DNA of 56,905 nt from positions 1-56,905 of the forward strand of contig PLMA01000020.1 in NCBI GenBank assembly GCA_003141455.1, given 5' to 3'. Source of the DNA: Chloroflexota bacterium. Lineage in GTDB: Bacteria > Chloroflexota > Limnocylindria > Limnocylindrales > CSP1-4. The position numbers and the translations under genes are program-made. A model generated the notes under the pieces. That model had not been told where the DNA came from and did no database searches. It saw only the letters and a program-made list of their open reading frames with translations. This document shows positions 1 through 56,905 of this stretch, piece by piece (the stretch's first letter is position 1; the number at the start of each line of letters is the position of its first letter).

Positions 1-74
1 ATCCGGTGCTAGGGAAGGACGGCGCTATCAAGCCATCGTGTTAGGGGCCTTTGCGATCCAGCTCGGTGCGACGA

Positions 75-118
75 TCCCGCATGTGGGTACGGCGGGTTCA
101 AGTCCTCTCCTCCCGGCA
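75..118 (+). other. degenerate tRNA-like 3' half (variable-arm-like hairpin, GGTTCAAGTCC T-loop, acceptor-like CCCGGCA)
   Basis: CCCGCATGTGGG hairpin, then GGCGGGTTCAAGTCCTCTCCTCCCGGCA. The T-stem is imperfect and no D-arm or anticodon arm is recognisable upstream. Confidence 0.3.
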
Positions 119-196
119 ATCGCCACCCCTCGTTGCAGGGCGGGGCGACAATAGCCGCGACGCGAGCGCGACTCCGATGAACGCACCTCGCGTCGC

Positions 197-1270
197 ATGG
201 CAAAGGGCGATCAAGTGAGCGCGACGGAACTGACGGCGGGGCTCAGGGAGGCCGCAAGAGAAGCCGGCATCGACCTGATCGGGGCGACAACGGCCGAGCC
301 CTTCGAGTTGCGCGAGGAATGGGGGCACGACCAGCCCCGGGAGCTACTTCCGAGCGCGCGTTCGGTCGTGGTGGCGGGCTTTTGCACGCGCTATGAGCCG
401 CGGCCTGTGGCCTCCGAGCCGGGTGCGCCGCGCGGCCTGTTCCCCGTGTACGGCAGCCGTGTCTTCGAGCAAATGGAGCGGCACTGCTGGAACGTGGTGG
501 GCGGCTACCTGCGCGAACGCGGCTACGCCGCGGTGGAAGCGCCGGAGATCGCCGTAAAGCCCGCGGTCGTGCGGGCCGGCCTGGGCCGCTACGGCAAGCA
601 CGCGGTGGTGGTCACGCGGGAGCTCGGCTCAATGGTCATGTTCGCCTGCGTGGTCACCGATGCACCGCTGGCCGCAGAGAACGCGCCGGTCTACGAGGAG
701 ACCTGCCCAAAGGGCTGCACGCGTTGCATCGATGCCTGCCCCACGGGTGCGCTGACAGGCGGGTACACGCTCGATCGATCCCGGTGCATCACCAACTGGC
801 TGTGGGGTGAATTCATCCCGGCGGAGCTGCGCGCCGAGCAGCAGAACCGGCTCTTCGGCTGCGGGGAATGCCTGTTCGCGTGCCCTCGCAACACGCGCGT
901 CCGGACGAGGGTCAGCTATCCGGTTCCTACGGACACGGTGAACGACAGCCCCGAACTGATCCCGCTCGCTGCCGGCGATCGCGACTACTACGACCTACAC
1001 ATCCCTACCTTCCCGAGGCGGGCGGGTTTCGATGTCATGCGCGACAACGCCATCGTCGCCCTGGGCAACGTCGGCGATCCGGCCGCCGTGGCGGCGTTGG
1101 GTGCGGTCCTTGGGGCCGAAGATTCCGACGAGCGCCTGCGGGCCTACTCGGCCTGGGCCCTTGGCCGTCTGGCCACCGAACGATCGCGCGAGCTGCTGGA
1201 GGCGGCGCGGGCTTCCGAGCGCGACCCCGCGGTGGCGGCGGAGATCGAGGCAGCGCTGGCGGGCGAGTAG
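197..1270 (+). CDS. epoxyqueuosine reductase (QueG)-like double 4Fe-4S protein with C-terminal HEAT-like repeat
   Basis: CPKGCTRCIDACPTGAL and RLFGCGECLFACPRN Fe-S motifs, AVVRAGLGRYGK, and NAIVALGN...AWALGRL HEAT repeat. Confidence 0.75.
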   Translation: MAKGDQVSATELTAGLREAAREAGIDLIGATTAEPFELREEWGHDQPRELLPSARSVVVAGFCTRYEPRPVASEPGAPRGLFPVYGSRVFEQMERHCWNVVGGYLRERGYAAVEAPEIAVKPAVVRAGLGRYGKHAVVVTRELGSMVMFACVVTDAPLAAENAPVYEETCPKGCTRCIDACPTGALTGGYTLDRSRCITNWLWGEFIPAELRAEQQNRLFGCGECLFACPRNTRVRTRVSYPVPTDTVNDSPELIPLAAGDRDYYDLHIPTFPRRAGFDVMRDNAIVALGNVGDPAAVAALGAVLGAEDSDERLRAYSAWALGRLATERSRELLEAARASERDPAVAAEIEAALAGE

Positions 1271-1549
1271 GGCCGCAGCGGCCGCCTCGGCACAACGGCG
1301 AAGGCAGTCTTGGCGGCCGCATCGGCGGGCCGAAGCCTCGCCAACGCGCCTGTCCAGCTCAACTGGAACTCCGATGAAGCAGCCGACGCCCATTCGGCGC
1401 CGCAGGGAGCACCGGATCGAACCGGCCGCCCGGTTCGCCGTCTGTCGGGCGCGGACCACCATTCCCGCACGATCGGGTGATCGTGCTCGACGATGCCCGG
1501 CCCCGAGCCAACCTAGGAGGCTCGAGCCTGGATCGCCTAACCTTGGACA

Positions 1550-2800
1550 ATGAGTCGACCACGACGGGGGACATGGATTGCGTTCCGATCCTTGCCGCTT
1601 TGTATGGCGGCAATCGTGGCCGCGTCGTGCGCGACGGCGCCCTCGTTCTCGACCAGCCCTGGCGCAAACCACGGGCAATCCGGCTCGGCGCTCACGCCCG
1701 CCTGGTCAGGCGCTACGGGTGGCTCGAGTCCGACTCCCGGGAGTTCGGCGACTTGCGCCACGCGCACATTGGCCGACATGACCGAGGAACAGCGCGTTGG
1801 GCAGCTGTTCGTTCTCGGAATCGAAGGTGACAGCCTTTCGCCCGCGGAGACATCCGCCGTCGAGACTGACCACTTCGGGTCGGCTTATCTGGTCAACTCG
1901 CGGACGGGCGGAGTTGAGAGCGTTCGAACGCTCACGAGTGCTATCGATGTGCTTGCGACCGACTCGAACACCCACGGCGTCGGATTCTTCATCGCCGCCG
2001 ATCAGGAGGGCGGGCAGGTCCAGCGCCTGAGCGGCCCCGGATTCACGACGATCCCATCCGCCCTCCTCCAGGGCCAGATACCGACCACGACCCTCCAGGC
2101 AGAAGCCGCCACCTGGGGCCGCGAGCTCTCAGCTGCTGGCGTCAATCTCGTCCTCGGGCCGGTCATGGATGTGGTGCCGCCTGGGGCGGACGCAATCAAC
2201 GAACCCATCGGGGCGTTGCAGCGCGAATACGGCCATGACCCGACGACGGTTAGCAGCCACGGCGCAGCAGTGATAAAGGGCATGGCCCAGGCCGGCATAG
2301 CCACCACGCTCAAGCACTTCCCAGGCTTGGGGCGAGTGGTTGGCAACACCGACACGACCAGCGGCGTGGTCGACTCCACCACCACGTCCGACGACCCATA
2401 TCTCGCCGCCTTCCAGACGGGCATACAGGTCGGGGCGCCGTTCGTAATGGTTTCGCTGGCGACCTACTCGGCCATCGATCCTGATCGTCAGGCGATCTTT
2501 TCACCGACGATCATCGGGACTCTGCTGCGCGGCCAGCTCGGCTTCAAGGGAGTCGTGGTGTCAGACGATCTCGGGGCGACGGCTGCAGTTTCTTCTCTCG
2601 CGCCCGGCGGTCGGGCCACAGCGTTCATCGCGTCAGGCGGGGACCTGATCGTCGTCGGGAGCGTCAGTCCGGCCACCGAAATGGCCGCCGCGGTCCTGGC
2701 TCGGGCCCGGTCCGACACCGTCTTCGCAGCCCAGGTCGACACCGCCGCTCTGCAGGTTCTCGAAGTTAAGGCAACCTACGGGCTGCTTTCCTGCGGTTGA
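1550..2800 (+). CDS. secreted/lipoprotein glycoside hydrolase family 3 (NagZ-like), start uncertain
   Basis: ADQEGGQVQRL, KHFPGLG and VVSDDL motifs; N-terminal lipobox-like AASC followed by an S/T/P-rich linker. Confidence 0.85.
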   Translation: MSRPRRGTWIAFRSLPLCMAAIVAASCATAPSFSTSPGANHGQSGSALTPAWSGATGGSSPTPGSSATCATRTLADMTEEQRVGQLFVLGIEGDSLSPAETSAVETDHFGSAYLVNSRTGGVESVRTLTSAIDVLATDSNTHGVGFFIAADQEGGQVQRLSGPGFTTIPSALLQGQIPTTTLQAEAATWGRELSAAGVNLVLGPVMDVVPPGADAINEPIGALQREYGHDPTTVSSHGAAVIKGMAQAGIATTLKHFPGLGRVVGNTDTTSGVVDSTTTSDDPYLAAFQTGIQVGAPFVMVSLATYSAIDPDRQAIFSPTIIGTLLRGQLGFKGVVVSDDLGATAAVSSLAPGGRATAFIASGGDLIVVGSVSPATEMAAAVLARARSDTVFAAQVDTAALQVLEVKATYGLLSCG

Positions 2801-2904
2801 CGGTCGATCTCAACGTTGGCCCTCACTACGCCGCGATCGTGCTGCCCACGGCCTGACTGTGGCTTTGCCCGAGCGGGTGTCGCTCGCGAGCGAAGAGCGT
2901 GTGA

Positions 2905-2980
2905 TGGCGCGCCCGACAGGATTCGAACCTGCGACCTTCGGCTCCGGAGGCCGACGCTCTATCCGCTGAGCTACAGGCGC
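2905..2980 (-). tRNA. tRNA-Arg(CCG)
   Basis: Reverse complement GCGCCTGTAGCTCAGCGGATAGAGCG-TCGGC-CTCCGGA-GCCGA-...GGTTCGAATCC...GGGCGCGCCA forms a full cloverleaf with encoded CCA. Confidence 0.97.
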
Positions 2981-3025
2981 GCGACCCCGCGGCGGCGATC
3001 ACGGAGGACCGGCTGCGCGGGAGGC

Positions 3026-3036
3026 AAGGATAGCAG
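3026..3036 (-). promoter_or_regulatory. extended -10 promoter of tRNA-Arg (CTGCTATCCTT)
   Basis: TG-n-TATCCT; the identical 11-mer precedes tRNA-Asp at 8580-8590. Confidence 0.6.
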
Positions 3037-3135
3037 CGCGGCTGCGATGCAGGAAGGCGCCGGGCCGGTCGGTCGGGCCACGTCGGACGGCTGGTTCGGG
3101 CCGTTCCTCGGACCGTCGAATCAGGCCTGAGAATC

Positions 3136-3163
3136 CGAAGCGGCTCCCGAAGGAGCCGCTTCG
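3136..3163 (-). terminator. 12-bp GC-rich hairpin with cUUCGg tetraloop on the minus strand
   Basis: CGAAGCGGCTCC-TTCG-GGAGCCGCTTCG is a perfect inverted repeat; the U-tract is weak. Confidence 0.7.
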
Positions 3164-3306
3164 TTGCTGTCCCGGTGAACGATCGACCCGCCGTAACGGA
3201 CCGTCTTCTGCCACGCTACAAAGGCATCTATCACGTCGGCTGCACCGACTACCCTAACCCGACCTACCCATGACCTTGTAACTGGGGCAACTTGCTGACT
3301 GGCAGC
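3136..3306 (-). ncRNA. candidate unannotated structured small RNA
   Basis: TAGACT -10 box (3313-3318), nested stems with G-U pairs only on the minus strand, terminal UUCG hairpin, no credible ORF. Confidence 0.5.
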
Positions 3307-3525
3307 TTCTAGAGTCTACAGCCGTTTCTGCCTTCAATCCAAGGGTTTTGGCGGTATATCGGGTTAAAATCCCGCAACCTTGTTAGGGTTGTGTAACGAC
3401 TTCGTTGCGACCGGCGGAACAGTCCAGACGAGGGCTCGCAATTGGACCCTCCGACCCGTCACGCAGTCCCCCCGCCCGATTGCCCCCGGGCCGGCCGGGT
3501 GGCCAGCCAGGTGGTCGCCCGAAGG

Positions 3526-4017
3526 TCAATCGGCGATCGTCACCGACTTCATGGCCGTGGGCTCGGCAGGCTGGTCCCGGCCGTCGCGCTTGCCGGCGGC
3601 GATACCGTCGACCACGTCCATCCCTTCGGTCACTCGCCCAAAGAGGGTGTACTTCTTTGGCAGCCGCCCACCCGAGAGATCTGCCAGGCAGACGAAGAAC
3701 TGGCTGCCGTTCGTGTTCGGACCGGCGTTGGCCATGGCCACGGCACCGCGCTCGTAGTCGCCCTCGAAAGGCTCGTCGGCGAACTTGTAGCCCGGGCCGC
3801 CGGTTCCGAGGCGCCCTCGATCGAGCCGATCGATATGGCCGTACTCCCCGTCGCCGCCCTGGATGACGAAGCCGGGCACGAGGCGGTGGAAGATGACGCC
3901 GTCATAGAAGCCCTTGCGGGCGAGCTCGATGAAGTTGGCGGTCGCTTTGGGCGCGCTCTTGGTGTAGAGCTCGATCTCGATGGCGCCCTTGTCGATCACG
4001 ATCGTCGCCTTGGTCAT
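3526..4017 (-). CDS. cyclophilin-type peptidyl-prolyl isomerase (cytoplasmic)
   Basis: FYDGVIFHRLVPGFVIQGGD and AMANAGPNTNGSQFFV motifs; AGGAG RBS. Confidence 0.95.
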   Translation of the reverse strand: MTKATIVIDKGAIEIELYTKSAPKATANFIELARKGFYDGVIFHRLVPGFVIQGGDGEYGHIDRLDRGRLGTGGPGYKFADEPFEGDYERGAVAMANAGPNTNGSQFFVCLADLSGGRLPKKYTLFGRVTEGMDVVDGIAAGKRDGRDQPAEPTAMKSVTIAD

Positions 4018-4135
4018 CCGTTTCTCCTTGTTCGGTCGGCTCTTGCTCGCAACAGCGTGCCATGGATGACCGGGGAGCGGAACCGGCCGGCTGAGGATGG
4101 CACGGCGCAGAACGCCTGCGGGCCGGTCTCCGCCG

Positions 4136-4879
4136 CTACGGCGTGACGACGGTCGTGCTGGTGATCACCGCCGGCTGCAGCGGCATCGACGGCGGCTCGC
4201 CGTTGGGCCCTGTCTCGCCGCCCAGTGGGATGGCCGCGATCCGGTCGGCGACCTCCATGCCGGACGTTACCGAGCCGAAGATAGCGTAGTTGTTGGTGGT
4301 GGTGGCGCCGAGGCTCGCCTGGGCGGAATCGTCCAGGACGATGAAGAACTGCGAGTTGCCGGAGTTGGCCGCGCTCGTTCGGGCGATGGCGACTGTGCCG
4401 CGCTTGTAGGTCGTGGTCACTTTGTCATCCGGAATGGTCCAGCCGGGCCCACCCTGGCCCATCTTGTCGGGCGCGAAGCTCGGGAGCCTGCCGTATTGCC
4501 CGTCGCCGGTCTGGATGATGAACTTGACCACGACCCGGTGGAAGAGGACGTTGTCGTAGTAGCCGCAGCGCGCAAGGGCGACGAAGGCGCCGGCGGCGTT
4601 GGGGCCCAGGCTCGAGTCGACCTTGACCACAATGTTGCCGAAGTTGGTCGTCATCGTGACCGTCGCGGTACCGCTGGTCAGGGGGGCCGGAACGGAGGTC
4701 GGGCAGCCGATGGGGCCAGGCCCGAGGGTGTACGGCGGCGTGGTCGGAGGGTTCGTGGGCAGGGCACTCGGCGAGGGAGTGGGCGCTGCCGTCGGCACGG
4801 AGCAGCCGGCGAAGAGGAGCGCAACGAGGCCGACTGTCGCGAGCCGGCGCGTCGACGAAGAGAGACGGGCGAGGATCAT
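4136..4879 (-). CDS. cyclophilin-type peptidyl-prolyl isomerase, lipoprotein
   Basis: Lipobox LFAGC, P/T linker, YYDNVLFHRVV..FIIQTGD and NSGNSQFFI; ATG overlaps the upstream stop (ATGA). Confidence 0.9.
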   Translation of the reverse strand: MILARLSSSTRRLATVGLVALLFAGCSVPTAAPTPSPSALPTNPPTTPPYTLGPGPIGCPTSVPAPLTSGTATVTMTTNFGNIVVKVDSSLGPNAAGAFVALARCGYYDNVLFHRVVVKFIIQTGDGQYGRLPSFAPDKMGQGGPGWTIPDDKVTTTYKRGTVAIARTSAANSGNSQFFIVLDDSAQASLGATTTNNYAIFGSVTSGMEVADRIAAIPLGGETGPNGEPPSMPLQPAVITSTTVVTP

Positions 4880-5577
4880 GCAGCGGCCTCCAGGGCTTTG
4901 GCGAAGTCTACTGCGCCGGACAGTAGCGGCTCTCCGAGGATGATTCCTGCGATCGCGGCGTCTCGCAGGCCTCTGATTGCATCGAGGTCGACGGACCCTC
5001 CCGCCACGAACAGCTCGACGCCAAGCGTTCGAGCCAGCCCGGCCAGAAACCCCAGGTCCGGACGCGCACCGCCGTGCGACAGAACGAGCCGCCGGACGCC
5101 CTGGTCCGTCAGCTCGCCGGCCAGTTCTTCCAGACTCGGCGGAGCGGGTCGGTGCCAAGGATACGCGGCAATGCGTTCAGGCCGCAGGTCCAGTCCGACG
5201 GCAAGCCAGTCACCGGCCACGACGAGGCACTCGCGCAGGAGCTCGGGGCGGTCCGCCACGGTCATCGATACGACCACTCGCGTGGCCCCGGCCGCGAACG
5301 CGAGCCTGATGTTGTCCGCGCCCTCCATGCCCCCGGCGACCTGCAGTGGCACCGCCACTCGCTGGGCCACGCGGCCGAAGGCCTCGAGGTTGACCGGACG
5401 TCCGGCTCGGGCGCCGTCCATGTCCACGAAATGGATTAGCTGCGCACCCTGTGCCACGAACCGCTCGGCAATCCGTTCGGGGCGATCCGTCGGCGAGCCG
5501 ACGCCCGCGGCCGCGCCCGGCCAATAGACCAGCCGCGAGCGACCGTTCTCGACGTCTATGGATGGGATGACGAGCAC
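4876..5577 (-). CDS. HisA/HisF-like TIM-barrel protein (divergent)
   Basis: VIPSIDVENGR, IHFVDMDGA, LQVAGG, AVGLD and FVAGG follow the HisA layout, but several active-site loops are altered. Confidence 0.75.
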   Translation of the reverse strand: MLVIPSIDVENGRSRLVYWPGAAAGVGSPTDRPERIAERFVAQGAQLIHFVDMDGARAGRPVNLEAFGRVAQRVAVPLQVAGGMEGADNIRLAFAAGATRVVVSMTVADRPELLRECLVVAGDWLAVGLDLRPERIAAYPWHRPAPPSLEELAGELTDQGVRRLVLSHGGARPDLGFLAGLARTLGVELFVAGGSVDLDAIRGLRDAAIAGIILGEPLLSGAVDFAKALEAAA

Positions 5578-5625
5578 AGCGGCGCCCTCTGCGTTCCTTT
5601 GACTGCGCCCGAACCTCCGCCGCGC

Positions 5626-7338
5626 CTAGGATCCGGCCGCGATGCCGCCCGCGGAGCCACCCGCAACGGCGGCGGCCTCGGCCGCAAGGAGTCGCCGCTG
5701 GAAGCTGATCGGGAGAGATCCGTTGCGGAGCAGAGAGTCGTGGAAGCCCTTCAGGCTGAAACGATCGCCGAGCCGGCGCTGCTCATCGGCCCGGAGCGCC
5801 AGCAGTAGCACCTTGCCGAGCAGGTAGCTCAGCTGATAGGTCGGCGTGTAGGTGTAGCGGAAGACCTCGGCCTGGGCGTTGGCGTGCTCGAAGCCGGTGT
5901 GCTCGACCAGGAAGGCGGTCGCTTCCTCGACGCTCAACTCGCCGCGGTGCATCCGCACGTCCAGGATGATCCGGCAGGCTCGCCAGATCGCGTCGGTGTG
6001 CAGGGCCAGCATGAACTCAGGCCCGTCGTCGAAGCCCTGCTCGCGCATCATCTGCTCGCTGTACATCCCCCAGCCCTCGACGAATTCCGGGGCGTCGGTC
6101 AGCAGGCGGACCAGCGACGGATGCCGGACCGCCGCGGACAGCTGCAGGTGGTGGCCGGGGTATGCCTCGTGGACGCTGGTGTTGCTGATCGAGGCGTAGT
6201 TGTGCTCTCGCATCGCGTTCGGGTCGTTCCCGACTGACGGCGTGACGATGTAGATGCCGGATGGGTTCTTGTCGAACTTGCCGGGCTCGAAGTACGCGGC
6301 GAACGGGATGACGGTGCGCAGGTACTCCGGCGTGGGGATGACGGAGATCCTCTCGCCGGGCGGCAGCGTCGCGATCTCGTGCTCGACGATGTGGGCCCGG
6401 GCTCGCATCATGGCGTCCTTGTAGGCCGCCAGAGCCTCTTCGAAGGTGGCCGGGTGGTTCGACTTGATCCGGTCGACGACCGCCGGCTCGTCCACGCTCG
6501 GGTCGATGCGGCGGGCGTCCTCCACCCGCGCGGCCTTGTTCAGCGCCAGCTGCTGGTAGCCGACCTCGAGGATCTGGGAGGCGTCCAGGCCCTCGAAAGC
6601 CCGCAGCCCGACGAGCTCGTCGTACGCCTCGGAGCCGAGGGCCCAGCTTTCCACGGTTGCGCCCATCGCGCCCTTGATCGTCAGAAGGTACGCGGCGACC
6701 GATGCGGAAGCCGTTTCCACGGCCTTATCCAGGCGGGCCTGTGCCAGCTCGCCCAGGACCCCGACGCCGGCAGCCTTGATCTCGTTGAAGAGGAACGGCA
6801 TCTGCTCGCCCGAGTCGAGCTCCAGCTCCTGCCAGAGGCGGACCTGCGGCGCGGACGCGCGGGTCCGGTGCTGCTCGAGCAGGTCCGGGACGCCTTCCAG
6901 GCGTGCGGTCAGGGACGCGAGCCGCTCGGCGAGGGGCGCGAAGTCTCGGGCGAAGACGCTGAAGAGCGCGTCGCCGATCTGGTCCAACGCCGTAGAGCGG
7001 CGCTCCCAGACGCGATGCACCTCCAGGTCGAAGAGCTCGCGGCGAGTGTTGTGCAGGGCCAGCTCGCGCTCCAAACGCACGCTCTCCGACAGGCCGGCCG
7101 GATCGATCGCCTCGATATCGCGCTCCATCCGGTGGGCGTCGGCGATCTCCTGCACCAGCGCGTCGCGCGTCGCGTCGTCCAGCCGGTCGTCGCCATCGTG
7201 CAGCCCGATGTATGTGGCGAGGATCGGATGCTTCTGCACCAGGTCGCGGAAGTTCGCTTCGATCAGGTCCCAGAACTTGCCGTCGAGAGGGCCGGCGGCC
7301 GGCGTGGACTCGGGCCGCGGAAGGACGAGATCCGGCAT
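5626..7338 (-). CDS. DUF885 family putative zinc metallopeptidase
   Basis: HEAYPGHHLQ, FVEGWGMYSE, WRACRIILD and PTYQLSYLLG motifs. Confidence 0.9.
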   Translation of the reverse strand: MPDLVLPRPESTPAAGPLDGKFWDLIEANFRDLVQKHPILATYIGLHDGDDRLDDATRDALVQEIADAHRMERDIEAIDPAGLSESVRLERELALHNTRRELFDLEVHRVWERRSTALDQIGDALFSVFARDFAPLAERLASLTARLEGVPDLLEQHRTRASAPQVRLWQELELDSGEQMPFLFNEIKAAGVGVLGELAQARLDKAVETASASVAAYLLTIKGAMGATVESWALGSEAYDELVGLRAFEGLDASQILEVGYQQLALNKAARVEDARRIDPSVDEPAVVDRIKSNHPATFEEALAAYKDAMMRARAHIVEHEIATLPPGERISVIPTPEYLRTVIPFAAYFEPGKFDKNPSGIYIVTPSVGNDPNAMREHNYASISNTSVHEAYPGHHLQLSAAVRHPSLVRLLTDAPEFVEGWGMYSEQMMREQGFDDGPEFMLALHTDAIWRACRIILDVRMHRGELSVEEATAFLVEHTGFEHANAQAEVFRYTYTPTYQLSYLLGKVLLLALRADEQRRLGDRFSLKGFHDSLLRNGSLPISFQRRLLAAEAAAVAGGSAGGIAAGS

Positions 7339-8493
7339 CTATCGCTCCATGGCTGTGCCTGAGGCTGCCGCGGCTCGAGCGGCCGGGGCGGCGGAGGCGG
7401 GCGCGGCGGGCGTGACCGTCGTTTCGCGGAGTGCGTCGGCGCTGGCCGCCAGGATGCGCTCCACGTCCGCGGCGGTGACGCCGTAGTGGGTCACGGCACG
7501 GACGGTGCCGCGGGTGTACTCGACCATGAGCACGCCGCGGGCCTTCAGAGCGTCGAGGAAGGCGGCCCTGTTTCGGCGTACTCGGAAGATCACGAAGTTG
7601 GTGGCGCTGCGAGCAGGGTCCAGCTTGCCGGGCGTCGGCTGGGCAAGCCCTCCGGGGGATTCGATGCCGTCGAGCGCGGCCAATCCCTCGGCCAGGCGGC
7701 GGGCGTTAGCGTGGTCCTCGGCCAGCCGATCGATCATCCCGTCCGGCCCGACGCGCAGCGCGACCAGCCCGGCCGCGGCCAGGACGCCGACCTGGCGCAT
7801 TCCGCCTCCGACGAGCTTCCGGCCGCGATGGGCCCGGAAAATGAAGTCTTTCGAGCCCACGACGAGCGAGCCGACCGGGCAGGAAAGACCCTTCGACAGG
7901 CAGAACGCCACCGAGTCGGCCGGCTCGGCCAGCGCCTTCGGGGAGACGCCAAGGGCTACGGTGGCGTTGAAGAAGCGGGCTCCGTCGACGTGGAGCGGAA
8001 CGCCGTGGGCGTGGGCGATGGCAGCCACGGCGCGGGTGTATTCGAGCGTCAGCGGCTGGGCCATGGAGTGGGCGTGGGTGTTCTCGAGCGCCACCAATCC
8101 GGTGATCGACTCATGGGGATCCGAGGCGTCGTGGAACGACTCGGCCAGTTCGTCGAGGTCCCATGTTCCGTCGGGTCGCTCGGGCATCTGCTTGATGGAT
8201 GTCCCCACCACGACCGCGTGACCGGCCTGCTCGTCCGCGACCATGTGGGTGCTCGCGCCGGCGATCGTCTCCTGGCCCCGTCCCAGGTGCCCGAGCTGCG
8301 AGACGAGGTTGGCCATCGAGCCGCTGGCGACGAACAGGGCGGCTTCCTTGCCGAGCAGCTCGGCCGCGCGTTCCTGCAGCGCGTTTACCGTGGGGTCGTC
8401 GCCGAAGACATCGTCGCCAACCTCGGCCTCGTACATCGCCTTGCGCATCGCGGGCGTAGGGTGAGTGACAGTGTCGCTGCGGAGGTCGATCAT
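7339..8493 (-). CDS. ltaE: low-specificity L-threonine aldolase
   Basis: MIDLRSDTVT, GDDVFGDDPT, LHVDGAR and CLSKGL (PLP lysine). Confidence 0.93.
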   Translation of the reverse strand: MIDLRSDTVTHPTPAMRKAMYEAEVGDDVFGDDPTVNALQERAAELLGKEAALFVASGSMANLVSQLGHLGRGQETIAGASTHMVADEQAGHAVVVGTSIKQMPERPDGTWDLDELAESFHDASDPHESITGLVALENTHAHSMAQPLTLEYTRAVAAIAHAHGVPLHVDGARFFNATVALGVSPKALAEPADSVAFCLSKGLSCPVGSLVVGSKDFIFRAHRGRKLVGGGMRQVGVLAAAGLVALRVGPDGMIDRLAEDHANARRLAEGLAALDGIESPGGLAQPTPGKLDPARSATNFVIFRVRRNRAAFLDALKARGVLMVEYTRGTVRAVTHYGVTAADVERILAASADALRETTVTPAAPASAAPAARAAAASGTAMER

Positions 8494-8579
8494 CGGGGAC
8501 GGGTCTCGCTGCTGGGTCTCGTCGCTTCGTCGCGAGTCGTCGGTCGAGTATAGGTCGAGTGGGCATCTAGGGCCCCCAC

Positions 8580-8590
8580 CTGCTATCCTT
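8580..8590 (+). promoter_or_regulatory. extended -10 promoter of tRNA-Asp (CTGCTATCCTT)
   Basis: Same 11-mer as upstream of tRNA-Arg, 12 nt before the tRNA. Confidence 0.6.
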
Positions 8591-8602
8591 CGCGGTCGGC
8601 AC

Positions 8603-8679
8603 GGGCTCGTGGTGTAGCGGCCTAACATGCCAGCCTGTCACGCTGGAGACCGCCGGTTCGAATCCGGTCGAGCCCGCCA
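8603..8679 (+). tRNA. tRNA-Asp(GTC)
   Basis: GGGCTCG acceptor stem, CCAGC-CTGTCAC-GCTGG anticodon arm, GGTTCGAATCC T-loop and CCA end. Confidence 0.97.
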
Positions 8680-8693
8680 TCCGCGCATCTTCC

Positions 8694-8723
8694 AGCCCCG
8701 TCCCCGCCCGGACGGGGCTTCTC
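8694..8723 (+). terminator. hairpin terminator after tRNA-Asp
   Basis: AGCCCCGTCC...GGACGGGGCT followed by TCTCT. Confidence 0.65.
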
Positions 8724-8900
8724 TCTGCCGGTTGCGCCGCGACAATGCGGCGGCACGCAGCGGCCGCGGGGCGACCTCCGGCGGCACGCGGCGACACCCG
8801 CCCCACAAGAACGCTGTGCCAATCGATGCCGGCTAACGCACAATCAGGCGCGCCAGGCGCCGCATCAAGCGTCGTCGCATCGCTGGGGAGGCACGAGCAC

Positions 8901-10085
8901 ATGAGCGGCCGCGTGATCGTGGTCGGCTCGGTCAACATCGACCTTGTCGCGCGCGTTCCCCATTTGCCGCGTCCCGGTGAGACGGTCACGGGCGGCAGCT
9001 ACGAGCGTCACCAGGGCGGCAAAGGCGGCAACCAGGCCGTCGCCGCCTCCCGCCTTCGCCGCCCCACGCTGTTCATCGGCGCCGTCGGCGACGACACGTT
9101 CGAACAGGAGGCGAGGCGCGCCCTTTCGGCCGAGCGGGTCGACGTATCGATGGTCGCCTCGCTACCCGGGCAGCCGACCGGAGTCGCCCTGATCCTGGTC
9201 GACGCGGCCGGCGAGAACGAAATCGCGGTCATACCCGGCGCGAACGGAGCCATCGAGACCGGGTACGTCCGAGACTGTCTGGCCAGGCTGGGCCGCCTCG
9301 TGGGCGACGTGCTGCTCGTCTGCAACGAGGTCCCACTGCATGTCGTTCGGGAGGCGCTGGTATGCGGCTACGCGGCCGGCGCGACCACCATCCTAAACCC
9401 GGCGCCGGCGATCGGAATCGACCGTTCGATCTTCGGCCTGGCGGACATCGTGACGCCCAACCGCAATGAGCTGGCCACGCTGCTCCAGGCCGAGACCGGG
9501 CGGACCGGACGCAGAACCGACAGCCCCACCGACCCGACCGTCAGGGCGCGCACGCTTCTCTCCCGCGGACCAGACGGGCCCGGCGTTCGCAAGGCCGTCA
9601 TCGTGACCCTCGGCGCGGCGGGGGTGGCGGTTCTCGAGCGCGTGGATTCGGGCCTCGACGGAGTGATCCCGCCGCGCCCGGAGAGCGGCGACCTCGCGGC
9701 AGCCGGGGAGGCCGTGACCATGCCCGTGGCCTCGGCTCCGCAGACGGCAGTGACTTCGGCTTCGCAGACGGCGGCGGCCAATCCGGTCGAAGGGCCTGAC
9801 GTGGTCGCGGCCGTGGCCGCGCCGGTCGAGGACCCGCTCAGAGCGACCCGCGTTGGCGATCTGCGGATCTGGGAGGTCCCGGCCGCCGGTGTCTCGGCCG
9901 TCGACAGCACCGGCGCCGGCGACGCGTTCTGCGGCGCTCTAGCCGCGGCCCTGGCAGAGAGCCGTCCTCTGGCCGAGGCAGTGAACCGGGCCGTGGCCGC
10001 CGCCGGCCTGGCCACCACCCGCGTCGGGGCTCGGGAAGGGATGCCTACCGCAGCCGAGCTTGAGGAGTTCCTCGCCGCCCCCTAG
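8901..10085 (+). CDS. rbsK: ribokinase (PfkB family) with a large low-complexity insertion
   Basis: VVGSVNIDL, GGKGGNQAVA, LNPAPA, TPNRNE and VDSTGAGDAF motifs. Confidence 0.85.
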   Translation: MSGRVIVVGSVNIDLVARVPHLPRPGETVTGGSYERHQGGKGGNQAVAASRLRRPTLFIGAVGDDTFEQEARRALSAERVDVSMVASLPGQPTGVALILVDAAGENEIAVIPGANGAIETGYVRDCLARLGRLVGDVLLVCNEVPLHVVREALVCGYAAGATTILNPAPAIGIDRSIFGLADIVTPNRNELATLLQAETGRTGRRTDSPTDPTVRARTLLSRGPDGPGVRKAVIVTLGAAGVAVLERVDSGLDGVIPPRPESGDLAAAGEAVTMPVASAPQTAVTSASQTAAANPVEGPDVVAAVAAPVEDPLRATRVGDLRIWEVPAAGVSAVDSTGAGDAFCGALAAALAESRPLAEAVNRAVAAAGLATTRVGAREGMPTAAELEEFLAAP

Positions 10086-10108
10086 GGAGCGACCGCTGCA
10101 AAGGCGGC

Positions 10109-10951
10109 TCAGACACCCAGCTGGCGCGCGCGCAACGTCGCAAGCAACGGCCAGACGAACCGGGCCGCCAGGTAGCAGCCGAACGCGATCGTCGTCACGA
10201 AGAAGCTCACCGGCACCGTGATGACCAGGGCCAGGAGGATGCCGCCCACCGTCGCTACCAGGGCCACGGCCACGCTAACCGCCGTCGCCAGCCCCGGCTG
10301 AACGGTAAGCCGCTCGGCCGTGGCTCCGGGCGTGATCAGCAGCGTCAGGATCATCAGCACCCCAACCACCTGGACCGCCTCCGCGACCGCGGCCGCGAGC
10401 AAGAGCAGAAAGAGGATCGAGACGAGCCGAACCGGCACACCACGGGCCTCCGCGACAACGGGATCGACTGTGGCGAAGGTGAGCGGTCGGTACATCGCCC
10501 CGAGACCCACGATGGTCACCGCGGCCACAACCGTCAGGAGCAGGAGGTCACCTCGACTCACGGCCGTGACCGAACCGGTAAGCAGGATTGCGAAAGCCTC
10601 GCTCGCGTATCGGGGATAGAGCGTGATGAAGAGCACGCCGAGCCCGAGGCCGAAAGCCATGATCACGCCGACCACGGAGTCGCGCTCGCGAATGCGAACC
10701 CCCAGCGCCCCAATCAAGAGGGCCGTCAGCATCGATCCCGAGAGCAGCCCGAGGACCGGCGACAGGCCGATGAGGATGAAACCGGCCGAACCAGTGAAGC
10801 CGACCTCTGCCAGGGCGTGGACGGCGAAGGACATGTTGCGGGCGACGACGAACCGGCTGACGAGGCCCGCCACGACGGCGACCAGGAAGCCGGCGATCAG
10901 GGCTTTCTGGGCGAACTCGTAGCCGAGCAGGTGGACCAGCTGGTCGATCAT
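10109..10951 (-). CDS. Zn/Mn ABC transporter permease (ZnuB-like)
   Basis: MSFAVHALAE, TVDPVVAEARGV and VQVVGVLMI motifs with multiple TM helices. Confidence 0.9.
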   Translation of the reverse strand: MIDQLVHLLGYEFAQKALIAGFLVAVVAGLVSRFVVARNMSFAVHALAEVGFTGSAGFILIGLSPVLGLLSGSMLTALLIGALGVRIRERDSVVGVIMAFGLGLGVLFITLYPRYASEAFAILLTGSVTAVSRGDLLLLTVVAAVTIVGLGAMYRPLTFATVDPVVAEARGVPVRLVSILFLLLLAAAVAEAVQVVGVLMILTLLITPGATAERLTVQPGLATAVSVAVALVATVGGILLALVITVPVSFFVTTIAFGCYLAARFVWPLLATLRARQLGV

Positions 10952-12006
10952 GGGTGGGTCCCCACCGGCTCCGGGAAGTGGTGCGGCTCGTCGATATCGA
11001 AGCCCGCGCCGCTGCCCTCCCCAACGACCACGATGCGGCCCCGGACCCGCAGGACTTCGACCGGCGCGTCGTAGAGACCGGACATCGTTTCCGTCGTCAG
11101 GACCTCGTCGGTGCTGCCGGCGGCCCAGCGCCCGTTCACGACGAACACGACGCGGTCGGCGTAGCCGAGGACCGGGTTGACGTCGTGGGTGACGAAGACG
11201 ACCGTTCCGCGCTTCTGGCGGGCCCAGTCGCCGATCAGCTCGGTGATCTCCTGCTGGTAGCGCATGTCCAGGCTGGCCAGGGGCTCGTCGCAGAGCAGGA
11301 GCGCCGGTTCGCCGACGAGGGCCTGGGCGATGCGGAGCCGCTGCTGCTCCCCTCCAGAGAGGCGCCCGATCGGGGCGTCCGCGTACGGTCCGGCGGCCAC
11401 GGCCTCCAGGGCGGCTTCGACGCGGCGCCGGCCGTCGCGCGAGAGGCGTCCGAATCCCCAGCGATGGCCGTCCACGCCGAGGCCCACCAGATCGCGGCCG
11501 CGGAGCGGAACGTCCCGATCGAAGCCGGCATGCTGGGGGACGTAGCCGATCGCCGGGTCGCCGCGCCGCGGCGGATGGCCGAGCACGTCCAGCTGGCCTC
11601 CGGCAAGCGGCGCCAGCCCGAGCAGCGCCCGCAAGAGAGAGGTCTTGCCCGATCCGTTGGGTCCGAGCACGGCGAGGAACTCGCCGGGCCGCACGGTCAG
11701 CGACAGCTCGGACCAGACGACGCGATCGCCGTAGGCCAGCGTCGCGCGGTCGAAGCACATCGCCGGCTCCTCCTCGGCCGCCGGTGCCACTGCGCCGCGA
11801 CGCCGGAAGCGGGGCGGCGCCTCCGCCGGTCCTGCGGGCGCGGCTCCGGTCGTGACGCCGGGCGCGGTCCCGGTCGCCGTTCCGGGCGCGGTCCCGGTCG
11901 GGGCTCCGGATCCGGCGCCGTGTGTCGCCGCTGGCGCGTCCCCGGTCGTGACGCCGGGCGCGGCTCCTGCGCGATCCATTCCGCTTGTGAGCCCGTCCTC
12001 GCTCAT
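10948..12006 (-). CDS. Zn/Mn ABC transporter ATPase (ZnuC-like) with repetitive N-terminal extension
   Basis: GPNGSGKT, LSGGEQQR, LLLCDEP and VTHD motifs. Confidence 0.92.
   Translation of the reverse strand: MSEDGLTSGMDRAGAAPGVTTGDAPAATHGAGSGAPTGTAPGTATGTAPGVTTGAAPAGPAEAPPRFRRRGAVAPAAEEEPAMCFDRATLAYGDRVVWSELSLTVRPGEFLAVLGPNGSGKTSLLRALLGLAPLAGGQLDVLGHPPRRGDPAIGYVPQHAGFDRDVPLRGRDLVGLGVDGHRWGFGRLSRDGRRRVEAALEAVAAGPYADAPIGRLSGGEQQRLRIAQALVGEPALLLCDEPLASLDMRYQQEITELIGDWARQKRGTVVFVTHDVNPVLGYADRVVFVVNGRWAAGSTDEVLTTETMSGLYDAPVEVLRVRGRIVVVGEGSGAGFDIDEPHHFPEPVGTHP
11836..11970. repeat. 24-bp degenerate coding tandem repeats (APGVTTG / APGTATG)
   Basis: GGGCGCGG(CT/TC)CCGGTCG... units start at 11836, 11860 and 11884, with another copy near 11933-11970. 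Confidence 0.7.
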
Positions 12007-12917
12007 CGGCCTCCTCCGAGCGCGGTCGCTATCTCGTCGAGCTGCGCCAGCTGCCAGTCCACGAAGCTCTCGTTCTGCCTGGGGATCGTTTCCGAGACGC
12101 CGACCACCGGCACGCCGTACTGGCCGGCCATCGACTTGATCGACTCCGTGACCGGCGACGTGGCCTGGCTGTTGTACAGGAGCAGGCTGACCTTGTGTCC
12201 GGTCAGAAGGTCCTGCTGGGCGGCCACGTCGGCCGGAGCCGGCTCCGTGCCGTTCTCGATCGCTCGGGCGAACCCCTGCGGCGTGAGCGACTTGAAGCCC
12301 AGAGCTGCTATGAGATCGCCCGCAACGGGTTCCGTGTACGCGACCGCCGCCCCCGGGAAGCGGGCCTTGATCTCGGCGATCCTGGCGTTGAGCGGCGCAA
12401 ACGAGTCCAGGTAGGTCGCGAGGTTGGCCTCGAAGGTCGCCCTCGAATCCGGTTCGATCTGCTCCAGCGCATCGGCCACTGCGCGGGCCACCCTGGGCAT
12501 CGTCGCCGGGTCGTACCAGACATGCGTGTTCGAGCCGTCCTGCAGGCCGAGCAGCTGCTGAACGTTGATCACCTTACGATCGGACCGGGGCGAGGCGCCC
12601 AGGAGGTGGTCCAGGAAGGCGTCGTAGCCGAGCCCGTTCTCCACGACGAGCGTCGCGTCGGCCACTGCCTCAGCGCTCTGGGCGCTGCTCTCGTACGTGT
12701 GCGGGTCGACGGCGGGATCGCTGATGATGCTCGTGACACGGACCCTCTCACCGCCTACCCGGGCGATGAGATCGCCGTAGAAGTTCTCCCCGGCGACGGC
12801 GACGATCTTTCCGTCGGAGGAGCCCGTCGGCGAGCCGCAGCCCCAGACGCCGGCCATGAGCATCGGAATGGCGACGAGGGCGGGCAAGCGGCCGCGGTGC
12901 CCCGCGTCGCGGCTCAT
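12003..12917 (-). CDS. Zn/Mn ABC substrate-binding lipoprotein (ZnuA/TroA family)
   Basis: Lipobox WGC, DPHTYE, NGLGYD, NTHVWYDP and TEP motifs. Confidence 0.92.
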   Translation of the reverse strand: MSRDAGHRGRLPALVAIPMLMAGVWGCGSPTGSSDGKIVAVAGENFYGDLIARVGGERVRVTSIISDPAVDPHTYESSAQSAEAVADATLVVENGLGYDAFLDHLLGASPRSDRKVINVQQLLGLQDGSNTHVWYDPATMPRVARAVADALEQIEPDSRATFEANLATYLDSFAPLNARIAEIKARFPGAAVAYTEPVAGDLIAALGFKSLTPQGFARAIENGTEPAPADVAAQQDLLTGHKVSLLLYNSQATSPVTESIKSMAGQYGVPVVGVSETIPRQNESFVDWQLAQLDEIATALGGGR

Positions 12918-13384
12918 GCCGGGCCTTCCCGGTCAGCGGCGACGGCGGCCCCGGTGCCAGCGCCGGCGCACAGCGGGCAGATCCCGAACAGCTCCAGGCG
13001 ATGGGTCTCGATGCGATAGCCGTTGCGGCGGCCGATCTCGTCCACAAGGCGGGCAAGCTCGCCGTCTGCGACGTCGACGCTCCGGCCGCAGCGCGAGCAG
13101 ACCAGGTGGTGGTGATGCTCGTCGGGATCGCACAAGACGTAGGCGTGGGAGCGGTTCGGCAGGTCCAGGCGCTCCACCACGCGAAGAGAAGTGAGCAGCT
13201 CCAGCGCCCGAAAGACCGTGGCCCGACCGACCTTTGCGCGCCGCTGCCGGGCCCGGTCCTGGAGATCGGCGGCGGAGAAGTGGCCCCGCGAACCCGCGAC
13301 CAGTTCGGCCATCAGCCGTCGACTCGGAGTGGTCTGGTAGCCCGCGTCTTCGAATGCCCGGACGATCCGGGTTGTCTGGTCCAT
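12914..13384 (-). CDS. Fur-family regulator (Zur-like)
   Basis: ATVFRALELL helix, HHHHLVCSRCG and GICPLC; first gene of the metal ABC operon. Confidence 0.9.
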   Translation of the reverse strand: MDQTTRIVRAFEDAGYQTTPSRRLMAELVAGSRGHFSAADLQDRARQRRAKVGRATVFRALELLTSLRVVERLDLPNRSHAYVLCDPDEHHHHLVCSRCGRSVDVADGELARLVDEIGRRNGYRIETHRLELFGICPLCAGAGTGAAVAADREGPA

Positions 13385-13393
13385 GCGCTCGCC

Positions 13394-13437
13394 TGATACT
13401 CAGTCTCACCCAAGCAGGCAGATGATACCAGGTCTCA
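13394..13437. promoter_or_regulatory. two 15-bp Fur/Zur-like operator boxes overlapping the promoter
   Basis: TGATACTCAGTCTCA (13394-13408) and TGATACCAGGTCTCA (13423-13437); the second overlaps a TG-G-TATCAT extended -10 on the minus strand. Confidence 0.65.
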
Positions 13438-13597
13438 TCTGCGAGGAGGGCGCCGGCCGGAAGACCGGATCGCGCCAGCCCCGTTCCGCCGAACGGTCTC
13501 GGGTACCATATGCGAGCGCTTGGCCTGGCCATAGGAGGCGTGTGCCCGGAATTCCCCGGGTGACCGGCGCGAACTCGCAGAGGAAACAGCAAGGGCG

Positions 13598-14110
13598 ATG
13601 GCAGACACGCGGATTGGTACGGGGACCTCCGGGGGCTCCTTGTGGAGCCGGATCAGACATATCCACCCCGGTCTTGTCCTTGCGACGCTGGACTTGATCG
13701 GGCTCGCGATCGCCTCCTATCTCTCCTACGAGGAGCTCATTCCGGGCGGCGAGGTCCAGTGCGGTCCAATCGGCGGCTGCCAGGCGGTGGCGCACAGCGC
13801 CTATTCGCGCCCGTTCGCCGGCATCCCCGTTGCGGTCTACGGCGTGATCCTGTCTATCACGCTCTTCTGTCTGGCGATCTACTGGTGGCGGACGAACGAC
13901 TATCGGATCCTGCTCGCCCACTACGGTCTCTCGCTGGTGGGAGTCCTGTTCGAAGGCTGGTTCCAGTTCGCCCAGATATTCTTGATCCATGCCGTCTGCA
14001 TCTGGTGTGAGTCGTACGGCCTATCCCTGATCCTGCGCTTCGTAATAGCCCTGTGGGTCTTCCTGCGCACGCCCAACCCCAACGCGGCCCAGGCGGAAGA
14101 TCCCACCTGA
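13598..14110 (+). CDS. vitamin K epoxide reductase (VKOR) family protein
   Basis: CGPIGGCQAVAHSAYS, GIPVAVYG and a CIWC redox motif; four TM segments. Confidence 0.92.
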   Translation: MADTRIGTGTSGGSLWSRIRHIHPGLVLATLDLIGLAIASYLSYEELIPGGEVQCGPIGGCQAVAHSAYSRPFAGIPVAVYGVILSITLFCLAIYWWRTNDYRILLAHYGLSLVGVLFEGWFQFAQIFLIHAVCIWCESYGLSLILRFVIALWVFLRTPNPNAAQAEDPT

Positions 14111-14149
14111 CGGGCTCGTCGTCACGAATCATCCAAGAAGGAATCCGCA

Positions 14150-15118
14150 ATGACAGACAACCGCCCAACCGGACGCCAAAAAACCCCGGGCAAGAACGTG
14201 CCTCCGACGAGCCGGCGCTCGGCCCGGCAGCAGCGTCTGGCCAACAGGGAGGCGAACCGTTCCCTCACAAAGGCCAGCACCCACGGCTCGAGCGGCGGCT
14301 CCCATATGCTCCTCATCGGCTCGACCGTAGCGATCGTCGCCGTAATGGCGATCATCGCGGGGGTCTGGTTCGCCACCCGCGCGCCGGCGTTCAGCGAAGC
14401 GCCGATCGCTCCTGGCCTCGTGACTCCGTCGGGTATCCCGTCGACCGGGAGAACGCTCGGTCAGGCGAACGCCCCGGTGACGATCGATCTTTGGGGCGAT
14501 TTCCGCTGCACATTCTGCTTCAACTTCACCGCCGTCCAGGAGCCCCAGCTCGTCCAGAACTACGTCAGCACAGGCAAGGCCAAGCTCGTATGGCATGACT
14601 TCACGGTCGTCGACAATCTCCAGCCTGGTGTGACGGAATCCCGAGACGCCGCGAACGCCGCCTTGTGCGCCGCGGATCAGGGCAAGTTCTGGACGATGCA
14701 CGACTGGCTCTACGCAAACCAGTCGGCTGACGAAAGCCCGGGCGCCTTCACCCAGGATCGGCTTCTAGCGATCGGCAAGGACGCCGGCCTGGATACCACA
14801 AAGTACAACCCGTGCGTCCAGCAAGGGTCGCATCTGTCTGACATCCAGGCGGAGCAGAGCAGCAAGCCGGCGGACATCGCGGGCACGCCGGCGATCCAGG
14901 TGAACGGCAAGCAAATCCAGGGCCCGCCCGACCCTACCAGCGGGCAGCCAACCGTGCCCGACTACGCCACGATCGCGGCCGCTATCGACGGGGCGCTGAA
15001 TCCTTCCGCCAGCCCCGCCGCGAGCGGGTCGGTGAGCCCGTCGGCGAGTCCGTCGGCCAGCACCGCCCCCACCACGGCTCCGACGCCGAGCGCCTCGCCG
15101 TCGGCCAGCCCATCGTGA
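14150..15118 (+). CDS. membrane-anchored DsbA/BdbD-like thiol-disulfide oxidoreductase
   Basis: DFRCTFC, GKFWTMHDWLY and GTP cis-Pro; N-terminal TM and S/P-rich C-terminal tail. Confidence 0.9.
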   Translation: MTDNRPTGRQKTPGKNVPPTSRRSARQQRLANREANRSLTKASTHGSSGGSHMLLIGSTVAIVAVMAIIAGVWFATRAPAFSEAPIAPGLVTPSGIPSTGRTLGQANAPVTIDLWGDFRCTFCFNFTAVQEPQLVQNYVSTGKAKLVWHDFTVVDNLQPGVTESRDAANAALCAADQGKFWTMHDWLYANQSADESPGAFTQDRLLAIGKDAGLDTTKYNPCVQQGSHLSDIQAEQSSKPADIAGTPAIQVNGKQIQGPPDPTSGQPTVPDYATIAAAIDGALNPSASPAASGSVSPSASPSASTAPTTAPTPSASPSASPS

Positions 15119-15156
15119 GGTAGGGCTCCGTTCGGGCCACGCGCCAGTAACGTAAC

Positions 15157-15180
15157 GACGGCGCCCGCAAGGGCGCCGTC
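15157..15180. terminator. hairpin between convergent genes
   Basis: GACGGCGCCC-GCAA-GGGCGCCGTC, perfect 10-bp stem with GNRA loop. Confidence 0.65.
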
Positions 15181-15216
15181 CCGTTTCCGCCGGACGCGCC
15201 GGCCGGTGCCGCCCGG

Positions 15217-15945
15217 CTACTCCCGGGCGATCGCCTCCATGGCCTCGAGTTGTCGTCGCAATTCGGTTGCGGCCTTCCACGACTCAGCCGCGGCCGCTTC
15301 GACGCGCTGGCTTTCGCGCGAGCTCCAATCCACCAGCCAACGGTTGGTATCGCGCAGGCCTCGTGTTCGCGCCACTCGTTCGCGGACGGACTGGATGAAG
15401 GCGTAGTACAGGGCCTCCGGAGCGGCCTGCGCGATCAGGGCCTCTGCGCCCGGCACGAAGTCGATCGGCACCTTCAGCCGGCCAACGAAGGCCCCGACTT
15501 CGGCGGCGAGCGGATCGGTTTCCTGGCTGTGCCCGCTCCAGCGCAGTATCGGCGCTTGTGAACCGAAGCCGACCAGTACCGTACCGTCCGAGTTCATCTG
15601 GGCATTCAGCGCCCCGCCGAAGCTCAGGAACTCGTTACGGACGCCCAGCCGGTCGGTCAAGGCGATGCGGCCCCACGAGAAACCGCCGACCAGGGGGAGG
15701 CGCGTCTCTCGGTCGAGGCGGGCGGCCCGTCCGCGAGCCCCCTCGGTGATCCAGTAGTCGATCGACTCGGGATCGAAATGCTTGAGGGTCGGCACCGGAC
15801 GAAGGGCAACCAGCAGGTGGCTGGTTTCATCACCGCTCGTCCTGTCGGGCTCCACGAGCTGGAAACCCAGGCCGGCCAGCAACCGAGCGGCCTGCTCCGG
15901 CCACCGGTCATCGGCGGAAGCGGCGGAGCGCGGATCGGTGGTCAT
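15217..15945 (-). CDS. hypothetical protein
   Basis: Protein-like composition from MTTDPRS onward, GC3-biased codons and a TATGGT -10 just upstream; family not recognised. Confidence 0.7.
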   Translation of the reverse strand: MTTDPRSAASADDRWPEQAARLLAGLGFQLVEPDRTSGDETSHLLVALRPVPTLKHFDPESIDYWITEGARGRAARLDRETRLPLVGGFSWGRIALTDRLGVRNEFLSFGGALNAQMNSDGTVLVGFGSQAPILRWSGHSQETDPLAAEVGAFVGRLKVPIDFVPGAEALIAQAAPEALYYAFIQSVRERVARTRGLRDTNRWLVDWSSRESQRVEAAAAESWKAATELRRQLEAMEAIARE

Positions 15946-16009
15946 GGCCAGAAGACCATAGCCTCCCCCGCCGACGCTGTCACGGCGAATGCGCAGCGCC
16001 GCCGCGTCC

Positions 16010-17011
16010 TCACTCCCGGGCGAGGGCGTCGGTCGGGACAACCTCGGCGCCCACCGCGCGCCGGCCCCAGCCGAGCCGAATGAGGGCCACGACGCCGCCG
16101 GTGGAGCTGACCGCCAGCGTGATGACGTGGACCAGCAGCGCCAAAGCGAGGCCCTCGGCTGCCGCGAACCCGAAAGCCGCGGCGATGGTCTGGCCGGCAT
16201 ACTCGAAGGTGCCCAGGTAGCCGGGGCCGGACGGGATCGCGGTCGCCAGGTTGGTGCCGGCCGCCAGCAGCGCCGCCTCGCCGACGGTCAGCTGTATGCC
16301 GAGAGCCTGCCCGACGGCCAGAACCGCGAGTACCGTGCAGCTCCACGCAGCCACGCTCAGGATCGCCGCGACGGCGATCGTCTTGGGCAGAGCGGCGACG
16401 CGCAGACCGTCGCGGAGTCGCGTGGCGACGCCCACGATCCGCGGCCAGCGGCTCAGATACGCCGCGACCCGCCCCGCGCCCGGAAGCCTGTGCGCTGCCA
16501 GGGCCACGGCCAGCGCCACGCACAGAAGGCCGGCCAGAGCCACGCCCACCAGGATCGCACTCACCACGACGCCACGGACGTTGAGGATCAGGATCGATGC
16601 CGCACCTATCCCGACCAGCACCACCGTATCGACGACTCGCTCCACGACCACCGTGCCGAGCGTGGCGCTGCGGCTGATCCCCTCGCGGTCACCCAGGTAG
16701 TGGCTTCGGACAAGCTCGCCCAGGCGGGCCGGCAAGACGTTGTTGGCGAGGTACCCGACCAGCATGTAGGCGCTAAGGCGGCGCAACGGAACGGCATGGA
16801 TCGGGGCGATCAGGCCCTGCCAGCGGAGCGCCCGGAAGGCCAGGTCGGCGGCTACGCCTCCGACGGCGAGCACCAGCCAGAGTGGATTGGCTCCGCCGAG
16901 GACCTGCGCCGTGTGGCCGAGGTCCACGCCGCGCAGGACCAGGTACACGCAGACGACCGAGATGACGAGGCCGATGCCGCTTCGAGCGATACCCGTCGTG
17001 AGGCGCCTCAC
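16010..17011 (-). CDS. lysylphosphatidylglycerol-synthase-TM / flippase-like membrane protein
   Basis: RALRW, GYLANNVLPARLGELVR, ERVVD and PSGPGYLGTFE motifs. Confidence 0.88.
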   Translation of the reverse strand: MRRLTTGIARSGIGLVISVVCVYLVLRGVDLGHTAQVLGGANPLWLVLAVGGVAADLAFRALRWQGLIAPIHAVPLRRLSAYMLVGYLANNVLPARLGELVRSHYLGDREGISRSATLGTVVVERVVDTVVLVGIGAASILILNVRGVVVSAILVGVALAGLLCVALAVALAAHRLPGAGRVAAYLSRWPRIVGVATRLRDGLRVAALPKTIAVAAILSVAAWSCTVLAVLAVGQALGIQLTVGEAALLAAGTNLATAIPSGPGYLGTFEYAGQTIAAAFGFAAAEGLALALLVHVITLAVSSTGGVVALIRLGWGRRAVGAEVVPTDALARE

Positions 17012-17877
17012 CGTGACGTCGTCTTCCGCCCGGCGAGCTTCCTGGAGCGCCGAACGCGCAGGCGATGGAGCATGAAGCGCGCGATCACGCGCAGCGTCGA
17101 AAGGCCGTAGACGACGCTGCGCCGGAAATTGACCGAGCTTGCCTCCTTGAAATACCGCGTCGGCACGGCGATCTCGCCGATGCGCATCCGCGTCGCCACC
17201 GCCTGGGCAACCAGCTCCTGGTCGAAGACGAAGTCGTTGCTGTTGAGGTGGTACGGGATCGTCTCAAGCAGGCCGCGGCTGTAGGCTCGGAATCCGGTGT
17301 GATACTCGGACAGGTGGAGCCCAAAGGCGAGGTTCTCCAGCGTCGTGAGCACGCGGTTGCTTACGAACTTCCAGCGCGGCATGCCGCCCGCGAGGGGATC
17401 GCCCAGGAAGCGACTGCCGAGCATCAGGTCCTTGGTACCATCGAGGATGGGCCGGACCAGGGCCGGGATGCGCGTGGCGTCGTACTGGTAGTCGGGGTGG
17501 AGCATGACGACGGCATCGGCGCCGGCCTCGAGCGCGGCGTCGTAGCAGGTCTTCTGGTTGCCGCCATAGCCGAGGTTCTGGCGGTGGATGATCACGTCCA
17601 GCCCGAGTTGGCGGGCGACGGCGACGGTGTCGTCGCGCGAAACATCGTCCACGAGAATGATCTTCGCCACTCCCGAGCTCGGGATGTCCCGGTATGTCCG
17701 CTCCAGCGTCCTGGCGGCGTTGTAGGCGGGCATGACGACAACGACGCGCCCCTCCGACGCCACAGGAGCGGCATCGGCCGCGGCGGGGGTGGCATCAGTT
17801 GCGACAGGGGCGGCATCGGTGGCGCGTCCGGCACCGGCGTTGTGGTCTCTGGCCGGTTTCGGCCTCTTCTCTGGCAC
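17008..17877 (-). CDS. GT2 glycosyltransferase (polyprenyl-phosphate sugar synthase-like)
   Basis: VMPAYNAA, VDDVSRD, GYGGNQK, HPDYQY and GSRF motifs. Confidence 0.92.
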   Translation of the reverse strand: MPEKRPKPARDHNAGAGRATDAAPVATDATPAAADAAPVASEGRVVVVMPAYNAARTLERTYRDIPSSGVAKIILVDDVSRDDTVAVARQLGLDVIIHRQNLGYGGNQKTCYDAALEAGADAVVMLHPDYQYDATRIPALVRPILDGTKDLMLGSRFLGDPLAGGMPRWKFVSNRVLTTLENLAFGLHLSEYHTGFRAYSRGLLETIPYHLNSNDFVFDQELVAQAVATRMRIGEIAVPTRYFKEASSVNFRRSVVYGLSTLRVIARFMLHRLRVRRSRKLAGRKTTSR

Positions 17878-18086
17878 GACGATAGCCTACCGTAGCCGAC
17901 CGGCCGGGCGCGGACCGCCTCCACAGGCGCACCGCCCCCACAGCCGTGCCGCTGCCACATCCGTGCCGCGACCGGGATCGCGGCATCTGCCCGCCTGGCT
18001 TGGGGCCATCCCGCATGCCACACCGATGCTACGATCGCGGTCGTCCCATCGCACCATCGTCCGCTCCTATCGAAGGTGAAGGATCA

Positions 18087-19283
18087 GTGAGGGCTCTGGA
18101 GTGGCTGCGCGGTTGGGCCGCGCGGCTGCTGGCCGATCGTGGCGCCGTCGCCTGGATGGTCGTCGTAGCGTTCATCTACGGGGGCGCGACCTTCGTCCGC
18201 AGCCAGGCCTCGGACTGGGGGCCGGACCACATGATGATCCTGGCCAATGACATCACCCAGGGCCGCGTCGACCTCAGCTCCCTGACCACGATCAACGACA
18301 TCGTCACCATCGACGGCCGCCACTACCAGGCCATGAGTCTGCTGCCGACGGTCCCGTATATCGCGTTCGTTCCCTTCGAGGTCCTGTGGCCTTTCTCGCG
18401 CTGGATCGTATCGGCCGTCATCGGCATCCTCGCGGCCTGGCTGGCTCTCCCCGTCGCCAGGCGCTACGGCCCGGGCGGCACGGCCACGTACTGGCTGGCC
18501 GCGCTGGGTGCCTTCGGAACGATGCTCTTCACCCTGGCAATCGAGGGGGACTTCTACTACCTGGCCCACCTCGAGTCCGTGTTGCTCGTGTTCGTGGCCC
18601 TGATCGAATGGCATGACCGGCGCCGGCCGTGGGTTCTCGGCCTCCTGGTGGGCTTGGCCGCCCTGGCTCGCCCAACCTTGCTGCTCATGGCAGTGCCGGT
18701 GGGCATCGTCCTGCTGGCCGAAGCCCGGAACCGCGTGAGGGTTGCCGCCGAGTTCGCCCTGCCGATCGCGGGAGCCGTCCTGGTCACCGCGGCCTGGGAC
18801 TACGTCCGGTTCGGTTCCGCGCTCGAGACCGGCTACGGCATCGCCTGGATCACACCGCCGCTGGAGGCGCTCCGCTCACAGGGCCTCTTCTCGATCGTGC
18901 ACGTGCCGACGAATCTGGCTCTCTTCATCGGCGGGGGCTTTACGATTCAAGACGCGTTTCCGTGGCTCAAACCGAGCTCCGAGGGGCAATCCATCCTGTT
19001 GACCACGCCGGCATTGCTGGTCGCCGTCAACGCGGGTTTTCGCGGCCGGCTGAACCAGATGCTCTGGGCGGCGGCGATCCTGACCGCGATTCCCGTGTTC
19101 CTCTACTACGGCGGCGGCGGCGGGACAACGTACGGCTATCGCTATGCCATGGACTTCATCCCATTCCTCTTCGCGCTGGTGGCCATCGCGCTAAAGGAGC
19201 GGTTCGGGAACCTGGAGAAGGCCCTGATCGGGCTCAGCGTGGCCTTCGTCTGCTACGGATACGTCTGGGCCATCTACCAGTAG
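18087..19283 (+). CDS. GT-C-fold-like multi-pass membrane protein (putative glycosyltransferase)
   Basis: About 10 TMs, LAALARP, YVRFGSALETGY and YGYRYAMDFIP motifs typical of PMT-like GT-C proteins; GTG start with GAAGG RBS. Confidence 0.65.
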   Translation: MRALEWLRGWAARLLADRGAVAWMVVVAFIYGGATFVRSQASDWGPDHMMILANDITQGRVDLSSLTTINDIVTIDGRHYQAMSLLPTVPYIAFVPFEVLWPFSRWIVSAVIGILAAWLALPVARRYGPGGTATYWLAALGAFGTMLFTLAIEGDFYYLAHLESVLLVFVALIEWHDRRRPWVLGLLVGLAALARPTLLLMAVPVGIVLLAEARNRVRVAAEFALPIAGAVLVTAAWDYVRFGSALETGYGIAWITPPLEALRSQGLFSIVHVPTNLALFIGGGFTIQDAFPWLKPSSEGQSILLTTPALLVAVNAGFRGRLNQMLWAAAILTAIPVFLYYGGGGGTTYGYRYAMDFIPFLFALVAIALKERFGNLEKALIGLSVAFVCYGYVWAIYQ

Positions 19284-19323
19284 GCGAGCGGCGCCGGCAG
19301 GCAGGCCCCAGCCCGGCCGCGGC

Positions 19324-20184
19324 CTAGACCTCGCGACGCCGTAGCAGGACAATCCCGATCGCCAGCAGGCCCACGATCCAGAGCAGGCACCAGCCCAGCC
19401 AGATCGGGTCGGGCGCGGCACCGGAGAAGGGGCTGAACTTGTACAGAGCCGGCGACGCCACGCCCCCGCCACGAAGCACGTCTTCGGTCGGCGTAAGCGC
19501 GCCCGCGGCCCCTCTCCACAGCACGTCACTCGGAAGGATCAACCTGGACACGACGCCCGCGCCGCGAAGCACGTCGCTGTTGAAGGCTTCGCCAACGCCG
19601 CCCATGATGCCTGCCATCCAGGCCAGTCCATATGCCACTACCGCGATTGCTCCGCCCGCCACGGATGCGATCCGCGTGCTGAACACCATCGCCAGGGTGA
19701 GCAGAACCAGCGCTTCGCCGGCCAGATAGAGCGGCGCTATCGCGGGATCGGTCGGCAGGTAGCCCGTCGCCAGCCCCGCCGCCCCTACCTCCAGGTACCC
19801 GGCCACGACCGCATACCCGACCAGGACGACCGCGAGACCGAGCCAGCGCCCGAGCAGCACGTCGGCGCGGCGGATCGGCCTGGCCAGGATGGCAAGAAGC
19901 AGCCCGCTTTCGATCTCGGGCCCGATCGCTGGGGAGGCGGCGAAGACGGCGGTCATGGCCAGGACGAAGCTGAACATGAAGGCCAACATCACCAGAACCT
20001 GCGACACAGCGAGCATCTCGACGGGCCCGGTGACAGGTGAGACCTCGGCGATCCGCGAGAAGCCCCACCAGGTCAGGACGATGATCAGGACCGTCAGGCC
20101 GGCGAGCGCCCACAGCAAGCGGCGCCTGAACGCTTCGCGCAGCGTGAGGCGGGCGATGATCACTATCGAATCGAGACTGCTCAC
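19324..20184 (-). CDS. ABC-2 type exporter permease
   Basis: IARLTLREAFRRR and EIESGLLLAILARPIRR motifs; six TMs. Confidence 0.88.
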   Translation of the reverse strand: MSSLDSIVIIARLTLREAFRRRLLWALAGLTVLIIVLTWWGFSRIAEVSPVTGPVEMLAVSQVLVMLAFMFSFVLAMTAVFAASPAIGPEIESGLLLAILARPIRRADVLLGRWLGLAVVLVGYAVVAGYLEVGAAGLATGYLPTDPAIAPLYLAGEALVLLTLAMVFSTRIASVAGGAIAVVAYGLAWMAGIMGGVGEAFNSDVLRGAGVVSRLILPSDVLWRGAAGALTPTEDVLRGGGVASPALYKFSPFSGAAPDPIWLGWCLLWIVGLLAIGIVLLRRREV

Positions 20185-21233
20185 CGCGTCGCCTTCGGGT
20201 CGGTCGAGGCTGGCTCCGCCGCGTCCGGGTCTTTCGCCGCGGCCGTGGCTTCCGCGCCCGGGTCTTGCGTCGCGTCCGCGCCGTCGACGCCGAGCAGCGA
20301 CATGAACCGCTCCTCAAGCGAGTGGCGCATGGGAATGACCGCGTGGACGGCGCCGCCTCGCTCGACTAGATCCCTTACCAGCGCCGGTACCTCGGCCTCC
20401 GCGATCGCATCCACGTTCAGCCACTCCCCCTCGACGCGGGCCGGGCCGTATCGGGCCGCGACCTTCTCCGCAAGACCGTCAATCCCGGTGACCTGGATGC
20501 GCGTGCCCTGCTCACGTTGCAGATCCGCCATCGCGAGCTGCGCCACCACCCGGCCGTGGTCGACGATGGCGACGCGGTCGCAGATCCGCTCGACTTCGGT
20601 CAGTAGGTGCGAGTTCAGGAAGACGGACACGCCTCGATCGCGCAACGACGCGATGATCCGCCGGACGTCCTGCCGCCCCACCGGATCGAGTGCCGAAGTC
20701 GGCTCGTCGAGCACAACCAGCTCCGGCCGGCCGAGGAACGCGACCCCCAGTCCGAGGCGTTGCTGCATCCCCTTCGAGAAGGTTCCGGTTCGGTCGTCCG
20801 ATCGCTGGGCAAGGCCGACGAGATCCAGCGCGCCGCTAACCTCCCGATCCCAGTCCGCTCGTGGCAGACGGGCCAGTTCGCAGTGCAGGCCGAGCACTTC
20901 CCGGGCCGTCATCCAGCCCTGGTAGCGGAACAGCTCGGGCAGGTAGCCCACCCGGCGCCGCGTCGCCACGTCCCCGAGTGGCGCTCCGAGCACACGTCCT
21001 TCTCCGGCCGACGGACGCGACAACCCGAGCAGGAGCTTGACCGCGGTCGTCTTGCCGGCTCCGTTAGGGCCCAGGAAGCCGAAGACCTCGCCGCGCGGCA
21101 CGGTCATGGTCAGGCCCGCCAGGGCAACGATCCGCCCGAATTCCTTGCGGAGCTCTCGAGTCTCGATCGCGGGCTCATCCGAGGCGGGAGCCCGCGTCGG
21201 GTCCGCGCCGTGCCCGACGCCAATGCCACTCAC
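20181..21233 (-). CDS. ABC exporter ATP-binding protein
   Basis: GPNGAGKTT, FSKGMQQR, LDEPTSALDP and NSHLL motifs. Confidence 0.93.
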   Translation of the reverse strand: MSGIGVGHGADPTRAPASDEPAIETRELRKEFGRIVALAGLTMTVPRGEVFGFLGPNGAGKTTAVKLLLGLSRPSAGEGRVLGAPLGDVATRRRVGYLPELFRYQGWMTAREVLGLHCELARLPRADWDREVSGALDLVGLAQRSDDRTGTFSKGMQQRLGLGVAFLGRPELVVLDEPTSALDPVGRQDVRRIIASLRDRGVSVFLNSHLLTEVERICDRVAIVDHGRVVAQLAMADLQREQGTRIQVTGIDGLAEKVAARYGPARVEGEWLNVDAIAEAEVPALVRDLVERGGAVHAVIPMRHSLEERFMSLLGVDGADATQDPGAEATAAAKDPDAAEPASTDPKATR

Positions 21234-21239
21234 GCCGGC

Positions 21240-22469
21240 CTACTCGTCGATCCGCTCGACGACCGTGGCGATTCCCTGGCCCACGCCGATGCACATCGTG
21301 GCCAGCCCGTAGCGGCCCCCGGTCCGCCGCAGGGCGTGGACCAGGCTCGTGATCAGGCGCCCGCCGCTGGCGCCGAGGGGATGGCCCAGGGCGATGGCAC
21401 CGCCGTCGACATTCACCCGATCGGGATCCAGCCCCAGTTCGCGGATGCACGCGACCGACTGGCTGGCAAACGCCTCGTTCAACTCCACGAGATCCAGGTC
21501 AGCCACGGTCAGGCCGGCGCGGACCAGGGCCTTGCGTGTGGCGGGAATGGGGCCCAGGCCCATGACCGCGGGATCCACGCCCGCAACGGCCGTGGCCAGG
21601 ATGCGGGCCATCGGCCGCAGGCCAAGCGATCGGGCACCGCCCGCCTCCACGACCAGGGTCGCCGATGCGCCGTCGTTGATGCCGCTCGAATTGCCCGCGG
21701 TCGCCGTGCCGCCTTCGCGGAACGCCGCCTTCAGCCGCGCCAGAGCCTCCGCGGACGTATCCGGTCGCGGTTGCTCGTCGGCGACTACCACCGTCGACTC
21801 GCCCCTGCGCCCGGGGATCGAGATCGGCACCAGTTGCTCGGCGTACCGGCCTTCGGCGATCGCCGCCGCCGTTCGCTGTTGACTGATGAGCGCGAAGGCG
21901 TCCTGTTCCTCGCGGCTGATCCCAAGTCGCTCCGCGACGTTCTCGCCGGTCTCGCCCATCGAGTACGGGTGGTGGATCGCCGCCAGCGCCGGGTTGACGA
22001 AGCGCCAGCCCAGCGTCGTGTCGACGAGGTCGTGCGTGCCTCTTTCGAAGGCCGCCTCGGGCTTGAGCATCACGTATGGGGCTCGGCTCATCGACTCGAC
22101 CCCGCCGGCCACGAAGACGTCGCCATCGCCCGCCGCAATCGCGTGAGCGGCGGAGTTGACCGCCTGGAGCCCGCTGCCACACAGGCGATTCACGGTCAGG
22201 CCGCCCACCTCGATGGGCAGCCCCGCCAGCAGGGCTGCCATTCGGGCGACGTTTCGGTTGTCCTCGCCGGCCTGGTTGGCGCATCCCAGGATGACGTCCT
22301 CGATCAGGGCCGGATCGATCCCCGATCGTTCGACCAGGGCCCGGATGACGGCCGCGGCCAGATCGTCGGGGCGGACCGACGAAAGCGCGCCGCCGTACCT
22401 GCCGAACGGCGTCCGCAACGAGGCGACGACCCATGCCTCCCTGACCGGTCGATCCAGCTGGCGTGCCAT
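21240..22469 (-). CDS. acetyl-CoA C-acyltransferase (thiolase, PcaF/PaaJ-like)
   Basis: [20 protein letters not shown] and MCIGVGQG motifs. Confidence 0.95.
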
Positions 22470-22507
22470 ATACGGTCGATTGTAGGGCCGTGCAGGATGC
22501 GCGCGGC

Positions 22508-23215
22508 TCAGGGCAGGCTCGCCAGACCCTGTATCAGCAGAGAGAGGTCGTCCGTGACGACGACGTAGAACACGTTGTCCTTGGCGTAGACGTAGCCGAC
22601 GCCGAGGACTCCGGCCTCCTGAGCGGTAGGATCGGTGATCTCGAGAACGGGTTTGGGCAGGTTCACCTTGGTGCTCACGGGCCAGCCAGCCTTGCTGGCC
22701 ACGTCGGCGAAGGAGGACGTCAGGGTCGTTGCATCAGCGCCCGGAACCTTGATCGCCTTCACGACGAAGTTCTCTCGCTGCGTCAGGTCGGCCGCGATCG
22801 CGATGTGCACGTCCTCGGGCGTCGTGCCGAGCTTCACCAACCAGGGCGAATACATGGCCTTCTCGCCGCCCTGGGAGGAGGCCACGTAGGTGGACAGCGG
22901 CATGCTGAACTTCTGGAGGTCTATCCCTCCGATCACCGACGGGAGCAGGTCCTCCAGGGTCGCATCCGCGTGCGGCAACCCGATCGTGAGCTGATCGGTA
23001 GTCGTTGGAGCTGCCGAGGCTGAGGCGCCCGGGGAGCCCGATGCAGCGACGGACGGTGAGGCGCTGATTCGGGCCGACGGCGAAACCACGGTCGTGGGGG
23101 CCGGCGAGGCCGGCGAGGCCGTCGCGGTCGCACCATCGCACCCCGCGACCAGGAGCGCGACTGCCATGGCAGCCCACAGGAGGGTCCGGGTCGTGACGTT
23201 GGAAGGTCGGCTCAT
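22508..23215 (-). CDS. hypothetical lipoprotein with S/P/A-rich linker
   Basis: Lipobox LVAGC, SPAS-type linker then a globular domain; GGGGAG RBS. Confidence 0.75.
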
Positions 23216-23328
23216 CAACTCCCCGATAGGCGGACGACTGCGCCCGAACGTACGGCGCGGCACGAGTGATGGAGCCGAGCATGGCGTCCGTCGCGGCCGC
23301 CTGTCAAACGGTCGGCAGCGAACGATTT

Positions 23329-23508
23329 GATCGAATCGCGACACCGGCTGTAATCGCCCCTGGCGACTACCGGGTCCGCATCCAGGCCATCGGCCATCCG
23401 AACAGCGCCTTCGCATACGCTCAGACGACCGTCCTGAGCCTCGTCGTCCCGGCGGCTACGCCTGCTCCCACGCCCACGCCCGCACCGACACCGACGCCCA
23501 CCCCTTGA
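23329..23508 (+). pseudogene. orphan 3' fragment of a secreted-type gene ending in a PT repeat
   Basis: DRIATPAVIAPGDYRVRIQAIG...LSLVVPAATPAPTPTPAPTPTPTP* with coding-like codons but no credible N-terminus. Confidence 0.45.
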
Positions 23509-23509
23509 G

Positions 23510-24790
23510 CTAGCCGAGATCGGCTTCGGGCCACGGTCCCAGGCCCGTCCGGAGCGGATGAAGCGGCTCGTCTGCGTCCTCTGCCACCGTTCCGGCAGCG
23601 ATCGCTGCCGGGCGCCGAAGCCCCGGCACAAACCACGACGCCGCGATCAGGCCGATAGCCCACCACCACTGCCGCCCGTCGGGCGCCGACGTGATGCCTA
23701 TGGCCAGCCACAACCAGAGTGCCCGCAGGTTGAGCATCGATGGCACCGCAATGAGCAGCCCGTGCCCAAAGAGCGAGGGAGAGGCGACGATCGTGGCCGT
23801 ACCGAGACGTGCCAGCCCCTCGCGGCCAGTGGCGCGCAGCGCGGCCAGGACAGCGGCCACAGCCAGCACCAGGAATGCCCAGACCGGCACGAAGCCCGGC
23901 AGCCCAAACCCATAGAGCACCGGCAGGTCCTGTTGCGAGGCCTGGTACAACCACAGGGCCTCGATCCAGGCCTGCCATGCGCTCACGCCGACGAGCGGCA
24001 GCGTCAGGAGCATCAGAACAGCGATCGCGGCCAGTCCGGAGGCCAGCTGCGACCAGCGCCGCTCGCGAACAAGCCACAGCGCGAGGATCCCGGTGTATGA
24101 CTTGAAGACCGCTCCGGCCACCAGCCCGGCCCCCAGCCACGGCGCCAGCGCGAAGAAGGCCAGCGCCGGGACGGCGACGTTGCCCACCCACAAACCCTGG
24201 AACAGCGGGGGCCACAGCGCTATGAGAACCAGCCACCGCGGCGGCAGCCCGATGAGGCGCAACCCCAGGAGCACCAGCCCGAGAGAGCAGCCCACCCAGA
24301 AAGCCTGGGCTACGATCACCGGCAGCGATGAGAGTACGGCGAAGACGGGGAGCGTCAGGGGCGGGTAGAGGAACGGGTAGTTCGAGAGGTCCGCCGGCCG
24401 CTCGGTGATCGCGGTCTGGAGGTAGACCGGAGTCCCCGCCAGGAAGTGCTGGCCCGCCTTCAGGTATATGCCCAGGTCGCGGAGTGGCTGATTGGCCATG
24501 GTCAGGTCCGTCAGGACCATGGCCGCCAGGGCGAAGATCGCGGCCGCCTCCACCGGCCGAAGCCTCGGCGCTGCCGGTCGGAGGCGTCTCGAGGTCAGGC
24601 TCGCCACAAGAACCGCCGCCGCGACCAGGACGATCCAGGTCGTCCAGTACGCCACGCCCGGGCCGATGGGCACGCTCCAGGTGCGCGTAACGAGGAGGAT
24701 GTAGGCGCCCAGGATGCCGACGATTGCCCACCCACCCGGATCCCCGGGCGAGAGGCGACGCAGGCGATCGGCTAGCGGCGAATGCCTCAT
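23510..24790 (-). CDS. GT87 (DUF2029) family GT-C mannosyltransferase-like protein
   Basis: DLGIYLKAG, YPFLYPP, LWVGNV and GAVFK motifs with many TMs. Confidence 0.82.
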   Translation of the reverse strand: MRHSPLADRLRRLSPGDPGGWAIVGILGAYILLVTRTWSVPIGPGVAYWTTWIVLVAAAVLVASLTSRRLRPAAPRLRPVEAAAIFALAAMVLTDLTMANQPLRDLGIYLKAGQHFLAGTPVYLQTAITERPADLSNYPFLYPPLTLPVFAVLSSLPVIVAQAFWVGCSLGLVLLGLRLIGLPPRWLVLIALWPPLFQGLWVGNVAVPALAFFALAPWLGAGLVAGAVFKSYTGILALWLVRERRWSQLASGLAAIAVLMLLTLPLVGVSAWQAWIEALWLYQASQQDLPVLYGFGLPGFVPVWAFLVLAVAAVLAALRATGREGLARLGTATIVASPSLFGHGLLIAVPSMLNLRALWLWLAIGITSAPDGRQWWWAIGLIAASWFVPGLRRPAAIAAGTVAEDADEPLHPLRTGLGPWPEADLG

Positions 24791-24854
24791 TGCCGGGCAG
24801 CCTACACGCCGCCGTGGCGCGGCGCCCTGTCGAACCTCGGCCGATTGCGGACGG

Positions 24855-25517
24855 CTACTGTCCGGCGACGACTTCCAGTTCGATCAATTCGCCGCCCACG
24901 AGCTCGAAGACACGCTCGTCGATCGGGTCGTCGGCGCTCCTGGCCCGATCGGCCACGTAATCGGCGAACATGGCCGCGAATTCCTCGTCGCCGTCGACCA
25001 ACGCCGCGGCAATGAGGAGATCGCGTTCGGGCAGGCCCACGATGATCCGCGGGGCCGGCGCCAGCCCCGCAACCAGCTGGTCGCGGACTTCTGCAAGCAG
25101 GATCCGTGCGGCGTCCATTCCCGCACCCCAGTCGGACCAAACGATCCGCCGAGATCCGTCGACCTCGTCCAGCCAGGTCGCCTCGGTCGACCATTCGGAC
25201 AGGTTCGCCATGGCGGCCGCTTGAACCTCCTCGGGGCCGACTCCCCATGCCAGCAGGTGCTCTACGCTCACCAGCACGTCGAAGCCGTCGGCCGGAAGGA
25301 CGTACACGACCGGCAGGCCGGCCGGCCCGGCCGTGATGAGCGGCTCGCCGGGCGCGCGGTGGGATTTGGGCGCGATTCTCTCTCGACCGTCCACCCCGGT
25401 GGTGCCGGGGGGTCTCAAGGCAGGGCGGACAACGCGCGCGGCGGCCGCCCAATCGTGCTCTGGAGCGAGCGATGGCGGCAGATGGACCGCCGTATCGTGC
25501 TCCACCTGAACCTCCAA
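24855..25517 (-). CDS. DUF1444/YtpQ-like hypothetical protein (start uncertain)
   Basis: GLPVVYV, WGV..EEV..AA.ANL, DAARILL and GLPERDLL pattern. Confidence 0.65.
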   Translation of the reverse strand: MEVQVEHDTAVHLPPSLAPEHDWAAAARVVRPALRPPGTTGVDGRERIAPKSHRAPGEPLITAGPAGLPVVYVLPADGFDVLVSVEHLLAWGVGPEEVQAAAMANLSEWSTEATWLDEVDGSRRIVWSDWGAGMDAARILLAEVRDQLVAGLAPAPRIIVGLPERDLLIAAALVDGDEEFAAMFADYVADRARSADDPIDERVFELVGGELIELEVVAGQ

Positions 25518-25707
25518 CTCGAACCGCCACAGGGGACTCTCTCAGGTGACTCTACACTCGGCACTTTGCGAGTCACCTCTCAGGGATGAGTCGTGGGGAT
25601 GAGGTCGGATCCAGCAAGAGCACGGTGACCGGCGGAAGACGGTCGGCGACGACGAGGTCCGAATCCGGGCGAGCGACTCGTGGCCGGTGTGAGCTGCGGG
25701 CAAAGGA

Positions 25708-25738
25708 AGACCGGCGGGTGGTGCAAACCCGCCGGTCT
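25708..25738 (-). terminator. terminator of the last surface-protein paralogue
   Basis: AGACCGGCGGGT...ACCCGCCGGTCT 12-bp stem followed by TCCTTT on the minus strand. Confidence 0.7.
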
Positions 25739-25778
25739 CGTGACTCCTAGATTGCGCCGATGCGCCCCGGATTCAGCC

Positions 25779-26117
25779 TCAGCCCAGCAAGGTCTGGCGC
25801 TGTGCCTGAACGGCGACCATACCCAGAACGGCGAATGCGAGGCAGATCAGCAGCGCGAAGAGCGGCGTCGAGCCGTTGCTCGAAGAGTCGCGGCCGGTGC
25901 TGGTGGGCGGCCGAGTGACGGCTCGGCTAGGAACGGACGTCGCGGCGCCAACGGACTCGATCAGCACCTTCGGGATGGTCACGATCGAGGCAGTGGTGGC
26001 GAGCGGCGTCCGACCGGAAAAGCCGTGGCCGGTCGCCGTAATGACGACCTGACCGGCATCCATGTCTGCCAGAACGACCGCGTAGTTCCCCTTGCAGGGG
26101 TGACCTGTCGGAACCAC
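25779..26117 (-). pseudogene. N-terminally truncated surface-protein paralogue retaining the PPT-TM-basic C-terminus
   Basis: TRPPTSTG..STPLFALLICLAFAVLGMVAVQAQRQ matches its neighbours; no signal peptide or RBS; begins about 10 nt after the upstream terminator. Confidence 0.55.
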
Positions 26118-26127
26118 ACAGACAAGA

Positions 26128-26196
26128 ACCGACGGGCCATGACTGCGGCCCGTCGGTCTATCTCAGGTCTGGGTAGGTCGCTCGAGGCGACCGATG
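26128..26196 (-). repeat. 3'-UTR/terminator repeat, copy 1
   Basis: Near-identical to 27470-27536; contains GGTCGC..GCGACC and CCGACGGGCC..GGCCCGTCGG hairpins. Confidence 0.85.
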
Positions 26197-26205
26197 TCGG
26201 CTCCC

Positions 26206-27171
26206 CTAGCGGCTCAAGGTCCGGCGCTGCCTTTGAACTGCCAGCAACCCGAGCCCGCCGAAGGCAAAGCAGATCATGAGGGCGAAGAACGGGGTGGGGC
26301 TGTCGCCCGACGGTCCGCCGCCGACTGTGGTCGGAGGGGGCGTAATCGCGCGGACAGGCGTGGCCGTCTCACCCTGGAACGACTGGAAAGGCGTTGGCGT
26401 CGCCGAAGTGGAGGCGCTCGGCGTCGGGTCGACCACGAGGGTCTCTTCCGTGCAGGCGCTGGTAGCGGCGGCGTTGCTGGCATCACCGCTGTAGACGGCC
26501 TGCCAGTACCAGGTCCCGACGCTGTTGAAGACGATCCCGTCGGAGTTGGGCACCGAGCCGTTGGTCACGGTCTTGGTGCCGGCGTCGATAGCCCCGGAGG
26601 TGCACGCGGTGTTGGTGTAGATGGTGTAGGTCACCTTCCCGCCCGCAGTCGCCGTGGTACCGGTGAGGGTCGCGGTGTCATGGATCGTGTCGCCGACTGT
26701 TCCCTTCGACTTCGAGAGTACCGTAGCGATCGTCGGGCCAGCCGGGCTGACAGTGACAGGCTCCTCGTTCGCGTCGGAGGCGACCGTGTAGTTGTTGGCG
26801 TCGCCGCCGTATCTCGCGACCCAGTGCCAGGTGCCGACCATGTCGGGCACGAAGCCGCCACTAAGCGGGGTCGAGTAGTAGCCGTTGCCGGAGACCGCCA
26901 CGGTCTCGGTGTCCCGGACCACGCTGTTCGGATCTTTCAGGGTGAAGGTGATCGTGCCGGTCGGGCTGTAGCCGCCGGTCAGGTGGGCGGTATCGGTGAG
27001 CTTGTGACCGCTGCCGATGACGACCGGGTCGCCGGTGGTGGTGGTGATCGTCGGGCTGTAGCAGGCGGAAGCAACCCCCGCCAGCGCCGGAATGAACATC
27101 GCGACCATCGCGAACACCACGGCAAGACGGAAACTGCGGGCTCGCCCCGGGCGCCAAATGTTGGTGTCCAT
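26206..27171 (-). CDS. secreted surface protein with two Ig-like (Big_3-like) repeats and PPT-TM-basic C-terminus
   Basis: Signal peptide ending ASA; repeats DTAHLTG..GTWHWVARYGGDANN and DTATLTG..GTWYWQAVYSGDASN; AGGAGA RBS. Confidence 0.85.
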   Translation of the reverse strand: MDTNIWRPGRARSFRLAVVFAMVAMFIPALAGVASACYSPTITTTTGDPVVIGSGHKLTDTAHLTGGYSPTGTITFTLKDPNSVVRDTETVAVSGNGYYSTPLSGGFVPDMVGTWHWVARYGGDANNYTVASDANEEPVTVSPAGPTIATVLSKSKGTVGDTIHDTATLTGTTATAGGKVTYTIYTNTACTSGAIDAGTKTVTNGSVPNSDGIVFNSVGTWYWQAVYSGDASNAAATSACTEETLVVDPTPSASTSATPTPFQSFQGETATPVRAITPPPTTVGGGPSGDSPTPFFALMICFAFGGLGLLAVQRQRRTLSR

Positions 27172-27469
27172 CGGTCTCCTATCCCTCGGCCGGGTGCAGA
27201 GGGCCGACGACGTCATAGGTCAGCTGCCGTAGTACCCGAGTCGCACGCGTACACTACCCAAAAGGACTGCGGGCGTCTAGTACCATATAGTGCTCCCGGG
27301 CACCGCTGATGAGCCGTAGATGTCGACAGGACGACAGCTAGCAGGCTCTCCTGGGATCCGCCGGTTCTGCTCTGGACCTACGGACCGCCGCGTGTTCTGC
27401 CTGGGCGCTGGCGGTTCGCGTCGATCGAGCCTGAACTGTGGCTCACGCCACCGCTCGTCATGCACTGGT

Positions 27470-27536
27470 ACCGACGGGCCATGACTGGCCCGTCGGTCTA
27501 TCTCAGGTCTCTGGAGGTCGCTGGAGGCGACCGATG
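27470..27536 (-). repeat. 3'-UTR/terminator repeat, copy 2
   Basis: ACCGACGGGCCATGACT(GC)GGCCCGTCGGTCTATCTCAGGTCT....AGGTCGCT.GAGGCGACCGATG shared with copy 1. Confidence 0.85.
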
Positions 27537-27545
27537 GTGTGTCCC

Positions 27546-28235
27546 CTAGCGGCGGATGCTCCGGCGCTGAGCCTCCACGGCAGCCAATCCAAGCCCGCCC
27601 AGGGCGAAGGAGATCACCAACGCTAGAAGCGGCGTCGAGCTGCCGCCCGAAGAACCGCCGGTGCTGCTGGTTGGCGGAGGCGTAAGAACCCGGACGGGTG
27701 TGGCCGTCTCACCCTGGAGCGACTGAAATGGGGTCCGCGACGGATCCACCCTCGGTGTGGCCGTCTCACCCTGAAGCGACTCGAACGGGGTCGGGGTCGG
27801 CTTGGGGGTCGCTGTTGGCGTAGGTGTTGGGGTAGGTTTCGGGGTCGGCGTTGGCGTCGGCCTGGGTGTTGGCGTGGCGCAGCCCACGGCCGGCGCGATG
27901 CTCGCGCTCGTCGTGAACTCGACAATCGAACCCGTGTAGATCTTCAGTGTGAACGTGCCGGCTGCGGGCGCGGGGCCGCTTGCGGACCAGATCTGGCCGA
28001 AGGTCGTGTTGTAGTGGTTTCCGGCGATTCCGACGGTGCCGGGGATGGTAGTGACTACAACGACCGTCCGATCGGAGGTCACGTTGTGGTTCAACGAGAC
28101 GGACACGCTCCACGTGGCGCATGTCTCCGATGCGGCGACGTTGCCGGTATTGGCAGCCGTGACACCGGCCAGGGCAAACAGAAGCGTGGCCGACGTCAGG
28201 GCAGCGAGTGTCACCTTGCGATAAGTCGTGATCAT
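27546..28235 (-). CDS. secreted surface protein with small beta domain, PT linker and PPT-TM-basic C-terminus
   Basis: Signal peptide, two Cys, (PT)n linker, two copies of PF(E/Q)SLQGETATP, TPPPTSST, TM helix, QRRSIRR; GGAG RBS. Confidence 0.85.
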   Translation of the reverse strand: MITTYRKVTLAALTSATLLFALAGVTAANTGNVAASETCATWSVSVSLNHNVTSDRTVVVVTTIPGTVGIAGNHYNTTFGQIWSASGPAPAAGTFTLKIYTGSIVEFTTSASIAPAVGCATPTPRPTPTPTPKPTPTPTPTATPKPTPTPFESLQGETATPRVDPSRTPFQSLQGETATPVRVLTPPPTSSTGGSSGGSSTPLLALVISFALGGLGLAAVEAQRRSIRR

Positions 28236-28713
28236 TGCGTTACTCCAGCGTCAAATAGGGACGAGCAGCTGGCAGGCATATCCCGCCTGGATCCGCCGCC
28301 GCTGCGGCGACCGCCGCAGCCCACCGGGGCGGGTGCAGAAACGAGGCGTAGTGCCCGATGCGTGACATCCACTTGGGCCTTTGGGTAGCTACGTCAGAGC
28401 GGATGTCACTGAAGAAGATGAGCGGGGTGTGCGGCAATTGTCCAGTGGTTACGTTATGGTTTGTCCCGAGGGGCGCACCAATACGCCCACTCGCTCTTGA
28501 GGGAATAGGTCCGCGCCGCTCAAACGGGTCGGGCGTTTCACCTGGCGGACGGTCCCCAGCTAGGGTAGGCGGCCGAGAAGAGGCAATCCCACCCGATGGG
28601 ATGGCTCAGGAGCGCCTGCGTCCTGCGTCGATCCGAGGCGATCGTCGTGCCCGGGGCCGGATCACAGTCCCGCGCGGCGGGGCGACAAGTCGGCTGGCGA
28701 GCGAGTGAACAGA

Positions 28714-30363
28714 CTAGCCGCCGGTGCCGGCTGGACCCGTCGGAGGCTCGTGCCCCTCGGGCAGCTTCGGAGTGAAGCGGAAGCCGCCGGCCACTCCCGG
28801 CTCCGTAAGCTCGCGGGGGGCGAGTAGCTCGTCCAGTTCCGCGGCTGTGAAGATACCCCGCTCGATGACGATCTCACGGATCGAGCGCCGCTCACGCACC
28901 GCCTGCTTGGAGATCTCCGCGGCAAGGGCGTAGCCCAGGTACGGCGCCAGCGGTGTGGAGAGCGCCGAGGAATGCTCCATCAAGTCACGGGCGCGCTCTC
29001 GGTTGGCCTCGATGCCGGTTACGCAGAACTCCGCGAAGGCGCGACTCATGTTAGTAAGGATCGTGAGGGACTCGAGTGCCGTGTGGGCTATCACCGGCAT
29101 CATCACGTTCAGTTCGAGCTGGCCGGCGGAGGCGGCCCAGGCGATGGTGGTGTCGTTGCCGATGACCCGGAAGCAGACCATGGACAGGCACTCCGCCATG
29201 ACCGGGTTTACCTTGCCCGGCATGATCGAGCTGCCCGGCTGGACGGCCGGAAGAGTGATCTCGGCGAAGCCCGTCATCGGACCCGAGGACATGAGCCGCA
29301 GGTCTTCGCTGATCTTGATCAGGTCGACGGCGATGCCGCGCAACGCGGCCGAAACTTCGAGCATCGGACGCATGGAGTGCGTGGCCTGGACCAGGTGCTC
29401 GGCGCCGCGAAGTGGATGACCCGTTTGCTCGGCGAGATAGCGGACGACGAGTTCGATGTACTCGATCTCTGCGTTGAGGCCCGTGCCCACCGCGGTCGCT
29501 CCGATGTTCTGCTCGGCGATCGAACCGGCGGCGGTCTGGAGCCGATCGAGCCCACGGCGGAGCGTAAGCGCGTAGGCGGCGAACTCCTGGCCAAGGCGTA
29601 TCGGGACCGCGTCCTGCATGTGCGTTCGGCCCGACTTGATGACGTCGTCGAACTCGCGCGCCTTCTGCTCGAAGGCACCGATGAGCTCCTCGGCGGCGCA
29701 CGTGTAGTCGTGGATCCCATCGAGGGTGGCGATCCGCATCGAGGTGGGGAAGACGTCGTTCGTGGACTGGGCCATGTTGACGTGGTCGTTCGGGCTGATG
29801 ACTGAGTAGTCGCCGCGCTTGCCCGAGCCGACGCCGCTCGCGTGGAGCAGCTCGATGGCCCTGTTGGCCAGCACCTCGTTGGCGTTCATGTTGTGGCTCG
29901 TGCCGGCGCCGGCCTGGAACGGGTCGATGCGGAAGTTGTCGATCAGCTCGCGCTGCTTGGCGGCCCGGGCGGCCTCGAAGGCGGCGTGCATCGGATCGGA
30001 GGGCCGGCCGGGCTCCATGTCGTCAGCGTCTTCGGCGCATGGTTCGGTCGGGCAGAGGATCTCGTCCGCGGCCTCGACGATGGCGTTGCCGAGCGGCCTC
30101 GGCAGCCGGCCGGTGGCAAGGTTGGCTCGAGCTGCCGCCTTCTTTACCTGGACGATCGCACGCACGAGCGCCGGATGGGGGCGCGCGCCCGAGATCGGGA
30201 AGTTGTGGATGCCGCGGGCGGTCTGGACGCCGTAGTAGGCGGAGTCCGAAACTTCAAGATAGCCCAGGGGATCTTTCTCGATCCGAAAGCCGGCCCGGGG
30301 CGTTGGAGGAGTGGCGGGGCTCGTGGTGGCCGGTTTTGGCTGGCCTGCGGCATCGGGGGTCAT
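28714..30363 (-). CDS. aspA: aspartate ammonia-lyase (fumarase/aspartase superfamily)
   Basis: YYGVQTAR, NMAQSTNDVFP, GRTHMQDAVP and GSSIMPGKVNP motifs. Confidence 0.85.
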   Translation of the reverse strand: MTPDAAGQPKPATTSPATPPTPRAGFRIEKDPLGYLEVSDSAYYGVQTARGIHNFPISGARPHPALVRAIVQVKKAAARANLATGRLPRPLGNAIVEAADEILCPTEPCAEDADDMEPGRPSDPMHAAFEAARAAKQRELIDNFRIDPFQAGAGTSHNMNANEVLANRAIELLHASGVGSGKRGDYSVISPNDHVNMAQSTNDVFPTSMRIATLDGIHDYTCAAEELIGAFEQKAREFDDVIKSGRTHMQDAVPIRLGQEFAAYALTLRRGLDRLQTAAGSIAEQNIGATAVGTGLNAEIEYIELVVRYLAEQTGHPLRGAEHLVQATHSMRPMLEVSAALRGIAVDLIKISEDLRLMSSGPMTGFAEITLPAVQPGSSIMPGKVNPVMAECLSMVCFRVIGNDTTIAWAASAGQLELNVMMPVIAHTALESLTILTNMSRAFAEFCVTGIEANRERARDLMEHSSALSTPLAPYLGYALAAEISKQAVRERRSIREIVIERGIFTAAELDELLAPRELTEPGVAGGFRFTPKLPEGHEPPTGPAGTGG

Positions 30364-30731
30364 GGCGGTTTGCTCCTGGCTCGAAGCGGATGCCGGCCGT
30401 TGGCGACGCGGGACGCCGGCGTCATTCGATTCTATAGCCGCCGGATCGCGACTCGGCGGCCGCGCGGTCGCGCAGGGTGGATCGCCGGTGCGTCCCGCGC
30501 GACGAACTTTCGGGAATCGCACACGGTCCGGAGGTCTGCCCTCGCCACTCCAACGGCCCTCGAATCCAGGCTCGCCCGGAGAGACCGGTACATTTCCGGC
30601 TTCCCGAACCGGTATATTGCCGGGACCGGCCGCTGGCGCAGGCAGTGGTCTGGACATTCCGTAACCAGGCAACCGGGCGCCGCGTGCCCCGGTCAGCCCG
30701 GTCTGGCGCCCCAGGACGGAGGAGGTCCGGC

Positions 30732-32399
30732 ATGACGCAGCAACAGGCTCCCAAGACTCGCGAGGAGGTCATCCGGCAGGACGTTCACGACCTGCATCGC
30801 CTGGGTTATGCGCAGGAGCTCTTCCGCACGATGGGCGGATTCTCCAACTTCGCGATCAGCTTCACGATCATCTCGATCCTGACCGGCGCGGTCATCCTGT
30901 TCGACTACGGCCTGGCGTGGGGCGGTCCGGCCGCGAGCACGATCGGCTGGCCGCTCGTCTCGGTCTTCACTCTCCTCGTTGCGGCCTCAATGGCGGAGAT
31001 TGCCTCCGCGTACCCGACCGCGGGCGGCCTCTACTACTGGTCGAGCCGGATGAAGAACAAGGACTGGGGCTGGTGGACGGCGTGGTTCAACCTCGCCGGC
31101 CAGATCGCCATCGTGGCCGGAATCGACTTCGCCGCCGCCTCATTCGTCAACACGTCCATCGTGACCCCCATCCTGTCCAACTTCGGGATCACCTTCGGCA
31201 ACTCGACCGCCGTGGCCGGCTCGTTCGTTAACGGCCAGCTGCTGACTATGGCTGCGCTGCTGGCGATCCAGCTCTTCTTCAATATCGCCGGCGTCCGGAT
31301 CGTGTCCCTTCTCAACAACTTCTCAGTGTGGTGGCATGTCGGCACGGTAGCCGTCATCGTGACCGCGCTCTTCCTGATCACCAACGGCAAGGCCCATGCC
31401 GACATCAGCCCATTCGCGATTGGGCCCCTCGACACGACCGGCAGCGCTTCGCCGCTCGGCTTCAACCTGGGGTCGGCCGCGGGCTACGCCGTCCCGATAG
31501 CCTTCCTCTTCTCGCTGCTGCAGGCTCAGTGGACCTACACGGGCTATGACGCTTCGGCCCACGTGGCCGAAGAGACGGTCGGTGCCCGGCTCTCGAGCGC
31601 CTGGGGCGTCTTCATCTCGGTCGCGGTATCGGCCGTCGTCGGCTACATCGTCCTGATGGGCCTGGTGACGCACCTGCCGCCGCTCGATCAACTGATGAAC
31701 TGCTCCCCCGCGACACAGTCGCTCTGCAGCGCCTACTACGGCGGCAACCCGGTAGTCTTCACGACCCTTAGCTACAACCTCGGCACGCTCGGCGATGTGC
31801 TCGGAGCCGCCATCGCCGTGGCTATGAGCCTGTGCGGCCTGGCTTCGGTGGCCGCCGCCGGACGGATGCTCTTCGCCTTCAGCCGCGACCACGGCGTGCC
31901 CGCCTCGCCCTGGCTGCGCAAGGTTTCGCACCGATTCCGCACTCCGGCCAACGCACTCGCGGCGATCGTGGTCTTCTCGTACCTCCTGACCAACGCGGCC
32001 TATATCGCCGGCAGCTACACGGCCATCGCCATCGTCACCGCGATCAGCACGATCGCCCTCTACTGGGCATACGGCGTGCCGATCTTCCTGGGCGTCTTCG
32101 GCAAGCAGGAATGGCGCGACCACGCGGTCTGGCGCCTCGGCCGCTTCTCGAAGCCGATCGCCCTGGTGGCCGTCCTGTGGATCGTGTTCATCTCGGTGCT
32201 CTTCCTGTGGCCCACCTCGGGCAACGCGTACACCCTGCTCGCCTACCTCGTCTTCCTCGGGGCGCTCCTGGTCTACTACTTCGCGTGGGCACGTCGCCGT
32301 TTCAAGGGTCCGATCGTCGAGGTCGGGGAAGCCGAGCTGACCGAGATCGAACGCGAATTCGAGCGTGCCGCCGAGGAGCTCGGCGAGGCCGGCGCCTAG
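30732..32399 (+). CDS. APC-superfamily amino acid/amine permease
   Basis: LGYAQEL.R.MGGFSNFAISF, YPTAGGLYYW and GYDASAHVAEET motifs; GGAGG RBS. Confidence 0.92.
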   Translation: MTQQQAPKTREEVIRQDVHDLHRLGYAQELFRTMGGFSNFAISFTIISILTGAVILFDYGLAWGGPAASTIGWPLVSVFTLLVAASMAEIASAYPTAGGLYYWSSRMKNKDWGWWTAWFNLAGQIAIVAGIDFAAASFVNTSIVTPILSNFGITFGNSTAVAGSFVNGQLLTMAALLAIQLFFNIAGVRIVSLLNNFSVWWHVGTVAVIVTALFLITNGKAHADISPFAIGPLDTTGSASPLGFNLGSAAGYAVPIAFLFSLLQAQWTYTGYDASAHVAEETVGARLSSAWGVFISVAVSAVVGYIVLMGLVTHLPPLDQLMNCSPATQSLCSAYYGGNPVVFTTLSYNLGTLGDVLGAAIAVAMSLCGLASVAAAGRMLFAFSRDHGVPASPWLRKVSHRFRTPANALAAIVVFSYLLTNAAYIAGSYTAIAIVTAISTIALYWAYGVPIFLGVFGKQEWRDHAVWRLGRFSKPIALVAVLWIVFISVLFLWPTSGNAYTLLAYLVFLGALLVYYFAWARRRFKGPIVEVGEAELTEIEREFERAAEELGEAGA

Positions 32400-32420
32400 A
32401 GACTCGCCCCCACGGTTACA

Positions 32421-32453
32421 GGAGTGCGGCGAGCCGACTGCCTGCCGCACTCC
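32421..32453. terminator. hairpin between convergent genes
   Basis: GGAGTGCGGC...GCCGCACTCC 10-bp stem. Confidence 0.55.
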
Positions 32454-32474
32454 GCCTGAAGCTCTGGCGCGGTG

Positions 32475-35366
32475 CTACTGGCCGGAGAAGCTCCCGAAGT
32501 AGTCCTTTAGCTGGCCCTTTGCCTCCCAGCCCACCAGGACGATCTGGCTGGGTGTCCACGCTATGCGGCAACTGGTCGAGCCGCCGAAGCTCAGTGCGGG
32601 GGCGACGGGACGCTGCCAGCTCTTGCCATCCGAGCTGCTCCAAGCGGTCCAGTTGTTCGTGAGCTTGAGCGGTACGTCCAGGGCGAGGATCTGGCCGTTG
32701 ACGATGGCCCAGTTGCCGCCCGTGGTCTTGAGGCCCGACGGCTGCCACTTGACGCCCGTGGACGACCACCACCACGAGCTGGGGAGCGTGCCGCTCGGCG
32801 GGGCCGTTGGGGTGGGCTTGGCGGTGGGCTTGAGGGTGGGTTTGGCGGTGGGCGTGACTGACGCGGAAGCCGAGGCCGATCCGGAGGCCGAGGCCGAGGC
32901 CGGGGCGGAGGCCGAGGCCGGAGCCGGGGCGGAGGCCGAGGGAGTCGGGGCGACCCCGGAGCCGTTGGTGATCGCCACCAGCCCGTTGCCGATACCGAAG
33001 ATCTGGGTGACGTTCACAGGCAGGTGCCAATCGGTGCGCATCGTCCACGTGACTCCGTCCGGCGAGCTCCAGGCCGTCGAAACGCCCTGACGCGTCGGGT
33101 CATTGCCCGTGGCGACGAAGCCCGACTTGTATGTTCCGACGGTCAGCGTGTACCCGTCGGCCACGGAGATCGTGGCCGCGTTCCACGTCTCGCCGTCGGT
33201 GGAGTACATGAGCGGCGAACCGCCCGCCTTGTCGGAGGCAGCTACGAACCCTCCCGATCCGGCGGTGATCGACGAGAACTCCGGCGGGGGCGGGTCCGCC
33301 AGGCTGGTCTGATGCCACTTGCCGCCCTTGGGCAGCCGCCAGATGGTTCCGGTATCGCCGGACGCGCTGGTCACACGCCCGATGGCGATTACCCCGCCGC
33401 TGCCGTCGCTGATTGCCTGTAGCACGACCGGCCGGCCGTTGTTGGTCGGTGTGACGAGTGCGTCCGGCCTGAGCTCCTGCGCCCACAGGCTGCCGTTGTC
33501 CGAGGACCAGATGGAGGTTCCGGCCGGCTGGGTGATGAACGTCAGGAACTTGCTGTCTGTGGCTGCCACCGGCCCGAGCGTGTCCGAGGCGCCCACGTCG
33601 ACGATCATCGGCGAGTCGCCGGCCTTGAGCGAGAGGGCGAACTCGACCGGGGCCGAGGGGCCGGGAGTTGGCGTTCGGGCGGGTCCGAGGGTGACGAGGC
33701 CGGCGAGCACTCCCTGCCCGTCGCTGGTCGTGCCGACCACCACGACGCGGCCGGCGACGGCCGCCATTCGTCCGTGAGCGAGCGACTGCGATGCGCTTGA
33801 GATTGGCTGCCACGACATTCCGTCGTCCGAGGCCCACACCGACAACCCGGGCTGAGTCCCCTGCGTGGCCGTGCCGGTCAGGTTCTTGTCGGCGGCCCCG
33901 ACCGCCACGAAGCTGCCGTCGACGGCGGTAACCCCGTCCATTGCAGTCTGCGGCTGCTCTGAGGGCGCGGTGGCTTTGACCCAGGTCTTGCCGTCCGTGG
34001 AGGTCCACGAAACGGCCAGCCCTTCGGCCGCGGCTCCGGTGTCGCTACCGACGGCCACGATTCGGCCGCCCAAACCGGCTATGCCGCGAGCGTCGAAGCC
34101 GTCGAGGGACGCGCCCTGGGTCCAGTCCCGACCCGTCGTCGAGTACCACACCGACGAGCGGCGCGGGCCGTCGCCGTTCCAGAGCTCCACGATGGCGAAG
34201 CCGCCGTCCCATGACCCCACGGCTCGGGGGATGTAGTTCTGCGCCCCCGGAAGCACGGATGGGGTCCAGCGCTGGCCATCGGGAGAAAACCAGACCACGC
34301 CGTTTCCGGCCGTTACGACCGCCCCGGCGTTGGTGGTCGCGCCCCCGATCATCTCCTGGCCCGCGCTCGAGTCGACCTGGGCCGGAACCCACGTCTTGCC
34401 GTCGCGCGAGCGCCACGCCGTGGCAGCCACATCTGTGGGTGAGGATCCGAAGCTGTTGCCGACCACGACGAGGCCGCCGTTGCCGTCGAGGGAGAAGCCC
34501 TGGGCGGCAAATCGGCGCCCGGAGATCTCGAAGGCGCCGGAGCCGGAGAGCTGGCTCCAGGTCGAGCCGTCTTCCGATGACCAGACTGTGGTCGTCACGC
34601 TCGCGGTCGTCGAGCCCTTGGTCCCGAGCATGAGGAGTTTGTCGCCGAATGAGGCGAAATAGGGGCCGAAATCGAACTTGATGTCGGGCGGCTTGGTCGC
34701 ACTGCGCCAGCTGATCTGATAGACGCTGCCGGTCGCAACCGGCGCGGCCGGATTGTTAGGAAGCGTCATCAGAAGGCTCGCCACCACGGCCAAGGTGGCG
34801 ACGATGCCGGTCAAACCGAAGACGATCTTCAGGCTGGGCAGTCCGCTTCTGGCCAGGCCCAGGCCGGGCCGTCTAGGTGTTGTCCCTCCATCGACCGCCG
34901 ACCGCCGGCCCAATCCTCCGAAGCCGGGAAGCCCGATCTTGGGGCGTCCGGTGCCCGATTCACCCAGCCGCAGCCTCGCCAGCGGGTGCGGTGAGGCTTG
35001 CCGCGCGGACCTGGGCGCCGGCGCGTCGGTGGGCCTGGCGGCGGTGACGGGCCGCGGCTCCGAGCCGGCGCGAGCCCTCGGCAAGGGGTGAGCTTGCGAG
35101 GTGCGGTGAGTCAGCGCTCCCAGGATCCCACGGACAGCGGGACGCGGCGCGGCCGCTGGCTCCTTGGTTTGTTCGATCTCCGGCGCGGGCCGAACGGGAC
35201 GCGAGCGGCGGGCCTGATCGGATCCTGTCAGATCGGCTTTGCGGGGCATGTCCAGCGGGCGCGAGGCCACTCCGGAACCCTCCATGGGCTCGATGCCGGA
35301 TCCGTCGTCAGCGTTGTCGCCGGGCTGAGTCTCGCCGGGCTGAGTCTCGCCGTGGTTGTCGTTCAA
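32475..35366 (-). CDS. large single-pass membrane protein with extracellular BNR/Asp-box beta-propellers (start uncertain)
   Basis: Disordered basic N-terminus, one TM, about 11 W.S.DG.TW-type repeats and an S/A/P/T linker. Confidence 0.82.
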   Translation of the reverse strand: MNDNHGETQPGETQPGDNADDGSGIEPMEGSGVASRPLDMPRKADLTGSDQARRSRPVRPAPEIEQTKEPAAAPRPAVRGILGALTHRTSQAHPLPRARAGSEPRPVTAARPTDAPAPRSARQASPHPLARLRLGESGTGRPKIGLPGFGGLGRRSAVDGGTTPRRPGLGLARSGLPSLKIVFGLTGIVATLAVVASLLMTLPNNPAAPVATGSVYQISWRSATKPPDIKFDFGPYFASFGDKLLMLGTKGSTTASVTTTVWSSEDGSTWSQLSGSGAFEISGRRFAAQGFSLDGNGGLVVVGNSFGSSPTDVAATAWRSRDGKTWVPAQVDSSAGQEMIGGATTNAGAVVTAGNGVVWFSPDGQRWTPSVLPGAQNYIPRAVGSWDGGFAIVELWNGDGPRRSSVWYSTTGRDWTQGASLDGFDARGIAGLGGRIVAVGSDTGAAAEGLAVSWTSTDGKTWVKATAPSEQPQTAMDGVTAVDGSFVAVGAADKNLTGTATQGTQPGLSVWASDDGMSWQPISSASQSLAHGRMAAVAGRVVVVGTTSDGQGVLAGLVTLGPARTPTPGPSAPVEFALSLKAGDSPMIVDVGASDTLGPVAATDSKFLTFITQPAGTSIWSSDNGSLWAQELRPDALVTPTNNGRPVVLQAISDGSGGVIAIGRVTSASGDTGTIWRLPKGGKWHQTSLADPPPPEFSSITAGSGGFVAASDKAGGSPLMYSTDGETWNAATISVADGYTLTVGTYKSGFVATGNDPTRQGVSTAWSSPDGVTWTMRTDWHLPVNVTQIFGIGNGLVAITNGSGVAPTPSASAPAPASASAPASASASGSASASASVTPTAKPTLKPTAKPTPTAPPSGTLPSSWWWSSTGVKWQPSGLKTTGGNWAIVNGQILALDVPLKLTNNWTAWSSSDGKSWQRPVAPALSFGGSTSCRIAWTPSQIVLVGWEAKGQLKDYFGSFSGQ

Positions 35367-35690
35367 CAGGGTATGCCCACCTGCGATCTGATCTCCGTTC
35401 TTCGACCTCTCCCCCGGCCCCTCCTAATCGGGACGAGCGGGGCTCGGGCCCCGAGCCGAGCGCGGGGGAGACTCGAAGTCTGCCACGGTTCGGTCCAGAG
35501 CGGCGCGGCGCGTGTGCAGATGGAGTCTCTTAGGTGCGGTTAGCGGGGCTTGCAACGGCGTGACCGTGCCTGCCGGCCCTACCGCCTCTGGCGGGCCATA
35601 CTGGCCGCCACGCTCGGCAAGCGCCACAATATCGGCCAGGGGAGCGCCGGCCGCCCCGAGGTGCATGGCCGCGCAAGACAGGAGAATACG

Positions 35691-37112
35691 ATGAGCGACG
35701 AGCACGGCGCCACCGCCTCCGCCGGCCACAGTACGGGCCACGCCGTCCCCAGGCAGCTCGACGAGCTGCGCCAGATGGTTCGAGACGGGCGCATCGACAC
35801 CGTCGTCGTCGCCCTCACGGACATGCAGGGTCGCCTCATGGGCAAGCGCGTCCAAGCCGAGGCGTTTCTCAAGGGAGTCGTCGATCACGGGATTCACTTC
35901 TGTACGTACCTGCTCGGGACGGACATGGAGATGAACACGCCCGACGGCTTCAAGCTGATGAATTGGGAAACCGGCTACGGCGATTGGGTCGGTCGCGAGG
36001 TCTGGGAGACCACCCGGGTTCTGCCCTGGCTGGAGTCGACAGCCATCGTCCTGTGCGACGCGATCGACGAGGAAACCGGCCGGGAGATCCCGATCTCGCC
36101 GCGGACGATGCTGAAGCGCCAGGTCGAGCGGGCGGCCGGCCTCGGCTACACCGTCAAGGCGGGCACGGAGTTCGAGTTCTACGTCCTGAGCGACAGCTTC
36201 GAGGACATGAGCGAGAAGGGCTACAACGACGTCGAGCGCGTCGGGTACTACAACGAGGATTACCACCTCCTTCAGGCGACCAAGCTCGAGCCGCTGTATC
36301 GCCAGATCCGCAACCAGATGACCGAGGCTCGAATCCCGATCGAGTTCAGCAAGGGCGAGGCTGCCCCGAGCCAGCACGAGGTCAACATCCGCTACGACGA
36401 GGTGCTGGAGTCGGCCGATCGCAGCGTCCTCTTCAAGCACGGGGCAAAGGAGATCGCCTGGCTCAACGGCTACGGACTGACCTTTATGGCCAAGCCCTAT
36501 GCCGAGTGGACGGGCTCGTCCGGCCACCTGCACATGAGCCTGTGGGACCCGGCCGGCAAGAACGCGCTCTTCTACGAAGAGGCGGCCGAGCAATACGGCA
36601 TGAGCCAGACGATGCGCTGGTTCCTGGGCGGCATGATGGCCCTGCAGCGCGAGCTGGCCCTCTTCATCGCCCCCAACGTCAACTCGTACAAGCGCTACGC
36701 CGTTGCGAGCTGGGCGCCCGTGAACGTGGTGTGGGGCCGCGACAACCGCACGACAGGGTTCCGAATCGTTGGCCGTGGTCCAGGCCTGCACATCGAGAAC
36801 CGCTTCCCCGGTGGCGACATGAACGCTTACCTGGCGTACGCCGCCGAGGTGGGGGCAGGCCTATACGGGATCGAGCACAAGATCGAGCCGCCTGCCGAGT
36901 ACAAGGGCAACGGCTACGTCGCGAAGCGCTGCGACAAGATGCCGCGGGCACTGTACGAAGCGATCGAGCTGCTGGCGAAGAGCAAAGCGGCCGTGGAGAT
37001 CTTCGGCCAGGACGTGGTCGATCACTATCTCAACGCGGCCCGGGTGGAGCGCGACGCCTACGACTCGGCCGTCCACGCGTGGGACCGCGAACGTTACCTC
37101 GAGCGCGGCTGA
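35691..37112 (+). CDS. glutamine-synthetase-like gamma-glutamyl-amine ligase (GlnA4/PuuA-like)
   Basis: DMQGRLMGKR, GYGDW, TFMAKP, GSSGHLHMS, NSYKR and IENRFPGGD motifs; AGGAG RBS. Confidence 0.9.
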   Translation: MSDEHGATASAGHSTGHAVPRQLDELRQMVRDGRIDTVVVALTDMQGRLMGKRVQAEAFLKGVVDHGIHFCTYLLGTDMEMNTPDGFKLMNWETGYGDWVGREVWETTRVLPWLESTAIVLCDAIDEETGREIPISPRTMLKRQVERAAGLGYTVKAGTEFEFYVLSDSFEDMSEKGYNDVERVGYYNEDYHLLQATKLEPLYRQIRNQMTEARIPIEFSKGEAAPSQHEVNIRYDEVLESADRSVLFKHGAKEIAWLNGYGLTFMAKPYAEWTGSSGHLHMSLWDPAGKNALFYEEAAEQYGMSQTMRWFLGGMMALQRELALFIAPNVNSYKRYAVASWAPVNVVWGRDNRTTGFRIVGRGPGLHIENRFPGGDMNAYLAYAAEVGAGLYGIEHKIEPPAEYKGNGYVAKRCDKMPRALYEAIELLAKSKAAVEIFGQDVVDHYLNAARVERDAYDSAVHAWDRERYLERG

Positions 37113-37123
37113 TTCCGGCTCGA

Positions 37124-38113
37124 TCAGCCGGGCGAGCCCCGGCGCGTCGGGGCGAGGTACGAGGCCAGACCCTCTGCGAGCGGCATGAGGTGGCGGGGAA
37201 GTGCCGCGCTCAGCGGCCCCGTGTCTACCTGCGCAGACTGGACGACGAAGTCGATGGCGTCCGGGGTCATGGGTGGCGACGGCAGTAGCGTCAGAGGTCG
37301 GGTCAGTAGCTTCATCAGCCCGGCCGGGGCGTGGAGGATGAGCCGCCGCCGGCCCTGAATTCGCAGCGCCTCCCGGACCACGGCGTCCATCGTCAGAGTC
37401 TCCGGGCCGCCGACCTCCAGCGTCGCGTCGGTCGCGCCGGAGACCTCGAGCGCATCGGCGACCAGACGGCCCATGTCGTCGACGAAGACAGGGGCCACGA
37501 GCTGGCGGCCGTTGCCGATCTGGGGCACGAACGGCAGCCACCGGGCGAAGCCGAGGAATCGGTTGAGGGACCGATCGCCCGGGCCGTAGATCCAGCTTGG
37601 CCGGAAGATCGTGTACGGGATGCCGCTGGCCCGGACGGCCTCCTCGGCGCGCCACTTGGCCCGGAACCAGTGGCGGGGTGCATCCGCGGCGGCGCCCGCG
37701 CCGGACATGTAGACGAGACGCCGGACGCCGGCCGCTCCGGCGGCACTCACCAACGCCACGGTGCCATCGGCGTCGACGCGCTCGAACGTTCGGCCGCGAC
37801 GGGGCGCCTCGATCGGCGAGTTGCGGAAGGCGAGGCTGATCGCCAGCGCGTCGACGCCCGCCAGGGCGGCCTCGAGTCCGTGCGGCTGTGTGATGTCCGC
37901 ACGGCGCTGTTCGAAGGGTTGGACGAGTCCCTCGGACGGTCCCTCACCGGAACGCGCGGGCAATCGATGTGACAGGACCACCACCCGGTGACCCCGGCGC
38001 GCCAGCTCGCGGGCGATCGCGCCGCCCACGAATCCGGTTCCGCCGGCGACCGCCACGGTCATGCGGGGCAGCGGGACGGGTCCAGAGTCCACCGGGCTCC
38101 CAGAGTTTGTCAT
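37124..38113 (-). CDS. NDUFA9-like NAD(P)-dependent epimerase/dehydratase
   Basis: VAGGTGFVG, YMSGAGA, K..AEEAVRASG and RPSWIYGPGD motifs. Confidence 0.88.
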   Translation of the reverse strand: MTNSGSPVDSGPVPLPRMTVAVAGGTGFVGGAIARELARRGHRVVVLSHRLPARSGEGPSEGLVQPFEQRRADITQPHGLEAALAGVDALAISLAFRNSPIEAPRRGRTFERVDADGTVALVSAAGAAGVRRLVYMSGAGAAADAPRHWFRAKWRAEEAVRASGIPYTIFRPSWIYGPGDRSLNRFLGFARWLPFVPQIGNGRQLVAPVFVDDMGRLVADALEVSGATDATLEVGGPETLTMDAVVREALRIQGRRRLILHAPAGLMKLLTRPLTLLPSPPMTPDAIDFVVQSAQVDTGPLSAALPRHLMPLAEGLASYLAPTRRGSPG

Positions 38114-38235
38114 CGCGGCTCCTTCCCTGAATACGATTCGCGTCGCGGCCAGAACAGCGCCGCGCTCGTGGCCGGTACGGGCTCGAATCCGGCTTAGTCT
38201 CCGCGGTTCCTGCCGAAGCTCTCACCTAGTCCGCT

Positions 38236-38391
38236 GGTGACTACTATCCGCCACTTTTGCCGCCAGCCCAACAGGGAGTTCTCCTGCAAGTCGTCCAACA
38301 GCGGCCGCTTGAGCGTGGAGACGGGTCAGATTCGGATCCCCTGCGCGGTGGATTGGCCGGGGAGGGCGGCAGAATCTGGATAATAGTCGCC
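38236..38391 (+). ncRNA. candidate structured RNA or cis-regulatory leader upstream of LysE
   Basis: GGTGACTACTATCCG/TGGATAATAGTCGCC and TTTTGCCGCC/GGCGGCAGAA long-range stems with G-U pairs on the plus strand. Confidence 0.5.
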
Positions 38392-38552
38392 CCGTGAATG
38401 AATGAGCTGTCGGGGCATGCTGGGCGGGCGTCACGCCCGGGGCGGCGCGCGCACCCGGCCATGACACTCGATCCAGGATAGCCTTTGGCGCGAGCCCACC
38501 CCGGTCGATGTGCGCGGTCGTACGGGGCAAGGCAGCCGGAAGGATCGGGGAC

Positions 38553-39181
38553 TTGGATCTCGTTTGGTCGTTCGGACGGGGTTTCGTAATCGGCTTCGCC
38601 ATCGCGGCGGCCGTAGGCCCGATCGGGTTGCTGTGCATCCGCCGGACGCTCGCGGAGGGGCGCGCGATCGGCGCCGTCTCGGGGCTGGGAGCGGCCACGG
38701 CAGACGCCTTCTACGCCTCGATCGCGGCCTTCGGCCTGACCGCCCTCTCGGACCTGCTGATAGGAGCCCGCCGACCACTCGGCATCTTGGGCGGCTGTTT
38801 TCTCGTGATCCTGGCGATTCACTCGTTACTGCGTCCGGCGGTGGCGGCGGGCGATCGGCCGCCTCGCACGTTGCTGTCGGCCTATGCCACGACGGTGGGC
38901 CTCACGATCGCCAATCCGGCCACGATCCTCTCGTTCGCGGCAGCGTTCGTGGGCCTGGGCCTGGCCGGCCATTCGGCCACGATCGCCGCCGCCCTCGTCC
39001 TGGGGGGTCTTCTCCGGATCCGCGGCCTGGTGGATCGTGCTGGCGGCTGCCGTGTCGGCTTTCCGGAGCCGCCTCGGGCCGGCCGGGCTGCGTCGTCTGG
39101 CGGCGTCGTCTGGCGGCCGGTTCGTCGGTCTTGATAGGCCTGCTCGGCGGCCTGGCCATCGCCGCCAGTCTGGCGGCTTGA
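38553..39181 (+). pseudogene. LysE-family translocator with two frameshifts
   Basis: GFAIAAAVGPIGLLCIRRTL, GAATADAFY and ANPATILSF motifs; +1 G in a G6 run (39002-39007) and a 13-bp tandem duplication (39091-39116). Confidence 0.82.
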
Positions 39182-39330
39182 CCGCTCTTCGAGCTGATCT
39201 CATCCGGGTGGCGCAACCAGGGCCCCAAGGGTCGGCGGCCGGGTAAGCTAGCGGCAGGCGCGAGGCGGAGAGGCGTCTCGTCCGAGCCGGCGCAGCGCCG
39301 AGCTCCAGGCACGCAGGAGGAGGCGCGGGT

Positions 39331-40098
39331 ATGCGGCTCGAGGACAAGGTCTCCGTGATCACCGGCGCGGGCAGCGGGATGGGACGCGTAGCCGCCCTCC
39401 GGTTCGCCGCCGAGGGTTCGCGGGTCGTGGTCGCCGACAATCACGGCGAGGCGGCCGACGAGACCGTTCGTCAGGTCCGAGCGGCCGGCGGCGAGGCGAC
39501 GGCGGTCCGCGTCGACATCTCGATCGAGGGCGACGCGAAGGCCATGATCGACACGGCGATCGACCGCTACGGCAAGCTCGACGTCCTGTACAACAACGCC
39601 GGGATAATGCCCGAGGACGACCATTCGGTCGTGGACACCCCTGTCGAGGCCTGGGACCAGGTCATGGCCGTCAACGTCCGGGGCGTCTATCTGGCCTGCA
39701 AGTACGCCATCCCGCACATGGTCGAGCGCCATTCCGGATCCATCATCAACGTCTCGAGCTTTGTCGCGATTCTGGGCTGCTCGGTTCCGCAGGACGCGTA
39801 CACGGCGTCGAAAGGCGCCGTCCTTGCCCTGACACGGTCGCTGGCCGTCCAGTTCGCCCCGCAGGGCGTGAGAACGAACGCAATCCTGCCCGGTCCCGTC
39901 GAGACGCCGCTGCTGATGGATTGGCTGCTCAAGGACGAGGCCGCCAAGAAGCTGCGCCTGGCCCGGAACCCGACCGGCCGCTTCGGCAAGGCCGAGGAAG
40001 TCGCGGCCCTTGCGGTCTACCTCGCATCCGACGAATCGGCCTGGACGAACGGCGCCTCCCTGGTCATCGACGGCGGGACAAGTGTCAACTACTTCTGA
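39331..40098 (+). CDS. short-chain dehydrogenase/reductase
   Basis: TGAGSGMG, NNAG, YTASK and PGPVETP motifs; AGGAGG RBS. Confidence 0.93.
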   Translation: MRLEDKVSVITGAGSGMGRVAALRFAAEGSRVVVADNHGEAADETVRQVRAAGGEATAVRVDISIEGDAKAMIDTAIDRYGKLDVLYNNAGIMPEDDHSVVDTPVEAWDQVMAVNVRGVYLACKYAIPHMVERHSGSIINVSSFVAILGCSVPQDAYTASKGAVLALTRSLAVQFAPQGVRTNAILPGPVETPLLMDWLLKDEAAKKLRLARNPTGRFGKAEEVAALAVYLASDESAWTNGASLVIDGGTSVNYF

Positions 40099-40172
40099 GC
40101 TCAACCAAGCCACCGAACTACCGAACGACGAATCGGCCATAGGCCGATCGAGGAGCCAGACGAGGAGGGCCT

Positions 40173-41033
40173 GTGGCAACTGAATACAAGTCGAGCGCGA
40201 CGGGTGTCACGCCGGAGGAGGTAGAGCCGGGCGATCTTGCCATCGGCCTCGACTTCGGGGGCAGTGGCATCAAGGGCGCCGTGGTCGACGTGGCCAACGG
40301 CCGACTCGTCGGCGATCGTCTGCGAGCCCCCACGCCCCAACCCTCGCTCCCGCGTGAAGTCGTCGCGGTGATGGACGGCCTGGTTCGGCGGCTGGCGTCG
40401 CCGTGGGATCCACGCGAGGGAGATGCGTTTCCCGTCGGCGTGGGCATCCCGACCGCCATCCGCCACGGGGCCACGGTCACGGCGGCCAACATCGATTCGA
40501 GCTGGATCGGATTCCCCGCCGAGCGCGAAATGAGCCTGGCCATGAACCGGATAGTGGCCATCGGCAACGACGCAGACGTGGCGGGCCTGGCCGAGGTGCA
40601 TCTGGGCGCCGGACGCGACAAGTCCGGCCTGGTGATCGTGCTCACCATCGGAACCGGGGTCGGCTCGGCCTTGTTCGTGGACGGCACGCTGGTACCCAAC
40701 ACCGAGCTCGGCCACATGGAAATGAGGGGCCGCGATGCCGAGGAGCGGATGTCGGAGGCGGCACGGGATCGCCTGGGCCTGAGCTGGAAGGATTGGGCTG
40801 TCGGCCTGGACGACTACCTGCACTTGCTCGAACGGCTCTTCTGGCCGGAGCTATTCATCCTCGGAGGCGGAGCCTCGAAGCGGGCCGACAACTACCTGTC
40901 CTACCTGACGGTCAAGACACCCATCGCCCTGGCGTCGTTCCGAAACAACGCGGGGATCGTGGGAGCCGCGCTTATCGCCTACGAGCGGCGCTCCCGAACC
41001 CCGGTCCCGATGGCCCGCCAGCCCTTCTCGTAG
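40173..41033 (+). CDS. ppgK: polyphosphate glucokinase (ROK family)
   Basis: GLDFGGSGIKGA, NDADVAGLAE, TIGTGVGSA and PNTELGH motifs. Confidence 0.9.
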   Translation: MATEYKSSATGVTPEEVEPGDLAIGLDFGGSGIKGAVVDVANGRLVGDRLRAPTPQPSLPREVVAVMDGLVRRLASPWDPREGDAFPVGVGIPTAIRHGATVTAANIDSSWIGFPAEREMSLAMNRIVAIGNDADVAGLAEVHLGAGRDKSGLVIVLTIGTGVGSALFVDGTLVPNTELGHMEMRGRDAEERMSEAARDRLGLSWKDWAVGLDDYLHLLERLFWPELFILGGGASKRADNYLSYLTVKTPIALASFRNNAGIVGAALIAYERRSRTPVPMARQPFS

Positions 41034-41235
41034 CGAATCAGGGATCGGCGCCAGAACGCGGTCAGGCAAAGGTGCGGCCGTCTCGGATGCGGAGCCCGAC
41101 ATGACGCTGCCCTCCGCCGGGCCACCAGACGACCGCCCCCGGCCCCTTGCGGGCGCCCCAATCCCTCCCGGCGTAGGATTGGCCACGCCAGTCAACGAGG
41201 GGCAGTCAGTCCTCGCCCCAGTTCGAGGTGATGAG

Positions 41236-41634
41236 ATGGGATCGGAAGATCAAACGGGTTCGGGCGCCGAGCAGCAGGACGCCAACGGCCGGAGTTCTCG
41301 CCGAGAGCAGGCAGCGCGGGCCCGAGAGCTCGGTGAGCGCTGGGTCGGCCAGCTCCAGGAGATGATCGATCAGGCCGGGCGGCAGGCCGGGCCGGTGCTT
41401 CGCGACGTGGCCGCCAAGGCCGCCGAACTCGCCGCGGTTGCGGCAGAGAACGCGGGTCCCGTGGCCCACAAGGCGGCCTCCGTGACCGAGCATGTCGGCG
41501 ACAGACTCGCGGCGCGGAGCAAGGACCTGGCCGCGGACCTTCGCCGCGCGGCCGAGGCAGCTCGGGCCCACGCGGCCCAGAGCACCGAGCCGCCGGCAGA
41601 AGGACCCGGGCCGGACGAGGGCCCCAAGGCATAA
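41236..41634 (+). CDS. hypothetical alanine-rich helical protein
   Basis: GAGGTG RBS and amphipathic helical sequence; family not recognised. Confidence 0.65.
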   Translation: MGSEDQTGSGAEQQDANGRSSRREQAARARELGERWVGQLQEMIDQAGRQAGPVLRDVAAKAAELAAVAAENAGPVAHKAASVTEHVGDRLAARSKDLAADLRRAAEAARAHAAQSTEPPAEGPGPDEGPKA

Positions 41635-41691
41635 CTTCGCTCCGTGTCGCTGCGGAATAGCCCGCGGGACAGCGCCGGTGGCGCCCCGAGC

Positions 41692-42477
41692 CTACAAGCG
41701 GCCGACGCGCGCCCTGAAGACCTCGGTGCCGTTCTCGCGGCTGAGCCGGCATGCCCAGCCACCGTCGTGCGGCCACGCCCGGCCAACGAGCAACTCGTCG
41801 CGGGCGGCGGATGCCGCGAAGTCCAGCGCGTACCGCCGGGGCGTCGCCCGCAGCAGCTCACCCTGGCCCGCGCCCTCGAGCGCTTCCTCCACGTAGTCGA
41901 CGTAGACGCTGTTGTTGACGTGGTCGAGCGGATCCAAGTCGCGCCGCCGCACGTGGAACCGCCGCTCGAATGCGTCTGGTGGCGCGGCCGGCAGTGCCAC
42001 CTTGTGCATCTCGATGGCCGGCGTCTCCGCCGCCACGAACTTGAGGAAGTCCGCCGGCACGCGGGTGGGGATGCCGCGCTCGTTGGTCATGACCCAGTCG
42101 ATCAGCAGGCGCGCCGCCAGCTCGCCCGAGGGATCGCGCACCTCGCTCTCCCGGCGGGCGGCCACGCGGCGGTAGCCGAGCACCTGCGTGCTGACCAGCA
42201 TTCCCGCGTAGGTCGGGATCGGCCGCAAGACGTCGAGCTGAATCGCTCGGACGAGCCAGTACAGTCCCCGCTCCGCATACCATTCGCGCCCGAAGCCAAG
42301 CTCCGTCGAGTGCTGCCACGCGATGTCTGCGGCCCAGGCCAGGTAGATCGCCGTCCGCATCGACTCGCTCGCGGTCGCTTCTTCGAACCGGACGCGATAC
42401 GGCCGGACGATCCGGTACGGCAGCCGGTCCTCGAGAAGGGCCAGGGGCGCCGCCTCGTCCGCCGGCAGGTCGTTCAC
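41692..42477 (-). CDS. acyl-ACP thioesterase (double hotdog)
   Basis: YRVRFEE, WLVR and RRRDLDPLDHVNNSVYVDYVEE motifs. Confidence 0.88.
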   Translation of the reverse strand: MNDLPADEAAPLALLEDRLPYRIVRPYRVRFEEATASESMRTAIYLAWAADIAWQHSTELGFGREWYAERGLYWLVRAIQLDVLRPIPTYAGMLVSTQVLGYRRVAARRESEVRDPSGELAARLLIDWVMTNERGIPTRVPADFLKFVAAETPAIEMHKVALPAAPPDAFERRFHVRRRDLDPLDHVNNSVYVDYVEEALEGAGQGELLRATPRRYALDFAASAARDELLVGRAWPHDGGWACRLSRENGTEVFRARVGRL

Positions 42478-43142
42478 GCTCTCTTCTCCGCCAGCGTGTC
42501 CAGCCCTTCCAGGGCGACCAACCAGGTCCCGCCGTGCTCGGCCGTGGATCGGGCGAGCCGAAGCTCGCAGGAGACGCGGGCGTCGAACACCACGATCGCG
42601 ACCGCCAGTTCGACGTCCTCATCGGCCGCATGCCTGCGGGCGTCATCCAGCTGGTTCAGGACGTCGGCGTTGATCCCGCGGGCGCCCCACTTGCAGTCGT
42701 AGACCTCGGGCTTGTCGCCCGACTCCACGGTGACGTCGTAGGGGTGGATCTCGGCCCGCACTCCGTCGAACAGAACGCGCCGTTCTCGACGGACCGCCGT
42801 GGCGCGGCCGGCCAGCAGGCGGGCCGCGAGCTCCTCGACGATTGCCCCGCGATACTGGCTGCGGGCGGCATCGCCCCGACTCGCGACCCCCAGGCTGGCA
42901 TCGAGAACGCGGGCGGCGTGGTCGCGCAAGGCCGGATCCGCGGCCGGGCCGAAGAGCAACGGAAAGATGCGCCGCCAGGGCTCCGGATCGGTCCGCTCGC
43001 CGTTCATCACCGCCCGGGCCAGCCACCGCTCCGCGGCCATCCCTTCGGCGAGAAGGGATGCCACGTGGGCCACGAGCGGGTCCGCCTGGATTCCGGCGTA
43101 CACGACGGCGCGAGCGTCCGGTGCGGCGTCCTGGAACCTCAT
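42474..43142 (-). CDS. hypothetical protein with PD-(D/E)XK nuclease-like motif
   Basis: GAIVEELA...HPYDVTV...EVYDCKWG; 4-nt overlaps with both neighbours. Confidence 0.6.
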   Translation of the reverse strand: MRFQDAAPDARAVVYAGIQADPLVAHVASLLAEGMAAERWLARAVMNGERTDPEPWRRIFPLLFGPAADPALRDHAARVLDASLGVASRGDAARSQYRGAIVEELAARLLAGRATAVRRERRVLFDGVRAEIHPYDVTVESGDKPEVYDCKWGARGINADVLNQLDDARRHAADEDVELAVAIVVFDARVSCELRLARSTAEHGGTWLVALEGLDTLAEKRA

Positions 43143-43552
43143 CGATCGCCCCCCAGCAGGATTCGGAAGGGCGAATCCTCGTCCGGCTCCGGCTCGGGAG
43201 GCGCGGCGTCGTCCGGCGGGGCGACCTCGCTCGGCCGGTCCACGTCGCCGCCGACCGCCAGGGCGACGACGTGCGGGAAGGTCGAGAGCCAATCGATCGC
43301 CTTGTGAGGGTCCGTGATCGACGCGATTTCGGCGATCGCCTCGTCCACCGCCACCACCACTTCGAGTTCGAGTTCGGCATCGCGCCCGGCCAGCATTCGA
43401 ATGCCCGGCAGGTAGGCATCGACCAGGTCCGTCACGTACTGCCACTCGTCCTCGATCGTCTCCGCCAGGTCGGCCAGGGCGCGGTACGCGGCGGCGGCGC
43501 GCTCGATGACATCGGGTGGCTGGGGCGAGGTCGGTTCAGATTGACTGCTCAC
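43139..43552 (-). CDS. small acidic helical hypothetical protein (leaderless)
   Basis: TACGCT -10 lies 6 nt before GTG; EDEWQYV and DPHKAIDWLSTFP segments; stop overlaps the next ATG. Confidence 0.7.
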   Translation of the reverse strand: MSSQSEPTSPQPPDVIERAAAAYRALADLAETIEDEWQYVTDLVDAYLPGIRMLAGRDAELELEVVVAVDEAIAEIASITDPHKAIDWLSTFPHVVALAVGGDVDRPSEVAPPDDAAPPEPEPDEDSPFRILLGGDR

Positions 43553-43739
43553 AGGCCAAGCGTAGCGGATGCACGCCTGGCTGGACCTGAGGCCCTCCGA
43601 TTCGCTCCTGGCCCGGTTCGAGGCATGGCCCGGCGAGCGCCGCGGGACCGTCGCCGAACGGCAGGGGCAAATGGGGAGACAATCGCACTTGTAGTGCGCC
43701 CGCGATAATCGGACGCGCGCCCAATCTCCGGAGGTCGAG

Positions 43740-44531
43740 ATGGATCTGGGGCTTCGCGGCCGGACGGCCCTCGTCGGGGGCGCCTCGGCCGGACTCGGGC
43801 GGGCGAGCGCGGAGCGGCTTGCCGGGGAGGGGTGCCGGCTGGCGTTGTGGTCGCGCGGCGGAGAGGGGCTCGAGCGAGCAGCGCAAGAGATCCGCGAGAC
43901 CCACTCCGCAGAGGTAGTCACGATCTCCGGCGACGCGTCCGAGCCGGAGACTGCGGCGAGAGTCGCCGCCGCTGCGGTGAAGGCACTAGGGCAGATCGAC
44001 ATCCTGGTTCTCAACGCCGGCGGGCCGCCCGCTTCCGACGCGACTCGAACGGATGCGGCCGAATGGCGCCGTTCATTCCAGCTCCTGGCCATTACGCCGA
44101 TCGAGCTGGCGACCCTGCTTCTGCCCGGGATGCGCGAGCGCGGCTGGGGCCGGATCGTCGCGATCATGTCGTCGGGCGTACGCCAGCCGACCCCCGAGCT
44201 GGCCTACTCGAGCGCCTGCCGGAGCGCCCTGCAAGCCTGGCTCAAGACCATCGCGCCACAGGTCATCGGCAGCGGCGTGACCGTCAACGGCGTCCTGCCC
44301 GGCCGGCTCGACACGGCCCGGGTAGCCTCCCTGGATAGCGCCCGGGCCGAAAGGGCGGGCATGACGCCCCAGGAGGTTCGGGCGCAGTTCGAACGATCGA
44401 TCCCGGCCGGTCGCTACGGCATCCCCGACGAGCTGGGCGCCTACGTTGCCTGGCTGTGCTCAGACCCGGCCCGCTACCAGACGGGCACGTTCGTTCCGAT
44501 CGACGGCGGGATGCTCCGCGCCCTGCCGTAA
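43740..44531 (+). CDS. short-chain dehydrogenase/reductase
   Basis: MDLGLRGRTALVGGASAGLG, NAGGPP, IPAGRYG and IDGG motifs; GGAGG RBS. Confidence 0.93.
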   Translation: MDLGLRGRTALVGGASAGLGRASAERLAGEGCRLALWSRGGEGLERAAQEIRETHSAEVVTISGDASEPETAARVAAAAVKALGQIDILVLNAGGPPASDATRTDAAEWRRSFQLLAITPIELATLLLPGMRERGWGRIVAIMSSGVRQPTPELAYSSACRSALQAWLKTIAPQVIGSGVTVNGVLPGRLDTARVASLDSARAERAGMTPQEVRAQFERSIPAGRYGIPDELGAYVAWLCSDPARYQTGTFVPIDGGMLRALP

Positions 44532-44534
44532 GCG

Positions 44535-44840
44535 CTAGTCGCCGCGGTGGCCCGAGGAGCGAAGCCCAAAGCTGCCCCAGTTGCCGGTGTACGGCAGCCA
44601 GTCCTCCGCGACCTGCTCCACGATCGACGATGCGGGGCCCTCGTGAAGCATCTCCAAAAGCTGCTCGAGTTCCTGGCGAGGACCCTCGGCGACGCACCGG
44701 ACGCTGCCATCTTGTTCGTTGGAAACCCAACCTGTGAGGCCCAGATGGGTTGCCCGGGTCAGGACGAAGTAGCGGAAGCCGACGCCGTGGACGCGCCCCC
44801 GAACACTCGCCTCCAGGCGGGCCAGCTCGCCTCGACTCAT
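44535..44840 (-). CDS. acyP: acylphosphatase
   Basis: VRGRVHGVGFR and GLTGWVSNEQDGSV..VAEG motifs. Confidence 0.92.
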   Translation of the reverse strand: MSRGELARLEASVRGRVHGVGFRYFVLTRATHLGLTGWVSNEQDGSVRCVAEGPRQELEQLLEMLHEGPASSIVEQVAEDWLPYTGNWGSFGLRSSGHRGD

Positions 44841-46093
44841 CGATGCGCTCCGGCGGTCGTGCCCGCCGACCCTAGCTGGTCGGGACGCGGCCAGGAGAGG
44901 GCCAGGACATCCAGCGCGAGTTCGGGGTTGACGTTGTCGTCGAGCTGACCGGCCACGTCCCACAACCGCGCCATGAAAGCGGTCAGGCTCGCGACATCGA
45001 GCGCTGCCGCGGACGCCCGGATCTCCTCGACCAGCTCGGTCTCGCGCAGCTGGCGCACCCCGCCGCTGCGGGCTACCGCCAGGTCGCGACCGATCGAGGC
45101 CCATGTCTCCATGAGAGTGACCGCGGCGGATCGTCGATCCGAGGCCGCCATCCGGGGAGTTGCTGGCTCGTCCTTCGCGGCGCCGTCGCCAGCCGCCTCT
45201 TCGCCCTCGGCCGCGGTGATCGCGGTGGCGGCGGCAACGGCTGAGCCTCGACCCTTCCGCCGCCGCGGCGCGGCACCGGCCTCTCCGGCCGCCGGCTCGG
45301 AGGTTCCGCCGCGTCGCCCTTCCTCCAGCGCTGCATCGAGAGACGCCGCGGACTTCAGCAGGTCCCTGACCGAGGCCAGACGTGCCTGGCGCCCCTCGGC
45401 GATCATGTCCAGCAGGCCTCGCGCAATCTCGCCCCGGAGGCGCTCCGCGTCGGTGGATCGGGCGTAGGCAAGAGCGAGGCCCGGCCGGCCGCCGGCGAGT
45501 CGGGCCAGCCTGGCGGCTCGGGGTGCCTCAGCGACCCCCAGCTCGCCGAGCCAGCGTTCGATCTCCCGGACGGCCACGACCCCCAGGCGGACTCGGGCGC
45601 AGCGAGACCGAACCGTGGGCAGGAGGCACTCCTCGTCGTCCGCGCAGAGGATGATCGTGACGCCGACCGGCGGCTCTTCGAGCGTCTTGAGAAGCGCGTT
45701 CTGGGACTCTTCGTTGAGGCGATGGGCCTGCTCGACGATTGCGACTCGCGCTCCGCCTTCTGCGGAATGGAGCGCCAGCTCGCTGATTAGATGGCGAACC
45801 GTGCCCGGCTCGGGGTTCGTGGCCGCGCCTATCCGAACCTGCCCGCCGGGGCCTTCGGGAGCGAGGCGGTGGAGGTCCGCGTGATTGCCGGTCGCCACCA
45901 GGCGGCAACCTCGGCAGGCCCGACACGGCCGCGCGCCCGGATCCGGGTCGAGGCACAGCAGGCCCGCGGCCAGGTCAAGGGCGAGCGTCGTCTTGCCGGC
46001 CGAGCCCGGACCCACGAGCAGCACGGCATGCGGGGTGCGGCCGAGGAGCATAGTGCGAACCTCGGCCAGGGCCCGCGGCTGGCCACGAGTCAT
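44837..46093 (-). CDS. holB: DNA polymerase III subunit delta' (start uncertain)
   Basis: HAVLLVGP..AGKT, C..C..C zinc site, NALLKTLEEPP, LPTVRSRC and NVNPELAL motifs. Confidence 0.9.
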   Translation of the reverse strand: MTRGQPRALAEVRTMLLGRTPHAVLLVGPGSAGKTTLALDLAAGLLCLDPDPGARPCRACRGCRLVATGNHADLHRLAPEGPGGQVRIGAATNPEPGTVRHLISELALHSAEGGARVAIVEQAHRLNEESQNALLKTLEEPPVGVTIILCADDEECLLPTVRSRCARVRLGVVAVREIERWLGELGVAEAPRAARLARLAGGRPGLALAYARSTDAERLRGEIARGLLDMIAEGRQARLASVRDLLKSAASLDAALEEGRRGGTSEPAAGEAGAAPRRRKGRGSAVAAATAITAAEGEEAAGDGAAKDEPATPRMAASDRRSAAVTLMETWASIGRDLAVARSGGVRQLRETELVEEIRASAAALDVASLTAFMARLWDVAGQLDDNVNPELALDVLALSWPRPDQLGSAGTTAGAHR

Positions 46094-46155
46094 CGGGCTG
46101 CCGATCGGCGCGGTCACGGACCGGACTCGATTGGCTTGAGTCGGCAAGCCGGCGA

Positions 46156-47976
46156 CTACTCGCCGGCCGGCTCACCGCCGCTCGCCTCGGCGGCCTTTGA
46201 GCCTGCCGCGGCCTTGCGGCGTGCGGGGGCACGGCGCTTGGGCGCAGCCGCTTCGGTCGACGCGGTGGCTTCACCGCTCTCGGTCGCGCCGCTCGCGCTC
46301 TTCGCGCTCTCGGCCGACGTCGCCGGCTTTCGACGGCTGCGAGTAGCCGGCCTGGGCTTCTCGACACTCGCTTCGGTGCCTTCGGACGGCTTGGCCGTGC
46401 CTTCAGGCTCCGCCTTGCGGCGTCCGCCACGTCGAGCGGCGGGCTTCGGCTCGGCCGCCCCGGCAGCAGCCACGGGCTGGTCCGCGGAAACCTCCGCTGG
46501 GGCTGCGCTCTGGCGACTCAGCTTCGTCGAGAGTTGCGCGCGCAGTATCTCCTCCAGTTCCGGCGGAACCTCGGTCCAGGGCTCGGCCGAATCGCGACCA
46601 CCGCTCCGTGGCACTACTACGCCGCGACGCGGCTGCGGCTGGCTCTGGCGCGGAGGCCGCTCGTCGCGTCGTCGTGGCTGCTGAGCCTGGGGTTGACGTG
46701 CCGGTTCGGGGAACCGCGACGACGACCGTCCGTACCGTTCGCGGTCGACGGCCGAGGCATACGCGCTCCTGACGCCTCGACCCCCGCCCCGGCCCTGGCC
46801 CTGGCCCTGGCCGCGACCGCCGCGGCGCTTCTCGGCCAACAGGTACTCGGGGATCTCCGGCTCCGCAAAGTCGTCCTCGTCCGCGGTAAGCGGAGTGAGC
46901 CCTTCCGGCCGGCCGGCCATCCCGATCTGCGAATCCCACACGGACCCGAATTGGTTGGGCCGCGCCGCGGGAGGCGGGAGAGCGACCTCTCCTTCCGGCT
47001 CCCCGGCGTCGCCCGTTTCAGCCACGGGGAGGTCGCCCTCCTCATGGCCGTGGCCGTGGCCGCGGCCGCGGCCGCCGCGGCGCCGCCGTCGCCGCGCTGT
47101 CGACTCGCCGCCGACCTCGGCGGTCTCGCCTTCTGCGACCTCGGCAGCCTCGGCGACCTCGGCGGTCTCCTCGGCGACTCCGTCCAGCAACTCCTCGTCG
47201 ACCGGCTCGCCGCCCTCGGCACCGGCCCCCGCTCGCGACAGCTTCTCTCCAGGAAGAGCAACCAGCCGGCCACCCGATCCGCGAGATGCCGTACGCGCGG
47301 CCACGCCGCGCCCGGCGGGTCGTGCGGCCCGTCCTTCGGCAGGAACGGCCGCCACCTCATCAGTGCTCTCGCCGTGTCCCCAACGGCCGCGACCGCGACC
47401 GCGCCGCCCGCCGCGTCCCTCCGTCTGCTTGTCCGGGACCTCGGTCATGGAGAGGTCTTCTTCATCGCCGGAGACCCGTCGACCGGAGCGCGACGAGTCG
47501 CGGTCGACTCGGGCGACCTGCGTGATGTCGTAGAAAGCGTCGGCCACTTCGATCAGATCCGAGCTGGTGTTGCCCCGGAAGCTGATGACCTCGACCCGCA
47601 CGCCCATCTCCTGGACCGCGCGGATCGCTGGCGCGAAGTCTCCGTCGCCGCTGACGACGATCGCCACGTCCAGATTGCGGGCCGTCTTCATCATGTCGAC
47701 GACCAATTCGATGTCCAAGTTGGCCTTGACCTTGCCATCACCGTATTTGCGGATGTCCTTGCTCACCACCTTGTAGCCGTGGCGGGCCAGGAACGAGTGG
47801 AAGTTGCGCTGGTTCTCGTTCTCGGGATCCAGCCCGGTGTAGGCATAGGCACGGACGAAATCGCGCCCGGCCACGGCAGCCTTCAGCAGCGTGACGTAAT
47901 CGATGTCCGCGCCCGCCGCCTTCGCCGCATAAAAAATGTTCGCCACGTCAACGAAGACGGCGACGTTCTTGCTCAC
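46156..47976 (-). CDS. NYN (LabA/DUF88, PIN-like) domain protein with about 450-aa disordered tail
   Basis: VFVDVANI, KANLDIELVVD, SGDGDFAP and TSSDL..VAD motifs; AGGAG RBS. Confidence 0.9.
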   Translation of the reverse strand: MSKNVAVFVDVANIFYAAKAAGADIDYVTLLKAAVAGRDFVRAYAYTGLDPENENQRNFHSFLARHGYKVVSKDIRKYGDGKVKANLDIELVVDMMKTARNLDVAIVVSGDGDFAPAIRAVQEMGVRVEVISFRGNTSSDLIEVADAFYDITQVARVDRDSSRSGRRVSGDEEDLSMTEVPDKQTEGRGGRRGRGRGRWGHGESTDEVAAVPAEGRAARPAGRGVAARTASRGSGGRLVALPGEKLSRAGAGAEGGEPVDEELLDGVAEETAEVAEAAEVAEGETAEVGGESTARRRRRRGGRGRGHGHGHEEGDLPVAETGDAGEPEGEVALPPPAARPNQFGSVWDSQIGMAGRPEGLTPLTADEDDFAEPEIPEYLLAEKRRGGRGQGQGQGRGGGRGVRSAYASAVDRERYGRSSSRFPEPARQPQAQQPRRRDERPPRQSQPQPRRGVVVPRSGGRDSAEPWTEVPPELEEILRAQLSTKLSRQSAAPAEVSADQPVAAAGAAEPKPAARRGGRRKAEPEGTAKPSEGTEASVEKPRPATRSRRKPATSAESAKSASGATESGEATASTEAAAPKRRAPARRKAAAGSKAAEASGGEPAGE

Positions 47977-48073
47977 GAATGTGACTCCTTGATTGACCGG
48001 CCGGCGAGATTGCTCGTCGGCCTGTGGGGCCCGTGGCGCCGGCGCTCCTTGGCTGCTCGGCTGCCTGGGGTAG

Positions 48074-48535
48074 TTAGCGGCTCGTGGACGCCCTCAGGGC
48101 GATCGCCGCCGTGTATACGTTCGTTGTCGCCTTGGTGAAACCGTGGCCCTGCCAGTTCGACAGATACGACGAGTCAGGCGTCAGCACGACTTCGACCGAT
48201 GCGCAGCCCTTTCTCCGCGCCGAATGCAACATCTCTTCGATCAGCAGGTCGGCGACCGTCTCGGTCTCTGCGCCGTCCGCGACCACAAGCACATCAATCG
48301 TTGCTACGAACCCACCGTACCGGACCGACGGCCTCAGGCCGAGGATCGCGCCGCCCGCAAGTTGGTGACCGGCCTCGGCGATGGCGACGCTCGCGTTCGG
48401 AATGTAGACCAGCTGGCGGAGCAGGCCGATCGCATCGATCGGAGAGTCGCCTCCAGGCACGGCACCCTTCTGGGCGCAAAGCGCGTACAGCCGATCTACA
48501 TCGGTGATACGGGCCTGCCTGATAAGGTACTCCAC
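48074..48535 (-). CDS. GNAT-fold protein with degenerate acetyl-CoA loop
   Basis: IRQARITD, ATIDVLVV, ARRKGC and HGF motifs; the R-x-x-G-x-G loop is missing. Confidence 0.65.
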   Translation of the reverse strand: MEYLIRQARITDVDRLYALCAQKGAVPGGDSPIDAIGLLRQLVYIPNASVAIAEAGHQLAGGAILGLRPSVRYGGFVATIDVLVVADGAETETVADLLIEEMLHSARRKGCASVEVVLTPDSSYLSNWQGHGFTKATTNVYTAAIALRASTSR

Positions 48536-48824
48536 TCGAACAGACGAACCTCAAGACGAGAGGGCGCTCGCACTGCGGCGACAGCCAGAATGGCCGACGC
48601 TCGCTTGCTGTAGTGCCAGGGCTCTCGGGGTGGCGAGCGGGGTCCCCGCTCGACAGCCACGCCTCAGTGGGTCGGCGGCCGTGCAACGCATCCGGCTCGC
48701 CTTCTCTAACTATACGGCAACGGCGTCCAAGGCAGCTAGTGAGCAAGTTCTCGTATGCCGCTCAGCGCGTTCGGCGGCTTCGGCCGGTTCGATACCGCCC
48801 ACCGCGCATCGGAGGCGCCGCGCG

Positions 48825-49259
48825 CTAGTACAGCCGGCGGCGGCGCTCCTCGAAGAGCTCGAATGCGCCCCGGGCCAGGACGATGATGCCGACGGCAGCC
48901 AGCCAGAGGCCGGGGCCGAGTTGCGGCGGGAACGGCAGGAGCCCCTTCTGGGCCAGAACCGCAACGGACAGACCGAAGCAGACCACGATGATCGTCAGCA
49001 GGAGAAGGTATGACAGCGGGTGATCAATCGCGACCGGTTTCTCCGACGCAAAGGGCAAGGTAATCAGGAGCAGAGTGCCGACCCCCGCCAGGAACATCGG
49101 GAAGACAGCCCCCGTCATGGAGTTGAAGCCGATCGCGCCCTGCTTCGGCAGCCCGGTGTCGCCACCGATCTGCCACCACTGCAGGAAGCACGACCCGACC
49201 ACGAGGATCGCGCCGATCGCAACGATCCAGCGACCGCGGCTCGCCGAAGTGTGATGCAT
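48825..49259 (-). CDS. hypothetical four-TM membrane protein
   Basis: GSCFLQWW and GPGLWLA..G motifs with hydrophobic helices. Confidence 0.75.
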   Translation of the reverse strand: MHHTSASRGRWIVAIGAILVVGSCFLQWWQIGGDTGLPKQGAIGFNSMTGAVFPMFLAGVGTLLLITLPFASEKPVAIDHPLSYLLLLTIIVVCFGLSVAVLAQKGLLPFPPQLGPGLWLAAVGIIVLARGAFELFEERRRRLY

Positions 49260-49271
49260 CGTCGCGCCTCT

Positions 49272-49832
49272 CTACGACTCGTAGGCCTCGGGGCGGAGCA
49301 CGCCCACGAAGCGGAGGTTTCGATACACCTCCCCGAAGTCGAGACCATACCCCACCACGAAGGCATCCGGGATCTGGAATCCCACGTAGTCCAGCGGGAT
49401 CTCGACCAGGCGCCGAGCCGGCTTGTCGAGCAGCGCGCAGACTTTGATCGAGCGCGGGTTCTTGCCCTTCAGGTACCGCAGCAGGTAGTTCAGGGTCAAC
49501 CCGGTGTCGATGATGTCCTCGACGAGGAGCACGTCACGGCCTTCGATCGGAGCGCTGAGGTCTTTGAGGATCCGGACCAGCCCGGATGATTCCGTCGTCG
49601 TGCCGCCGTAACTGGAGACCTCCATCAGGTCGATCCGCAGCGGCAGGCTGATGCTCCGCATCAGGTCCGCCATGAACGGCAGCGAGCCCTTCAGGACGCT
49701 AACGAGCGTCAGCTGGCGGCCGGCGTAGTCGGTGCTGATCTGCTGCCCGAGCTCGACCACCTTGGCCCCGATCTGCTCCTCGGTCAGTAGCACCTCGGAG
49801 ACGTCCAAAACGAGGTCCTGGGAGACTTTCAT
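49272..49832 (-). CDS. hpt: hypoxanthine phosphoribosyltransferase
   Basis: VLKGS, VSSYG, VEDIIDTGLTL, LLDKP and FVVGYGLD motifs. Confidence 0.96.
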   Translation of the reverse strand: MKVSQDLVLDVSEVLLTEEQIGAKVVELGQQISTDYAGRQLTLVSVLKGSLPFMADLMRSISLPLRIDLMEVSSYGGTTTESSGLVRILKDLSAPIEGRDVLLVEDIIDTGLTLNYLLRYLKGKNPRSIKVCALLDKPARRLVEIPLDYVGFQIPDAFVVGYGLDFGEVYRNLRFVGVLRPEAYES

Positions 49833-50446
49833 CGCTTCCTCTTACATAACGTGACGGGTGAGACGGGCGCGGACCCCGTATTGGATCGGTGGCCTGCGCG
49901 GCGACGGGCGGCTCGCGAGCGGCGACTGGGGCCGGGGCTCGACTCGCCCGACGCGCCGGATCCCGCGTCGGAGCGATCGATCACCAGATGGCCGTTCCCG
50001 TCGGACTCGTGTTCGGGGCCGGCCGGCGCCGAGGGTTCATCGGCTTCCTCGTGGGTCATGACCTGACCGAGCGTTCCGCTCAACTCAGAGACGAGCGCGG
50101 CTCGCCCGTACTTCAGCATCAGGGCCCGGAAGTCGCGGGCGTAGAAAAGCTTGATTCGCAGCCCCGGGTACAGCTCTCGCAAACGGCGGACCTTCCGGTT
50201 CTTCTTGCGCACGAGACGCTGCTGGAGCGTGGTCAGCTCCACGAATAGCTCAAGCTCCGGCAGGAAGAAGTCGGGAGCGAAGCTCTCCAGGACGTTGCCG
50301 TCGAGATCCCAGAGGATCGGAAAGACCTGGGCCTCGTACTCCCATTCGACCTGGTAGAAGTCGAGGATACGGGCGAACTCGGCCTCGCTGGCGTGGGCGA
50401 ACCCATGGTCCGATCTCGGACCGCGAGGAGATTCCCCGTCGGTCAT
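49829..50446 (-). CDS. PD-(D/E)XK / endonuclease I-like domain protein coupled to hpt
   Basis: SEAEFA..LD...WEYE...FAPDFFLP...FVELTT pattern; stop overlaps the hpt start. Confidence 0.7.
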   Translation of the reverse strand: MTDGESPRGPRSDHGFAHASEAEFARILDFYQVEWEYEAQVFPILWDLDGNVLESFAPDFFLPELELFVELTTLQQRLVRKKNRKVRRLRELYPGLRIKLFYARDFRALMLKYGRAALVSELSGTLGQVMTHEEADEPSAPAGPEHESDGNGHLVIDRSDAGSGASGESSPGPSRRSRAARRRAGHRSNTGSAPVSPVTLCKRKR

Positions 50447-50573
50447 CCCATCCGGCCCAGGCGTAGTTTCTCGCGACGATCCACGCCCCCAAGTCTATCC
50501 GCTTGACGCGCCCAGGGCCGCCTCCGGTAGCGCTCAGTCGCGATTCGGACAGGCCGTCAGGAGCCCGAGAGCG

Positions 50574-50602
50574 TTGCCTCGGATACTCCCTGGGGGTATC
50601 AT
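50574..50602 (+). promoter_or_regulatory. sigma70-type promoter with CsoR-type operator in the spacer
   Basis: TTGCCT-17 nt-TATCAT; GATACTCCC-T-GGGGGTATC palindrome at 50582-50600. Confidence 0.75.
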
Positions 50603-50685
50603 GAGCCGAAGGCCCAATCCGCCGCGACCGGCCGGCAGCCGGCCGGACCGCCCGGTGGCAGGCGGACGGCACCGAGAGAGGTCGA

Positions 50686-51189
50686 ATGGCAGTGCAGGAA
50701 GAAGCAGGGAAGGCGGACGGAATCCGCCCGGCGCAGCGATCAGAATCCACGGCCACGCCCACCGCCACGGCGCCAGAGCGGTCGGGAGGAGTCGGTCGTG
50801 CCGGTCTTGCCGCCGCCTCGGATCTGCTGTCCGGATCGGCCGACGACGGCGTCGAGCCCGCCGGAGACGGGTCCGACGTCGATCCTACCTTTCGCCACTC
50901 CTACTCGCGGGATCAGGCGACCCTGATCCGGCGGCTCCGCCGCATCGAAGGCCAGGTTCGAGGCATCGAGCGAATGATCGAGCGGCGCGAGTACTGCATC
51001 GACATCCTCCAGCAGACCGCGGCCCTGCGAGCGGCGGTGGATTCGGTCGCCCTGTTGATCCTCGAGGACCACGTCCAGGGGTGCGTACGAACGGCCGCCG
51101 AACAGGGCGACGCCGACCGCTACATCGAAGAGGTTCTCGATGTGGTGCGCCGGGCCCTCGGCAAGCCGGTCCGGACCCCGAGGGTCTAG
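50686..51189 (+). CDS. csoR: CsoR/RcnR-family metal-sensing repressor with N-terminal extension
   Basis: RLRRIEGQVRGI..M...EYCIDILQQ...EDHVQGCV with Cys-His-Cys ligands. Confidence 0.85.
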   Translation: MAVQEEAGKADGIRPAQRSESTATPTATAPERSGGVGRAGLAAASDLLSGSADDGVEPAGDGSDVDPTFRHSYSRDQATLIRRLRRIEGQVRGIERMIERREYCIDILQQTAALRAAVDSVALLILEDHVQGCVRTAAEQGDADRYIEEVLDVVRRALGKPVRTPRV

Positions 51190-51205
51190 CTCCGGATCCG
51201 CCGAT

Positions 51206-51241
51206 CGAGCGCGGACACCGCGAGCGCGGACACCGCGAGCG
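51206..51241. repeat. 15-bp tandem repeat, 2.4 copies
   Basis: CGAGCGCGGACACCG CGAGCGCGGACACCG CGAGCG. Confidence 0.8.
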
Positions 51242-51298
51242 AGACTCGGCGGGCATCGGTGACTCGGCCGTGGGAGACCCGGCGCGTTTCGTGCCGTG

Positions 51299-51369
51299 TC
51301 ATCCACCTACGTCAGATGAAGTAGCCGTTTGTCCACAATCGTGGATGACCGGATTGTTTTCGTGGATAA
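51299..51369. promoter_or_regulatory. cluster of four DnaA-box-like 9-mers
   Basis: TCATCCACC (51299), TTGTCCACA (51329), rc TCATCCACG (51340), rc TTATCCACG (51361). Confidence 0.55.
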
Positions 51370-51568
51370 CGACGTTGACGAGACGCCTGACGGCTTCTAC
51401 CGTCCGACATCCGCACCGCTGTTGCGGACCGTCATCGGGTAACCGCGCTAGCGAGGGGCCTGGGGAGACCCGGCCAGAAACTGGACTAGCGCGGGAAGAC
51501 CGAGGGACGCCTGGTGCGAGAAGAGCCAACGCCGGGAGCGGCGCGGCCGTGAGGACCGGGAGTCCGAG

Positions 51569-52351
51569 ATGACCCCGCCTCGGGTTCGCGATCCGCTCCC
51601 GACGTGCGTTCAGGGGCTGGCGCCGCTGCCGGAGGGCTACCACTCGTCGGTGCGGGCCGGGTTGGGCGCCGTCGGCGCTTCCGCCCTCGACGAGGAGCGG
51701 CTGACGGCCATCGCCGACCACGTTCGACTCCTCCTCGCCTGGAACGACGCCATCAACTTGAGCGGAATCCGCGAGCCGGAGGCGATCGCTCGAGAGCACG
51801 TCCTTGACAGCCTCTCGGCCTTGACACTGCTGCGCCGGGCCGGAGTCACCGAATTCCTGGACCTTGGCAGCGGCGCCGGCTATCCCGGCCTGCCCCTGGC
51901 GGTGGCCCTACCCGCAACGCGGGCGGTCCTCGTGGAGTCGATCGCCAAGAAGGCGCGCTTCCTGTCCGCGGCCGTGGAGGCGGTCGGGCTGGCGGACCGC
52001 GTGGCCGTGGCTGCGACACGCGCCGAGACCCTGGCCGCGAACCCGGCCTATCGGGGGCGCTGGCAGGCGGTCCTGGCGCGGGCGGTGGCGGACCTGACCG
52101 AGCTCGCCGAGATCTCGCTGCCTCTGCTCCGAGCCGGCGGTCTGCTGGTGGCCTGGAAACGGCTGCCGATGGACGCCGAGCTGACCCGAGCGGAGCGCGC
52201 GGTGCGCCAGCTCGGCGGCCGCCTGGCCGGCTATGAGCGGGTGGACGTGCCCGGCCTCGACGACCACGTCCTGGCGGTCGTCGAGAAAGTCGCGGTCACT
52301 CCGCCGGAGTTCCCGCGCGATCCGGCCGCGCGCCGCCGCAGGCCGTTGTAG
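51569..52351 (+). CDS. rsmG: 16S rRNA m7G527 methyltransferase
   Basis: WN..INLS, HVLDSL, DLGSGAGYPG, VESIAKK and ARAV motifs. Confidence 0.95.
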   Translation: MTPPRVRDPLPTCVQGLAPLPEGYHSSVRAGLGAVGASALDEERLTAIADHVRLLLAWNDAINLSGIREPEAIAREHVLDSLSALTLLRRAGVTEFLDLGSGAGYPGLPLAVALPATRAVLVESIAKKARFLSAAVEAVGLADRVAVAATRAETLAANPAYRGRWQAVLARAVADLTELAEISLPLLRAGGLLVAWKRLPMDAELTRAERAVRQLGGRLAGYERVDVPGLDDHVLAVVEKVAVTPPEFPRDPAARRRRPL

Positions 52352-52364
52352 AGGCGTCGCCCCG

Positions 52365-53096
52365 ATGCGCGTCGCGGTCCTCTCGGACATCCACTCCAAC
52401 CTGGCGGCGCTGGAGGCGGTCCTCGGATCGATCGGGACGGTGGACGCCGTGTGGCACCTGGGCGACGTCGTCGGGTACGGTCCGGAACCGGACGGGGTGG
52501 TGCAGCGGCTGCGCGACGTCGCCGCTCTGGGAGTGAGGGGCAATCACGATGAGGCGGCCTGCGGCGGCGCCACGATCGAGAGCTTCAACGTGGACGCCCG
52601 GGCCGCCGCCGAGTGGACGCGGGCGCGCATCGGCGACGAGACACGGGCTAACCTGGCGGCGCTGCCGGAGCTGATTGCGCCGGCCGGCTCGGGCTTCACG
52701 CTGGTGCACGGCAGCCCGCGGCATCCGATCTGGGAGTACCTGGACTCCCCATGGGCCGCCGAGCAGAACCTCGCCCTGCTCGAAACCCCTCACTGCTTCG
52801 TGGGCCACACTCACGTTCCGATCGTGTTCCGGGAACGACGCCGGGGAGGCATGGCGGCAGCGGTAGTGCCGCCGGAGGGTCGCCTGCGGCTCGACGACCG
52901 CCGCGTGGTGCTCAATCCCGGCAGCGTGGGCCAGCCGCGCGACGGCAACCCCGCGGCGAGCTACGTGATCCTCGACACGGCCGCGGGCCTCGCGACGTGG
53001 CGACGCGTGGCCTACGACATCGGAGCCACACAGGCAGCCATGAAGGCGGCCGGTCTGCCGCCACGCCTGGTCCGGCGCCTCAGCTTTGGGCAGTGA
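52365..53096 (+). CDS. metallophosphoesterase (calcineurin-like)
   Basis: SDIHSN, LGDVVGYG, GNHD, HGSP, GHTH and NPGSVGQPRD motifs. Confidence 0.93.
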   Translation: MRVAVLSDIHSNLAALEAVLGSIGTVDAVWHLGDVVGYGPEPDGVVQRLRDVAALGVRGNHDEAACGGATIESFNVDARAAAEWTRARIGDETRANLAALPELIAPAGSGFTLVHGSPRHPIWEYLDSPWAAEQNLALLETPHCFVGHTHVPIVFRERRRGGMAAAVVPPEGRLRLDDRRVVLNPGSVGQPRDGNPAASYVILDTAAGLATWRRVAYDIGATQAAMKAAGLPPRLVRRLSFGQ

Positions 53097-53283
53097 CCCA
53101 AGTCGGCGCGGAGTGGCGCGTCGCCGCCCATGCTGCTCGGCCGGGGGCGTCGTGCTAGCCTAATCCGGTCCCGCCGCGCGACCGCGTCCGGTACAGGGTG
53201 GGCGCTCGCGGGGGTACTGGCATCCCGCCCGAACCGGGTACCGACCGTCGAGCCGTCGCTCATCAAAGAGGGCAGACCACTAC

Positions 53284-55359
53284 ATGACCGCCCCCCGCTC
53301 GCCCCTTCACGGCCGCAAGCTCGGCGACCGGCGCATGGTGGTGGATCGGCCCCATTCCGCCTACTTCCGTTACGCGGGCCCGGGCGTCATGGTCGCCAAG
53401 GCCGCCGCAAGCGCGCCTCGGACCGCCCTGGGGCGGCGGATCGCCCGCGTCCGGTCCTTCGTTTTCGGGAAACCGCTCACGAACGCGCAGGACATCGAAG
53501 AGCGGCTCTCCAAGAAGCTCGCCCTCCCTATCTTCAGCTCGGACGCTATCTCCTCGTCCGCCTACGCCACGGACGAAATCCTGAAGGTCCTGGTGCTGGC
53601 GAGCGTCATCGCCCTGAGCTGGTCCATTTGGGTGGCGGCCGCGATCGCCCTGATGCTGACGATCGTCGCCTTCAGCTACCGCCAGGTCTGTCGAGCCTAT
53701 CCGTCGGGCGGCGGCGCGTACGTCGTGGCCAGAGAGAACCTGGGGGCCAGGTTCGGCCTGATCGCGGCGGCGGCGCTGATGGTCGACTACGTCATGACGG
53801 TCGCGGTGTCGAGTGCTTCGGCCCTGGCCAACCTGGGCACGGCGTTTCCGGCGATAGACACGTCCAAGGTCCTTCTCGGCGCCATCGTCATCGTGGCGGT
53901 CACGGCCGCGAACCTGCGCGGCATCCGCGAGTCCGGCAACATCTTCGCCGTCCCCACATACATGTTCGTCGGGCTGGCCTTGCTGGTGGTCGGCTGGGGC
54001 ATCGTGAACGTGATCACGGGCAGTGCCCATGAACTGCCTGCCCCCGACCACGTCATCTCCTCCGAAGGCCAGGTGGTAACGATCTTCCTTCTGCTCAAGG
54101 CCTTCGCCGGCGGATCCGTGGCCCTGACAGGCGTCGAGGCGATCGCGAACGGCGTGCCGGCCTTCAAGCCACCCGAAGCCAAGAACGCGGCCAACACCCT
54201 GATCATGATGGCCCTACTGCTGGGCGTGATCTTCATCGGCCTGACGTTCGTCGGCCTGCACTACGGGGTCAGGGCGACGGACGCGCAGGGTGCGACCGTT
54301 CTGGGTCAGGTGGGCCAGGCGGTCTTCGGCAACACGATCCTCTTCTACCTGCTCCAGATCAGCGCCGCGCTGATCCTCTTCCTGGCCTGCAACACGAGCT
54401 TCAACGCCTTCCCGCGCCTGGCCGCAATCCTGGCCAAGGACGGCTACATGCCGCGCCAGTTCGCCTTCCGCGGCGACCGCCTCGCCTTCTCCTGGGGGAT
54501 CGTCGTCCTGGCCGCGGTCGCGATCGGGATGCTCTTCATCTTCAAAGCCGATACGCACGCCCTGATCCCGCTCTACTCGGTCGGCGTCTTCATCTGCTTC
54601 ACCCTCTCGCAGACCGGAATGGTCATCCACTGGCGGAAGGAGCGGAGTTCGGGCTGGGCGTGGCGCAGCCTGGTCAACGGGTTCGGAGCCATCCTCACCG
54701 GAGTGGTCTTCATCGTCGTCGCCACCGAGAAGTTCGCCGACGGCGCATGGATGGTTCTGCTGTTCATCCCGCTCCTGATATTGATGATGCTCTTCGTAAG
54801 CCACCAGTACGTCGCTTCGGCCCGCCAACTCGAGATGCCGACCAGCGCTGCGGTTCCGCAGCCGCACCGCCACAACCGGGCGATCGTCCCAATCTCGGAG
54901 GTGAACCGGGCCGTCGTGCAAGCGCTCAACGTGGCGCGGTCGATCACCACCGACATCCGGGCCGTCTATATCTCGGACGACCCGCAGAAGAGCGACGACG
55001 TTCGCCAGCGCTGGGCGCAGGCCGTGCCCGACGTCCCGCTCGTGCTCGTCGAATCGCCTTATCGTGCCCTCGTCGCGCCATTCATCGCCTACCTGGACGT
55101 GCTCGACCGCACCTGGCCGGACGAGAAGGAGGCGCCGATCACGTTCGTGATCATCCCCGAGTATGTCGCCCGCAGCTGGTGGGAGCGGATGCTCTACAAC
55201 CAGGCGTCGAAACGGCTGCGCGCCACGCTGCTTGGACGTTCCCACACGGTCGTGATCAGCGTGCCCTATCGCCGGGACGATGCCAGCGCAAGGGTCGCCG
55301 CCGAGGAGATCAGACCCGCCGGCACGCTCGTGGCCACGGACGACAGCCGGGATCGCTGA
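53284..55359 (+). CDS. KimA/YdaO-like APC potassium transporter
   Basis: FSSDAISSSAYATDE, YPSGGGAY, MVDY, LTGVEAIANG and ESPYR motifs with C-terminal cytosolic domain. Confidence 0.85.
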   Translation: MTAPRSPLHGRKLGDRRMVVDRPHSAYFRYAGPGVMVAKAAASAPRTALGRRIARVRSFVFGKPLTNAQDIEERLSKKLALPIFSSDAISSSAYATDEILKVLVLASVIALSWSIWVAAAIALMLTIVAFSYRQVCRAYPSGGGAYVVARENLGARFGLIAAAALMVDYVMTVAVSSASALANLGTAFPAIDTSKVLLGAIVIVAVTAANLRGIRESGNIFAVPTYMFVGLALLVVGWGIVNVITGSAHELPAPDHVISSEGQVVTIFLLLKAFAGGSVALTGVEAIANGVPAFKPPEAKNAANTLIMMALLLGVIFIGLTFVGLHYGVRATDAQGATVLGQVGQAVFGNTILFYLLQISAALILFLACNTSFNAFPRLAAILAKDGYMPRQFAFRGDRLAFSWGIVVLAAVAIGMLFIFKADTHALIPLYSVGVFICFTLSQTGMVIHWRKERSSGWAWRSLVNGFGAILTGVVFIVVATEKFADGAWMVLLFIPLLILMMLFVSHQYVASARQLEMPTSAAVPQPHRHNRAIVPISEVNRAVVQALNVARSITTDIRAVYISDDPQKSDDVRQRWAQAVPDVPLVLVESPYRALVAPFIAYLDVLDRTWPDEKEAPITFVIIPEYVARSWWERMLYNQASKRLRATLLGRSHTVVISVPYRRDDASARVAAEEIRPAGTLVATDDSRDR

Positions 55360-55529
55360 GAGCCGGCCAGAGGCCCATGGGGGCCGAACGGCTTGGTTCC
55401 GATGCCCGAAAGTCGCGGTTTCGATCGGCCGGCTCTGGGGCACTCTGCTGACCTTCGCACCGCTCGGTGGTATCGTTCCGGCTCGTACGCGACTGAGATT
55501 CCGGCCACGTGCGGAAGAACGGAGGTTCG

Positions 55530-55988
55530 GTGCCCGAGGCGAGTAATCCGGCTTTCCGGCGCGCCGTCATCGCCTTGAGCGGCGGCCCCAGCGACGCCGC
55601 GATCGTTCGCCTGGCTCTCGAAGTTGCCCGGCCCAATCGTGCGGAGCTGATCGCCGTACACGTCGTCGAGCTCGACTGGACGCAACCACTGGACGCCGAC
55701 GTGGCCGAGCGGTCGGAGGAAGCGCAGCAGGTCCTCGACGCGGCGGAAGGGATCGCGGATCAGCTCCACTGCAAGATCGAGTCCGTCCTCGTACAGGCCC
55801 GCGACGTCGGTGCCGCCATCGTGGATGAGGCCGCAGCCCGGAGAGCGGACCTGCTCATCCTGGGTCTTTCGTACCGAACTCGATTCGGGGGCGATTTCGC
55901 CATCGGGCGGACCGTTCCCTACGCTTTGCAGAACGCCCCGTGCGCGGTATGGGTGGTGCGTCAGCCAAAGGGCGAGGAGCCGCAATGA
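55530..55988 (+). CDS. universal stress protein (USP) domain protein
   Basis: LIAVHVVE, AIVDEA...ADLLILG and G.TV.YALQNAPCAVWVV motifs; GGAGG RBS. Confidence 0.88.
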   Translation: MPEASNPAFRRAVIALSGGPSDAAIVRLALEVARPNRAELIAVHVVELDWTQPLDADVAERSEEAQQVLDAAEGIADQLHCKIESVLVQARDVGAAIVDEAAARRADLLILGLSYRTRFGGDFAIGRTVPYALQNAPCAVWVVRQPKGEEPQ

Positions 55989-56620
55989 AGGAAATGAAGA
56001 TGAAGATCGTGATCGTGGGTTGCGGTCGCGTCGGGTCGACGCTGGCCCAGAACCTCGACGAGGATGGTCACGATGTCATCATCTTCGACATCAAGACCGC
56101 CGCGTTCGATCGGCTTCCGGAGACGTTCAAAGGCGCAGCGATCCGTGGCGATGGAACCGACGAGGAGGTTCTTCGGCGAGCCGGCGCCAAAAACGCGGAC
56201 ATCTTCCTGTCGCTTACCGAAGGCGACAACCGCAACATCATGGCCGCACAGGTCGCCACCGAGAACCTGGGGATCCCCCGGGTGATCGCCAAGATCAACG
56301 ACCCGGTGCGCGCCGCGGCCTACGCCGAGCTGGGAGTGGTCACCGTCTGCCGCACCAATCTCATGGTCGATGCCGTGGCCACCTACCTCGACCTCACGGT
56401 GCAGACCGGCCCCGGCATCGACACTCCCCAGACGCCGGGTCACAAGCACCCGCACCCATCAACTGCCCTCTCCGCGATCCGATCCGCCGTTACGCCGGCG
56501 GAAGCGACGCCGCTCGTCGAACCCGAGACGTCTGGAGCCGCCGGCAACGAGCCCCCAACCACAAGCACCGCCGACCGGGCCAAGGTGCGGCGGCTCGGCT
56601 TTCGGCGCTGGCAGAGTTGA
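55985..56620 (+). CDS. trkA: TrkA/KtrA-type RCK_N protein with disordered tail
   Basis: VIVGCGRVG, GDGTD, DNRNI and AKINDP motifs. Confidence 0.85.
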   Translation: MKEMKMKIVIVGCGRVGSTLAQNLDEDGHDVIIFDIKTAAFDRLPETFKGAAIRGDGTDEEVLRRAGAKNADIFLSLTEGDNRNIMAAQVATENLGIPRVIAKINDPVRAAAYAELGVVTVCRTNLMVDAVATYLDLTVQTGPGIDTPQTPGHKHPHPSTALSAIRSAVTPAEATPLVEPETSGAAGNEPPTTSTADRAKVRRLGFRRWQS

Positions 56621-56639
56621 GCGCGGGTAGGAGGTTCAT

Positions 56640-56905
56640 GTGTTCGTCATCGTCGTAGGCGGCGGCAAGGTCGGGTACTTCCTGGCGCGCGAGCTCATCG
56701 GGTCCGGCCACGAGGTGGCACTCATGGAGCGCGACCGCGACCGCGCCGCTCAGATCACGGAGCAGATCGGCTCGATCGTCATCGCCCACGACGGCTGCGA
56801 GGGCAAGTACCTCGGCGAGGCCGGCGCCAACCGCGCGGACATCGTGACCGCGGTCACGGGCGACGACGAGGACAACCTCGTCATCTGCCAGATGGCCAAG
56901 CATCA
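56640..56905 (+). CDS. trkA: second TrkA/KtrA-type RCK_N protein (truncated by window end)
   Basis: GTG start after AGGAGG; FVIVVGGGKVG and AVTGDDEDNLVICQMAK motifs. Confidence 0.85.
   Translation, partial: MFVIVVGGGKVGYFLARELIGSGHEVALMERDRDRAAQITEQIGSIVIAHDGCEGKYLGEAGANRADIVTAVTGDDEDNLVICQMAKH

Follow-up and report, generated by a model that had tools for sequence, protein, structure and literature searches.

The window examined here, a 56,905-nucleotide stretch of a contig from an uncultured soil Chloroflexota bacterium, carries three minus-strand, co-oriented open reading frames (ORFs) whose products each end in an alignable C-terminal tail of about 60 amino acids (aa). The locus raises the question of whether this tail is a protein-sorting signal and, if so, which known system it resembles and which enzyme would process it. 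Computationally, bacterial surface display is approached mainly through C-terminal sorting signals, and new pairs of signal and enzyme, including those of sortase, exosortase, rhombosortase and myxosortase, have each opened a field.

Three tandem genes with a common tail

Gene 3 (27546-28235, minus strand) encodes a putative secreted protein of 229 aa in the ORF list, with a signal peptide, a small beta-rich passenger, a Pro/Thr linker and the tail. Its Pfam and NCBIfam matches are confined to the poly-Pro/Thr linker, with no passenger domain, and the database contains P0004, which is identical to it, as well as close homologues. Gene 2 (26206-27216, minus strand) encodes a 336-aa putative secreted protein, also from the ORF list, with a signal peptide, two Ig-like stretches and the tail; the two stretches match Big_3_5 of Pfam (E 1e-7, 32.9 bits), under the gathering score of 35.5. 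Gene 1 (25779-26117, minus strand; 112 aa) resembles a 5'-truncated DUF7507 surface protein with a degraded tail and without a signal peptide. It corresponds to the final 106 aa of a DUF7507 protein of 522 aa that a genus-mate, G016, encodes at the syntenic locus (BLASTP, 56% identity, E 1e-31), and its stop-to-stop frame, just 127 aa long, is too short to include a signal peptide; judged from its sequence, the gene is a truncated remnant, or decayed copy. Alignment of the last 60-69 residues of the three proteins gives 21 invariant columns and a mean column identity of 70%. The coordinates and this alignment bear out the closely aligned tail described in the initial annotation, and the passengers are indeed unrelated, with Big_3_5 in gene 2, a DUF7507 remnant in gene 1 and no Pfam passenger in gene 3.

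The 60-aa tail of gene 3 (27549-27728), delimited from checked translations and alignments A1, A2 and A3, comprises an element upstream of the motif (27684-27728), TPPPT (27669-27683), a Ser/Gly spacer (27636-27668), a transmembrane (TM) helix (27573-27635) and the basic end AQRRSIRR (27549-27572), all on the minus strand. A duplicated TPF-x-S-L-Q-G-E-T-A-T-P element lies between its Pro/Thr linker and the tail. The tail of gene 2 (26209-26388, minus strand), defined by alignments and translations, contains TPPPT (26329-26343), the TM helix (26233-26295) and the basic end RQRRTLSR (26209-26232). Gene 1 retains, on the same strand, the degraded motif TRPPT (25902-25916), a TM helix (25806-25868) and the end AQRQTLLG with a single Arg (25782-25805). 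With the next residue included, the translated motifs of the three genes are TPPPT+S, TPPPT+T and TRPPT+S.

A gene for a GT87-family glycosyltransferase (23510-24790) is located two genes downstream of the tail genes. The neighbouring 220-aa ORF (24855-25517) was dropped as a processing enzyme; it lacks a TM segment, and its NCBIfam match, to PRK13668 ('hypothetical protein', E 0.0058), is weak.

Motif and architecture of the tail

Across the collected tails, the core consists of T-P-P-P-T-[S/G/N/T/D], a Ser/Gly spacer of 11-13 residues, a TM helix and an Arg-rich end. Summed hexamer counts place T-P-P-P-T in 105 of 120 database tails. The residue after PPT in 114 database tails, summed from twelve hexamer counts, is S in 71, G in 16, T in 11, N in 10, A in 4 and I in 2; other genera have D, N or E there, and genus g6 carries S-L-P-P-T-D or S-L-P-P-T-T. 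The PPT core of the PPT-[ST] motif first proposed is therefore retained, and its restriction to S or T is not, with G, N, A, I, D and E also following. Alignment A3 (11 diverse tails, 3 genomes) has invariant columns only at T, P, P and T. Conservation of the TM sequence is limited to one tail subtype, and the sequence differs between subtypes inside one genome; thus the strong helix conservation noted earlier applies to one subtype and not across subtypes, and the suggestion that the helix itself is recognised is not supported, no TM column being invariant. One subtype also has a conserved G-E-T-A-T-P element upstream of the motif.

All 114 PPT tails have at least two basic residues (median 4) after the best 19-residue hydrophobic window, TM segments being defined here by that window and not by a TM predictor. 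The tail forms the extreme C-terminus in 120/120 listed database proteins and 11/11 copies of this genome, and Pro/Thr linkers precede it in most members. Cys is absent in or beside TPPPT; it occurs within the TM helix in one subtype only, at a position that is Ser in gene 3. A spacer of 11-13 residues keeps the motif clear of the bilayer edge and places it outside the membrane, the site of sortase action.

Distribution, passengers and selection

A profile built from the three window tails only was searched against the 40,787 six-frame ORFs of the genome and recovered two further ORFs, the fourth (E 7.1e-21) on another contig and the fifth with E 1.6e-5, a match far beyond chance. In total, 11 tail-bearing ORFs are found on 6 contigs of this genome, the tail of gene 2 being the top match to the tail profile (E 2.3e-27). 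Profile search detects the tail in 18/18 genomes of the genus, with 1-11 matches each, and a shorter tail profile has matches in 52/120 genomes of the family; at least 169 database proteins carry it. Among the matches listed, the tail-bearing loci belong to Ca. Limnocylindrales, Chloroflexota, according to a search by one TM pattern of the three-tail alignment, which gives lineage names and not range. The tail is lineage-specific, as had been anticipated, and found in one family of Ca. Limnocylindrales. The only non-family match of the 60-column profile (G072) was rejected, the motif being absent on inspection, and 3 (L043, L050, L054) of the 20 weaker family matches that were fetched are without a convincing decoded frame. 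As a control, a hydropathy screen for C-terminal TM segments with basic ends recovered mostly polytopic membrane proteins and 2 of the 11 tail proteins, and was set aside.

Pfam passengers in this genome are Ice_binding twice, DUF7933 with DUF4082, Big_3_5, the DUF7507 remnant and none, and those of the database proteins include VWA, DUF11, MBG_2 and CARDB; some passenger pairs have only the tail in common. An in-frame signal peptide, judged by eye, is present in 9/11 tail ORFs of this genome, the exceptions being the truncated gene 1 and the C9 copy, whose signal peptide lies in another frame. A crude regular expression finds a signal peptide in 89/120 database proteins, many of the others being fragments on short contigs. 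The profile search of genome and relatives that the initial annotation had proposed thus recovers the tail on diverse passengers, mostly behind a signal peptide, and removes its concern that the tail might occur only in three recent paralogues. Between tail pairs, 9-17 of 26-40 conserved residues are encoded by different codons, which argues against recent conversion, and the tail is shown to be under purifying selection.

Name-bearing records label the tail proteins and the candidate enzyme described below 'hypothetical protein', except for one JGI record in which a member of the enzyme cluster is 'Sortase family.'. The literature search returned no description of the tail, DUF4331 or natural Ser sortases; the supplementary tables of 10.1101/2023.06.07.544157 and PMC10608941, outside its scope, may list signal models or envelope genes.

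Comparison with curated models and known sorting systems

Section 5 of 10.1101/2023.06.07.544157 lists attributes 1-8 of tripartite C-terminal sorting signals, among them location at the C-terminus, repeated occurrence within a genome, an invariant motif, a TM segment with a basic stretch behind it, and signal peptides on otherwise unrelated passengers. The tail has all 8 as listed in that section, which agrees with its earlier interpretation as a signal for protein sorting or anchoring. The three window proteins match no sorting model of Pfam or NCBIfam, in line with the earlier expectation that the tail would fit no curated model. TIGR01167 and PF00746 have no match in these proteins at E up to 1, and the L-P-x-T-G pentapeptide is absent from the window genes, with P-x-T kept.

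In the six-frame genome scan, one tail protein, C23, reaches 16.8 bits against the 15.9 of TIGR01167 and 19.6 against the 20 of PF00746, the match covering only the TM and basic part and leaving the LPXTG positions of the models uncovered. For both models, the best genome matches fall on two tail proteins and cover their TM and basic parts, in a scan in which TIGR01167 also has matches in all 14 control genomes and PF00746 in 13. A canonical LPXTG signal was not found in the genome by the TIGR01167 and PF00746 scan. The best NCBIfam match of the tail is JDVT-CTERM (E 0.051), with 13.5 bits against a cut-off of 27 and confined to the helix.

Close homologues of the ice-binding passenger are informative on the position that the tail occupies. 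Among 112, classified by regular expression, 30 have a PPT tail, 58 no TM end, 16 another TM end and 8 an LPXTG-like end; inspection of these 8 by eye gave 4 canonical LPxTG signals and 2 false ones. P0351, P0362, P0369 and P0379, from other lineages, have LP[S/N/V]TG, followed by a TM helix and a basic end, in the position of the PPT tail. One homologue has LAPTS on the local subtype's own TM helix. Given these homologues, the retained P-x-T and a motif standing 11-13 residues outside the helix, the view that the tail is unlike LPXTG is not supported.

The LPXTG/sortase system (TIGR01167 / PF00746; classes A-F, PF04203) shares with the tail the order of signal peptide, passenger, P-x-T motif, spacer, TM helix and Arg-rich end as well as the location of the motif outside the membrane, and in other lineages homologous passengers have LPxTG where the tail stands; a further likeness would be a single housekeeping enzyme of the sortase fold, anchored by an N-terminal TM helix and serving many substrates. 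Unlike LPXTG, the tail motif is T-P-P-P-T-[S/G/N/T/D], with Leu absent and Gly rare, followed by a spacer of 11-13 residues, and in one tail subtype both an upstream element and the TM helix are conserved. The candidate enzyme differs from sortases in having Ser for Cys and Lys for Arg, and scores at or under the Pfam cut-off.

The motif of SrtB from Clostridioides difficile is reportedly (S/P)PxTG, which resembles the tail motif in its Pro at the first position and the retained P-x-T. SrtB is a canonical Cys sortase from Firmicutes with a motif ending in Gly, whereas the tail mostly has Ser as the fifth residue, alongside a Ser variant of the enzyme in Chloroflexota. PMC4155245 terms the Clostridioides difficile SrtB motif 'LPXTG-like'.

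PEP-CTERM/exosortase, PGF-CTERM/archaeosortase, GlyGly-CTERM/rhombosortase, and MYXO-CTERM and JDVT-CTERM/CPBP myxosortases likewise combine a motif, a TM helix and an Arg cluster at the C-terminus, in many copies per genome and on unrelated passengers. Their motif, in contrast, abuts the TM helix and their enzyme is a polytopic intramembrane protein. Unlike MYXO-CTERM/CPBP signals, the tail motif is without an invariant Cys.

A candidate enzyme of the sortase fold

No processing enzyme is encoded in the window or beside the tail genes at 7 related loci, which accords with the proposal that it lies elsewhere. The genome, 92% complete, has 0 matches to exosortase PF09721. Its single rhomboid scores 44.6 bits against the TIGR03902 cut-off of 84 and, by that measure, is not a rhombosortase. 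There are 4 PF02517 (CPBP/Rce1-like) matches. Penicillin-binding proteins (PBPs) are encoded, so peptidoglycan is expected and a wall acceptor is plausible.

The only PF04203 match of the genome is a gene on contig C5 (58614-59501), a divergent sortase-fold candidate on another contig, so that the suggestion of no available sortase is not supported. It scores 26.1 bits and 24.1 bits against a cut-off of 26.6, and same-clade paralogues in other genomes reach 29.1-68.8 bits. No NCBIfam sortase class model matches it, and phmmer gives no match in the PDB. A TM helix at its N-terminus leads into a linker. In the AF2 domain model, block-mean pLDDT values are mostly 80-94 over residues 121-280, with three blocks at 64-72. 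VIA-align superposes the model on Listeria monocytogenes SrtA (5hu4) with Z 15.3 and an rmsd of 2.8 A over 137 residues, all 50 listed entries being sortases, and Foldseek returns E 2.5e-9 with probability 1.0. The predicted structure thus shows a sortase beta-barrel fold.

The profile alignment places L-Q-T-S-E of the candidate on L-V-T-C-E of SrtA, and Ser243 falls opposite the Cys of L-V-T-C-E-D in SrtA chains 5dv0 and 4o8l in an alignment that is weak (E about 0.8). The nucleophile position, in 130 aligned of the best 150 representatives, is Ser in 122, Cys in 3, Gly in 4 and Pro in 1. His173 is conserved in 10/10 sequences and 144/147 representatives, its equivalence to the sortase His being by motif order only. 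The expected Arg position holds Lys (Lys252) in 111/127, with Arg in 3.

The enzyme is present in 114/120 family genomes and in 58/58 of a second draw, and only distant homologues occur outside the family. This family-wide presence discriminates little, because any family-specific gene has such a profile. Tail matches are found in 0/6 family genomes without the enzyme versus 52/114 with it, the 0/6 figure being drawn from a small number of genomes, of which three reach just 54-66% completeness, and related genomes not being independent. Tail matches in the sister lineages f2 and f3 are weak, and no clearer with a distant enzyme homologue than without one. Neighbours of the enzyme gene in this genome are an acetyltransferase-like and a NuoN-like ORF. 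In G360, a pair of enzyme paralogues flanks a protein ending in M-P-D-T-A, a TM helix and RRR.

Proposed mechanism and alternative readings

The tail can be read as a lineage-specific LPXTG-type (cell-wall sorting) signal cut by a sortase-fold enzyme, with the C5 homologue as the candidate, a proposal to which we give about an even chance. After Sec export, the TM helix and Arg-rich end would retain the protein in the membrane, displaying the invariant T-P-P-P-T-[S/G/N/D] motif beyond the bilayer at a distance of about 12 residues. There, an extracytoplasmic enzyme of the sortase fold, itself anchored in the membrane, may cleave after Thr and transfer the passenger to an acceptor in the wall or envelope. 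The acting enzyme would be the single sortase homologue of the genome, from a clade with Ser in L-Q-T-S-E and Lys for Arg. Cleavage, the cleavage site, the acceptor and the pairing of enzyme with substrate are the parts of this scheme that we infer.

Several observations weigh against the proposal. The enzyme is without the Cys and Arg that define sortase catalysis, and may therefore be inactive or serve another role. It never adjoins tail genes in the 7 loci examined, and the tail profile matches 52/120 family genomes compared with 114/120 for the enzyme. Position 1 of the motif is T and not L, position 5 is rarely G, and the upstream G-E-T-A-T-P element is without counterpart in sortase signals. 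The 12-residue spacer is longer than in classical LPXTG signals. A more specific version envisages a natural Ser-nucleophile sortase, with Ser-His and Lys for Cys-His-Arg, recognising T-P-P-P-T-[S/G/N/D] through an ester acyl-enzyme instead of a thioester and serving family-wide surface anchoring in uncultured soil and freshwater Chloroflexota. This version is offered tentatively, as possible and somewhat doubtful; if true, it would add a new catalytic type to the sortase fold, paired with a sorting signal of its own that is likewise undescribed.

The missing canonical Cys and Arg of the only sortase homologue also favour a permanent, uncleaved membrane anchor, in which TPPPT and the Ser/Gly spacer would form a rigid, possibly O-glycosylated stalk that keeps the passenger at a distance from the membrane, the motif being conserved for glycosylation or spacing instead of proteolysis. 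Pro/Thr linkers before the tail in most members are consistent with such a stalk, as is the nearby GT87 gene, which recurs as a neighbour in 2/7 related loci (G016, G008); this neighbour is limited to one genus and one syntenic locus, and so counts as a single observation. However, a permanent anchor does not require the invariant five-residue motif that stands at a fixed 11-13 residues from the helix on unrelated passengers in many genera, and LPxTG signals, a cleavable type, occupy the same position in homologous passengers elsewhere. We regard this reading as unlikely.

Cleavage by an enzyme other than the sortase homologue, whether one of the four CPBP/Rce1-like proteases (as for MYXO-CTERM), the general rhomboid or an unrecognised family, appears similarly improbable. 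The invariant motif stands about 12 residues outside the helix and not at its edge, TM sequences vary between tail subtypes within one genome, and the rhomboid is under the rhombosortase cut-off; the strongly conserved TM helix of one subtype, on the other hand, would suit an intramembrane partner, and the genome does encode the PF02517 proteins and one rhomboid. According to 10.1101/2023.06.07.544157, housekeeping sorting enzymes are typically encoded away from their substrates, which is compatible with such an enzyme, and CPBP-processed signals have an invariant Cys that the tail motif is without. Similarity through shared ancestry of three recent duplicates, or by chance in low-complexity sequence, without any signal function, is refuted: although the three genes lie in tandem and one of them, gene 1, has decayed, the 11 copies lie on 6 contigs with unrelated passengers, many genera and at least 169 database proteins share the tail, synonymous divergence accompanies amino-acid conservation, and profile E-values are as low as 1e-27.

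Significance

On present sequence evidence, the tail is an undescribed anchoring signal and is read as a variant of the LPXTG type. Sortase is a transpeptidase in wide use as a protein-ligation tool. Should the Ser-variant sortase prove active, it would represent a natural nucleophile swap that combines a new recognition motif with chemistry unaffected by thiol oxidation; should it prove inactive, this would leave the tail an orphan signal awaiting its enzyme. The tail would permit prediction of the surface proteome in Ca. Limnocylindrales, a lineage that is abundant and uncultured.

Three tail-bearing genes in the window

Three co-oriented ORFs sharing a C-terminal tail, as described in the initial annotation, were borne out on the minus strand: gene 1 (25779-26117, 112 aa), gene 2 (26206-27216, 336 aa) and gene 3 (27546-28235, 229 aa). 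Their last 60-69 residues can be aligned, with 21 invariant columns across the three tails, and the parts follow in identical order: an upstream element, a T-P-P-P-T motif, a Ser/Gly spacer, a hydrophobic helix and a basic end. The motif of gene 1 reads T-R-P-P-T, versus T-P-P-P-T otherwise, and the basic ends are AQRRSIRR in gene 3, RQRRTLSR in gene 2 and a weakened AQRQTLLG in gene 1. Genes 2 and 3 carry N-terminal signal peptides. The passenger of gene 2 contains two Ig-like Big_3_5 stretches below the Pfam gathering score, and Pfam and NCBIfam revealed no recognisable domain in gene 3. A genus-mate encodes a 522-aa DUF7507 protein at the syntenic locus, and gene 1 aligns with its C-terminal 106 residues (56% identity, E 1e-31). 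Given this match and an open frame of only 127 codons, gene 1 is no independent small protein but a remnant that has lost its 5' part and whose signal is decaying.

The three window proteins matched no sorting-signal model of Pfam or NCBIfam, the nearest, JDVT-CTERM, covering only the helix (E 0.051, 13.5 bits versus a cut-off of 27). The upstream element F-Q-S-x-Q-G-E-T-A-T-P, degraded in gene 1 and present in two copies in gene 3, has no counterpart in known sortase signals. The form T-P-F-x-S-x-Q-G-E-T-A-T-P precedes TPPPT twice in gene 3 (27684-27770, minus strand) and twice in a copy on contig C27 of the source genome (L004:5004-5183, minus strand), and several other genera have a looser version, [V/L]-x-G-x-T-[A/S]-x-P, ahead of the motif.

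Further tails in the source genome

A profile of the three tails, searched against 40,787 six-frame ORFs of the source genome G000 (3.07 Mb, 68 contigs, 92% complete), picked up additional tails on other contigs, with a best E-value of 7.1e-21. Pattern and genome searches together gave 11 tail-bearing ORFs; two more pattern matches, low-complexity ORFs of 40-42 aa, were dropped. The passengers of the other copies comprise two ice-binding-like (DUF3494) proteins, one DUF7933/DUF4082 protein, three DUF4082-like proteins and two without a Pfam match. With unrelated passengers spread over 6 contigs, the possibility raised initially that the tail is confined to three recent paralogues is rejected.

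Judged by eye, 9 of the 11 proteins have an in-frame signal peptide, the exceptions being gene 1 and a copy on contig C9 (28995-30125, plus strand; L006:4996-6126). The signal peptide of the C9 copy is encoded in a different frame, and its intact homologue P0092 does have one; the change of frame points to a frameshift in the gene or to an error in the assembly. The sole invariant positions across the 11 aligned tails are T, P, P and T. The strong helix conservation emphasised in the initial annotation is common to four of them (the three window genes and one on contig C1) and does not extend to the other copies, whose helices are quite different.

Distribution of the tail

All 17 related loci among the matches listed come from Chloroflexi or Ca. 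Limnocylindrales MAGs, and the window agrees with the mean GC of 68.9% stated for class Ca. Limnocylindria (formerly Ellin6529) in a passage of PMC10608941. Within the genus a 60-column tail profile hit 18 of 18 genomes, 1-11 times per genome, and it hit 0 of 12 genomes of a sister family with 1.1-Mb genomes. In a draw of 300 genomes across the phylum it matched eight besides G000, seven of them in the same family; in the eighth, G072, the motif was absent on inspection. A 48-column profile starting at the motif matched 52 of 120 family genomes, in 28 of 49 genera; the sample of 120 includes an unpublished genome, G395. Among 20 weaker matches fetched from other genera, 17 show the motif as [T/L/A/Q]-P-P-T or T-P-P-P-T with D, N, S, T or E directly after it, and behind that a Gly/Ser spacer, helix and Arg-rich end; the remaining three resisted decoding. 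The motif of g6, another genus of the family, is S-L-P-P-T-D or S-L-P-P-T-T.

A search of 5.8 billion proteins gave at least 169 matches at E <= 1e-3 among the 8000 candidates scored. The tail stands at the very C-terminal end in all 120 database proteins among the matches listed; P-P-T occurs in 114 of these 120 tails, followed by S (71), G (16), T (11), N (10), A (4) or I (2). The spacer from the motif Thr to the helix measures 11-13 residues (S 36%, G 28%, T 15%), and at least two basic residues follow the helix. Passenger domains include Big_3_5, VWA, DUF7507, DUF11, MBG_2, CARDB, DUF3494 and DUF7933, most named records carrying the label 'hypothetical protein'.

Sorting-signal character

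Eight attributes of tripartite C-terminal sorting signals are listed in section 5 of 10.1101/2023.06.07.544157, and the tail displays all eight. The most telling is the eighth, that homologues elsewhere lack the tail or bear another sorting signal. Of 112 close homologues compared for the ice-binding passenger, 30 have the tail, 58 lack a C-terminal helix and 16 show another helix. A regular expression flagged 8 of the 112 as LPXTG-like: by eye, four are canonical LP[S/N/V]TG with helix and basic end from other lineages, two of them from records titled Actinomycetota and Ca. Paceibacterota; a further one combines L-A-P-T-S with the helix of the local subtype, and two are false positives. To judge from these sequences, T-P-P-P-T in the family occupies the place of the sortase signal in relatives elsewhere.

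A Ser-variant sortase as candidate enzyme

The initial annotation placed the processing enzyme outside the window; none was found within it, nor at seven related tail-gene loci of 17-20 kb. Genome-wide searches of G000 found no exosortase and only one sortase homologue; its one rhomboid falls far under the rhombosortase cut-off. The sortase homologue, on contig C5 (58614-59501; L001:1342-2232, minus strand), is the candidate that we would link to the tail. A genome scan with TIGR01167 and PF00746 detected no canonical LPXTG signal for it in G000, the best matches falling on the helix and basic end in two tail proteins.

The candidate scores 26.1 bits versus a Pfam cut-off of 26.6, and paralogues in other genomes clear that cut-off with 29-69 bits. 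It is 296 aa long from the first start codon (269 aa in database calls), with a helix at the N-terminus, then a Pro-rich linker and, at the C-terminus, a domain of sortase fold modelled at block-mean pLDDT mostly 80-94. The domain model matches L. monocytogenes SrtA (Z 15.3, rmsd 2.8 A, 137 residues) and gives a Foldseek E of 2.5e-9; the 50 structure matches listed are sortases without exception, belonging to classes A, C and E apart from SrtF of C. diphtheriae, and sortase clusters account for 27 of 30 Atlas feature hits. L-Q-T-S-E of the enzyme clade aligns on L-V-T-C-E of SrtA in a weak profile alignment (E about 0.8), and Ser243 therefore falls at the expected position of the nucleophilic Cys. 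Among the best 150 of 682 representative clusters, this position holds Ser in 122, Cys in 3, Gly in 4 and Pro in 1, and is unaligned in 20, with His173 retained in 144 of 147 and Lys252 at the expected Arg position in 111 of 127. Two Cys residues nearly invariant in the clade, C147 in a P-L-C-D motif (138 of 143) and C279 (116 of 117), could represent a disulfide or a relocated nucleophile.

The enzyme is present in 114 of 120 family genomes, including 68 of 70 high-quality ones; a second draw had it in every one of its 58. Beyond the family, the homologues found were all distant and occurred in 8 of 42 sister-family genomes (E 1e-14 to 1e-20) and in 5 of 15, 3 of 4 and 1 of 3 genomes of three other families. 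Tail matches occur in 0 of 6 family genomes without the enzyme versus 52 of 114 with it, these being small numbers from kin genomes that are not independent; three of the six are only 54-66% complete.

Enzyme paralogues adjoin DUF4331 proteins at four loci, L069 (G360:C94), L070 (G417:C1), L071 (G224:C8) and L073 (G414:C286), some having two tandem domains in a single ORF. A NicO-like membrane protein is adjacent at L069 and L073, and a TPR protein also at L069. Paralogue and DUF4331 protein are possibly a dedicated enzyme-substrate pair. Two paralogues in G360 flank a protein ending in M-P-D-T-A, a helix and RRR, and M-P-D-[S/T]-S stands near the C-terminus in two of the four neighbouring DUF4331 proteins; these endings suggest that the Ser-variant clade may act on P-x-T-type C-terminal motifs more generally.

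Proposed mechanism and alternatives

Sec would export the tail protein, and the helix and Arg cluster would hold it in the membrane, keeping T-P-P-P-T on the outside, about 12 residues away from the bilayer. The Ser-variant sortase, itself anchored in the membrane, would then cleave after the motif Thr and hand the passenger to a wall acceptor, for which peptidoglycan is plausible because PBPs are encoded in G000. Alongside the observed anatomy, distribution, fold and residue replacement, we infer every catalytic step, and we give cleavage and transfer by this enzyme about an even chance. Against it, the defining catalytic residues of sortases, Cys and Arg, are missing from the enzyme, which never adjoins a tail gene at the loci examined and, being present family-wide, discriminates poorly; the tail profile matches less than half of the family genomes. 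The sister lineages f2 and f3 show weak tail matches alike with and without a distant enzyme homologue.

A different enzyme might cleave the tail, such as one of the four CPBP/Rce1-like proteases encoded in G000, which we regard as unlikely. It is likewise improbable that the tail anchors the protein permanently, with a rigid stalk that is perhaps O-glycosylated, a reading favoured by the GT87-family glycosyltransferase downstream of the tail genes (23510-24790, minus strand; E 1.4e-11), a conserved neighbour in two of seven related loci, but the loci with this neighbour all come from one genus. Chance or recent duplication as the source of the likeness is excluded: same-subtype tail pairs encode 9-17 of 26-40 conserved residues per pair by different codons, and this codon usage shows that selection keeps the amino-acid sequence and that no recent gene conversion accounts for it.

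The tail genes are followed directly by the gene for a 220-aa protein without a Pfam match (24855-25517, minus strand). An aspartase/fumarase-class lyase (28714-30672, minus strand) has its Lyase_1 domain from residue 228 of 652, giving an N-terminal extension of about 225 residues with the annotated start codon; syntenic homologues measure 613-754 aa, with Lyase_1 starting at residues 190-330. The order lyase, tail genes, small protein and GT87 is repeated in the genus-mates G016 and G008, with varying passengers (DUF7507, MBG_2, Big_3_5) between lyase and small protein. The locus resembles a surface-protein island whose content varies at a constant chromosomal position.

A search of one paper library on the tail, DUF4331 and natural Ser sortases returned no description. 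The system is classed as LPXTG-type, distinguished by a new motif, by a new signal family that no curated model covers and by an enzyme clade in which Ser replaces the Cys nucleophile.
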